Below are positions 1 through 64,000 of a stretch of DNA of 64,000 nt, piece after piece (position 1 is the first letter of the stretch; every line of letters starts with the position of its first letter). Source of the stretch: Somniosus microcephalus (taxonomy: Eukaryota). Location: contig CM126205.1 of assembly GCA_052327205.1 (NCBI GenBank), positions 301,196,001 through 301,260,000 of the forward strand, read 5' to 3'. A program made the translations under genes and the position numbers. Under the pieces are notes generated by a model. It was given only the letters and a program-made list of their open reading frames with translations. It did no database searches and was not told the origin of the DNA.

Positions 1-180
1 CTACTGTTAAAGTGGTTAGTTACCAACAAAAGGGAAGAATATGGGAAAAGCCAATCCTTCTTCTGATTTACCAATCTTGAAGGGCAAGCTGAGATAAAAC
101 CAATTACTTCATCATTGCCAATCCAGAATTTTAAAAAAATTAAGTGACCAGTTTCCCCAGCAAGACACCAGCCAAACAAA

Positions 181-1390
181 CAATAATGAAAGTAACATGC
201 AATGATATAGCCCCTTTAATGTAGAAAAGTGTCTCAAGCACCTTCACAGAAGCATAAGGAAAAGAGTTGTCAAGCTATAAAGGGAGGCATTAGGAGAGGT
301 GACCAAAAACATGGTCAAAGAAGTAGGCTTCAAGGAGGATCTTATAGGAGGAGAGGGTGATGGACAGGTGGAGGCATTTAAGGATGGAATTCCAGACAAT
401 GGAACCTAGGCATCTGAAGGCACAGCCACCAATAGTGGAGAAAGGGTAGGGGGCAATGCACAAGAAGCCAGAGTCCGAGGGGAGTATAAGGGGAGAGCGG
501 GGAGAGTTTAGAGAAATAGGGAGGGATGAGATTATGGAGGGATTTAAAGACAAGGATAAGTATTTTAAATATGACGCAATGGGGGACTGGGAACCAGGAG
601 AGGGGTGATGGGCAAGTGGGGCTTGGGGCAGGATAGAATATGGTCAGCAACATTTTGGATGATCTGAAGTTTGTGGATGGTGGAGGATGGAAGGTCAAAC
701 ATGATGTCACGGTTGCGAGGGAGGGGGATGGAATTGATTGCCAGGTACAGAGTTTGTATTGGGTACAAAGATGGTGGCTTTGGTCTTCCCAAAATTTACC
801 TGCAGGGAGTTAACAGTTCATCCAATGCTGGATGTCAAACAAGCAAGCTGACAACACAGAAACAGTGGAGGGGTCGAGAGAGCTGATGGGGGAAATAAAG
901 CTGGATATTATTGGAGTTCATAGAGAACCTGACCTTATGTCCATGGTTGATGTTGCCAAGGAGCAGCATGTAAATGAGGAAGAGGAGGAGACCTACTGGA
1001 TCCTTGCGAGACTCCAGAGGTAATGGTGCAGGAGTAGGATGATCAGCCATTACTAAAGATGTTCTGGCTACAATTGGATAGGTAAACCTGAAGCCAAGCA
1101 TAGGCAGTTCCACAGAGCTGGACAATGGTGGAGAGGTATTGAAGGAAGATTATATGAGATCAACTGAGTCAAAAGCTGCAGAGAGGTCAAAGAGGATGAG
1201 GAGGGATAGTGCACCAGGGTCATAGCCAGCAAGTTATTTGTGACTTTGGCTAGGGCCATTTTGGTGCTGTGGAGGGGGAGAAAACTTAATAGGAGGGATT
1301 CAGTCAGAGTGCTGCAGGTAAGGCAGGCACAGATCTGGGATGTTTCCTTGGAGAGAAAAGGGAGGATGGCGATGGGAAGGGTGTTCTTCA
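181..1390 (-). mobile_element. Degraded L2-type LINE, 3' portion with internal deletions
   Basis: Minus-strand RT-like remnants (ALAKVTNNLL; KLQIIQNVADHIL; FKILILVFKSLHNL) and an L2-type 3' end like the copies at 11320 and 50268. Confidence 0.8.
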
Positions 1391-1419
1391 GGGGACTGTG
1401 AGTGAGGGGATCGGAAGGT

Positions 1420-1726
1420 AACTAGGGGGCATAGTCTCAGGATAAGGAGTAGGCCATTTAAGACCGAGATGAGGAGGAATTTCTTCACTCAGAGGGTTGT
1501 GAATCTTTGGAATTCTCTGCCCCAGAGGGCTGTGCATGCTGAGTCTTTTGAGTATATTCAAGGCTGAGATAGATAGATTTTTGGACTCTAGGGGAATCAA
1601 GGGATATGGAGATCGGGCGAGAAAGTGGAGTTGAGGTCGATGATCAGCCATGATCTTATTGAATGGCGGAGCAGGCGCGAGGGGCCGTATGGCCTACTCC
1701 TGCTCCTATTTCTTATGTTCTTATGT
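1420..1726 (+). mobile_element. CR1 LINE 3' fragment
   Basis: Encodes the RRNFFTQRVVNLWNSLP-type ORF2 C-terminus, followed by the 3' UTR GGCCGTATGGCCTACTCCTGCTCC and a TCTTATG tandem tail. Confidence 0.9.
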
Positions 1727-2699
1727 AAGAAATTTGCAAACTGACCTCCATTTAGTTACTTGGTCACAGTTGCTTTCTGTCTGCAATGGGAATGCTTTGA
1801 TTCTAAACACCACAGGGCGGTAATTTGAATAGTCTAATCTGGCAGCTACCATGAGTGGTAGAAAACAGACCATGTGGACTGTAAGCAGATTGATCCCATT
1901 ACTGACTGCTCAGATGGAAACCCAGGTCCTCATTATCTAAATGTATTGTCTGAGCTGGTGCAGCTTTTTAAAAGAAATAGATTTTCATTTTGATTTCTTC
2001 AAGCACAAATCCTTTTGCTAGCTCATCTGAAAAGTCAGAGAAGGTACTGACCCATCAGCAAATTTGACCATACAGCCAGCGGAAGCTTTAGCAGCAGTGT
2101 ATCCTAAGACTTTTGGGGGGGAAATGAGCAACTTCAACAGCAGGCTTGTATTTCAGGCTTGGAATGTAACATAACACTAATGTATTTCTCCAGGACATTC
2201 TATAATCTTGTGATCATCATACTTACAACATTGCTGCTTGTTATGCTCACCCACTAGGGGGTCAAGTCTTTTGCCTACCTGTTGCCAACTGAATGTGTAC
2301 GAGCATTAAAAAAAAGCTACTGTTTCACAACTTATCAAACCAGTTTCTTGTTGTTTCTAGAAATGTTTATATATCCGTGTTTTGTACTATGACCTCCGTG
2401 CATTTAAGAAAATATATTAAATATACGCTTTAGCATGGTGGGAATAACTTTTCAGAAATGTTATCATCCTCATGAAACAACAACTGTTGCCACTGGAGAA
2501 CAGCAGAAATGACCAGCTAATAGAGGCAACGCTTCAATGTACCAGGGTAAGTGGATGTTTTAAGGGTAGCAATATTGTTCTTGTAATATGGCTTCTTTTG
2601 GTCACACCCACAATATACAGTGAGCCTAGAACAGCCCTGTATAACTGTATAATGAACAATTCAATTAAAAAGGAGCTGCAAAAATGCATCCCCACCCCC

Positions 2700-3408
2700 A
2701 TCCCGATAACTTTTTTCCAACATGCAACGCCCCCATTTTTGAGTGTGAATGGGGCAGTAGCAGGCCAAAATGGTGGTGCACTACTTACCACCCCATTGTC
2801 GTCGACATCCGACCTGACGTGATTTTCGAGCAGGCCGAGAAACAGATGCGCATGCCGTCCTCCGCCCCACCCCTCGCCCGCCCAAAATAGGTGGGTGCCT
2901 ACTGAAATATGCCAAGAGGGCTCCTACACTCTCTGTAAGGCCCCAGTTCAATTTTGGGTGGAGCATGCACTCTGTGCGTTTCGTCCAGTGGATCTGAACG
3001 GCGAGTGGCCAAACCAGCAGGCCTTCAAGCGACTGTTGCAGGCCCCTCTGAAAGCAGGGAACAAAACCACTGTGGTGTTGATTTTTCTGGGGGTTGCTAA
3101 GAGGAGCATGAATGCTTCTCCTAGCCTGAGAAATATCTTCCCAATCGCTACCAGTCCCTCTGTGCCTTCCTTCCATCCACCCAACCCCAGCTTTGTGGCC
3201 AGGTTTCCATTACTGCACCCCCCCCACCCCATTCCCGATCGGTGAACTGTTTGTCAGTGCTCATTGAGCACTGGTAACTATCCAAAAGTATTGTAATGAG
3301 GCCCAAGCATGAAAATGATTCAGGCCTCTCACTGGTGCCATCGGGTGGGCAGTGCAGTCACTTCACCCACCGCCCGCCCAATGTGCACACCAAATGAAAA
3401 TGAGCCCC
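2700..3408. mobile_element. Probable degraded non-autonomous DNA transposon (Harbinger-like)
   Basis: GC/CpG-richer island ending in AAAATGAGCCCC, similar to other MITE termini here. Contains the palindrome CAGTGCTCATTGAGCACTG (3255-3273). Left terminus not seen. Confidence 0.4.
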
Positions 3409-4029
3409 TACATGTCTACATTCTTTGTAGTGCAAAGGGATGCCTGTTATACTCAAAAATTGCTCTGAGATTAAAATTCTGGACCATTCCAAATAACACA
3501 GCTCTCCTCTTTAATATAAATCCATTTTTCTAAAAAGTATTCATTTCTACAAACAAAAGGACATATACTATAGCACCCAAATATTTATTTATTTTAAATA
3601 TGTATTTTACATTCTAGTATTGGTACCGTGCATTCCAGTATTCATACTGTTTAGTTCTTCCTAACTGCCATGTGATATTTTTGTTAATGAGTAGTCTAGA
3701 TAATACATTAAATGGTTTTAAAGAAACCCATTCTGACAAACAATTAACTAACTCACATTTGCAAAGGTGAGAATGGGTGGAGGGACAATTAATCTACTGA
3801 TTAAGTGGGCGCTGTGTGCATGAATTGCAAAGCTGTAAATGTCTGTGTAAGGAATTTGGCTCGCAAAGCAGCTATCCTGTCTAATTCTTAGTAAAATCAA
3901 TAATAAAGTACTTTTTACTAATACCCTAGCTAAAAACAATAATAATCGTCTACCCTTTGAAAAAGATGCAAGAAGTGGCCTGCTTGACTTTGTATTTTTC
4001 CACTATTTTGTTTCTAATGTTCTCTACTT

Positions 4030-4287
4030 TACCCCTCATATTTGAAGGGTGGTGACTCATGCTGGGGTATAGTTCTTTCTTTTGTGTTGGCATAAGTAGG
4101 CATTCTTCACATGTGCTTCTCAACAATAAGTGTCAGCATGCTAATCAATATGAGGCCATCATAACTGAGGCTGACCCTGAGGGTCCTTGCCTAACGTGCA
4201 CACCTGCACTTTCAGGAGGGCTTTGTGTGTAGCGAGTAGTAGTGACCCCGGCCAATTTTCCTTCCCTTCTCTAAACCAGGGACACTC
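4030..4287 (-). mobile_element. Old tRNA-derived SINE fragment (LmeSINE1-like)
   Basis: Reverse-complement similarity to the other copies in the window (14775, 33105, 48990). Confidence 0.55.
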
Positions 4288-4399
4288 AAAGGAAGACTTG
4301 GATTTATATAGCGCCTTTCACAACCACCGGGTGTCCCAAAGCGCTTTACAGCCAATGAAGTATTTTTTGAAGTGCAGTCACTGTTGTAATGTCGGAAAC
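4288..4399 (-). mobile_element. DeuSINE (SacSINE1/AmnSINE1-like) 3' tail fragment
   Basis: GACTTGGATTTATATAGCGCCTTTCAC...GTCCCAAAGCGCTTTACAGCCAATGAAGT...GTAATGTCGGAAAC; closely similar to 17299 and 21800. Confidence 0.8.
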
Positions 4400-5009
4400 T
4401 CAGATCAGTACCAGCGCCCCGGCTGTCTCATTGTCGGCTTGAGTTTTCATGGCTCAGTGTCCCAACTGATGATGGGCTTCTCAGTCAGTCTTGCCTGTTT
4501 TGAACTGACTAAGCCCGGGGAGCCCCAATTGAGTGTCCTTGCCCTAGCCAACTCATAAGATCAAACAAAGTCACAAGGTGTGATGGTTAGTATTCTCGAA
4601 GGTTGAGATCAGCTCATTTGATCTCAACCTACCCGAATACCAACCCTACCATCTTCTCATTACAGCCTCCAATTGTTTCCTCAATTAATTCAGTGTCCTG
4701 GCCTCTCTTCTCCTGCAGCTGTGCCCCATTCTCCAGTTAGCAAATGGTACAGGAACAGATACATCGGGGGCTAGTACTTGCCTGTTGACAGTTATAAATT
4801 CCATCAGTTCCCTGCATGTAGCAACACATCCCAAAAAAATCAATTGTTCTCGCCTACCAGCAAACAATACATCATTATAATATGTGGACGTATAATATGT
4901 CCATTTTCCTATGTATTATGTGATGAATGTTGTATGCAGAAATCACTTCAAGGTCTGTTTTCATTGTTTTTTTAGTGTATAACATGCATTCCACAAAAAC
5001 ACACTTAGG

Positions 5010-5290
5010 CTTCAGGGTGGGGGGACATCACTGACAAATCAGATCCCGTTCTTATGCAACATCCATCCACATCCCTGTATTTTCCAGTAGGGATCATTTG
5101 ATAACAACCAGGAACGGGGACCCTGACTGTTTTCCCCCTTCCTAGCCCTGGGGCAATGAGCCCAATTGTAGTGCCCTAAATGCTGCCTCAGCTCAGATTG
5201 TCTAACTCAGCGTGTATCAGGAACCAGATCTACAACCCTTATTGCTCATTACTACCCTGGGTGGTGTATTTAGTCATTGAGAGCTGTGAA
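5010..5290 (-). mobile_element. LmeSINE1-like SINE
   Basis: CCCTTCCTAGCCCTGGGGCAATGAGCCCAATTGTAGTGCCC...CTAACTCAGC is the reverse complement of the core shared by the other copies. Confidence 0.65.
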
Positions 5291-5802
5291 CAGGGCAGGG
5301 GGGGGCTCATTTTTCAGTATAAAATGGCACTGGCTGTATGTGAAAAATTCTGAAGCCCTCCAAGGGAAGAAGTGTAAGTCATTTTTTTTATATAATAATC
5401 AAATGAACAGTTATACAGGATAACACCTTTAAAACAACTCCTTTAAATGGGTACATACGTAAGTGGAGTCAACTGTATAAAGTAAACAGTAATAAAGTAT
5501 TCCTATACCGGCTGCACTATGCGTGTGATCCAAGCAGTGACAATTCACTGTTTAAACAAATGCTAAAGTAGCATTTGTAAAGTAACTGTGTGGCACAAAA
5601 CATAACACTATGAAAAATGGATTGCTTAAAATGGCATATCGGACAGCCTATGGCAAAGTGTACGATGCTATATCTGATACTTGGCCTCTGACAGCTGTTA
5701 GAAACCTCCCTATAGTTTGAAGGTAAACGCTGAGGCATGCAATGAATTTATGATGTGGCAGCTGAAAATATCAGTGTAATGGCTAATGTTGGAGAGGCTC
5801 AC

Positions 5803-5991
5803 CATTGTCCTCTTGCCCATTGGCCTCTGGTGTTCCATGCCGGGACAGTTCTTCAGGCGCTTCTGGATAGATGATGGCTGTGTCACTCCGCTGCAAGTAT
5901 TCCGCAATGCTAACCGCATGGCTGTCTCCTTCTTCGAGCTTCCGTTTGGCAAAATACTCCTCAAGATCTGACGTGCAATCTACAGTCTTTC
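5803..5991 (-). CDS. ZEB2: ZEB2 coding exon (equivalent to human exon 5), 189 nt, phase 1/1
   Basis: Translates (G)[62 protein letters not shown], including the ZEB-family [16 protein letters not shown] motif. Acceptor TTATTTTAG, donor GTGAGC at 5802. Confidence 0.97.
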
Positions 5992-6763
5992 CTAAAATAA
6001 TATATTGAGAAAAAGAGGGAGGGAGAAGAATGTCAGTTACCCATAGTCCAATTTTCTCTACAAGCCAGAGTGACTTGGCATCTCTCGAGTCACAATGCAC
6101 AGCTTTGAAGGACTGCAATTTTACTTGGAATTTTTGCTTCCCCATACTGTTTAGCTCTTGTGGGAACTCTAACTGTTAGGTGGAGATAGCTGAAATAATC
6201 ACAAACAAAGCAAATAAAACCACAGCCTTCATTAGCCAGGAAATGACAGACCCTTATTGGTACATGCTGATTACAAGCCTAAACTGCCTGACTTGCTGGC
6301 ATGCCAAGTTTTACTTCTGTTTTCCTCAGCCTTGTTATCTTTCAGGGTTTTTCCTTGAATTTTTTTTGTTACAGACATTTCAAACTTACACTGGAAACCT
6401 AGGTGCTATTTAAAGAAAAAAACAACATTTACAACAAGAGACTTCAGTAACATTCTGACTACCTAGAGCCTTTATGCTCCCAGAAAGAGGGCTTTCCCTC
6501 CACTCCAGTAACTGCAATCATTTGGTGTCAAAGATAAAGTTAGGCAGTGTATTGACAAATTACACTGGTTCCTTAACATACTGTCTCATAGTGTGTTAGG
6601 ACATGAAGCACAAGATTCCCTCATGGTGAATTCCTGATCCAGCAAGGAGAAGTGCCAAGTTGAAACTATGGTGCTTTCCCACAGAGTTACCCCATGCTCT
6701 TCCTATACTTCTCTTAGTGACCAGCATTAGCAAATAGATTGCCTGCCACTCCTGTACATATTA

Positions 6764-7220
6764 GGGAGAAAAATTCCTGGCAGCGACCCTCAGATAAGTT
6801 CTGTGGTTGGGGTGGGGTGGGATGGAGGTGGGGGGGCGGGTGGCTGGTTTTGGAGCAGGCAACAGGGGTAGGGGGTCCGATTGTGAGGACTGCTGTAGAG
6901 TCACTCTTGCCCCTCCTGGTTTCACAGAAAGGCTGTTTTTATTTGTAATTTACCTTCAGTTGGCAGCCACAGAGGCCACTGAAGCATCCTGAGCGCAGCA
7001 GGCCATCGGTAACACATTTTGTAGAGGGGTCCTTCAACAGGCCACTAATTAACATATTCGAGCAGCCTTTTTTAGGCAGCATCAAAAATGGTCCCGATGA
7101 ATTTAGCAGCGGGCACAAAGCCTGCGCAGATTGGGCGCAGTCATCCCACTGCTAGATTGGAATACTTTGCGCCTGTTTTTCGCCTGAAAAATGGGTGCAA
7201 TGCATACCAATTTCCACCCC
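6764..7220. mobile_element. Probable Harbinger-like non-autonomous element
   Basis: GC-rich island bounded by loose inverted termini GGGAGAAAAATT ... AATTTCCACCCC. Confidence 0.45.
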
Positions 7221-7224
7221 ATGA

Positions 7225-7285
7225 TCTAGGTTGACACTTCAGTGCAGCACTGAGAGACTGCTGCACTATTGCCACTTCTTTTCCA
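7225..7285 (+). mobile_element. DeuSINE core fragment
   Basis: TCTAGGTTGACACTTCAGTGCAGCACTGAGAGACTGCTGCACT resembles 62991-63050. Confidence 0.55.
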
Positions 7286-8772
7286 AGGCCATCATGGCCA
7301 CTAAACATAAATACTGAGAGTCCTTGAGTCATGACCTACCCAAGACCGAGGAGATAGAACACTTTTATTTGTTCCTACCCAAGTATACTTATCCATGGTG
7401 GAAAATGGAATGCCAGCTCTAAATCTAATCACCCTTCCTTACACATTCGTACCAAAGGACTGCACACCCAAAGCTACCAGCAGGCTTAAAAGGATTGTTG
7501 AAATGGTGGCACTGTGCCCGATAAAGAATGGATGACTAGCCACAAATACACAGTCCTGCAGAGAATTATAAAAATAAAACTGATAACCATTTGTCAGTCT
7601 TAGGGGATGAAGTCATAAAAGGGATATTTGTGAAATGCATTTCCTACATGAATTTTAAACAAGCATTGAACAAAAGGAACTGTCTCATATTTAACCATTT
7701 TTTTTCCATATTTATAATTTTAGAATGATCATTAGAACTATGCAGTTTGTCCTGTTAAAGAATAACAGTCACGGAAATTCAAAAATACAAGTTTTTCTGT
7801 AGGCAACATGTTGCAACTGAACCTCCCTTGTAAGGTGGAGTGGCAACCCGTTCTTTGAAGATATGAGGAAATGCAGAAACACACCTGCTAAATGGGGGTT
7901 GGGGGTGGAAAGAGACCTAAAATATGTATTTAAATCTTTCTTTGGTTTTTTGATGCACTTGCAGAATCAGAAACAGCTTAGCTGGTTGCTTCTGTTTATT
8001 TCAAAACCTGTGACCAGTTTTCACGAGATTAGCAAAATATGTCATAGTGCAACCAGTTACTGGTAAAGTTCCCATCTGAAGTTAAATTTAGACCGAAACG
8101 TATGCCTCTGTGGTTCAGTGTTGCAACTTTGATTTGCATTCTGGAAAACACCTTGATGAACTGAAAAAAAGTGTTCAACCTACTAACCGAGAGAAAGGAG
8201 CCCATCTGCAGCCACCTGCATAAAGACTGTAAGCTTTCAATAGTGCTGCGCTATGGCTTTGACGAAAGCTCTTTATCAGGTGGGAAAAATTCTCGGAATG
8301 CCCGTGAACACATGGCTGCAGGAGTGAGGTCAGCCCCCCACTTACAATCAGTTGTTGGATTCACCCGGGATAGCTTTGGACAGCTTAGATCAGAATTAAA
8401 GGGACCCAGCTCCTTAACTGTCCGCTGTTTAATTTACTAGTGTTTACTTAAAGAATAAGCCCATTTAGACGGTAGAGACTTTAGACACACAAACATTACT
8501 ACATCTGTGGCTTTCAAGCCACACACAAGGAACTGAACCCACTTGCTCGGTCAGGGGTGGGGAGGGGAGGGAGAAAGCTGGTTGGAAGGCACAGGAAGAC
8601 CGAAACTTTAGGCCATTGTGAATCCAATGGAAGTGAACCCACAGCTTCAATCATCGTAGAGTTTCATCCAGCCAAGCTTAGAAACAAGTGAATTTTACTT
8701 CACGGTGGGGCTTTTATAATAAAACCTCATACTTGTGCAGAAGGCATGAGTCACAGCTGACGTTGTACTCAC

Positions 8773-8844
8773 CTGTACTGTTACCTCTACTAGGCTGAAG
8801 TGTGGCTTCAGGCCCCATAGTGTCATACTCTTCCTTCATTTCTT
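8773..8844 (-). CDS. ZEB2: ZEB2 coding exon (equivalent to human exon 4), 72 nt, symmetric phase 1/1
   Basis: Translates (E)EMKEEYDTMGPEATLQPSRGNST (human EEMKEDYDTMGPEATIQ...). Acceptor TTTTCTCTACAG, donor GTGAGT at 8772. Confidence 0.95.
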
Positions 8845-10984
8845 CTGTAGAGAAAAGTGACATGAGAAGAGACTGAGTATTTATGAGCTTTAATTGTGGT
8901 GTTGTAACCTGCACACTGCCAGGCACAGCAAACCCTGGTAAAGTGAGGTATTCTTTTAAAGTAAACACAGGAAAGATTGCTCTAAACTCTTGTCTACAAC
9001 GTCTTTGTTCTGGCCTTTTCAATGAATCCAATCACCCGGGCCAGACTAGTACTTATTTACCTTCAACATTACAGCTAGCAGTGAAAAACAGAGGTACTCA
9101 CAGAAGAAACTGAGGATTGAAAAGTGCCAAGCATTAGAAGGTAAGAGAGAAATAAGCAAAAAAAAAGACTGTCAGCTTCAGTAAACAATCAAACCCAGCA
9201 ATGTTAAACTATTCTCACAAAGACACACTGAATTAAAGGTAATTCTGAGAAGCGACCATTAGAGATATAACTATTGTGCTGCACTATTTCTCATCTCATG
9301 TGACTCATGTGAGTCATGAGCATCATAAGTTTTCCATCTGAGGGCACTTGAACCAGCTGAGGAAAAAAAAAGACACAGTATTTTTGCATAATACCGGTAA
9401 TGCTCAAGATTTCTGCTTCACTTACTTCCTCAGTGTCATTTTTAGGTAAAGGGTGAGAGAAGTTGTAATGTCCTGCACTATCTGTTTGCTGCCCCAACAT
9501 TCATAAATAGGAACAATGTTTACAGATCTCTTTCTTGAGCTCAGTTTTGTTGTTGCAATCGCATAGACTGTGTGGCACCTTTAGTTAAAACCGCTACAAT
9601 CATGGCCTTGTAAACAAATCAGACTCAAAACAGAAAACTCAGTCTGTGTAAAAGAGGCAGTATCCCTTTGGTCGGTCCCCAGAGGGCAGGTTTGAAAGAA
9701 AAACAGCACACAAACACACTCTTCTCTTTTGCATACCCCATCATCAAGTTCAAAATAATCAATGTGCTGTAATAAATAACATGACAGGCATAGATGGCAG
9801 CTATCAGAAAGCCTAATCGTTTAGCATTGCTTAGTAAATTTTAAAGTACTCTCACCACACAGACTACTGCCGAGAGAGCAATGTTGTTTTATATATATAT
9901 GTATTTGTTTCAATGGCCATGCTTTGTTGCTGTGATTTTCAAACAGCATTGTCCTAAAATGGATATTGTTCCTTTTTTTTAACAAATAGGAGAAAGCAAT
10001 GAACCTAGTGCACTTTAAAACAATCACAATGTGTTATTGTCTATCACGCATGGAAGAAATTTCATAGAAGAAGTACTTAGTTCTGGACAAGAAGGGTTGA
10101 ACAAGCAAAAGGAGCAGACACGCAGGTGATTTATTTGAGCGTCTGTCAGTGATAATGATGTCATGTTTTCCAGCACACTGTGTCCACCCATTGTGGGATA
10201 AAAGAATGTCAAGGACAATTCAAAACACAAAACTTTTATTGTGCTGTAACCGGAAGGAACAGTAAGAACTCGAGCAGGTCAGCTATGCTCTTCAACTGAG
10301 AACCTATTTCCTGCTAACGAAGTATCGTAACACAGGAGAGAGAGAGAGAAAAGAGAGGCAGCGGATCTGAAAGAGAGTGCAACCTGAGCTAGTGCTAGGG
10401 CAAAACATCTTATTGAGTGTCGCAGGAATGAAAACGTCTTGAGAGTCTGGCAACAATTGGTCAAAGTTGAAGCAAGAGTTGGCTGGGTGGGTGGCTGTGT
10501 GTGTGTGTGTGGGCGCGGTGGGGGGGGGGGCAGTGGAGGGACAGGAAGAGTTGTAAATAGCTCAGGTAAAATAATTTAATCAAGGACAGCATCTGTGTTG
10601 CGGGTAGAATTGTAAATAAGCTAGCATCTGTGTTGTCGGCATGTGGCACCCTACTGCCAGGGCCAGACGAGGGTCTGTTCTTGTGTATGGGAGGGAGTTA
10701 ATGTTGAGCAGTCACTGTATGGGGACCCCAAACTGCCTTCAACCAGTCAGTCCCTATTTGTACCGCTCCCCGCCCCCCCACCCCCTGCACAGTTTGATAT
10801 ATTGAATCAAGTGCAATAGTGGTCTTATCTTCAGATATTTGGGGATAAAATGATTCCTACGGCAAAATAAAGTCTTACAAATGGAGTGCGTGACAGCTGC
10901 CTTCCAACTTGTGGGTCACCAGTTTCTTGGTGCTATTGCAAGTAGGCACAGAAACATGACATTTGGTAAGTTTGTCTCGATTCC

Positions 10985-11218
10985 TATCGTGAATCTTTGG
11001 AATTCTCTACCCCAGAGAGCTGTGGAGGCTGGGTCATTGAATATATTTAAGGTGGAGACAGACAGATTTTTGAATGATGGGGGAGTCAAGAATTATGGGG
11101 AGCGGGCTGGAAAGTGGAGTTGAGGCCAAGATCAGATCAGCCATGATCTTATTGAATGGCGGAGCAGGCTCGAGGGGCCAAATGACCTACCCCTGCTCCT
11201 ATTTCTTATGTACTTATG
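10985..11218 (+). mobile_element. CR1 LINE 3' fragment
   Basis: VNLWNSLPQRAVEAGSLNIFK coding remnant, CR1 3' UTR and CTTATGTA tail. Confidence 0.9.
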
Positions 11219-11319
11219 GAGCAGTTTGGTTTTGAAAACTACATTTTAGCAATAAACATTATTTTAATAAACTAAATGGAGTGGGAGTGTAAAGTTGCAC
11301 ATGAGACCTCAGAGATAAT

Positions 11320-12040
11320 AACAACAACTTGTATTTATATAGCGGCTTTACTGTAGGAAAACATCCAAAGTGCTTCACAGGAGCATAATCAGACAAAAAT
11401 TGACACCAAGCCAAAGAAGGAGACATTAGGCCAATGTGATCAAATGCTTGATTAAAGAGGTAAGTTTGAAGGAGGGTCTTAAATGAGAGAGAGCTGGAGA
11501 GGTTTATGGAGAGAATTCAGAGTTTAGGGTCTATACGGCTGAAGGCAAGACTGCTAATGGTGGGAGGAAGAGAGTGGGGGATGCACAAGAGACCAGAATT
11601 GGAGGAACAGATTTGGGAGGCAATCAACACGTCCCAGGACTTTGGAGAGCAAAGGGAGTTTGGAGATGGAAGAGTAGTTTGGAAGGACAGAAGGGTGGGT
11701 TTTTTGAGAAGGGGAGTGATGATGGCAGATTTGAAAGAGAGGGGGCAGTACCTAAGAAGAGGGAACCGTTTACAATATCAGTTAGCATGGGGGCCAGGAA
11801 GCAAAGTTGGGTGGTCAGAAGTTTAGTAGGAATAGAGTTGAGAGAGTAGGAGGTCGGAGCTGAGCTCGGAGAGGGCATAGGAGAGTTAGAAGAAGCTATA
11901 GAGTTCAGGTATAGGGCCAGGGGGAAGCTTGGCTTGGTGGGCAAGGGGAAGGGACAGATGCGACAGAGACAGCTGAACGGATGGTCTCAATCTTAGTGAC
12001 AAAGAAGTCTATGAGCTCCTCGCACAGGTTGTTGAAGGTG
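11320..12040 (-). mobile_element. L2 LINE, degraded and internally deleted
   Basis: 3' end AACAACAACTTGTATTTATATAGCG... and the ORF2 remnant LNSIPTKLLTTQLCFLAPMLTDIVNGSL. Confidence 0.8.
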
Positions 12041-12360
12041 AATAAAGCTGTTGAATGTCCTTATTCTTAATCATTTAAATAAGCTTTTCCTCAAGAAACA
12101 GTCGTGCTCTTCTGTTTATACTGTTTGAAGTGTTTAAAGCTAAATGTTTGAATATTTCCTGAAGAGTGAATGGTTTAATAGGGATGAGACCTAAAGCTTC
12201 TTTTACATTGGGTTTAGCAGGGTAATAGAACCGTTGGCTGCTGGTGCACGAGCTGTTGGACAGCAAGAGGCAATCCCAAAATAAACGTACTAGCCATGCA
12301 AAGGCTGGCAGATGGGAAAACCTGATAAAAAAATTAATTTTACTGACCACTAGCTATAAT

Positions 12361-13122
12361 GGCCCAGAAATTCGGGTCTCCACGGGTGAGTACGCACGGG
12401 GTACTCACCCGTAGGCCCAATGGAAGTGCCGGTTTCCTGCATGCACTGCGCATGCGCGGGAAATCGGCACTTCCGTTCCCCTGAAAGAAGGGGTTCAGAG
12501 GTCAAATGCGTGCGCGGGAGAGGCTGCGCGTGCGCATTGAACTTCGTTTTTTTTTTTACAGGTTTTCCCGGGAGGGTAAGTCTGCAGAAGTTAGAAATGT
12601 AAAAAGCAGGCGTAAGGCCTGCTTTTTACAAGGTAAGTGGTGAATTAATTAAAATTAAAACATTTTTTCCACAGGTTTATTATTTTTAAATACTTTAAAG
12701 CAAGGTAAGTTTATTTTTAGCCCCGTTAGAAAATGATTTTTTTTTTCAAAAATTTAAATTATTGTTTAAAAGTTATTTTATGTAATTTATAGTTTATTTA
12801 AAAAATGTGATTTAAAAAAAAATGTATTTGAAGATTTAGTGCTGTTTTGGGGCTGTAGTATTTATAACTTTTGACAGGTCTTCCTGTCAATCTTATGAAT
12901 GGAGCATTCCCTGCTCCGATTGGCTCCCCATGGCCCACATGATCCCAGGGGACGCATCGAACTAACTGCGCCCCTGGGATACGCAAGCACTGCGCGCCGG
13001 CAGCTGGACCAGGCCCCGGATTGGAATTCCACGCGGGCCCACAGCTCAACGGCCGGCGCACTAGGTAAATGCAGGTCGGGGGCTTGCACCCGCGGGAAGC
13101 CGCCGACCCGAATTTCTGGGTC
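12361..13122. mobile_element. Intact non-autonomous DNA transposon (MITE), PIF/Harbinger-like, 762 bp
   Basis: 18-bp TIRs GGCCCAGAAATTCGGGTC / GACCCGAATTTCTGGGTC (1 mismatch) and a 3-bp target-site duplication AAT (12358-12360 and 13123-13125). CpG-rich with internal hairpins. Confidence 0.88.
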
Positions 13123-13214
13123 AATGAATCCGGTAAGTTTACTTTAAAGTTGATGTTGGCTGCACTGTCAGGAGCTGGCAACCCTAGCACCCCAATATAA
13201 AATTTGATATGTGG

Positions 13215-13330
13215 ATTAGGCGAGATGAAGTAAGGTGGGAGGAGACTTGTGTGGAGCATAAACACCGGCATAGACTTGTTGGGCCGAATGGCTTGTTTCG
13301 GTGCTGTAATTTCTATGTAATTCTATGTAA
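13215..13330 (+). mobile_element. CR1 3' UTR tail
   Basis: GGGAGGAGACTTGTGTGGAGCATAAACACCGGCATAGAC...GGGCCGAATGGC with a TTCTATGTAA tandem tail. Confidence 0.8.
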
Positions 13331-14774
13331 AAGCAATTTTATTGGATGGAGTCCCACTGAATCATATTTAAAGGTGCTTTCATATTCATGCTTCTGTAGC
13401 TCCGGTTGCTGGAGAGCAATGCTCGTGCACCAGCTACCTGTGTATACATTACTGAAACTACCTCCCTTATCTACACAGAAGGATTGTTGCACAAAGCTGC
13501 TTGAAGATATGGGAGCTAGGCTTATTAATACTATGGTAGTGCAGCTAATGGAGGCAGATTGGATCTCCTTCAATCAGCTGCACTCATACTCTAAAAGCAC
13601 CATTAAACCTAAAGATCACAGAACTCGAGAACTGATCCCAGTCATCATCAATCAGGAACATTAGTGGTTCTAGAACAGATGGATCTGGATCTTAATCATT
13701 TTATCGACTGTGCATATTTTGGCTGGGCAGGGAAGTGGACTAATACCCTGCATCTAGACTGCAATACGGTCTGATACAACATTTGAGTTTTTAACTCTGT
13801 ATAGCCTAAGGTGAGCAGCTTAGCACTGATTTTCAGTTCATGGCTCTCCATTCATTGACTGTTTCCCCCATGTCTCTACTGAGACATTGCACCTCAAGGC
13901 TTGCTACTGCTGTCTCCCAGCTGTGCAGGTTTTGTGCCAGTTATGGTTGGTTTGCGCATGGGTGACGAGCACCTGCATGCGCCCATTTAAGATACATCCT
14001 TTATGCCCAAGGGTGGCTTTAACTTATTCTTAGACTGAATCAGAGTACAAAATTCTGTAATTTTACACTGGCAATCAGTGGTTTGCTCCAATTGTTGGTG
14101 TAAACAAGCCATAAAGCTCAAAGATGCATGGAAACCAAATTCCATTCCAAGTTGTACTTTATTGAAAGGGTTCACAGTCACCCTGTACCATTACCTAGGA
14201 TTCTCCATTGTTTCAGACATCATGAAAGGTCACTAGTCTGTTGCCTATTTGCATTTAAAGGATGGCTTTGACCCAGGGAAAGGGTTAACACACAACTAAT
14301 GAAGTCAGCGACTGAATCTCTAATGCCTGACCATTTCTTCAGAATGTAGCCTTGACAGCTTTGCAGTGGGCGTCATGCGTGTTCTCTTGGGTGACCTTTC
14401 ACTTGCCCATTGTATTTATTAGCAATCTGGATTACTGCCAGGCCTTAGTGAGGCTGGTATAACACTGCCAGGCCTTCACTTGTGTAGGCGCAGACTGTGT
14501 ATGGATTGTCTACACATAGTGCTCTGTTCCACCAGAGCCTTTAGCACCAATCATAACAGTGCCAAACAGTGGTGTATTGCTAAATTCTTACTGTTTTGCA
14601 TCACAATTTAGATAAGTAGGAAACCTTAATAATATAACCTCAACTGCACCAAGGCACTGAACTGGCATTCTTGGAAGGTATCACCACAGTTCCGCACACT
14701 ACATTGACAAGCTGTGGGACTTACCATCTCTCTATCCCATTAGCCACAATATATTATACATATTTTTTTTTACA

Positions 14775-15030
14775 ATTGGCTAAAGTGCCCCGGGTTCGGG
14801 AAGGGAAAATCAGGTTGGCTCCCATTCTTGATGATTGTGCCCCAGTCTCTACTGGTAGTGCCCATGTGAGGACAGCAGATGAACGTAAGAATGGGTTTAG
14901 CTGCAACATCTACCACAGTCAGACAGCCTGTTGATGCACATGTGAACAATGGCCTCTTGCATGAGATATCAGAGGGCAACAGCCACTCGTGGAACCCTAC
15001 ACCAGTAGGGAGAGGAGAGGAGAGAAAAAT
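14775..15030 (+). mobile_element. LmeSINE1-like SINE body
   Basis: Collinear similarity with 33105-33315 and the other copies. Confidence 0.6.
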
Positions 15031-15461
15031 AAAACAAAGAATCTTCCTGTTATGGAGGAGCAGGGGGAAATAATGAATGCACTTGTAGGACTCTTGTATC
15101 TTCCTCCCTCCCCTGGATAGAAGTTCTTCTGTAAAAATGTTTTGACAATAGAAGTATCTGGTGCCATTCCTTGCAGCAGCTTCATGTGACTGAAATTATT
15201 AGAAAATTTATCACAAAACACTCTGGCAATTAAAAATGTATTAAACTAGTCTTCATCCCACCTCAACCATCTACAATCTACTATCCACAGTACAATAAGT
15301 TTTAGTTAGGATTTGTTTTTATTTGCCCGTGGCAGGTGGAAAGTGTATATTTATGGAGGCAGTGAGCACCATAGAGGCATCATTGGGCCTAAAGAGTCTG
15401 AGTGTCAACTGGCAATCGTATCTGCTATGGCTAATGTATTTTTGAGGTATGATTATCTAAT

Positions 15462-15560
15462 ACTTGCATTTATATAGTGCTTTATCATCTTGAAACATGT
15501 CAAAGCACTTCACACAATTAATTACTTTTGAGAGGCAGTGACTGTTGTTATGTAGGCAAT
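15462..15560 (-). mobile_element. DeuSINE-type 3' tail, diverged
   Basis: ACTTGCATTTATATAGTGCTTT...AAAGCACTTCAC...CAGTGACTGTTGTTATGTAGGC. Confidence 0.65.
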
Positions 15561-15720
15561 CATAGGTTAACTCTTAAGAAGCTTTTTTACCCTTCTACCC
15601 ACCCCATGCAGCCAATGCTCTCATGCACCAGGAAGAAGCTGATTTTGAGCAAAAGTCTGGCAAATGATTTTCTAATTGGACACTGGTGAGTATGTATGGA
15701 GAAGAGGAGAGCTCAGAGAA

Positions 15721-16046
15721 GGGGGAGAAATTCAACTCTGTTTGATATCAGAGCTGACATATTCGTTAATATCGTCCTCCCTTTCCTGGTCGCCCCCCCT
15801 CACAATGGCCCTCCCTTTCCCGGTTGCACCCCTCCTGAACACATCCCCTTCCCCTTTAACGATCTACCCGAGGGCTGCTGCTGGCGATGCAGCGGCCTGA
15901 CATTCAAAGCCTCTAGCCAGCGAGCTGACTGGGGATGCACAGCAGGTGTCCGCAGTTCACCAGTCTTATTTAAATATGGCCTGACACCCAATATCGGGTG
16001 CACTTCGGGCCTACCTGTTCAGGCTCAGGGATCGCATTTCTAGGCC
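15721..16046. mobile_element. Probable Harbinger-like MITE, degraded
   Basis: GC-rich island with loose termini GGGGGAGAAATT ... ATTTCTAGGCC. Confidence 0.4.
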
Positions 16047-17298
16047 TATTTGCCTCTCAATTTTGACTGCTGTGATGTGATGGGTGTAATATTCTTGATT
16101 TACCTAAATTTTTAAACCCCTTCCTGATAATTTGAATTAACGCGTACTATTATCGCATGGGACCATACTAAGTGTAATTGATTGCAAACATAAGAGAGCC
16201 AGCAAGTGTTATACATTTTAATACCACTGTGTCAAAAATGTAGTATTTCTGTTTGTTTATGCTTGGCTTGGTGATTGTCCCTTTAATTCCCATCACAATA
16301 TATATGCAGTTGAAAGCCAGCTGCAGTGAGAAATAGCAAATACACGTTACAACCGAATTCAATACACATGTTACGAGAGCAGATCAAACTCGTTTTTGAA
16401 CCGTAGGCTCGAGGGGAGGAACCAAGCTACTTTTGAACAAACACAGACATTTGTTCAGTTAAATGTACAACAGCAAATTAATTTTGAATCTGAGTGTCAG
16501 TTCTGAAAATCCAAACAAGCAATGGCAACTAGTGAAAGGGTATATGAGTGGCTGAACCTGTGCATTAAGTTGAGTTAGTAGAAGAAAGTCAAGCTGATGA
16601 GAATCTTCACAGGAAAAGGTAAAATAGATTAGCCAGAGAAGACTACAGGAAAGAAAATGTCTACGTGTACAAAGGTTACCTCTGAAGAAATAACTTTGCA
16701 TTAGATTGCAACTCTTTTTTTGTTTTTTCCACTTAAGGAGTTAGATAATACTTCTTACTGTAAATACATAATTGTATTATATCAGTTAGATTATTTGCTT
16801 GTTCACTTGATACTTTAAATTTAAAATTAAGTCTGGTGTGATACTCTACTGTTTTTAAAGAGTAGAGAGAGATCCCGTGGAGTTAGTGTAAATTCAAATA
16901 GCCTAAAAATAATGAGCAGACAGGGTTTTCTGCTTGTTAGCCCATGTTTGTTACTGAAAGCCTACCTTGCTCGCAAGGCTTAGATAGACACACTCAAAAG
17001 CATGGGGATTTGGGGCTCACTCAGGAGAGTGATCCAAGATATGACAACTGAAGTCATCTAGAGTAAGAAGGGTAGAAAGGACCCCAAAATTTAACAGCTA
17101 CCTTGGATAGATAAAAATAATCAAACTGCCCCCAGCTTTAGGTTAGTGAAATGTAGCAGGGAGTTTTTCATGAGGCATTAACACACCAAGGGGTTAAGAC
17201 GTGGTCATAAACTGAGAGTTTTATCAACATCATCTGAACACTTCTCAAAGTGCTACTGCCTGAAAACACTTCCACAAAGTTGATATGCTACTCTATAT

Positions 17299-17415
17299 AA
17301 AAGAAAGACTTGGGTTTATATAGCACCTTTCACAACCTGTGGATGTCCCAAAGCGCTTTACAGCTAATGAAGTACAGTACTTTTGAAGTATAGTCACTGT
17401 TATAATGTAGGAAAC
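17299..17415 (-). mobile_element. DeuSINE 3' tail fragment
   Basis: Closely similar to 4288-4399. Confidence 0.8.
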
Positions 17416-18104
17416 ATACTATGTATATATAGTATGTATGCAGCTTCTAATTACTTCACAATGGTCAGTAACAAAGCTAATTATACACTGTGTACAGGAG
17501 ACACCCAAGCTTACACCATATGACTCAAAGTCTCATGATTCATACTGCAACAAAAGGGACAGGGAGCACACCATATTCCCATCCTAAGGTTAACAACACC
17601 AGGAATCATTATTCTCATTAGACGTGTGAAAGGGATTCAATATAAAAGATTAATTTAAAAATGTTAGTGCCTTCCGTAGGAGTTGCGTTTCCTTTAGCAA
17701 TCATCTTCTACCCTAATTAAACATATTTATCTTTCCACTACACTCAGTTATTTCTTTATTACATTTTAACTTTACTGTTAACAGTTAAAAATCTTTCATG
17801 CAATAATGAATGTAATTGTGAATTGTCTTTACTGAAGCAGTGGAAGTTAAAAAAAATGTTGACATATTTTTGAACGTAAAAATTAAACCTGTGTGTGATT
17901 GTGAATTATTAAATTCGCAACACCTAGCACATGATCCACAGCTTTAAATTTACAACATGAAATATTGTGATAGATTTTGTGTTGACGTGTTAGCCTCCTA
18001 CCAGCGCCAACTCTGTATAACGACCCTCTACAGCACACTCTTAAATATAAAGCTGATTTTCCATGATTTCTAATGGAGTTATATAGGTAATACAACTATA
18101 GTGT

Positions 18105-18200
18105 AGTGCCCTGGGCTAGGAAGAGGAAACATCAGCCAAGGTTCTCACTCCTGATCGCGACTCCGTCACTCCTGCTAGCAATTTTCACAGGTATGGATGT
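18105..18200 (+). mobile_element. LmeSINE1-like fragment
   Basis: GTGCCCTGGGCTAGGAAGAGGAAACATCAGCCAAGGTTCTCACTCCTGATCGC core. Confidence 0.6.
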
Positions 18201-18204
18201 TTGT

Positions 18205-18337
18205 TAGGCAAGGGTATTAAGGTTTACGGAACCAAGGCGGGTAGATGGAGTTAAGATACAGATCAGCCATGATCTAACTGAATGGCGGAACAGGTTCGAG
18301 GGGCTGAATGGCCTACTGCTGTTGTTACGCTCCTATG
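18205..18337 (+). mobile_element. CR1 3' tail
   Basis: GATCAGCCATGATCTAACTGAATGGCGGAACAGGTTCGAGGGGCTGAATGGCCTAC. Confidence 0.85.
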
Positions 18338-19327
18338 GAACTGCACGCTGGACTTTCCAGGTTAAATTTTAGACTGATCTTATCCTAAATACACGAACAG
18401 TTGGGAAGCTGTCTGGCTTTGTTCTCTGAGCAGGGAGCCTCGCCCGCTGCAAATGCCTATCGGGAATTCCGTGCACATTGCGCACCATTTTCCGCCCATC
18501 CACCAGAAGCATAAAGTGATAGAATGTCCCTTTTAGAGTTAACATTTCCTAGATGCTAATATAGCTGCTAATATGTCGTACACCCAAACACTATTGTCCT
18601 GGCCAGTGATGCACATGAAGAAAGGCATGCAACCTGGATGGACTGAAGCCTGTTGGTAAATGATATCGGTTATTTCAAAAATAGACAAGCTATCTCACTG
18701 TGCTCAGATAAGACTTGGGTGAAGGCAGATGTAATCTGCCCATATTTCTGCTCACAGCCACTTGAGGAGGAGGAGGACAATATGGTGGGCTGCCTTAATC
18801 GCAGGTCCATCCAGTCTGAGCTGCATCCCCCATCCCTCCCTCATGACTACTGCATGTGCTATCAGTCTTGCCATTCACCGGTTTTTAAAGAGGTTTTGAC
18901 ATATCCCACAGGACACCTACTTCCTTTTTTCAGGTGGCCAGAGATGCAACTGACGTTTGACAGTTTGTTTAAACTAAAGGACTTGCTGCTTTAAGTGAAT
19001 ACGTTCATATTCTGCTGGAGATCTCATGCATATGGAGCAATTACATGCTCAATCCCATGAACATTCTTGAAATAGTGACGCAGAGTCAAAAGTAGCACAG
19101 TTTGTAACCCCAATTTAGAATTTTAAAAAAGTTTTGTAATCCTTATTTGCCTGCTGTGGTGACAGAGCTAAGTTACCCCAAATCAGCAATGCCTCTCGAC
19201 ATGAGTTGAAAGTTTTGTTTATCCCTGCTCTCCTGAAAGTGGTGATTCTTGCTGAGGTACCAGTCTTCATGCATGAGCGTTAGCTGTTTGACCATGGGGG
19301 ACATCACTTGACGGCCACGAGCATGTA

Positions 19328-20285
19328 GAGATAGATTTTGACCTTTAGGCGGCTGACTGGCGGAGCAGCGGAGAAGGCTCAGGCCTCGTTAACATTGCCT
19401 CAGGGCGCTGCGGACCTCGAGCGGGCACCCGCTGCAGCTCACCGGTTGGCCAGTTGAAGCCTGGTTCTATCGCTGAGCCGGGCTACAGGCAGGTAAGTCT
19501 GGGGAGGGGAGGGGTTGGGGGACAAGCCCAGGTTGGCAGTGGCCCACAGTATTCTTGATCTCATAAAAATTAAATCAAAAAAGATGCGGGGCCCTATTTT
19601 GAAATCGCCACTGGGACAAATGGGCAGACTGTGGGTGGCTCATGCGCTGTCCATTTGTACCTCAAAATTGCAATTGGGAACCTATGTACATCTAAAGGGC
19701 TTACCACTGCAAACAGGCGGGTGCTCTGGCCACCCATCAGAAGGCCCCTTCCAATAGGGTGGCGGTCAGCATGCCAACGTAAATGGGCTGGTAAGTGATC
19801 TGATGCTATTTTCACACCATCCCATTTTTTTAATTCGTTTATGGGACGTGGGCGTCGCTGGCAAGGCCAGCATTTATTGCCCATCCCTAGTTGCCCTTGA
19901 GAAGGTGATGGTGAGCCACCTTCTTGAACCGCTGCAGTCCGTGTGGTGAAGGTACTCCCACAGTGCTGTTAGGGAGTGAGTTCCAGGATTTTGACCCAGT
20001 GATGATGAAGGATCGGCGATATACTTCTAAGTCAGGATGGTATGTGACTTGGAGGGGAACCTGGAGGTGGTGGTGTTCCCATGCGCCTGCTGCCCTTGTC
20101 CTTCTAGGTGGAAGAGGTCGAGGGTTTGGGAGGTGCTGCCGAAGAAGCCTTGCTGAGTTGCTGCAGTGCATCTTGTGGATGGTACACACTGCAGCCACGG
20201 TACGCCGGTGGTGGAGGGAGTGAATGTTTAAGGTGGTGGATGGGGTGCCATTCAAGCCTAGTGGGCCAACATTAAAATCAGGCCC
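19328..20285. mobile_element. Probable Harbinger-like element interrupted by a LINE insertion
   Basis: GC-rich segment starting GAGATAGATTTT and ending AAAATCAGGCCC, flanking the LINE fragment. Confidence 0.4.
19825..20255 (-). mobile_element. 5'-truncated copy of the same LINE family as 57447-60638
   Basis: Encodes GTPSTTLNIHSLHHRRTVAAVCTIHKMHCSNSARLLRQHL...SKSWNSLPNS, nearly identical to the C-terminus at 60200-60570. Same 3' UTR and short A tail. Confidence 0.92.
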
Positions 20286-20673
20286 ACATTTTCCAAAAGG
20301 AGTAGTGATCAGAAGCTGGAACCTGTGCTGACCTTTCACCTCCTTGAGGTATTGTGGCCAATTGAAATGCCCCAGCTGATTGAATCTTGCTCAATTAGAT
20401 TTTTTTTTCAAATGTTATTACTGTGAATATTTCTGTATTGACTTTGATAGGACGTTCCTTATAAAATAGGGTCAGAATGATCTAAAGCCTCACAGCAGCA
20501 AATGGTGTATATATATATAAAACACTAAATGGTGACAGTTCAACAATTGCCTCAAGCCTAGGGGGTTCAGGTAGGACAAAATTACAGCGATAGCACACTC
20601 AGTGGCATCTTGTACTCACCCTGGCTAGGTCCCCATGTGCTGCGTCAGAAACAGCAAACCAGCCAATCACCAG

Positions 20674-20883
20674 GATTTATCTACAGTATATATTAAAAGT
20701 TTTGAGTCTTCTTGTTTGCGCCACACTTATTTGTCAGCTCCTACAAATTAATATAAAGCATAAAGGACCTCCAGGCAAGTAATCCTATCATGATGATTGA
20801 TGCCACTTAGCTGTTACAATCAGCATGATTTATCTGCAGTATATTAAAAGTTTAGAGTCTTCTTGTTTGCGCCACACTTATTT
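20674..20883. repeat. Spaced direct repeat of about 57 bp (20674-20732 and 20827-20883)
   Basis: GATTTATCT(A/G)CAGTATA(TA)TTAAAAGTTT(T/A)GAGTCTTCTTGTTTGCGCCACACTTATTT occurs twice. Confidence 0.9.
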
Positions 20884-21234
20884 CTGGTGTCAGGGTTTTG
20901 AATGACACGTCACTTGCCACGCCTGGGTGTCACAGTTTAAGCTGCAAGGTTTGTACGCCTACCATTATACTTACCTTTCAGTCTTCCCAAATGTATGCTC
21001 CACAGGGCCGTTTGTTTTATGTTCCCTCCCCAAGCCCAGCCTGAAGCCCTGGCCAGTTTCCCCTGTCCACGTACAACTTGCCCACCCAGCAGTCCAAAGC
21101 TGACCTGCGGCCCTAGCCAAATGTTTGTCCCAATCTGGGGTCCCCCCCCCATCCAGGACCTACTGGCCTAAGGCTCTGGCCGGATCCCTCCCCCAAATGG
21201 CGACCCTTCATCTCCCATCAGCCTGCGGCCCTGA

Positions 21235-21420
21235 AGCGGAAGAAGTGAAAAAAGAGAGAGAACTAGAAGAGCAGAGAGAGAGAGAGAAAGTGAGGAGAAA
21301 TGGAAAGGGAGCGAGAGAAGTAGAACTTGAGGCAGAAACAAGAGATAAAAAGAAAGCAAGAGAAGCAGAAGTAGAGAGAAAGAGAGTGAGAGAAGCAGCA
21401 ACAGAAGACGACAGACAGTG
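21235..21420. repeat. GA-rich low-complexity tract
   Basis: Purine-rich AGAG/GAA degenerate repeats. Confidence 0.75.
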
Positions 21421-21459
21421 GGGAGAATGTGGTACTTGCTGGCAGATGGACTAGTTGAA

Positions 21460-21648
21460 TCAGAGAGCATTGACACATTTATGGGGAGGCTTGAGGCATA
21501 CATGAGATTTATGGAAATCAAGGGATATGCGGGCAGGGTGGCATGAGGTCATTAGTGTGGGAGGAGGCTCATTTGGTGTTTACACACCAGCATAGACCAG
21601 TAGGGCCGAAGGGTCTGTTTCTGTGTTGTAGATTCGATGTAATTCTAA
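21460..21648 (+). mobile_element. CR1 3' fragment, diverged
   Basis: GTGGGAGGAGGCTCATTTGG...CACCAGCATAGACCAGTAGGGCCGAAGGGTCTGTTTCTGTG; same subfamily as 13215. Confidence 0.75.
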
Positions 21649-21799
21649 GTGAGAAAAAGTCTCTTCTGACTCACCATGAATAGTACCGCAGGAGATCTAT
21701 TAGTTTTAAAACTAAAAAATGTCAGCTCCTTTAACAGTAAGTGTTTTTTTTAAATTCCCTGTGGTTAAATTATATTTTTCAACAAAAAGTCAGACTATA

Positions 21800-21915
21800 G
21801 TTTCCTACATTACAACAGTGACTGCACGTCAAAAGTACTTCATTGGCGGTAAAGCACTTTGGGACATCCAGTGGTCGTGAAAGGTGCTATATAAATGCAA
21901 GTCTTTCTTTTTTCT
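21800..21915 (+). mobile_element. DeuSINE 3' tail fragment
   Basis: GTTTCCTACATTACAACAGTGACTGCACGTCAAAAGTACTTCATTGGC...GAAAGGTGCTATATAAATGCAAGTCTTTC. Confidence 0.85.
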
Positions 21916-23388
21916 TTTTATAACCTGGTCGATGAGGTACTTGCCCTACTGGTATTTCACTCCCCGACCCCCCGCCCCCCCCACCCAACACATTATACCC
22001 AATTATACTTTAGACCAATGACTCCCCAACAAAGTTTGAAAACATGCTAAGCAACTTTGTATCCACGTGCACCCTTTTGGGAAATGTCTTCCCAAGCAAG
22101 TCCTTGAATAGTCCTGAAAGATGTATTATCTCTGATTGTATCCCTTAAAAAAAAAATCAAAATGATACCAGTCTGGAGGAGTTGCGGAATCAGAGTGTGT
22201 AAAGAAACACAATTAATAGATACAGTTGTCAACACAGGGTGCTTCAATGTCCTTGTTAGTCGTGTCAATTCTTGCTGATTCAGCTCCTGCACTAGGGCCC
22301 AGCAATTCCTCCAGACTAACCCCCCTGGTGGTGTCATCTGTACTCTCCATTCCAACCAAAAAAAAATCAAAAAATCAACAGAAATAAGGGGGAAAAAATC
22401 ATGAAACTTAATGATAATTCTTTGCAACTGTTTGATTTGTAAAAGGGTAAGGATTGTAAGGCAGCTTCCTTGACTCTTAAGAGCCTGGTTTTGTTTTCCT
22501 GTACTCTTATGCTCCTTTACTATACTGTATATGGCAAAACTCACTAAAGACTGTCGTAAAAATACTTTGATGAGGCACTGCAGCCTTGAATGCTGCATTC
22601 AGCAAACAAATAGAGCCAACAAGTGGCGTGGATTTGAGGTAAATGTTTGGAGAATGGCATTATCTTATATTTTAGTTTGGACTGCTCTTTGACTTGAAGT
22701 GCGATCATTAGTATGATGCTTAGCGAATGCAGAAAGCAGGTATACATCAACAGTTACTTGAGCAATAAAATCGTAGCCATTTAATAAATGAAAATAAATG
22801 GGCTTTTAACGTTTGATATGAAAGGTATGATGACCCCCAAATCATGGCTGGAATTGCAATCTGAGACTTTTTTTTAAACAATGTCATAATGGAGATGGCA
22901 CTGACCTCCGCTCTGCAACCCTAGTTTGTAGATCATCGATTGACAGATATTAGTAGTGAAGAGTTTTTAACGTCACTTCACAGTGTCAAACTAGAGCCTT
23001 TAAACGAGATGGTAAAGTAATGTTGTTTTGCTTTAATTAAACAACAATAACTGTATCTGCACTATTCCCCAATGTTATTCTTTAATTACAAATCAGGTAG
23101 GTACAAGATTCATAAAACTGACAGCAGAACTCTTTTACGAGTTTGACCTCTGGTTTATAGAGCGACATTGGCTTTTGAAGGGTGCCACCAAATTACATGT
23201 TTAACAATGGTTGAATCATCACTTAATATGTAACATTTAGAACATAAAACATCTGTAGCACATTCCTCTGACTAACCAGCATGTTGAGTCAAATAAATTA
23301 GAATGAAGAATTTTGCGTACAGACAACATCACCTATTTTAATATTTCTTGAGCTATGATCCTATAAGCAGTCCAGAAGCCAGACTTAC

Positions 23389-23646
23389 CAGTACCATCTA
23401 TTGAGACTGGTAGTGTCTCCCTGCTGTGCCAGGTGTGTTCCGTGCCGCAGTCCCTCTTCTCACTTTCCTCGTCCTCTCTTGGCAACAGTACTTGGTTCCC
23501 ATGTGGGGAAGAATCGTGGTTGGGCATAGTCACTGGACTGGAATCTCGGTCCAGGGCGTTTATAATACTGTCATCTTCCGCAATGTGAAGCTTGTCTTCG
23601 TCATCTGTTTCTGAACCCGTATCCACTACATTATCATAGTTCAAAA
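23389..23646 (-). CDS. ZEB2: ZEB2 coding exon (equivalent to human exon 3), 258 nt, phase 1/1
   Basis: Translates (V)[48 protein letters not shown]...SIDGT, closely matching the ZEB2 N-terminus. Acceptor is a polypyrimidine tract plus ACAG ending at 23647; donor GTAAGT starts at 23388. Length equals human exon 3. Confidence 0.97.
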
Positions 23647-24154
23647 CTGTAAAGGAGAAAAGAAAACAGAGGATTATAGAGTTACAAAAATGTACGTAAA
23701 TCCATTGCTTTTATGAAGCAAGGGGCTGCAGGCCAAGTGACCAAAAAGCTCTAATGCTCCTGTGCTTTCCCGAACCTGGTCAATTCTTATTTTTCAAATG
23801 AATTCCTCTACCCCGGACACAGCACCTGGCCGTTCACTTTCCAAATTCTTGAGAGCATCAAGAAAACATGCAGAATATGTTTCAAAACATGCTTCAAATG
23901 TCAGAACAACTCAAGAACCAAAATAAACCAGTTTATTTTGCCACACAGACCTGATGCACTCGCAGTAGCATTCCTTAAAATAGACAGTTTATAAATAAGG
24001 TCTTTGAACTGAATTGAAGGTGGCTGCTTCTGCATTAGCCTGCCTTCCCAGTCATTCAGTGTGCATGGTAGTACATAAATTGTCCACTTTACCACTAGAC
24101 AAGAAAGATTAGAGTAATAAACACAGGGACATTAGTTTAGCTAGAGAAACATAC

Positions 24155-24170
24155 CATCAGTTACACACAT
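24155..24170 (-). CDS. ZEB2: Candidate alternative first coding exon of ZEB2 (MCVTD-V); 5' extent unknown
   Basis: Minus strand reads ATG TGT GTA ACT GAT G|GTATGT. The phase-1 donor would join exon 3 in frame across a 508-nt intron. Confidence 0.35.
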
Positions 24171-27100
24171 ACAGACACAACACTGCCAAAAACTGTTTAA
24201 CCCAGCTCACAAGAAACGCAAACAGACACACTCGCACACACACTCACACACCAGCAGCTCAGTAATATGACATCATGGGAAGAAGAAGGAAGAAAAACGT
24301 CTCCGGATAAACCTCAAGCAGTTTTCAGGTTCATTTTGATGTCTATGCTCTTAATAAAGAAATCCTTTGGTTTCATCAACTGAACCATCTCAAGTGGCTC
24401 TTGCCAGCTATCAGATTATACAGGAGTGGCAGGAACAGAATTGTGCTTGTATCAGGTTTAGAATCCTCCTCTCGTGAATTTGTGAAACATTGAAATCATT
24501 TCTATTTACAACTCGTGCTGTCCAGGCCTTCATATCTGCTTCTTTTCCTGCTTCTGGAAGGTTTGCTGTTTATTTGTTTTTTTAAATACAGAGTAACAAA
24601 AAAAGTTTTATAAAAAAATATATATAACGGTTAGCCGGTGCAAGAAGATTACACTGCGCATATCTACTCATAATATGATCTTTGTATAATCCGCGGGCCT
24701 GCACTTGCCTTCCCAACAACTGCACAACAGGTGCAAATTAAAATGAAAACGGCAGCGAAGTTGGGCAAACAGAAATGCTGACCTGGTTTGAATACCAATT
24801 GACGGGCGAAACAAAACCTTTTCAAAGAGGTGTGACCACAAGGGTTTAGGCAAGTTCAGGCTGGGTAATGCCCTTTGAAAATAAATGATTTTTTTTTTAA
24901 AAAGGGAATATTCGTCTTCACTCTAGCTGTGTGGTCCAGATATACCTTGGCACAATTGACTGTGCCCTTCCTTTGCAACGGCAGTTTAACCATTTCTTAG
25001 CAACGTGCCGAAGATTCTTTATTGCACAAGGGTTCAAGGCTTCACTGGATATATTTGTCTCAGGCTGCAACAAAAGGCCCGAGTCCTGGGAAGCTATCAA
25101 CCCACCCCCTAAAAACTGGTCTCTGGGTGCAAGAGAAATAAAGAGAGGTCTTGAAGGAGTGAATAAAATTATCTAAGGCTGGACAAGCATTAAAAGGCTT
25201 TCTATTCCATAAAAAACATGCCTTTTAAGGTCTTTTGCTTGTCCACAGCATTCTCTCTGAATATCACGTGAACGTTCCCGGTGCAGTGTGATTCAAATAT
25301 TTTAGAGAAAAGGAAGATAAATGATTAATCACTAGCCAATGCACTCACAAATATCAGCACAAGCTAAACAAGCAATGAAGTCATGTCTCAGTATAGGGGC
25401 AGCAGCAGAACATGTATCACCCTCAAAGAGCAACAATACTTTCCCAACCTGCAAGACCTGGATGACAGTAAATATTGTTCTCTTCATAAATACCAATTTC
25501 AGTCCTGACAAGAATCTCCCCTCTGAGCAATAAGCACAAACCGCAACACCAGCTACTGGCGCAGAGACCTCACTAAGACTGTGGGAAAGATGTAACAATA
25601 GTGCTTAGTTGAACATTACCATTTTATTGCACTGATAAGCTCACACCCCTACCCAGGCAAGTACAAATGATACTGAAATTATCCTCTTTTTTTGTAACAA
25701 ACCAGAAAGCAGATTGGCAGTGAAAGCACTCCTGGTGTAACCTGAAGGCTATTTATTCAATAACTTATGCAAACCTCCAGAAATTTAATTAATGCAGTTT
25801 ACAGAAATGGGAAGTGGTCTAATCTGCCTAGAAACCTTGAAAAACAAAACTGTTTTCCCATAATTGACAGGAATATGTGCATTTGAGCCAAAATAACTAT
25901 AAATAAGTATTGGACATTTTTTTTTCATTTCAAAATGAACTGAGGTTTTAATCCTCCTTTTAATCTCACTCTGATAAAAACAAAACCAAGCTAGCCTTCC
26001 TCAATAGCTATTGTGACTTTGTTAAAGTTCTGTCTGCCTCGGGTCCAAAAAGGGCCATTTCTTACATGTGGCTCCTCTAGATTTACCCAAGGGCCACCAC
26101 GGAGGCTTTAGTCATCAAGCTGTAAGTTGGCACCAGCACAGGGTATTACTTCAACCTACAAAGAAGTGGGTGCCTGAAGAATTCTTCAGAGTTATTTTGT
26201 AAACACTCACAGAGAGAGAGAGAGAGAGATGTCCAGTCGCTGGTTCGGAATAAACAATGGCCCCGTATTAGTCTCTGGACAATGTGAAATGCCTGCCAAA
26301 TGAATAGCTGTGATGGATGGCAAACTGAAAATGCAGAAATCACAGAGAGATCCATGGAGGGATTTCTGTAGTGGCCACCTCCCCTTCTGATTGTTCTCGT
26401 CAAGCCCAACAGGACCTGGACTTGCAGTAATCTAACTGCCTTTCCTCTATACTCAAAGAAAACACTTTGTAAATTTTTTTTAAAAACTAACTTGATGCCA
26501 TTTCTGCAGGTGTAAAAGTGATTTAATGCATTTACTGATGGGCAGACATAGTTTTAACACTAATGCCCCCACAAAAACAGGTTTTTGAACGGAACGTTTG
26601 ACTGAAGGGAAGGGAGGTGAGTCCGACTATTCAGATTTTTATTTTTAAGTTTGTTTTATGGTGACAAATATTAATGCTGCTATTCTGATGGTGCAAGTCA
26701 TCATACCATTAAAGAGGACATTTCAGGAATTAAAAATAAATACACTGACAGGACTGCAGGCTCCAATGGGACAAGGTTCCAAACAACCATTTCAACTTTT
26801 GCTTTAAAAAATAAAGAAATAAAATATGACGGTTAAGAAAAAATGCCACGCAGAAAGGATTGTAGGCCCTGGTTAACCACTCTTCTCTGGTAAAAGAAAC
26901 AAAAAATAGAATTTGAGATTACATCGTGCTACAAGCCATGCTGAAATATAAATAAATAACGCCTTAAGTATGAGTTTGGTCCAGCTTGCACCAATACACA
27001 AGCAAGACTATATTAACTCAGGCCTATCATTTTATTTTCTCATTTTAAAACATGATACAGATGCTCTCATAAGCGCAAGAAAATGTTTGCCTAAACTGCT

Positions 27101-27802
27101 CCTTCCGGTCCTTCTCACTGACGTATGATGTATAGGAAATAAAACAAAGTAAATATATTTTTGAAGGCTGTGTGTGTTTTTGTCCTGTATTTGTTTTTCT
27201 CTTTCTAAACCGTACACTATGATAAGATAAAATGTTTCAACGAGAACAGACTTACTGTGCACTTTAAGGCTGCAGTGTTCCTGCAACATTTTTCTCAACT
27301 ATAGAAATTCAAGCTCAGCCAGCCAGACACCTACACGAACTAAATGGCTTTAGTGAGATTGTCGGAACAACAATTATCTGGCTGCTTTTGTGGAAGGCTG
27401 GCTTGAAAAAAAGAAGCCAGTGCCACCTCAAAATGGCTTTATTCCATGCAGATAAAAGAGTTTTGTGGCCATATCTTTAAAGATTAATTTTTTGGGCAAG
27501 GTGATGAGAATAAAGGGATATAAGGGCAGTTTTGCCTTCACAACACTGTGTTGGGCAAATCATTTTTCATTTGTTTGCAAATGTGCAAATCACGTTCAAC
27601 ACGCCATTGCATCACTAGCAATTGATACCATCATTACTGCGGAAATGAAACACAACTCTTTTCCCTTTGCAAACAAAACGAGGTTTGCCAAACAGTTTTT
27701 CTCTTTAATTCATACAGCACTCACAGAGCCCCGTATGGACATAATACACCCACTTGCTGCTTTGGTGAAAATGTGCAGAATGTCAGATCTGAAGCCCTCC
27801 GT

Positions 27803-27930
27803 ATTACATAGAATTACATCGAATTTACAGCACGGAAACAAGCCATTCGGCCCAACTGGCTTATGCTCCACACGAGCCTCCTCCCACCCTACATCATCTA
27901 AACTTATCTGCACACCTTTCTATTCCTTTC
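27803..27930 (-). mobile_element. CR1 3' tail
   Basis: Reverse complement of the 13215 subfamily tail. Confidence 0.8.
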
Positions 27931-30900
27931 TTCCAAATTTTGGCCAAATTGTGACAAAGCATGGTGAACTCAAAAGGGAAGCCTTAAAAACGTGTTTAAT
28001 TTGTTCGACTTCTCCGTCAAATTGTAGGAAAAAACAAGGTGAATGGATATTTCGGATTTGCACCCCACTCCCCCCTCACTTCCCCATCGCCTCCTACCTA
28101 AACAGGTTCTGCAGTAGGCGCTAGCCACAATCATCATTATTATCTGCTTCAGTATTGTATCCTCTAACTTGTTTGATCAGGTACATGTCTGTAGGGCTGA
28201 GGGGGGAAGGTATTCTAGCGATGACTCTGAAGTACCCTTAGGCTTTGAGCCTGGGAAACAAAAAAGAAGGAACTTTAGAAACAGCTGTTAGAATGTACAT
28301 GTATGACAAATGATATTTTTGGGGTTTAGGTCAGCAAATTGTGTTTGGACCTTTCAGAGGATATGGTCAAGCTCGTGGGCAGAACATACTGAAGCTTGTA
28401 TTCCTTTGTGCTAATTATTCATCAAGGTGGGTTAAAATTCAGCTTACATTACACTGATTAGGTTTCTCCGCCCCCCCACCTCATCATTTTCTCAATGAGT
28501 GTTGCTTGTCACTATATCTTTGGCCTGGAATTTGGGCTGTTGATTTCCACCTGATTGGTACCAATGTAGTCCATCATCGGCTAACAGAAGAAGTAATCGA
28601 GTGAGGTTAGTCATTCCTTCAGTGTCTCCCATTCCCCAAGATGAAATGCTTCAATACGACCTGTTGCTCCATCTAAGGGCTCAGCTCAGAGTTCCCGAAA
28701 TTCACCAATGGAGCTAAGAGAGTGTGAATGGCAGTCTGCGCTGGGCAGGTCCAGTTGATGCCATTCCGCCTGCGAGGTCAGGTGCTCGTGCATTTCTGCT
28801 ATTATGCTGCCACAGTAGCTATATAATAATGCCGGCCCCTTACCAAAATATTTTGCACAGCTTAATAATCCTGTGCGACCCAGACAACCATTTTGGTAAG
28901 CGGCACAACCGCCAGAATGGCCCAGGCTTTCCAATAATGGCGGTGTCCAAATGACATCGCAGCTGTGCCACATGTCGCGTGCGCTCAGCAGCCAATGCAA
29001 TGACGTTGACACTCAGCAAAGACGTCATCGCGCCAAACTGTTTCCTGACTTGCGATCAAGCAAATTAGATGGCATGGGGGCATCAAGTGTGAAGATAACA
29101 CATTAATTGCAGGCTTGTAAATAGAGCTGGCAGCTGATTCAATTGTCTTCAACTGAATGGAGTTTAAATAAATTTAACAGGGGTCAAATGCTGGGGAAAA
29201 AAAAGTAAAAACAGAACGTTGTAAAGGTCTGATCTTCTTCAAAGTGTTAAACCTCCTGCCTTTACAGATCATCATCTTTATGTGTCAGCCTGGGCAGCAA
29301 TTCTCCTACCAGAAAACGCAGCAACTTTAAATTATGATAAAAGCATTTCCTAAATATATTCTTTCTCTACTAAATACTGAAAGAACAGATTGAAGTTTTT
29401 ACATCAAAGGCTATCCTACTTTTCCTTTCTAAGTATTCCTATTCTCCAGTGGAGCTCTCAGTTGCTTTCTCTTGCACTCAGCACCATGCTTTATGCTCCC
29501 AAAGGGAACAGTACCTGAACTATTGGATCATCTACATTTCAAGACCTCGAGTCAATCCTGGGCTTAACGTTGATTAATGTGCATGCAAATGGCACCAGGC
29601 GGCACTGGAACGAAAGATCATTTTTTTTTAGTGTATCAGTAGTAAAATCGCTTAAAGCTGACCAACAAAACTCCCCGAAAAGCCCTTTCAATAAATTATC
29701 AATCAAACCCAGAATACTAATAATGATTTATAGTCCAGCCAGCTCTTCAGAGCTCTTTTGTTTCCACTAAGGCATAAAACATTACATCCAAAAGCAACAG
29801 TAATGAAAGTCACTCAGCCAGATTCGCCTTCAGCCTTTTCCTCAGTGAATCTCAACTTTCACTAGAGCTTCCTTTACAAAATAGCTTATACAAGGGTGAC
29901 TAAAATCAAACTGTACCTTTAACTGAAGAAATGACAGCCGAGTCCATAAGGAAATGTCTTACTGCAAATAAGCCCTCATGGTCCCATGCAGTTACAGACC
30001 TGAAATGAACACCTTCCATCAGCAGCAAAACAATTTTTTTTTAAAATCCGAAGTTCACTTCTGGTTGGGGCAACCTATGTTCAAATGCCTTGTAATCCTC
30101 TCAGCTAAGAATCATATTTAGTTCTGGTGCTGGGAATTAACAAGAGCCTTCTCTGTCTGGCACGGCTAACAGGCAATGTGTTGCTTTCTAGCCCATCAGT
30201 TGCATGGGATGTAAATGGACATTCACCTGATTGGATGGAGGCAATTTGTCGTGCTTTAAAAAAAAAGAGATTTGGAAGTATGTTAATCACCTGAATGGCT
30301 CAAAGGGGAGGTGTGCGCATTTGCAAATTGGAAATGAGGTCATTGTCTGCTAGGTTTCCAGGGGGTGTTTGGTGTTGTTAAACCGACAAAGATGCAGCTG
30401 ACTGTATCGGGCTCACCTCACGACCCACCAGACTGGGCAAGAAGTGACAGAAGTGAAAGGCACAGAAGCAGACGCTCGATACATTACGGGGCCCGCTTTG
30501 TGGCAGGGAAAACAAGCACAAAAGCAGGAAATTCAGTGATGTGTAAATGGAACAATGAGAAGGGAGAAATTCAATAATTTCTGTCAGGAGGCACCGACTG
30601 AAGCTGGACTTTAATTGAATTAAAGTCCCATTATTTGTTCAATCCCGAGCAACAGGCTAGCAAAGCAAGGTTTGCTCAACTGTTCTGAGGTACCACCTTT
30701 CCTCACCCCATAATACTCAGCCATCTGTGCACACATCCACACATGTTCTATCTCACGACAAATGCACTGGGCCCCTATCAAGCAAGGACGCCAAAAAAAC
30801 ACACACACACATACACACACACAAAAGCTCTGCAGGCCTCCCTCAGGTCCAAAGAGCAGGGGAAAAAAAACTCTTTGCTTGTCACACAGGTGAGCCAGCA

Positions 30901-32214
30901 ACCACATCCTATCAGCCTTNNNNNNNNNNNNNNNNNNNNNNNNNNNNNNNNNNNNNNNNNNNNNNNNNNNNNNNNNNNNNNNNNNNNNNNNNNNNNNNNN
31001 NNNNNNNNNNNNNNNNNNNNNNNNNNNNNNNNNNNNNNNNNNNNNNNNNNNNNNNNNNNGCAGTCTGCCTTCCCCTACGTGATTTCGGCTGTCAGTTATT
31101 GGGCATAATTACTGTAACTAACCAAATACACACAAAACGTTGAGAATATAAAATTGTTACAGTTTCGCCTGTGTGCAAGCTGGTACTTTGCTGTCACAAA
31201 GGGGCCAATTTCTTTTTAGAAAATAAAGGTCTCTTTTTAGCTTCCTAGGGCTTTTAAAAAGGCAGCGACTAAATTAAGTATCTTATCTGCTCCCATGCAT
31301 AATTTAATCAGTATTTTTGTTGCACTCCTCCCCTCGATACACTGGTGCAAACAGTGAGAAAGCTGGCAGATTTTGAACAGGTATGAAAAAAAAATAATTT
31401 AAAAGAGGTAAGCACGTGGGCAGGGCATATACACAGCTCAAACTCAACATTTGCTATTAGCAAATTAGTTTGTAGTTTTTTCAAATTTGCTGCTGAAGAT
31501 TCTCTCCACGGATGTATTTGCGAAGCAGCTGAAATCACTCATAAGCATTTACTAGGCCACAAAAATGTCTTTATTCATTAAATACCTACTGCACCATACC
31601 GGTCCACTAGTTATAATTAACTAGGGCAACATCACCGCTGTTGCAAAAAAAAGAGCCCAGAAGAGTGAAATGTGACATTAGTTGCAACATCGTGATTGAC
31701 TGGATGGTGTATTTCCATGTCTCATGTCAATGCAATTTAAATTACGGCCTCATAACATGCATTTACAAAACAGCAGGAGAAAGTTTTCCATATAACTTTT
31801 TGGTGCTGACAGTGATCCTTTAATGTATTCAATTAGTTAAAACTTTTAAGTTCAAACATGTCTCTCCATCTTGAAATGTTCCCATTGCTTAACAAGTGCA
31901 CATTTTAATAAAGATCGTTTTTAGCATCATTAATACATTTATTAATTTTATCAGTTTAAAATGTGTTTTACTTCCCCCCACCTCCCCTGCCTTTCTTGAT
32001 CTCCTCAGGTTCATGCGCGTGCACACACACACAAACCCTGCAGGCCTCCCTGCCGTTACTGCACCCTGCAAGGGCAGTCTTTAACCCTGTAACATAGCAC
32101 ATGGAGCACTGTGATATCATGTCACTAGGGGTTTTCAAAGCAGCCTAGTGGAGAATCCAGTTCCATGACTTTGGAAATGGTTCTTGGTGTGAACTTTTCC
32201 TCTTGGACTCCTCC

Positions 32215-33315
32215 AGTGGTTCAGTGGGTGAAAGTACCATTTGGTATGCGACTGACTCACACAGACAAGGAGGGTAACAGCTTCCATCCCTGTTTTGTGC
32301 TGAGTTAGCTGATTCAGTCGGGGTGGACATAAGGGGCCACAATTGCCTTCAGTGCTCCTAGGCATAGGAGATACTGAGAAATGTAGACCTTGGAGTGCAT
32401 GTCCACAGATCCCTGAAGGTAGCATGACAGGTAGATAAGGTGGTTAAGAAGGCATACGGGATACTTTCCTTTATTAGCCGAGGCACAGAATACAAGAGCA
32501 GGGGGGGTTATGCTAGAACTATATAAAACACTAGTTAAGCCACAGCTAGAGTACTGCATTCAATTCTGGTCACCACATTGCAGGCAAGATGTGATTGCAC
32601 TAGAGAGGGTACAGAGGAGATGTACGAGGATGTTGCAAGGACTGGAGAATTTTAGCTGTGAGGAAATATTGGATAGGCTGGGGTTGTTTTCTTTGGAACA
32701 GAGGAGGCGGAGGGGAGACTTAATTGAGGTGTATAAAATTATATGGGGCCTAGATTGATGTGGATAGGAAGGACCTATTTCCCTTAGCAAATAGGTCAAT
32801 AACCAGGGGGCATAGATTTAAAATAATTGGTAGAAGGATTAGAGGGGAGTTGAGGAGAAATATTTTCACCCAGAGGAGGGTGGGGGCCTGGAACTCACTG
32901 CCTGAAAGGGTGGTAGAGGCAGAAACCCTCATCACATTTAAAAAGTACTTGGCTATGCACTTGAAGTGTCGTAACCTGCAAGGCTACAGACCAAGAGCTG
33001 GAAAGTCCGTTTAGGCTGGACAGCTCTTTTTCGACCGGCGCAGACATGATGGGCTGAATAACCGCCTTCTGTGCTGTAAATTTTTATGATTCTTCTATGA
33101 TTCTAAGAGAATTCAGCCAAGTTTCTGTTCCCAATTGCTGCCCAATGGCCCCTACTGGAAAGTGTGAATGTCAGGTGACAACAGCATCTGGCTTGGTCGC
33201 GATATTTCACACAGTTGTTTAGCTTGCTGACATTTGCTATCTAGGTCCAAACATTTAGAATGACCACTTGGGCAAGGCATCAGAGGGCGGTTGGTCTTTG
33301 TGGAACTTCAAGCCG
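32215..33315 (+). mobile_element. LmeSINE1-like SINE split by a CR1 insertion (5' part ~32215-32370, 3' part ~33105-33315)
   Basis: TGTGCTGAGTTAGCTGAT...CAATTGCCTTCAGTGCTCCTAGGCATAGG stops at the CR1 and resumes as AATTCAGCCAAGTTTCTG...CCCCTACTGGAAAGTG after it. Confidence 0.7.
32372..33103 (+). mobile_element. CR1 LINE 3' fragment (ORF2 C-terminus and 3' UTR)
   Basis: LYKTLVKPQLEYCIQFWSP...LEQRRRRGDLIEVYKI and RRNIFTQRRVGAWNSLPE; TATGATTC-type tail. Confidence 0.93.
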
Positions 33316-33359
33316 AAAAGCGTAAAAAAGGTGGCAGATGAGAGAATAGAAGACTCAAT

Positions 33360-33527
33360 GGGATAGATTTGTAACGTGCCTCCTGAGCGTAACACTGGCA
33401 TACCGGATAGGCCGCCCATTATAGAAACCATTATTGAAAGCAATGGGAATGGAAATCGGTCGGTTTCTATAACAGGCGATCAACAACACCAGTTTTACGG
33501 CAGGGCGGCAAGTTGAAAATCTACCCC
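33360..33527. mobile_element. Fold-back (hairpin) MITE, about 168 bp
   Basis: Left arm GGGATAGATTTGTAACGTGCCTCCTGAGCGTAACACTGG versus reverse complement of the right arm GGGGTAGATTTTCAACTTGCCGCCCTGCCGTAAAACTGG. Inner arms TTATAGAAACC / GGTTTCTATAA. Confidence 0.8.
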
Positions 33528-33769
33528 TGAATGTTTTCAGATTTGATGTTATGAAAGATTCCCTGTTGTGGTCCATTCTTACAATAGGTTTAACATGGAA
33601 GTGATGCCACAGCATTTCCTGGAATCTTTACCCATGGATGTGTGGCTTTGCAAGAGTAATATATTGGGGAAACGTGTCTACTGTGGAGAGATTATCTCAC
33701 ATGACACTCTCATAAGCTCCACAACAAATAAGAAAAATTTGACAAAAGTGTTTGAATGTGTGCTGATCT

Positions 33770-34135
33770 GGTAATGTGGGCTACTCTCTGCTAATGTGGG
33801 CCTCTCTCTCTACTGATGTGGGGCTTCTCTCTGAAGAAGTGCCACCACACTCTCTGCTAATGTAGGGCTTTCCTCCGCTAATATGGGGCAGCGCTCTCTG
33901 CTGGTGTGGGGGCCACTCTCTATGCTAATGTGGGGCTGCTCTTTTCTAATGTGAGGCCGCTCTCCGCTAATGTTGGTCAGCACTCTAGGCAAACGTGGAG
34001 CTTTCCGCTGTTGACAGGGACTACTCTCTCTGCTAACTTGGGGCTGCTCTTGCTTGTTAACACAGGACCATGCTCCTTGGTAATGTGCGCCATGCTTTCT
34101 GCTAACTTGGGGCTGTTCTCTCTGCTAACATGGAA
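33770..34135. repeat. Degenerate minisatellite, unit about 21-22 bp (CTCTCTGCTAATGTGGGGC-like)
   Basis: More than ten diverged tandem copies are visible. Confidence 0.85.
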
Positions 34136-37100
34136 TTAATTTTTGACAGCTGTTCTCAATTTACATCTCTTCCAAGTCCACCATCAAAAAAACCCCATCA
34201 GATGTGCTCGATGGGAGGTGATGAAACATATAGGGTAAGGTTTTAGTCCTAGACTCTCTTGCAAATGTCACTGTCCCTTTAAAGAGGCACCAGTCTTTCT
34301 GTTGAGTGTTCTGCCAGTTTACAATAACAAAATAAGTACATAAGAAAGCATTGGCCAAAAATATACCATTTGGACCATTGAGCCTCCTCCTGTAAATTCA
34401 CGGATCCCCTGCTGAAAGAGAGCACAGGCCGGGAAATTGGCACTGTATGTTGTATCCTGATTTCCAACCCGCACTCTCTTCAAGCACAGCTCTCTGATGA
34501 GGAGCGTGAGATCAGTGAACTTACCCTATGCAATCTATCTTATTACAGTCACTTTGCCACCTATTTAATCTCCTGAGGTAAAGTTCTGTATGAATACTCC
34601 TCAATGTCTAAAGGTAATCAAGTGAAACTCCAGAATATTTGTCGAAGTAAGGCAAAATGGCATCCACCTTAATGTCTAAAAATACAGAGTCAGCAATGTG
34701 CAATTTCTGGGATCCGTTAATCTGCTCAACTTCCAACCAAATCCAACATTAAAGATCTTAAAGTCCATTATCTGCTGTGGTAATTGTTACAGTACCTCCT
34801 TCTGATCCTTGATTTTATTTCCATTTCATTTCACTAACCTATGTGCTGCCTAAAAAACAGGCTCAGCACACGCCCGGTTAGTTGGTTAAATTTAATTCAA
34901 GCAAAGTATCTAATATCAATGAGTAGATTCACTGGAATGAGACCTTGTGCTGTTTAGGGAGAAGGCACTGCAGTGTTGGATTTTTATGTTGTTGTACTTA
35001 TGCTTATTTTTCATTTTAAGATAAAAAATATATTTTTCTGCACTAGCACATCTGGGTAATACTCAGGGAAAACTTATTTTCAAGTCTGCTTCTGAGTTAA
35101 TAGCTTTCACCTAACTTTCATCTGCCCTTTCACACCTGCTGTATTGTTTCTCTCAACTGGCCACAATGAATGTTTATTCTAGCCTTCCCAAATGGTTCCA
35201 CACCATCCCGCAACACTCGCCTAAAACACTGGCGTGAGCATTCGCTCACTGCGCATTGTGCGGACATTTTTAGATACCTGGTTGTTATGGACATAACTGT
35301 TCAAAAGTTGAAACACTTAGCTGTGGTCTTTCTCTGAAGCCTGGCCTCTCACGCCACTCGGATTCAGGTCCCTTTCCTCTTAGTTTCAGCTGTTCTGGGA
35401 GGCCTGTATGGCCCGATGCCACCAGCAGCCTGCTGAACCCTATCTCTCAGGTACTGGAATCTGCTGATGCAGACAGTAAACTGGCACTCATCAGCTAAAC
35501 ACAGGGTGTGGCAAAAGTCAGGCAGTTAGTCACACTGTACTGCTATCAGCTTCCTTTCTCTTATAGAGGAGGCCTGACTTTCTTCACGTGTGCAAAGCAG
35601 TCAATACTATTACTAGGAGTCTCCTCCCTCCCCCCACATCTTCTAAGATATGAACATTTGGCAGATCACTAATGCTTCCAACTTACTGTCCCGTTTTGGT
35701 ATCAGTGAATAAATAAATGTAAAAGATATCGAGAACCATATATTGATGTATTCAGAGTGTATTTTATATGTACATATATATATATATATATATATTCACA
35801 AGTTTAAACAAGGTCTAACTTTCAAACGGGTGATTGGACTATCAAATAGTGATAAAGATTGAGGAAAAGAAGTCTAGCTTATTCTTGAAACAGCCTTCTT
35901 ACAACGGTACGCTGGTGAGAGGGAGAGAGAGAGAAAAAAGAGCCAAGAAGTGTGCTTAATATAGCAAGTAACTTGCTTGTGACAAGGCAGTAAAAATTCC
36001 ATTAGAATAGCATGAACAGACCCTTTTCGCTTGGTATCCCATATACTGAGCACAGCAAAAATAATAAGATAACTTACATTTTTCAATTATTCATTTATAG
36101 CACCCCATAAATGCACTACTCTGCATAACTTTAACCTCATGCTTCAAATTCAATCCACTTGCTAAATATATATTTAGTAAAGACTAATTTATATGCTAAC
36201 ACATCAAGCATATGTTGAACACTGTTTCAACACAACACAGTTCCACACAGCTTGAGTTATAAGTAAAGAATGTTTCAAAGAGTAATTTAATAGCAGTTGC
36301 TTCCTTTTACCATACAAACTAAACGAGAACTGGAGGACTGGAAGTTTTGCTTTTGCCAGTCTTTAGTTTGCTAAAAAATCTGTAACACAATACCTAATTA
36401 AAATTGTGAACGCTCCCAGCATTTTGTTCCCACAGATTCCATTTACCTTCCTGGAAATGTCAGAATATCAGAGACACAGAGCTGGAAAACAATCTGAATT
36501 ATTCAAGGTTGTTTTGCATTCCTTTCGGGAACTATTTAATGAAGCTTCTTGATTTGACCGTAGCGTGTTAATGTATCCACATTACAAAAGGCAATGGCTA
36601 CCGCAGCGTTAACATTGTCCAAAATTCACCTTGAACTGCCACGTAACACACAACCGGAGATAATCACTTCCTTTGGAAGTCCGGACAAGGTCAATCTAGA
36701 TTTCAAATTGCTACTTCCCCATTTGTTGGCAATCAGCGAGGCAGGTAGAATGGTCTGTATCATGACAATATCTCCATGACAGTGCTCTTACATGATTGGT
36801 TGGATTGCTGCGTGATATAAATGTGATGAGCCAAAATCGTTTTTTTTAAGTTATCATAAAGTGCCAACATTTATGGAAACAGTCATTATATCACTCCCCT
36901 CCCCTGCCAAGAGTTGGCACACTCACCCACTTGAGGGCCTGCCTTTGTCTGCTTTGCTCCCGAATCAGATACCTTCCAGGGACCTGGCCCAGCAATCTCT
37001 GGGTCAACCTTTAACCACTTTGTGGTACTGAGCCAGGGGAGTGATGTCTCCAAATTAAACTGACATATATGTCCAAAAAGAACACAGAATCTTCCAGTCA

Positions 37101-37159
37101 CAAATTCCTCTATTTCAGGTAGGGGCCACAGGTTTGTCTGTCTGCGAATACGAATCAAT

Positions 37160-37628
37160 ATAGAAACATAGAAGATAGGAGCAGGAGTAGGCCATTCGGC
37201 CCCTCGAGCCTGCTCCGCCATTCAATGAGATCATGGCTGATCATCCAAATTCAGTACACTGTTCCTGCCTTCTCTCCATATCCCTTGATCCCTTTAGCCT
37301 TAAGAAATATATCTAACTCCTTCTTGAATATATTTAATGAATTGGCCTCTACTGCCTTTTTTGGTAGAGAATTCCACAGGTTCACCACTCTCTGGGTGAA
37401 GAAATTCCTCCTCATCTCTGTCCTAAATGGCTTACCCCTTATCCTTAGATTTTGACTCCTGGTTCTGGACTCCCCGACCATCGGGAACATCCTTCCTGCA
37501 TCTAGTCTGTCTAGTCCTGCTAGAATTTTTAAGTTTCAATGAGATCCCCTCTCATTCTTCTAAACTCCAGCGAGTACAAGCCCAATCGACCCAATCTCTC
37601 CTCATACGTCATTCCTGCCATCCCAGGT
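37160..37628 (-). mobile_element. CR1 LINE 3' fragment
   Basis: MFPMVGESRTRSQNLRIRGKPFRTEMRRNFFTQRVVNLWNSLP on the minus strand, with the CR1 3' UTR. Confidence 0.93.
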
Positions 37629-38114
37629 ATCATGTGTCTTCATCTAATTAAAGGGACTACCCTTAAACTTTGCTAAAATAGCATTTTTGCTGTTGCGACT
37701 CACACAATTTCTATGGAGCATTACATTCCAGGACTGCTTTGGGGACTTGGCCATTATTTTCAATACTTGAACATTTGTACAATTGATGCACTGGGGAGAT
37801 GGTTTCCAGGTGATATACACTTACCAGATTAAAAGAAAACAGAAGCTGGGTCAGAGCTTGCAACCCAATACTTTTAAAAGTAAACTTTCATTTGTTTGCC
37901 TTTTGGAGTGGGAGGGGAAAACAACAAAAACAATCCACTTATATATATTTGCAAAAAATAAAAACTATGAATTAAAATCTTGGAAAATATACATCCTAAT
38001 GCAATGAATCTCGAGTTACTACTTCATCACAAAGAACAAAGTTACCCCCATATATATATATACTAGCTGGGGGAGCCCGGCGGTGCCGAGGCTTTCTCGA
38101 GGGCATGTTGTTGT

Positions 38115-38740
38115 TGGAAGAGAGAGAGGGAGCGACTGGGGGGAAGAGAGAGAGGGAAGGAGAGAGTGAGAGAGGGAATGAGAGAGAGGGAAGGAGAGAG
38201 AGAGAGAGGGAAGGAGAGAGAGAGGGGGGGGGAAGGAGAGAGAGAGAGAGAGGGGGAAGGAGAGAGAGATGGAAGGNNNNNNNNNNNNNNNNNNNNNNNN
38301 NNNNNNNNNNNNNNNNNNNNNNNNNNNNNNNNNNNNNNNNNNNNNNNNNNNNNNNNNNNNNNNNNNNNNNNNNNNNNNNNNNNNNNNNNNNNNNNNNNNN
38401 NNNNNNNNNNNNNGAGAGATTGGGAGTGTGAGAGAGATTGGGAGTGAGAGAGAGAGAGATTGGGAGTGAGAGAGAGAGAGATTGGGAGTGTGAGAGAGAT
38501 TGGGAGTGAGAGAGAGAGAGAGATTGGGAGTGAGAGAGAGAGAGAGATTGGGAGTGAGAGAGAGAGAGAGATTGGGAGTGTGAGAGAGAGAGAGATTGGG
38601 AGTGTGAGAGAGAGAGATTGGGAATGTGAGAGAGAGAGAGAGACTGGGAGTGTGAGAGAGAGAGATTGGGTGTGTGAGAGAGAGAGAGAGATTGGGAGTG
38701 TGAGAGAGAGAGAGATTGGGAGTGTGAGAGAGAGAGAGAT
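38115..38740. repeat. Polypurine (GA)n tract and ATTGGGAGTG(TG)(AG)n minisatellite spanning an assembly gap
   Basis: Direct inspection; N-run at about 38277-38413. Confidence 0.95.
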
Positions 38741-41700
38741 TTATATAGCACCAAATTCCTTCTTTTGAGCGACTGTGTTTATGTGGCCACAATCGGTAAG
38801 GTGCTGCACTACTTGTATCACAAAACAATCAAAATCAGGTCTCTGGAAACATTCCAAAACAAATTGTTCCAGATCAGCCTTTTTGTTCCCTTTCCTGGAA
38901 ATATTCCTGATCGAGTTTAAAGACAATAGGAAAATCAGTGTGAAGACACATTCTGAACAGCATCTGTGCTTTGAGCTGTGCCGTAAGCTGCCATAAGAGG
39001 ATTGTAAGGAGGTCAAGGGGACCTGCTCTCTCAGGAGCTGAAAGATCAGAGAAAATGCTGTCCAGGTGAGGCCCAGGCCCCTGTTCAGGCTCATCTGAGT
39101 TTTTATTCAAATGGAAATGAGAGTGTAAAACACATCTGTTCCCCTCCTGTGCCAGAATCCTTGTCACCTGAATAGCATCCCCACCAGGTATCAACGAGAT
39201 GCAGGAAATGGCTTTCCTTTTCATCCCACCTCTCCGCAATGAGTAAATGAGTGCCCGACAAGAAGGCCCAGCTTCCCCATGTCTCTTCAATCTACTACTT
39301 TTTGATCAGGAGCACGAAAGACTGAATATGTGTGAATGTTTAGGTACCTGGGGTATGGAAAGTGGTAATTAGCCCAGCAGGATAATTGATGTGTAGATTA
39401 CACAGAGAACAAATGCTTTGACTTGTTTGTTCTTCTTAACACTCCGAAACAGATTCTTTTTTTTTTATTAATGAACACTTACCTACCTGGTTAAACTGAT
39501 GAGAAACCATGCTGTACATTAAATGGAAGGCTGCTCATCACTCTGCTCTGCTGTGTTGCCCTGGTGTGTTCTTTTTCTCTTCTATAACTGAATGCATATT
39601 ACCTTCCAACGCACACCGCCCCCCACCCCCCACCCCCCACCTTCTCCCCATAAGTCTCAACCAACTGAATTAAAAGTTTGACTACCACAATGTTGCAGGT
39701 TTTAAAACTGGGCGGATTCCCTTTTTATCTCATCGTCTCCACTGGCAGGTTCTTGTGATCTTCGTTATTCAATCTTAGCCTTATTTTCAATCATCGCTGT
39801 GTATTTGGGAAATTATAAAATGTGACCCACACGTGCCACTTTGAAACTTTACTTTTCACAAGGTACTCCAGCCGAGGAGGGGGTTGGGAGAAATCTAGCT
39901 CCTCCGGTGATCCCCACGGAGCTTCCAATCTGCTCTTAAGCCAAGAAAGTGGGAAGCAGCGAGGATGCAAAGTGTTAACGCAGTACGCAACTTATTTCAG
40001 AAAAGACTCAAAAGCCAAGTACCTCATTGCATTCCCATCCCCACCTCAAGAAAAATAATTAAACCGTTGTTGCAAAAGAGATTTAAAAAAACATCAAAAC
40101 AAACCCAATAAAAAGCAATGCCACGTTTATTAATCCTTTGCCCTCACTTGGGACAAAACATTCCACTGAAATTAATGTTTTTTTGGGAGGGTGGAAGGAG
40201 GTCAGAAACATCTCCAACAAGGCAGTTCTGTTTAGAAGCAGCAAGAAAATAAAGAAGACTCTGCCACTTTAAATGTGCTTTTTTTTAAAAAAAGACTCCA
40301 GTTCAATATTGATTTGAATAGGTATTAGATCAAAACCGGTACAGATGGTTACCAGGAGCAGTTGAGCTTCTGATAAAGCAGTCTAAACAAAATCTCCTGT
40401 GCACACATGCACAAAAGGGCTGCTTCATTTTTAACTAACTTGTTATTGAACCTGTCTGAGGTGGTTCCAAGCAAGCTGGGTTAAATTCAATTGGATTCTT
40501 TTTGCACATGTGCACACAGGAGACTCAATTCAGATAAGCTTATCAGCTCCCACGCCCTTGCAGTTCTCACTAGAAATAATCTTTTTTTTTTAAAGTAGCA
40601 CTGTCGACATAAACAATGCATGTTAACATTCCAACCCAAACTTTATTGATGCAAGGGGTTGAATTTCTGATGCTTCCTAAAGCTTGAGGTCTGCTGGAAG
40701 TTGCCACTATGAACGCAAGATCTAGGCTGGTGTTAAATTTGAGCTGAACAGGAACTCCTCCTGAATCTGTTTTCTCTGTTAAGGGTCTCTCAGGTAAAAT
40801 TACTTTCAAAGAGTAAAAAAATAATAACTGAGAGTACTGTTTCAGAGTAATTTTTGCAGAGAACATATAAAACACTGGTATTCGAAGAACTTTCGATGGC
40901 TTTACTCCTATTTCTGCACAGGGTTTTGGTAACGTATGGAAACAAGGATAAATTAATATTACGTTTTGGTCTGGGTGACCAAAAGAGAAAATGTATTTTT
41001 GTCTGTTTTGTTTTAGTATCAATTACATGACTGACCCCATCAAAAATACAATGAAAAGCATTACAACCAAAAATATGATTTTCAAAATAATTGGATGAAT
41101 ACCAATATAATAGAACCTCACTCATGAGGACCAGTGCTCGATTACAACAGTCATCCAGAGTGCCGTGAAGCCCCGCACTCTGGCAAGAGTTTTAAAAGTG
41201 CCAAGTTGGAACTCAAAACAAACTTCTGAGCAAAATGCCTATTTAGTTCAGTACAGGTCTTCAGGTACACACTGAACACTGATGGGTTCAGCTGTTCATT
41301 CATGGTGCTCTAACAAGCATCAATTGCAAAACATTTAATGGATGATATTAGGATAGAGGCACACTTCTAATGGAAGGTGGCACTGAAGGGGTCAACCACA
41401 GCATGTTCGCAGATTAATATAACAGGAACTTAGTGAGATGAATTCTAGCATAAAAGATTAAACCTCTAATAAGTGGAGCGCGCTCAGAATGCACTGGATG
41501 TACAGTACCACAACAGTATGCACCATTACATAAACACAGCTAACAGAAGTTTCAATCTTCCCCTATAGGTAATGCAAGGGTTAATTCTTTCTCTGATTAG
41601 CATTGTTTTGATAGCCTAAAGCAAGTCAAATATTTGGATAGAACTGCTTATGACTCCAGAATATTTCAGATTTTCCCAACATGTCATTATTGCAAGATTA

Positions 41701-44700
41701 AATACCACATTTTATATCCCCCCCACCCCCCTTAAGAAAAAGACAGTATTTTATTAGTGTGGCTGAATATGTCTGGCACTAGGTACATCAGCAGCAAGAC
41801 ATTATTCACCTACTCATCACATAAGAAGCAAGCAAACAATTGCTGAAGCTAATTTCTTAATTAGCTGTGTTCTGGCAGTAATGATTGCAGATTGTGTCAA
41901 CTAAAATCTGTTTGGATTCTGTAAATTGGAGTCCGACAAGCATCCCGTTCCGCCTAAAACCTGATAACTCTCACCCCCCTGTCTTTTGTTTTTCCTCCCA
42001 GCCTTCTTCCTGTCGCCATCTCAGTATTTAATCTGACACCGTCAGGCAGCTAGAATGTTTTATTCTTCCTCTCCCCCTCAAAGAGGGAAAAAAAAGGAAA
42101 AGCGAAACATTTACGTGGGTACAGGAGAGCTGGCTGCTTCTTTCAAACACAGGAAACCAAGAGAAACCTAGCGGCGACTTACAAACAAGAAGAGCTCTTT
42201 CTCAACAGCTTATCAAGACTGTGTTTTAAATGCATGAACATATTGCTCTTAAAGTTCAGTATAGTTTCTCTACCAATGCTGGCATCCATTCAGCAGTCAA
42301 TCTCCCATCAGAAACCACAGCCCCTAACCCTAACAGAGATAAAGATTATTTGCCTCACCTATCCATGAAACCAGATAGCATTCAATTTTTTTCCCACAAA
42401 GCATATTTTCCACTTTATTCAATTACTCTGATTACTTTGACATTTGGAACAAAACTGGAAGAATTATTTTTTTTGTCAAAAAACAGAGGTGTAATACATG
42501 TTGAATTTTAGCACTTTTATATAAAAAGAACAATCCAGCGTGTGTAGGCAATGGATGGGTTGCCTGTCTTGGTGTCTCCATAATCCTTTTATGCAAACAA
42601 ATATGCTGCTTTTATAACCTGCCCGTGATCATAAAATAAAAGCTAACATCACACAGAGAAAGTAACAGGAAAGAAGCCAATTATGTTCTTCATCTATCGA
42701 GGAAACAGGGATCCGAGCAAGATGTGTTGACGCTCTTTGGAGTGTCTCAAAATTCGAAATACAAATCAATGAAAAAAATAAAAGCTTCAAAGAAAACAAA
42801 TGCCACATTGAAAGTGAATGTTGAGATTTCAGTAGCACACATCAAAAGCACCTACATTTACAGTTAAAAGGAAGATAGAGTCAAATGTGGATACGTAGAT
42901 TTGTTACTGGCTTCCAGTTTCAGAATTTGCAGACTGGTTTCAAACACAAGAGCCTGGAGACTGCAATATCTTGTCAGATGCTATCCCACTCCCCTCCCCT
43001 CCCTTTTACCACCCACCTGCCCACAGAAGGGATTAATGTCCAGGCCAAAGCCTAGTCCCTTGGAAAAAAAAACACACACCTCCAGCAAAATAAAAGAGTT
43101 GAGGTAAAACCTGTGTCCAATTAGCAGAAAGGGGAATCTATTTCAGAAAGAGAAGATTTTTTTTTTGTCCTCATGTGACCAGCAAGCTGTTTTCATTTCC
43201 TGTCAGAAACCCTCGGACACTAAGAAGTTACCTGACTCAGCTTCTTGTAGGAATCAAATTCAGTTGGAGATAACAGCTAATCATTTGTCACCGTGAAGCA
43301 ATTCCCTGAAATCTGAGGGAAAACCCACAGCTGCAATCTGCAGTCCTGTCAGATCAGAAGAAATTACATTCTGTGGTGACTAACCTCTGCTCTCCGAGCA
43401 CTAACAACAGCAGTTGACTCTATCAAAACAGAATATTATGAACCTGTAGCACTTTGAACCACAGTGAGACAGCTCGTTCCAATAACCACTCCCCCGCCCC
43501 CCCCCCTCCAACCCCAACCAAAGGCCACATACTGCTGCCTAGCCTCGGCCTCAATTTTCGCCACCAAGTGCAGTTTGTTGCATTTTGTATCTACATAACT
43601 ATGTGCACATAATTTACATACTAACTGAAAAGCATTTGTCAGCTGAAGTCATGCATTTGCCATCCAGAACATTTAGTGTGAAAAGAGGAGGTAGCACTCT
43701 TAGTTGAGAACAGTTCTGTTTTATACATGCAACAGTGAATCTGGGAATACAGCCATATCACATTTTCCATACTTAATTTCTTTATTCTCGGCCTCGAAGA
43801 CAGCGTGATTCTGTTTGCAGCATCGGCTGGGAAAGTACAATATTGCTAGTGTTTGAAACTGGGTTAGCAAGTGAATTTTGTTGTGTCAGTAATTCATTAA
43901 GTCAGTGTCATCTACTACACTAGTAATCACATGTCAGTAATATGATATTTAACCTAATACTGTAAGAAGGGACTTGTTTGTCATGTCACTACTATTATAA
44001 CATATTTAAAACAAGGTCCAGGATGGAGTAATTAGCTTTATATGGAACCTTATCTAATACAGTATATGCCTGCAGCTTCTTCAGTTCCTTAGCGTAAGTA
44101 CAGCACACTTCTAACGCGCATATTTGGGGTGGGGAGGAGATGGATGCTGCTACTTATAGCTAACAGGACATAAATTTATGTCACAGGATACTACAGGATG
44201 ATAAGGCACACTTTTCCCCCTCCTCCATTGCCTGGCCTGCTTTGCTTTTGTGCTTTTTCATATACGCCTTAATGTCAGTGTAGTTTTTTGACTTGTGGAG
44301 AAACAAATACATATCAAAGGCAGAATGACATTAAAGAGAAGAGATCAGGGGAACTATTTCCAATCCTCTGCCTTCACATGGCTCAACACATTGGCAAAAC
44401 TCAAATAAATGTGATAATCAACTATTCACCTTAATAGAAGCCATTACTGTTGTGCTATTTTTCATGATGTTCAGGTTCTTCCTTCCCCCCGCCAAAACCT
44501 TTTTTTAATGACATGTTTTCAGAAATAAAAGCCAAGTTCCTCCAAAACATAATTTACTGCTCTTCTTATCTTTCTGTTATTTGGGGGAACCCACACACTA
44601 ATCCCTCAAATCATTTATCATACTTTTCTTTTACCTGATCCAGGCTTACTCCCAGACTCTACAAACACACAGAGCATTTTTCAAGAGCAGAAGAAAATTG

Positions 44701-45519
44701 TCCACTCTTCTGAAATTTAAGCAGCCAATGCAGGAAAGATTCCCCAGGAGTAGTCAGATTTTCTCAGGTTTAACTAAATAATTTATGCATACTTTCAGTT
44801 TGGCATGATGAAGCAATTTTAGCCTTTACAAACCACAACTCCTCAAGAGGCAGAAAAGAGTCTTGTTCCTGCTCAGTTCAATAATTTAAGCAGCAAAGGT
44901 GGAAGAGCTCTGTACATTTTACCCCCTTTTCTGGCCAACCAGGAGAGAACATACAGGTGCCAACAAAAGCTGAACTAGAGCATAAATCTACTCCCCCTTA
45001 AAAAATCTTTGTCACTTGGAAGCACACAGGATTTGAAGAATGGGTAAAATGGCACACTGAGTCAACGCCTCTCCTGGCCTTACGTCACATTTCTGTACTT
45101 GCCAAAGGGAGAATTTGCTTTCCCTCTTGCAGATTCACGATGACATGTTTGTAAAAGAGCGTGGGACTGAGGCAGAAGCCCCTTCAGTCGACAAGCAGGG
45201 CATCTTACAGCTTGAACATTTACAGCGATTTCTCTCACGAGCCTCAGGCCAGAAAAAAATTAGAAAAAATGTTATTTATTGTCAGAGGACTGCAAAACAA
45301 AATGCAGGCCAGAAGGAAAGAAGAAGAAAAAAAAACAAACAACCTACCACCAAAAATACTTTTACATATAGTAACTGTACAAATCGGAGCAGTTAGACAT
45401 GCCAATCAAATGGGTTCTCTCCAAGTATTACAGAACTTCTAAATGATTTACACCCACATGTTGTTCCCACTCCTGAGAGAATTGAAAAGTGATATACCAA
45501 AGTTCAGGTGGAACTGGAC

Positions 45520-45695
45520 CATAAGAATATAAGAAATAGGAGCCTCGGGCCTGCTCCGCCATTCAATAGGATCATGGCTGATCTGAATCTAGACTCACGT
45601 CCACTTCCCTGCCCTCTCCCCGTAACCCCTAATTCCCTTATCTGCTAGGACAATGTCTATCTCCATTTAAAATTTATTTAATGTTGCAGCTTCCG
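45520..45695 (-). mobile_element. CR1 3' fragment
   Basis: CATAAGAATATAAGAAATAGGAGC...CTGCTCCGCCATTCAATAGGATCATGGCTGATC. Confidence 0.85.
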
Positions 45696-46117
45696 GCTCT
45701 AGTTGATTGGGTCAAGAAGCACCCCAAAGCTTAAAGCCGCTCTGTCCATGTTTCTTGTGAAATGGCAGATTTTCCCTGTTCCTTGAGAAATCTGAACCCA
45801 AGCTTGGAGCTGAGCCCAGCTTTCACTTGTACTATTGATGTTGACACAGCAACTTCAGAGCTTCATGTCTGGTTTCAAGTTCATTTGGGTGGAGTCAGTT
45901 CAAATTCAACTGAAGCAAACTGGATATTTGAACCATTGCTAGCTGGTCCTAGTCTGGTTTAAAGTAGATGCGTGATGTGACTCTGGTACATCTCACCCTG
46001 GACATGGCTCTGGGATGTCTAGGCAGTAGGTACTGGTGCAGACATCAGAGCATAGAATCTGGCCACATTGAAAACCAGGACAATCAAAAGTGCTGCGACA
46101 CCACATCACTATCATGA

Positions 46118-46700
46118 TCATAGAATCATAGAAACTTACAGCACAGAAGGAGGCCATTCAGCCCACCATGCTTGTGCTGGCTCTTTGAAAGAGCAGTCTT
46201 GCTTTGTCCCACCCACCCCGCTTTTTGTCCGTAACTCTGAAAGTTCCTCATCCTCAAGTACCTGTCCAACTCCCTTTTAAAATTATTGATGGAATCAGCT
46301 TCCACCACCTTTTCAGATCGAGCGTTCCAGATCCTGACAACTCTCCGAGTGAAAAAAGGTCTCCTCATCTCCCCTCTAGATCTTTTGCCAATTATTTCAA
46401 ATCTATAACCTCTGGTTATCGACCCACTTGCCCAATAATTTTTCTCTATCTACTCCATCAAAACCTCTCATCATCTTGAAAACCTCTATTCGGTCACCTC
46501 TTAACCTTCTCTGTTCCAAGGAGAACAGTCCTAACTTTTCCAACCTCTCCTCATAACTGAAGTTCCTCATCCCTGGTAACATCCTGGTAAACCTCCTTTG
46601 TACTCTTTCTAAGGACTTGACATCTTTCCTGAAGTGTGGGGCCCAGAATTGTCCACAATACTCCAGCTGAGGCCTAACCAGTGATTTATAAAGTTCTATG
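46118..46700 (-). mobile_element. CR1 LINE 3' fragment
   Basis: RRPFFTRRVVRIWNARSEKVVEADSINNFKRELD and an upstream PQLEYCGQFWAPH-type remnant. Confidence 0.9.
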
Positions 46701-47611
46701 ATGCCTGCTTTTATTTAGAGATCAGAAAGGCAGCTTAATGGTGAATTCCGAGGCTAGCCCGCAGCCACATTTAGACTGTGTTGATGCAATGTGACATCAA
46801 TAAATCTGCTTTTATATTGGGTTACGTGCTATGCTAGAACCCCGAAATAAACTTGGTGGATGTGTAAAGGCTGGTGGCTGGGAAGAGCTGTTTTTTTTTT
46901 ACCAGATCTTTCCTTTGGTTGGCCTTAGCAAATCCAGCAAGATTACTTTGGGGTCACCACTGCTTGCGAAAGACCAGCAGGAGCTGGTGGCATTGGCATG
47001 GGATTCACACAAAGCATAAACAGAGGGCTGGGGGTTTTATATGCTGCATTCACCTCAGATCAAACCATACTGTGTTAAACGGGATAACAGTGCCAATCCA
47101 CTGTCAGTGATAAGATCATTATGCGCTCTTTTGTAACCAAACCTATTTTTCTTCAGTTTTGCTCCTCTGGTGGCATATTATACCACTGCATCATTCAGTC
47201 TCCAGATATCTCAGTTGGTAAATGAACTACCTCGTGTTGAACAGAGCACAGAGGTTGACGTAAGAAAACTACTAGGCACTTGGTCTAAGTGTTAAACAAA
47301 GCTTTAATCAACTGTTTTTCAACATGGAGATCTAGCTGTGTCCTTCACTAGTTCCTGTTAAAGAATGTCCTGAGCAAGCTGGGCCCATGCCCGAGTATTT
47401 ATACTCTCCCTGGACAGCGCCGCCAGCAGGCCACCCAGTATTATTTCATAAGTCATTTCCACATGAATGACAAGATTCATGTCAGAGGCCATTAAAAGTC
47501 CCAAGCTCAACTTACCAGTATTTGCTAAGTTAACTACTATCAGCTGACACAATAGTAAAAATGCTGCAATTGGCCTCTGCATTTGTTTTCTAAAAAGAGA
47601 CAAAATTAGTT

Positions 47612-47790
47612 ACAGCTCCTGCTCCTGATTGCTATCCAGTGACTTCTGCTTGTAAGTGCATAAGTGTGAATATCAAGTGAGACAAACTTATCTGTGATGC
47701 TCCCACATTTGAATAGCCACCGACCCTGATTGAGCCACATGATAACTGTAGACCTGTTCAAAGTTTGCCCTGTACTGACCCTGCTCATAA
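47612..47790 (+). mobile_element. LmeSINE1-like fragment
   Basis: CCTGCTCCTGATTGCTATCCAGTGACTTCTGC core. Confidence 0.55.
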
Positions 47791-47984
47791 AGAAATTCCA
47801 GGAATGACTGTACTACCGTCTTTATGTATTGTCACTACAACAGGTAGTTGAGAGAAAAAAGTACAATATGACAAGGAAAGGAATTGGACCTAATTTTATC
47901 TCAAATTTCCATTGTAAATTCAAACCTATAATGAGATCAAGGTGGTAAGGGGTTTGTAAGTTCACTTAAAAGATTACTTCTGTG

Positions 47985-48160
47985 TAGTTCCCCAGATGGG
48001 TAAGTGCACTGCATGGTGCCATGTTGAACTGTACACACCGTAAAAGCCCCAGCTTTGATCCCTGGTCTGTACTGAGTTATGTGGGTTCAGTCTGGGTGGC
48101 AAGTGAGGGTGCACAACTGGCCTCAGCTAAGAGAGGTGAAAACAATTAGTCAGAGTTCTG
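47985..48160 (+). mobile_element. LmeSINE1-like 5' fragment
   Basis: TTTGATCCCTGGTCTGTACTGAGTTA...CAACTGGCCTCAG. Confidence 0.6.
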
Positions 48161-48929
48161 TTACTCAATAAAATATTGTGCACAAAAATGAACCACTCAT
48201 CAAAAAGAGATGGTAAACAGAACAATCTTTCTCTCTGGCCCCATGTTTAGGTAATGTGGTGCACAAGCCACGAGAAGTGAGCAGCAGAAGACAGGCTTAA
48301 ACAGCAAAGTAATAAAAATCAATAACCTGGAATATCCCCCCTCCTCATCTGTGATAACAGCGCTGGTGTTAAGTTTTTACATGTAGCAACAGTGCATATC
48401 AGTTTCCACTGCCCTTCCTACGCCAGCTATTATAGGGCCTATAACCACCTGGGGGACTGCACTGGCAGCAAGGCTCATCCCACAGAGTTGACCAGATGCC
48501 AGCTTCATTGCATCAGCGTCAATTTGTTTCGACCCAAAACTGGACAAGGCCAAGGCACACAGCTCACCCCCACCCACTCTCATTTGCAAAGACTTACAAA
48601 ACACACTGCATTGTTTCAACAAAAAAGCGAGAGGGTAGGTAGGCAATTCAACTTATTTTTATACTTTCTTTTGTACTGTTGTGATTATGGTTGCAGAATA
48701 TTTAACCCTTGAGCTCCCACGTATAATTGAGCATTCCATTTCCAAAAGGCGAAATATTTAGCATTGTTGCACATCGCACTGCTACACATTCTTTGGATTG
48801 GAATGACAGCCTCAGTTTAAACTAAAAAGAAAACTGGTTATAGCCTGTTGTAGAAATAAATGGTAAGTCCAGTGTTGCCCGTCTGAATTCTTATAATATC
48901 TTTGCTTTTCAAAACATTTTCTCATAGAT

Positions 48930-49310
48930 TCTGTTCCCTCCCCTCCTCTCTGGAAGATGTTCGCTCCTTGCTGGAATATGGTTCCTAGTACCTTGTCCAA
49001 ATGACCATTGTTCCTGTGTGAGCCTTGATGGCGAGCATCAGCGGGCTATGCGGGGGGGCACCACAGTCAAGCCTGATCCTGTCCTCACTGTGTCGCCATA
49101 CATAGGCACTTCCAACAGGGAGTCCTTGATTATGATCAAGTGGTTAATTTCCCCTCCCTATCCCAGGGGCACTGAGGCCCATTGGAGGGCCCCTACTACT
49201 GCCCTGGCTAAGATTAGCTAACTGCACACACTGTGGATGAAAGCAAGGACCCTCCTGGTTTGTATGATACAGCTACTCACTGCCTAAACATGCTGAGCTA
49301 TCAGGGGAGT
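48930..49310 (-). mobile_element. LmeSINE1-like SINE, near full length
   Basis: CCCAGGGGCACTGAGGCCCATTGGAGGGCCCCTACTACTGCCCTGGCTAAGATTAGCTAAC core, with a tRNA-like head near 49300. Confidence 0.7.
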
Positions 49311-50267
49311 CATAATGCCTTTCCTTATGTTACTGTTATTTAAAGGCTACTTTCATTTCATTTCAGCAATAAACATGCTAAAAGTCTACATTACTGCACT
49401 GAGATGGCTGCTCAATTTAACTGGATGTGACAAATGGACCTGCAATTCTTTTTGTTGTTGTATGGAATTTGAGTTAACAAGGGGAGAGATGGATTTTCTT
49501 TCTCCTTGCTCCTAGTGATTGAACCAAGCGCTCCCAGATTGGACTTTGGTTAATCCTCCTTTATACCATAGAACTGCTTCTATTTGAAGTGATTCGACAA
49601 TGTACTCGGGCTCCTGATACTCTGGAATCAACTCCATTTACATTGTGGGGCAGAGTTCAGAGTACCACCGGCAATGAGAAGCAAAAACCTGCACTTGTGC
49701 AAGACTGTGGGTGTCTACCATCCCAGCATCCTACAGAACTTCCCCAGGATGATAAACTAGTTGTCTTTAGGTGTTATGAATGCAACAGGCAGTTAAGAAA
49801 AAACTTGAGAAGAATTGAACCTAGTCTTATACGAAATGTGCAATATGTATTTTATATGACTGTGCTGACGCAGGGTGATCTTGGCCTTGTGCATAATAGA
49901 GCATGCAATGACAATACAGTATGGATAAACAACCTTATTTACTCATAGAGCAAGGAGAACCCAGTTGCCCTCATGCAGATCCAGAAGAACACTACACACC
50001 AGACTATGAACCCTCAACAATACACTTGAACCAGTCCTGAGCACAGATACGAACTCCGGAGAATTAGAGGGATCAATGTGAGGCACTAAGCACTGGTGAT
50101 GAATGGGGCAGCAGTAATGGCAGATGATGAGACGTAAACTGATCTTGAGTGAAGATCTGGCATGCGGAGTGCCCTTGCTCAGTTGCATAGGGTTAGGAGC
50201 TTAGTGGGCTTTCTTTAAAACTAAGACTGGTATAGCACCAAAAACCACACCATTGCCCTACAATTCA

Positions 50268-50516
50268 AACAACAACAACAACTTGTATTTATATAGCACA
50301 TTTAATGTAGTAAAACATCCCAAGGTGCTCTCCAGGAGCGTTATCAAACAAAATTTGACACCGAGCCACATAAGGGAGATATTAGGGCAGGTAAGTAGGT
50401 TTTAAGGCACATCTTAAAGGAGGAAAGAGAGGTAGCGAGGCGGAAAGGTTTAGGGAGGGAATTCCAGAGCTTAGGGCCTTAGCAGCTGAAGGCACGACCA
50501 CCAATGGTGAAGCGAT
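50268..50516 (-). mobile_element. L2 LINE 3' end
   Basis: (AAC)n tail followed by TTGTATTTATATAGC...AAAACATCCCAAGGTGCT; same family as 11320. Confidence 0.85.
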
Positions 50517-53500
50517 CAGGTAAATGATACCCTTGGCATTGAAGCAGGTACATTAGAGTTGGACACAGATACAGATAGCAGGTCTATCGTAATTCCTAAA
50601 AATAGCCTCTTGGCAGCGCAGCCAATCACCTGTGCAAGTCCTTTAATTAGGAGAGCACACAGCAGCGGGCCATGTGCACAAGCAAGACATACATAGAGCA
50701 TAACAGACAAGTGCAACCACAAGACACATGAAGCAGATGCCTTGCCATCCCTTCACAATTTAATAAAATTCATTCACTTTCACTCTGTCTTGCAGTCTGT
50801 CATTCTTTTATCGTACAGAACAGAAGGCATCAGTTGTTTAAAAGCAAACAGAACAGAAGCACTTCTCTGCTAAAAAATGAAAATATCAGTTCACTGATTG
50901 TAATATGTCCAGTGGAAAGTAATAGTATTTGCTGTACAGTTGAAAGGCAACAGCTCAGGCTGCCTGGTGATAAAAGTAATACCTCACACTCCAAAGTGTC
51001 AAATATCAAAATTTTCTGGGAGGCCATAACCCCCAGATAATAAATCTTGTGTCGTCAGCACTCACATCCCCATTCAAAAATGTCTAAATTCACCTATGCT
51101 GTTATGGTTGCTTTTAAAGAAAATGAGAATGGTTATCAAGTTGTTAGCTGCCTTAATAAAAATGTATTGTTGTTATTATTTGTCTTTTGTTTCTCTCCTC
51201 TTCCCCCAGAGTGCGTACTGTGCCCCATTTTGGCCATAAGGTCCTAGGCCTCAGCCCATGGTGATACTTCAAAATCTTCCTGTTTCTTAAACTGAGTAAT
51301 GGCAGTTGGGAAAAGGAGAAGAATATTGATTTTTGAGTTGACTGTGTAGCTGCAGAATGGAGTACACATTCACCATTAATGACCCTAACAAGGCCTCAAC
51401 CAGCAAAAAACTTTTTAAGTTAACCCTTTTGGAAAGATGAGAGTGGTCAGGGCTGCACTAAAAATAGTCCATTCCTTCTTTTCTCCTCCATTCCACCACT
51501 GTTTAGTCACTTCTGCTCTTTTGCTTCAAATGGCGGAGGCAGGCACTTCGATCCTGAAGTTAATTTTCTCTCAAAAGTGTTTTTGGTTGGTAAAGGACTA
51601 GGCATGACTTTCATTTCCACTGTTTTGTGAAGCACATAAGGAGAAGGACTTAGATCTTGAAATAAATATGGCCTCTGAGCATTTCAGGAAGCGAAAGGAA
51701 TTGCTTTTGCTCCAGTTATAATGGGCTAGAGTGAGAGGAAAGGTCCTCCACCATGATACCTAGTAACAAAAGGTCAAGGAGCTTGACCTGCCTGTATCTG
51801 ACTCTTACAGGGGTCGGTGGGTGGGTTCATGGTACAGAAGCAGCACTCTCTGCCACTTGAGTAAGTGAGATATGCATAAGCACAAAAAGTCCAGGCTCAG
51901 CTGTGCACCACTGGTAGTCGTAATGAGGAAAAACACTGACACAAGATTCCAGAGATACAACAGTGTCCTGGACCTCACAATAACCCACATTAGTACAAGC
52001 AACAAGCAGGAGTCACTTTTGTTTGGAAATCCTGAGCAAATGCCATACTAAAGCTACATAGCACTTCTTATTTACAGGAATGTACTGATAACTGGTTAAC
52101 ATTACTGGTGTGTATCTATTAATCTAAGGAACTTGTGGTTGGCACTCGTGGTGCTAGTGCTAAATTGCGGGGTTGGGGAAGGCTGGGGGGGCATTGGGGA
52201 GGGGACAAGCCATTTGCAAGCCAAATGTTTCTGTGGCACTGACACCTGGTTGATAATGATTCCGATCATCTAATGCCAAGAAAATTGGTTCTATATTATA
52301 TAGTAGTGAAGAGTTGATGTGACTGCTTGCAGTTGAAGGTGGGACTCCAACAAACCTTTGGATGAGGGAATAAATATGCAAGAGCTAAAATGGTTCAAGT
52401 GATCTGCTTTGTGAAAAGATGCTGCTCAATAGTGCGTAATAGTCCTGAACTTCAACAGAGATAAGCAGGAAGTTAATTCTCAAGCTTCAAAGAAGGTAGG
52501 CAAATAGCAATACAGTAGCCTCTCACTGTAAGACTGTCTGATACATGACAACTTCTGCTATAACACACATTACTCATGCCTTCTCCAGTGATAGGGAACC
52601 TATATAAAACACCATCTGTACAATACCGCCCAGCTGTAGTGTGCTTTTATATGGCTCCCAAAGACAGCCTTATGAGGAGGGCCTCATACATTTGTATTTA
52701 TATAATCTATAAAAATGCTAAAGGAATACTGCTGTCTGGTTGGAGAATTTTTTTTTATAAAAAAGAGAAGAGCGGGTTCCACTCCTGGATTTTGCTGGGA
52801 AAAGCTTGCACTGAGCTCATCCATAAGGTTATTTTTGTTGATTTATTTTGGAAGGAAAGGGGGCAACAGTGTATAAGAAGCACGTAAAATTGGTCTTCCT
52901 GATATGCATGGCTCAGGACCACACAAGTTAGTACATTTACCCCACTGGGCTATCTGGGAGACCAAGCAGGTTTATTCTTATTAAATAGTCATCGAATGAC
53001 TAAAGTTCGGGTATAGTATTGAAATATTTATGGCTTCAAAGGTACGCTAACTTAGATCATACCTAGGTCTATCAATCAAATTTTACCTCTGTGCTTGTTG
53101 AATAATAAAACCAATAAAAGAAACACAAAATACATTAAACTGAGTGAATACGCAGTCAAGCATACAACAGGCAGATTGTTATGTGTTCTTTTTTGGAGTG
53201 TTTAATGTTGCATATATTGTATTAAAATTACATTAATGGTTATGTTAGAAATCCCAGGGGAACCAACAATTCCATTACAGTGTTTTTGTACTAGGGTTTG
53301 GAAAATCCTTGCCACCGTTGCATTATCTTTGTGGGATCAAGGGAAGGGGAGTTTACCTATGTTCTTACTGGATACCACCTGTATCTCACCAACCTTCCCC
53401 ATCTCTCTCGCTCCCCACCCACCCTGTCATGCACAAAAAAATTAACCCTGTTGGTGCAATCAAGGATGAAAATATGTCGACGATTTTGGTTTTGTATTTT

Positions 53501-53964
53501 GATCACGAGGCCATGCTAAAATGTACGGATAGCCTCCAGGCAGGAGTGGAGGCAAGACTCTAGGCCTGAACCTCATTGTATCAGTAACACACAAACGATC
53601 AATGTAAATTATTGATGGCAGCATTAGAATACTATTGTGCAGTGTATTGCGGACTTGAAGATGACGGCTCTTGTATTGAGTTGTATGCTCAAAGAGCTGT
53701 ACTCCAGAGCTAGGTACTGCCATGATCATAATTCATGAGTTATAAGAAAAGAAATTATTTAGAAACAAGCTGGAAGGTCATACTTGTAAAAGGGCATATA
53801 AAGCAAAATGTACTTAGGAAGCTCAGACTGTAGTGAGTTAGTTATATCAGATTTGGGTCTACGGTTTTTGATTTGTTCAGGACATGTCTCTTTACTAAAA
53901 GGAGAAGGTACTTACAGTAAATTCAATCTGTAAAGCATGATGCAGCACCGTGTTACAGTTACTA

Positions 53965-55025
53965 CACCGGCTCAGTTTGGTATATGCACTGCCCATTGTG
54001 GACCAGAGCAATACAGACCAGGAAGATCCCAGCGCCACCACTGAGCTATCTCAGAAGGTGGCAGTCAGGTCATTACAATTGGCCTCAGCACTCCTAAGCT
54101 AGAGAGGGGAAAATCAACCAGGGCTCTCGTTTCTGATTGTCGTNNNNNNNNNNNNNNNNNNNNNNNNNNNNNNNNNNNNNNNNNNNNNNNNNNNNNNNNN
54201 NNNNNNNNNNNNNNNNNNNNNNNNNNNNNNNNNNNNNNNNNNNNNNNNNNNNNNNNNNNNNNNNNNNNNNNNNNNNNNNNNNNNNNNNNNNNNNNNNNNN
54301 NNNNNNNNNNNNNNNNNNNNNNNNNNNNNNNNNNNNNNNNNNNNNNNNNNNNNNNNNNNNNNNNNNNNNNNNNNNNNNNNNNNNNNNNNNNNNNNNNNNN
54401 NNNNNNNNNNNNNNNNNNNNNNNNNNNNTATNNNNNNNNNNNNNNNNNNNNNNNNNNNNNNNNNNNNNNNNNNNNNNNNNNNNNNNNNNNNNNNNNNNNN
54501 NNNNNNNNNNNNNNNNNNNNNNNNNNNNNNNNNNNNNNNNNNNNNNNNNNNNNNNNNNNNNNNNNNNNNNNNNNNNNNNNNNNNNNNNNNNNNNNNNNNN
54601 NNNNNNNNNNNNNNNNNNNNNNNNNNNNNNNNNNNNNNNNNNNNNNNNNNNNNNNNNNNNNNNNNNNNNNNNNNNNNNNNNNNNNNNNNNNNNNNNNNNN
54701 NNNNNNNNNNNNNNNNNNNNNNNNNNNNNNNNNNNNNNNNNNNNNNNNNNNNNNNNNNNNNNNNNNNNNNNNNNNNNNNNNNNNNNNNNNNNNNNNNNNN
54801 NNNNNNNNNNNNNNNNNNNNNNNNNNNNNNNNNNNNNNNNNNNNNNNNNNNNNNNNNNNNNNNNCAACAGTGATGCCCCATGGTAAAATAGTCTATTGTG
54901 CTCGCTGCCTAGGCTCATACATTAAGGTTGGCTACTTAGACAGGATATCATAGAACAGCTAGTAACCATGGACCCATATCTTAGCATGAGTCAGTACTTA
55001 GCATGAGATAAAGAGAAGGAATAGG
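53965..55025 (+). mobile_element. LmeSINE1-like SINE split by an assembly gap (54144-54864)
   Basis: Head GGCTCAGTTTGGTA and core TACAATTGGCCTCAGCACTCC lie before the gap; GTGATGCCCCATGGT...CTAGGCTCATAC follows it. Confidence 0.65.
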
Positions 55026-57446
55026 GTGGAGAATTAAAAAAAAAGATAGGTTACTTTCATAGAAAAAAACATTCTTAAAAATGTGAAATTATAGAAATTT
55101 ATGGCAATCCAAAGAGTTAAGAAATATTGCTCATAAGTATATAACTGATTTTCCACAGTTTTTCAGGATGTACAATTAAACAGAGCCACTGTAAAGTACG
55201 CTGTAGCAGAAATTCTTTCATAATTAAACATTGGAGTAAGTAGTAGTAGTTAGTGTTAAACTCATTCTTTAGGTGAATCATTGCCATTTTAAAATGTACA
55301 CCAGTGAACTTTTCTAATGATAAGCAACATGTTATTTATTTCATTTTTAAAATGCTTTGTTTTATTTGACTGCGAATTGTTTTTCATAGACTTGGGGCAG
55401 TAATCATGGCATGTTCATTAATCGCAGCACTACAGCAGATTCTGGAAGAGACCTGCTGCTGGCCTTAAAATGTATCAAAAACTGAATGAGGCATCTCATT
55501 TATTTCGAACAATACATATTATTTAAATTGTGTAATAACAGATACTGGGACTCAAAGCAAGGCAGTAATCTCATCTCTGGGTTCAAATCATTTTATAAGC
55601 CACCCAAGTCTCACTCACATGTATCATGATGATATTAATATGAACTCATCAATTAGGTTGCTGCTTTGTAATCACTTCCAGGTACCTCTCATGCTGTATA
55701 CAATTTGCAAATATAAGAATGCGGACCATAAGCCTGATGTTTAAATGTCCATTGTTTGTAAAGCTATATATTTAAAAGGAAACACTCCTCACAGACTTGT
55801 TTCTTCACAAAATCATGTGTTTGCAAACAAGTGTCTCTTCATAGGCACATCTCATAGTACAGGCTTCCAGTGAAATGAATGGGGTGAAGTTTATGGCTTT
55901 TAAAACCCTCTGCACTTTAGTGCAGAAGACTGCACTAATGCAGGGTAAGAGGATGTTTTTCAATTCAGATTACCATAAGTATTTCCAAATGAATTTCTGC
56001 CCTTTTATTAGAAACGCAGAATGATCATGTGGAAAGCACTGGATTATTTGCTTGTTACATCTGATGAGTGGTCCATGCACATTATAAGTTTAATTGTTAA
56101 TTTGGCCTTTCTCCATCAAAGTCCTTACAGCATTAACCAGCTCCTGAGCATCAGCAAGTACACCAGTGATGGTGGCAACCACAACACAAGGACAGAAGCA
56201 CCAGTGGGGCCTCTTCAAATATACATAACATCTTAAATTACTTTGCTACTGCATTATTGACAGGTCAAAAGCCCTGAAGTTTGCTGTACCTGCAATGGCT
56301 GTGTAAAGTTTCAATTGGACATCCTTTGCCAAATGTTTCCGCAAACAATACTTTCAAGTGGCCGTTGAACAGCCTTAATGGGCCAATAAACTATTTACCT
56401 TTTGATAAGGTAAATCACCAATTGAGATAAAGCTGTGATAAGCCAAAGTAAATATGTGCACAGCTCACTGTTTTTCTGACTCTCTTTCTCACATGCGTAC
56501 ACCTATAGTGAGACAGATGTATGCTTAACACATATGACCTGAGACAGGCCTAAAGCCATAACTAGATAATTTCTCACTCACACACCGATTGCGGCAGCTT
56601 TCTGAGGTGAAAGAAACTGACAGCGCAAACTCTCCAGGGCAGAACTTTCCAGTCAAGTGGATCAACGTACTGAAAATCGCTTATGAATAGTCATTAGTCC
56701 TTCATTACAACCCCCTCACAACCCAGTTCTTTTTTTGCAACCAAAATGCCTTTTGTCATCTTCACAAGGTGCATCAGTTAATTGCCGATTGACTTTCTTT
56801 TAAACATATGACAACATGTCACAAAGCAAAAATAAAGAATGTTGCTTCAGGCATTCCGCTTAACTCCTTGATTGCCACATTCCTGCACGATAGCTGCAAT
56901 ATTTCAGAAGGAAAGCATCCTTTTCAAAGGTTGACATAAGCTACACTAAAAACAAATTCTCCATATTTAATCATATTTACACACTGTTATTTTATTGGCC
57001 TGGGTCAATCCTAGTCATTTTTAAAACCCTCCATTCGGTAGCAGTAGAACCATAGAAAATGGACACTTTTCATAAATCTATTAAATATGATTCTGTATTA
57101 ACAGGTTCCAAGTAACAACACAAGTGAGAAGTACAGCAGAGTATCTCCTTTTCTACATATAAGTGTACATAATTTATTCTCAGTTATTTTATTATTTTAT
57201 CTATATAATTTTTGCGCTGGTAAGGCTCAAAGTGATATTAAAGTATGAGGTGCTAAACTGACCTGCTGAACAGTTTAGAGAGTAACTTTCGGAGAGGTGA
57301 GAATGTGATTCAGTAATCTGCTGCTAAAGCCTGGACTGCATGTGCGGATTGCAAAATAATCCGCTCGATTTTCTATATTTAACTGTGAGGGATTCCGTGC
57401 AAATAGGGGAAATATATGACTTTTAAAAACTAGCCAATTAGCAAAC

Positions 57447-60400
57447 GGGAACGGTAGCGTAGTGGTTATGTTACTGGACTAGTGATCCAAAGGCCTGGAC
57501 TAATGATCCAGAGATATGAGTTCAAATCCCACCACGGCAGCTGGGGAATTTAAATTCAGTTAATTAAATTAAATAAATCTGGAATAAAAAGCTAGTATCA
57601 ATAATGGTAACCATGAAACTATCAGATTGTTGTAAGAAACCCAAACTGGTTCACTAATGTCCTTTAGAGAAGGAAATCTGCCATCCTTACCTGGTCTGGT
57701 CTATATGTGACTCCAGACTCAGCGATGTGGTTGACGCTTAACTGCCCTCTGACTAGCAAGCCACTCAGTTGTGAAAAATGGGACGGACCACCCGGCATCC
57801 ACCTCGGCACCGGCTACAGACACGACAGTGGCACACCCAGCCCAGTCATCCTTGCAAAGTCCTCCTCACCAACATCTGGGAACTTGTGCCAAAATTGAGT
57901 TGTCCCACAGACTATACTAGTCAAGCAAACAGCCTGACATAGTCATACTCACAGAATCATACCTTTCAGCCAAACTCCTCCATCACCATCCCTGGGTGTA
58001 TGTCCTGTCCAACTGGCAGGACAGACCCACCAGGGGTGGCGGCACAGTGGTATACAGTCGGGAAGGAGAGGCCCTGGGAGTCCTCAACATTGAATCCAAG
58101 CATGTGCAAGGAAACATCCTGCTGATTAGCACCTGCCGACCTTGCTCAGCTAATGAATCAGTACTCCTCCATGTTGAACACCACTTGGAAGAAGCACTGA
58201 GAGTACCAAGGGCACAGAATGTACTCTGCGTGGGGGACTTCAATGTTCACCACCAAGAATAGCTTGGTAGCACCACTGCCGGCCGAGTCCTGAAGGACAT
58301 AGCTGCCAATCTGGACCTGCGACAGGTGGTGAGAGAACCAACATGAGGGAAAAACCTACTTGACCTCGTCCTCACCAATCTACCTGTCGCAGATGCATCT
58401 GTCCATGACAGTATTGGTAGCAGTGACCACCGCACAGTCATTGTGGAGACGTCTTCACACTGAGGACACCCTCCATCGTGTTGTGTGGCACTACCACCAT
58501 GCTAAATGGGATAGGTTCAGAACTAGCAGCTCAAAACTGGGCATCCATGAGGCGCTGTGGGCCATCAGCAGCAGCAGAATTGTATTCCACCACAATCTGT
58601 AATCTCATGGTCCGGCATATCCCTCACTCTACCATTACCATGAAGCCAGGGAACCAACCCCGGTTCAATAAGGAGTGTAGAAGAGCATGCCAGGAGCAGC
58701 ACCAGGTGTACCTAAAAATGCAGTGCCAACCTGGGGAAGCTGCAACACAGGACTACATGCATGCTAAAAAGCGGAAGCAGCATGCTGTAGACAGGGCTAA
58801 GCGATCCGACAATCAACGGAGCAGATCAAAGCTCTGCAGTCCTGCCACATCCAGTCATGAATGGTGGTGGACCATTAAACAACTAACGGGAGGAGGCGGC
58901 TCCATGAATATACCCATCCTCAATGATGGTGGAGCCCAGCATGTGAGTGCAAAAGACAAAGCTGAAGCATCTTCAGCCAGAAGTGCTGAGTGGATGATCC
59001 ATATCGGTCTCCTCCTAAAGTCGCCACCACCACAGAAGCCAGTCTTCAGCCAATTCGATTCATTCCATGTGATATCAAGATATGGCTGAGCGCACTGGAT
59101 ACAGCAAAGACTGTGAGCCCCGACAACATCCCGGCTGGTGTGCTGAAGACTTGTGCTCCAGAACTAGCTGCGCTGTTCCAGTACAGCTATAACACTGGCA
59201 TCTATCCGACAATGTGGAAAACTGCCCAGGTATGTCTTGTCCACAAAAAGCAGGACAAATCCAATCCGGCCAATCAGCTAATTACTGCCCCATCAGTCTA
59301 CTCTCAATCATCAGCAAAGTGATGGAAGGTGTCATCGACAGTGCTATCAAGCAGCACTTACTCACCAATAACCTCCTCACTGATGTCCAGTTTGGGTTCC
59401 GCCAGGACCACTCGGCTCCAGAACTCATTACAACCTTGGTCCAAACATGGACAAAAGAGCTGAATTCCAAAGATGAGGTGAGAGTGACTGCCCTTGACAT
59501 CAAGGCAACATTTAACTGAGTGTGGCATCAAGGAGCCGTGGTAAAACTGAAGTCAATGGGAATCGGAGGGGGGAAACGCTCCATCGGCTGGAGTCATACC
59601 TAGCACAAAGAAAGATGGTTGTGGTAGTTGGAGATCAATCATCACAGGCCCAGGACATTGCTGCAGGAGTTCCTTAGGGCAGTGTCCTAGGCCCAACCAT
59701 CTTCAGCTGCATCATCAATGACCTTCCCTCCATCATACGGTCAGAAGTGGGGACATTCGCTGATGACTGCACAGTGTTCAGTGCCATTTGCAACTCCTCA
59801 GATAATGAAGCAGTCCATGCCCACATGCAACAAGACCTGAACAGCATTCAGGCTTGAGCTGATAAGTGGCAGGTAACATTCGCGCCACACAAGTGCCAGG
59901 CAATGACTATCTGCAACAAGCGTGCATCTAACCACCGTCACTTGACATTCAATAGTATTACCATCGCCGAATCCCCCACCATCAACATCCTGGGGATCAC
60001 CATTGACCAGAAACTTAACTGGACCAGCCACATAAATACTATGGCTGGGTATTCTGCGGCGAGTGTCTCACCTCCTGACTCCCCAAAGCCTTTCCACCAT
60101 CTACAAGGCACAAGTCAGGAGTGTGATGGAATACTCTCCACTTGCCTGGATGAGTGCAGCTCCAACAACACTCAAGAAGCTCGACACAACCAAGACAAAG
60201 TAGCCCGCTTGATTGGCACCCCATCCACCACCTTAAACATTCATTCCCATCACCATCGGCGTACCGTGGCTGCAGTGTGTACCATCTACAAGATGCACTG
60301 CAGCAACTCACCAAGGCTTCTTCGGCAGTACCTCCAAAACCCACGACCTCTACCACCTAGAAGGACAAGGGCAGCATGCACATGGGAACACCACCACCTC

Positions 60401-60638
60401 CAAGTTCCCCTCTAAGTCACACACCATCCTGACTTGGAAGTATATCGCCCTCCCTTAATCGTTGGTGGATCAAAATCCTGGAACTCCCTTCCTAACAGCA
60501 CTGTGGGAGTATCTTCGCCTCACGGACTGCAGCGGTTCAAGAAGGCAGCTCACCACCACCTTCTCAAGGGCAACTAGGCATGAGCAATAAATGCTGGCCT
60601 TGCCAGTGACACCCACGTCCCATGAATGAATAAAAAAA
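57447..60638 (+). mobile_element. Near full-length decayed non-LTR retrotransposon (CR1/Jockey-group APE-RT) with a tRNA-derived 5' head and no ORF1
   Basis: APE motifs KVLLTNIW, PDIVILTESY, RGGGTVVY, GDFNVHH, LDLVLTN and SDH. RT motifs YCPISLLSIISKVME, QFGFR, ALDIKATF, GVP*GSVLGP and FADD. Many frameshifts and stops. 3' end GAATGAATAAAAAAA. Confidence 0.92.
57455..57529 (+). promoter_or_regulatory. Type-2 RNA polymerase III internal promoter (A box and B box)
   Basis: A box TAGCGTAGTGG (57455-57465), starting 8 nt after the element start; B box GTTCAAATCC (57520-57529). Confidence 0.75.
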
Positions 60639-61534
60639 CAACTAGATGGAGTTGATTGAACTAGCCGTAAAAGTATCACAAATGCAAGTTCACTGTCACG
60701 CCAGGTTTAGGCTGCGATCTAAAACCTATGTCTTAGGAGTTGTTTGGTGAGGGGGCAGTTTCTTAAAGGAGGTGGGTTTGCTTGTGGATAGGATAAATCG
60801 GAAAGTATTTTTTACAGGAAATGGCATCACAACATCTTTTGAGAAGGTATATACTGGCCTGAGATATTTACTGCCATATTGTGGCGCTTTCATTTGCTGT
60901 GCCATGTGTGCAGCCTACTCACATCTGAATGGAAAAATGTTGCTTGGCGGAGGCATTTGGTCTTAGAGTAGAACGGCATTAGCATGGCTGGGCTAACAAA
61001 TATCGGTGCAATTTACTAAAGTTTATACTATCTGTACGAGGGAGCTATCTCCATTCTGAGCGCACAGACCCTCACCCATAGTACAGATTTTACTGGCCCA
61101 CACACTTGTCTAAAGCATCAATGATGTGCCAGCAGGTACCAGTGCGTACTGTGGGTAGGGAACAATCAGTCTGAAGCAGACTTGCTAATCTCTAACAATA
61201 ACAGATCTTCTGAAAGAAACAACAGTGAGCCACTGTTCTTCTGAATCCTGCTCCTCAAATAGCTCAGTCTCCCAACCTCCTGCCTATTCTCCTCCCNNNN
61301 NNNNNNNNNNNNNNNNNNNNNNNNNNNNNNNNNNNNNNNNNNNNNNNNNNNNNNNNNNNNNNNNNNNNNNNNNNNNNNNNNNNNNNNNNNNNNNNNNNNN
61401 NNNNNNNNNNNNNNNNNNNNNNNNNNNNNNNNNNNNNNNNNNNNNNNNNNCAAACTTTCATTTACCTAAACTGATTTGAAATCCGATCTGAAATGCACTG
61501 CAGACACAGACCTTTTGACAAGCTTGACAATTTC

Positions 61535-61760
61535 CCCCCTTTACCCAACTAATTTTCTCCCCTGAAACCAACAATCCTCAGCCACCCTGCTCAAGTTCCC
61601 ATTCTTCATGTGCGCGCCCAGTCAGTGAGCGTCACAGGCTAGTTAGTCAGAGGCGGCATCACAGCTGAGTCAATACTGTTCTAAGCCGATAGTCACACTC
61701 ATGCTCGCTGGTTAGTGCGGGAGCCATGGCTGATTTTACCCTCCATAACCCAGGAACATT
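61535..61760 (-). mobile_element. LmeSINE1-like fragment
   Basis: CCATTCTTCATGTG...CAGTGAG...GGCATCACAGC...TGGCTGATTTTACCCTCC. Confidence 0.55.
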
Positions 61761-61877
61761 GGCTCAATGGCGATGTCCCTGCTGACACCTTGGCCCAGAA
61801 TTTCACTCTGGCGTAGACGAGGGGCCAAAACCTGCGAGGTTCCCGAAAAGGCAAAAGACTGCATATTCTGGAAGTAT

Positions 61878-62018
61878 GAAACAAAAACTAAAACTGCTGG
61901 AAAACACTCAGCAGGTCAGGCGGCATCCGTGGAGAGAGGAAGGTTGGGTTAACGTTTCAGATCGATGGCCTTTTGTCGGAACCTCCTTAACGTTTCAGGT
62001 CGATGACCCTTCGTGAGA
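61878..62018. mobile_element. Penelope-like element terminal repeat remnant
   Basis: AAAACTGCTGGAAAACACTCAGCAGGTCAGGCGGCATCCGTGGAGAGAG followed by a duplicated TTAACGTTTCAG(A/G)TCGATG(G/A)CC motif, which has hammerhead-like architecture on the minus strand. Confidence 0.7.
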
Positions 62019-62990
62019 TTCCCAGTTTGTATGGCCCAGTAACCACCACAATCATTGAATTTACCCGCAGAGCTTGCCTGAGGTGTTTTTAAAGTGATGT
62101 TTTGCTTTGGAATTTCTCTTTAAACCCTTGATGACTGAAATTCACAGTTTACAAATGTACTTTCCTTCTATAGAAAAAAAATCTTTCTTTTAATATTGCA
62201 GAATATTACACAGTACAATTAAATGAAAAGTAAAGAAGGGCAAAAGACTCCCGGAGTTACAGCGCTCTGTAGAGAGATGGCGAGAATACAAATGTGTGTT
62301 CCTTTCTTGTCGTCTTTTGCTGATTAAATTCTACAGTAGAAGTGGTGGCGTTAAAGTCTGGCTTGGGTGGGCCAGCAGAAAAAGGCACTTCTCCTTAACA
62401 CCAAAAGCATCTAGAAAAGTAATAATTGCGGCGTAATTCGCCAGATTATTTCACTGAAAAATTCTTCTTTTACTTTCAGCTTAGCTTTTGACTGCTCGCA
62501 TCAGCAGCCATTATCCTAGAAGTCGGGAATCTCAGCAATGCACGGAACAATTATTCTACAACAGAGCTGTGACAAGGACTGGGGTGCTGAAGGTGGGCGG
62601 CACGGCATAATGGAACCACTGTTGCAGTATACACACTTATTGTGGAGCCTGAGCTTGCCAAAGTGTAAATGCCTGCTTTTCTTCCAAGCACAGAAGCTAA
62701 ATTATACAATCGCGAAATTCAGTAAGAAGGTCAGTCTGACGGGGTGATTGGTAGCGACAGAAGCTGGCAGCATCACAGTGCTGAACACTGAGGTTACTCT
62801 GTGGCATTTACTGCAGGTGTACCATCATCTGCTCAATACCAATCGTTAATGAATCCAGCGAAAGAATGGACAGTTTCCTGTCTCTTTTTAAAGTTACAGA
62901 GGAGAGCGTGTTTTTTTTTGTTAAAGATGCTTATTTTTTTCCTGATGCACTTTACAACAGAATTTCAGCTTCAGCAACATGAGCACAAAG

Positions 62991-63051
62991 GCTAGGCTGA
63001 CACTCCCAGTGCGGTGCTGAGGGAGTGCTGCACTGTCGGAGGTGCCGTCTT
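62991..63051 (+). mobile_element. DeuSINE core (Deu-domain) fragment
   Basis: CTAGGCTGACACTCCCAGTGCGGTGCTGAGGGAGTGCTGCACTGTCGGAGGTGCCGTCTTT. Confidence 0.75.
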
Positions 63052-63745
63052 TTGTTGCACTCCCTCTATGGCAAGTATATCCTTCCTTAGGTAAGGAGAC
63101 CAAAACTGTACACAATACTCCAGGTGTGGTCTCACCTGGGCCCTATATAATTGCAGTAAGACATCTTTACTCTTATACTCAAATCCTCTTGTAATAAAGG
63201 ACAACATACCATTTGCTTTCCTAATTGCTTGCTGTACCTGCATGTTAACTTTCAGTGATTCGTGTACAAGGACATCCAGGTCCCTCTGAACACCAACATT
63301 TCCCAATCTCTCACCATTTAAAAAATACTTTGTTTTTCAATTTTTCCTACCAAAGTGGATAATTTCACATTTCTCCACGTTATATTCCATTTGCCATGTT
63401 CTTGCCCACTCACTTAGCCTGTCTATATCCCCTTGAAGCCTACTTGCATCCTCCTCACAACTTACATTCCCACCCAGCTTTGCATCACCAGCAAACTTGG
63501 ATATATTACATTTGGTCCCCTCATCCAAATCATTAATGTAGATTGTGAATAGCTGGGGCCCAAGCACTGATCCTTGCGGTACCCCACTAGCTACAGCCTG
63601 CCAACCCGAAAATGACCTGTTTATTCCTACTCTCTGTTTTCTGTCCGTTAACCAATCCTCAATCCATGCTAGTATATTACTCCCAATCCCATGAGCCCTA
63701 ATTTTGTTTAATGTGTGGCACCTTATCGAATGCCTTCTGAAAATC
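63052..63745 (-). mobile_element. CR1 LINE internal RT fragment
   Basis: GVPQGSVLGPQLFTIYINDLD, KFAGDAKL (degenerate FADD) and LYRAQVRPHLEYCVQFWSPY. Confidence 0.93.
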
Positions 63746-64000
63746 TACCAGGCTGCCTACCAAAGAGATGACACAACCCCACGCTGTTCCACTTCCGGCA
63801 GCCACAAAAAAAATGCGCTGGTCGGCACTTTCTATATATCTTCTAGCTATTGAACATATCCGGTGGTAATGCAGCACACTGCAGTGAAAATCTGAATGAA
63901 GCGTTACAGTGAATTGGTGTCAAGAAGTGTCATTTTCTTTGAATGTAACCTATGACACACCAGCAGTTCAGCAATTGTTTCTAAATTAAAATTCATCTAA

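Follow-up and report, generated by a model that had tools for sequence, protein, structure and literature searches.

As a working rule, LINEs use RNA polymerase (Pol) II, SINEs use Pol III, and an autonomous element cannot be served by Pol III. A locus in the window (the whole stretch of 64,000 nucleotides of Somniosus microcephalus DNA analysed here) raises the question of whether a protein-coding LINE can use Pol III instead. The initial annotation had described positions 57447-60638 (+) as a tRNA-headed, ORF1-less LINE that may be transcribed from end to end by Pol III. These positions are one copy of a Zenon LINE of the CR1 group, in a family whose complete unit is 3.3 kb. Judged from its sequence, the family is an ORF1-less Zenon LINE with a tRNA-type SINE head, and its master copies were probably transcribed by Pol III along their entire length from the A and B boxes of this head.

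The copy begins with the tRNA-like head (57447..57540, +), where the family has a sharp 5' boundary. The head contains the A box TAGCGTAGTGG (57455..57465), which has the sequence expected of a type-2 Pol III promoter, and the B box GAGTTCAAATCC (57518..57529, annotated initially as 57520-57529). As a whole it is weakly tRNA-like: the Rfam tRNA model matches 57464-57540 with 15.3 bits (E 3.3, cut-off 29), ARAGORN makes no tRNA call on the head, and the head folds no better than shuffled sequences (z = -0.63 and -0.34). At 57470-57515, two short and nearly identical hairpins follow one another; between species the second hairpin varies with, by eye, apparently compensating changes. The SINE-like body (57541..57772, +) is defined by HMM and motif matches, and its 3' part resembles the Deu domain, making it a putative Deu body. 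The body HMM has one match in the window and none in 80 metagenome LINE loci. The junction (57773..57855, +), an A-rich linker with an Arg-rich lead-in to APE, opens into the single APE-RT reading frame (57856..60577, +), whose stop codon is placed at 60575-60577 by homology. In this frame Pfam recognizes parts of both domains, APE with E 3e-5 and RT with E 2e-6, which fall just short of the curated cut-offs. The short 3' UTR (60578..60630, +) has AATAAA at 60586-60591 in a stem-loop (folded from the same region of copy L097). One T and an A7 tail follow (60631..60638, +; A7 = 60632-60638), where other copies have T1 to T9. The A box, the APE and RT pieces, and the short A tail all lie where they were first reported. 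With 13 non-triplet indels relative to reference copy L106, the window copy is dead.

The family itself is already known. Zenon elements without ORF1 and with poly-A tails are described in five elasmobranchs (PMC13343379), and the present family shares with them a length of 3.2-3.3 kb, the single APE+RT ORF without ORF1, the poly-A tail, and the consensus start. In Table S2 of that paper, all seven elasmobranch Zenon rows (SquAca_Zenon-1/2/3 and CarCar, ScyCan, RhiTyp, and HypSab Zenon-1) share, by eye, the start of the present family within their first 400 nt: A box, B-box-like motif, body, and A-rich linker. Inspection by eye found no TTTT in these 400 nt. The B-box-like motif is complete in five of the seven rows and one base short in the other two. 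By eye, the A and B boxes are kept across the five species and the sequence between them has diverged. The first 400 nt of SquAca_Zenon-1 agree nearly letter for letter with the Somniosus family (by eye and by short motifs, unaligned). Among 1003 row starts of 400 nt, the B-box motifs match elasmobranch Zenon rows only, and the body motifs are found in those seven rows alone; no such head is seen by eye in the starts of the two hagfish and one coelacanth Zenon rows. The main text of PMC13343379 contains no mention of tRNA, pol III, polymerase III, Deu, or promoter, nor was a description found there of the tRNA-like head, of T-run avoidance, or of the lack of an AUG. It is the Pol III architecture that is apparently new. 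No report of a Pol III-transcribed autonomous LINE was found in the openly readable literature searched.

In a quick RT tree, one without named Zenon sequences, the element groups with a Euphydryas (butterfly) protein, P0006, and with P0001, P0002, L133, L135, and L136 (SH-aLRT 96). The closest named protein relatives are exonised pieces in shark genes, 69-83% identical. ORF pieces also occur within predicted shark host proteins (P0005, P0020, P0027, and P0033), as exonisation or as gene-model errors. Two related LINE proteins (P0003 and P0004) carry a 2A-like DVESNPGP motif ahead of APE.

The head forms the 5' end of this family and not of one locus. The family is abundant: querying the 6.45-Gb genome with the junction gave 7561 candidate copies, 40 of which were scored. 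In 25 of 39 junction-picked copies, the 5' start is at the first base of the head or within ~15 bases of it, and the flanks are unrelated. To avoid the bias of this set, copies were also picked by the ORF alone, in one set of 35 (5 of 40 matches had already been collected and were left out) and another of 20 (from 40 matches). The majority of these, 44 of 55 (30/35 and 14/20), run into the head, the rest are 5'-truncated, and none of the 55 has an alternative 5' end. The head-ORF junction is common to independent insertions, and no copy examined has an ORF1 or a different 5' UTR, in line with what the initial annotation had proposed. The flanking TSDs that it had proposed to look for were not found to be consistent in 15 and 22 full-length copies. 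Five copies with near-identical scores are clustered at 23.2-24.8 Mb of one contig (G000:C36), probably by segmental duplication.

Variants at head columns 20 and 25 are linked to variants at ORF columns 1924-2393, over distances of up to 2.4 kb; of 490 pairs, 15 remain significant after Bonferroni correction. Together with the shared junction and with shared ORF variants that are enriched in synonymous changes (see below), this indicates that the head and ORF have moved as one coding unit via several master lineages. A separate headless master was suggested by eight copies that start near the junction, and was rejected because their flanks are unrelated and the 5' ends of ORF-picked copies are spread through the head. 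When 19 headless copies were compared, no common upstream sequence was found except linker remnants and off-register repeats. The headless copies are ordinary truncation products, partly enriched by score ranking.

Among 38 copies picked by the head, 30 cross the LINE junction, seven consist of head and tail only (~400-460 bp), and one ends in a tandem repeat. The seven short copies (L096, L102, L110, L115, L119, L125, and L130) have seven different breakpoints, with the head ending at 307-347 and the tail starting at 3154-3209. They look like repeated internal deletions and not like the progeny of one SINE master, which fits the earlier suggestion that related short SINEs are internal-deletion derivatives of the LINE. 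Contigs of other sequencing runs contain further variants of the head-tail joint. The tRNA-related head with A and B boxes is a SINE trait of the entire family, while only the short derivatives are short and non-coding (the full unit has 3.3 kb and a selected ORF). In shark genomes, SacSINE1 is described as a tRNA head, a Deu body, and a tail shared with a LINE (PMC5499810). Judged by description, SacSINE1 and LmeSINE1 have the same build as the ~400-460 bp copies. These DeuSINEs are treated as non-autonomous, with L2-2_CM as the partner (PMC5499810), whereas here the head is on the LINE itself and the short forms differ in their breakpoints. In contigs of X15 and X17 (presumed RNA), the head is ~10-fold deeper than the ORF start, compared with ~3-fold in X1, a difference confounded by the short copies.

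Runs of T that stop Pol III are avoided on the sense strand. A count over 57447-60638 gave no run of four or more T (T4), seven T3, and 15 A4 or longer, so the earlier manual scan was correct. The element lies within 3383 nt free of T4, the longest such stretch in the window; the longest one without A4 is 889 nt. The 5'-truncated sister copy (19825..20257, -; T2 before the A tail) likewise has no T4 on its sense strand, as first noted. The absence of internal T4 from the non-template strand is a trait of type-2 Pol III units. It exceeds what base composition gives in mononucleotide shuffles (T4=0 in 0/1000, T3<=7 in 0/1000) but not in dinucleotide-preserving shuffles (P=0.139), under which T3<=7 has P=0.017. 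Per single sequence, the absence of T4 alone is modest evidence.

Across the family, majority letters over 131 copies (L030, a duplicate of L023, was left out of this and of the 3'-end and ORF-selection counts) contain no T4 and seven T3 or longer, so the consensus is T4-free as predicted. Runs of three or more number 7 for T, 37 for G, 51 for C, and 46 for A, with G at a frequency similar to that of T. T4 runs in individual copies are scattered, in 1-4 copies per site, as later mutation would give. Near-terminator motifs are also rare (5-of-6 T, 0.17 vs 1.98 expected; 4-of-5 T, 4.1 vs 13.8 expected), and this 3- to 12-fold depletion of weak terminators is not seen in the G and A analogues. 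Note that C4 runs are scarce as well (11 vs 20 expected, or 0.56 of expectation). In the ORF, TTT makes up 24% of Phe codons, compared with a pooled 41% of T in other two-fold families, and TTN codons follow a T-ending codon in 0 of 24 cases (~4.6 expected). Across copies, 22 T4 are found vs 110 expected, a pooled count that overstates significance because the copies descend from few masters and are not independent. Single shark ORFs compared with synonymous shuffles have 0 vs 1.9, 1 vs 3.5, and 0 vs 2.6 expected T4.

The other LINEs compared do not share this absence of T4. CR1-like pieces in the same loci are at or above the T4 expectation, as the initial annotation had noted for nearby CR1 copies. 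Twenty control stretches (~16 kb) hold 56 T4, 55 of them in the 18 that are CR1-like; the other two proved or appear to be of the Zenon family itself. A CR1-like RT fragment in the window (63043-63714, -) has three sense-strand T4 runs. In a panel of 62 other LINE ORFs of 400 or more aa, none is without T4, and the nearest relatives L133, L135, and L136 hold 4, 36, and 31. Ordered by T3 depletion, the three shark ORFs come first, third, and fourth of 65, in a panel in which most ORFs are T-richer than the shark Zenon ORF; L152, an unrelated ORF, matches the shark copies in its scarcity of T3, yet has two T4. No A/B box pair was found upstream of the 62 panel ORFs, and no tRNA gene in the 60 of 80 panel loci scanned. 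The tRNA-type promoter at the start and the avoidance of T-runs that stop Pol III together suggest that the family is likely transcribed by Pol III. The avoidance itself may reflect selection against Pol III terminators.

Purifying selection acted on the ORF. The ratio of synonymous to non-synonymous variants is 36:37 for shared variants and 443:1575 for singletons (p=5e-7), and no majority stop is found across 859 ORF codons. The APE-RT frame has no usable AUG upstream of APE; it is closed by a TAA 114 nt upstream of KVLL in most copies, and its first in-frame ATG is ~250 codons into the ORF. The ATG at 57778, which was initially taken as the start codon, is present and in frame, but it was made by deletions, 30 nt in all, that are private to the window copy, and it occurs in none of the 17 other aligned copies. 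Two further candidates were rejected. The first lies where the body ends, at family columns 299-307, which the window copy has lost near 57753: there, an ATG in Kozak context begins the mini-frame ATG-GCC-TAG. This ATG shares the frame of APE-RT, but in-frame TAG and TAA stops follow it in most copies. The TAG is changed to GAG or CAG in 31 of 109 copies. A second ATG, although conserved in the five species, belongs to the +1 frame, and 30 of 105 copies have ATA in its place. In other copies, it opens a 48-codon +1-frame ORF that overlaps the APE start (region matching window 57778-57920), and the variants in this overlapping region are mostly CpG. The linker length preserves the APE-RT frame in 41 of 49 copies, which a 3-nt repeat could also produce. 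Without an AUG to open the APE-RT frame, translation has to take an unusual route. The best guess is non-AUG initiation in the A-rich linker; other possible routes are a -1 frameshift after a start at the +1-frame ATG and read-through that begins at the upstream ATG.

At the 3' end of the family, the stem-loop (z = -2.99 in L097) holds AATAAA and is followed by a T-run of 1-9 and then the A tail. The initial annotation saw no Pol III terminator. This holds inside the element, but copies of the family often have a run of at least four T directly ahead of the A tail. Such a run was seen in 25 of 61 parsed 3' ends, the other 23 of the 84 ends being unparsed. In flanking DNA, T4 or longer precedes 12-19% of A5+/A7+ runs. 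T+ SINEs such as B2, Dip, and Ves similarly have AATAAA, a variable T-run terminator, and an A tail, and their Pol III RNA is polyadenylated; they differ in being short, non-coding, and mammalian (PMC8466645). Their T-runs are described as lengthening while A tails shorten after insertion (PMC8466645). This growth, the nearly constant T+A length at the family 3' ends, and the flanking background mean that the terminal T-run may be mutational. As a Pol III terminator it is suggestive only.

R2, an element without APE, offers a comparison in several respects. It has a single ORF, RNA made without a Pol II promoter, and internal-deletion derivatives (R2 SIDEs) (PMC3414825). Its proposed IRES-type initiation near a conserved stop is a precedent for a start without AUG, and its template jumps join tRNA or snRNA to 5' ends (PMC3414825). 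R2 differs in that it is site-specific and its RNA is cut from an rRNA co-transcript by a ribozyme (PMC3414825). Lepidopteran Zenon also has an internal-deletion derivative, the SIDE Persaeus, which is described as having no Pol III promoter (PMC6740152). Retroelements with Pol III promoters, as here, include the TRIMp3 elements Cassandra and Helenus, but these are LTR elements that do not code for protein and are at most 1.3 kb long (PMC10886601). In the same paper, Pol III is held to be too poorly processive for autonomous elements, an argument made for LTR elements.

A rival explanation does without Pol III. The LINE could be transcribed by Pol II in the ordinary way, its 5' UTR being a captured SINE (the head), with the T-poverty arising from avoidance of splice, polyadenylation, or decay signals, or of pairing with the element's own A tail. 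LINEs are usually Pol II transcripts (PMC10886601), AATAAA lies ~45 nt before the tail, a Kozak-context ATG is found at the end of the body, and the T4 absence of a single sequence is not significant given its dinucleotides. Nevertheless this explanation is unlikely. Against it, A and B boxes are kept in five species (by eye) while the sequence between them diverged, and 5' ends are sharp at the first base of the head. T4 occurs freely both in CR1-like LINEs of this genome and in the closest relatives that have no head, and the Kozak ATG runs into in-frame TAG and TAA in most copies.

A division of labour between two RNAs is somewhat less likely still. Pol III would make the template for reverse transcription, and the message for the protein would be a capped Pol II transcript or a read-through transcript, either of the same copy or of another one. 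The boxes and the T-run avoidance would then be explained without uncapped translation, and many internally deleted copies have indeed spread without an intact ORF. On the other hand, purifying selection on the ORF and T-run avoidance occur in the same lineages, which is most simply explained by a single RNA that serves as template and as message, and a capped RNA would likewise have no in-frame AUG before APE. That a LINE and a SINE were joined at this locus only, by insertion of the LINE into the SINE or by recombination, is next to impossible: nothing was found in its favour, and it is refuted because dozens of unlinked copies, as well as the consensus rows of five species (PMC13343379), have this junction.

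Transcription by Pol III remains the preferred reading. The stronger form, in which that same uncapped RNA is also translated, is tentative, at slightly below an even chance. In such a life cycle, the RNA would end at the T-run beside or beyond the 3' stem-loop and carry an A tail. The leader (the Deu-like body and A-rich linker) would act as a cap-independent, non-AUG initiation element, and translation of the uncapped RNA would most likely begin at a non-AUG codon within the linker. The protein would bind the 3' stem-loop and copy the RNA by target-primed reverse transcription. Any internally deleted copy keeping both ends would be a ready SINE at once. The head was probably gained once, before the shark-ray split, by a template jump of the RT onto a SINE RNA.

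Elasmobranch Zenon may accordingly be an autonomous, protein-coding element, recoded to be terminator-free, whose 3.3-kb uncapped Pol III RNA is both made and translated, which has been kept since the shark-ray split, and which has directly given rise to SacSINE1-type SINEs through recurrent internal deletions; this full account is nearly, but not quite, an even proposition. If true, a natural 3.3-kb Pol III-made mRNA in a vertebrate would break the rule by which Pol II serves LINEs and Pol III serves SINEs. It would also provide a test case for uncapped non-AUG translation and a concrete route to the birth of SINEs and their conserved bodies.
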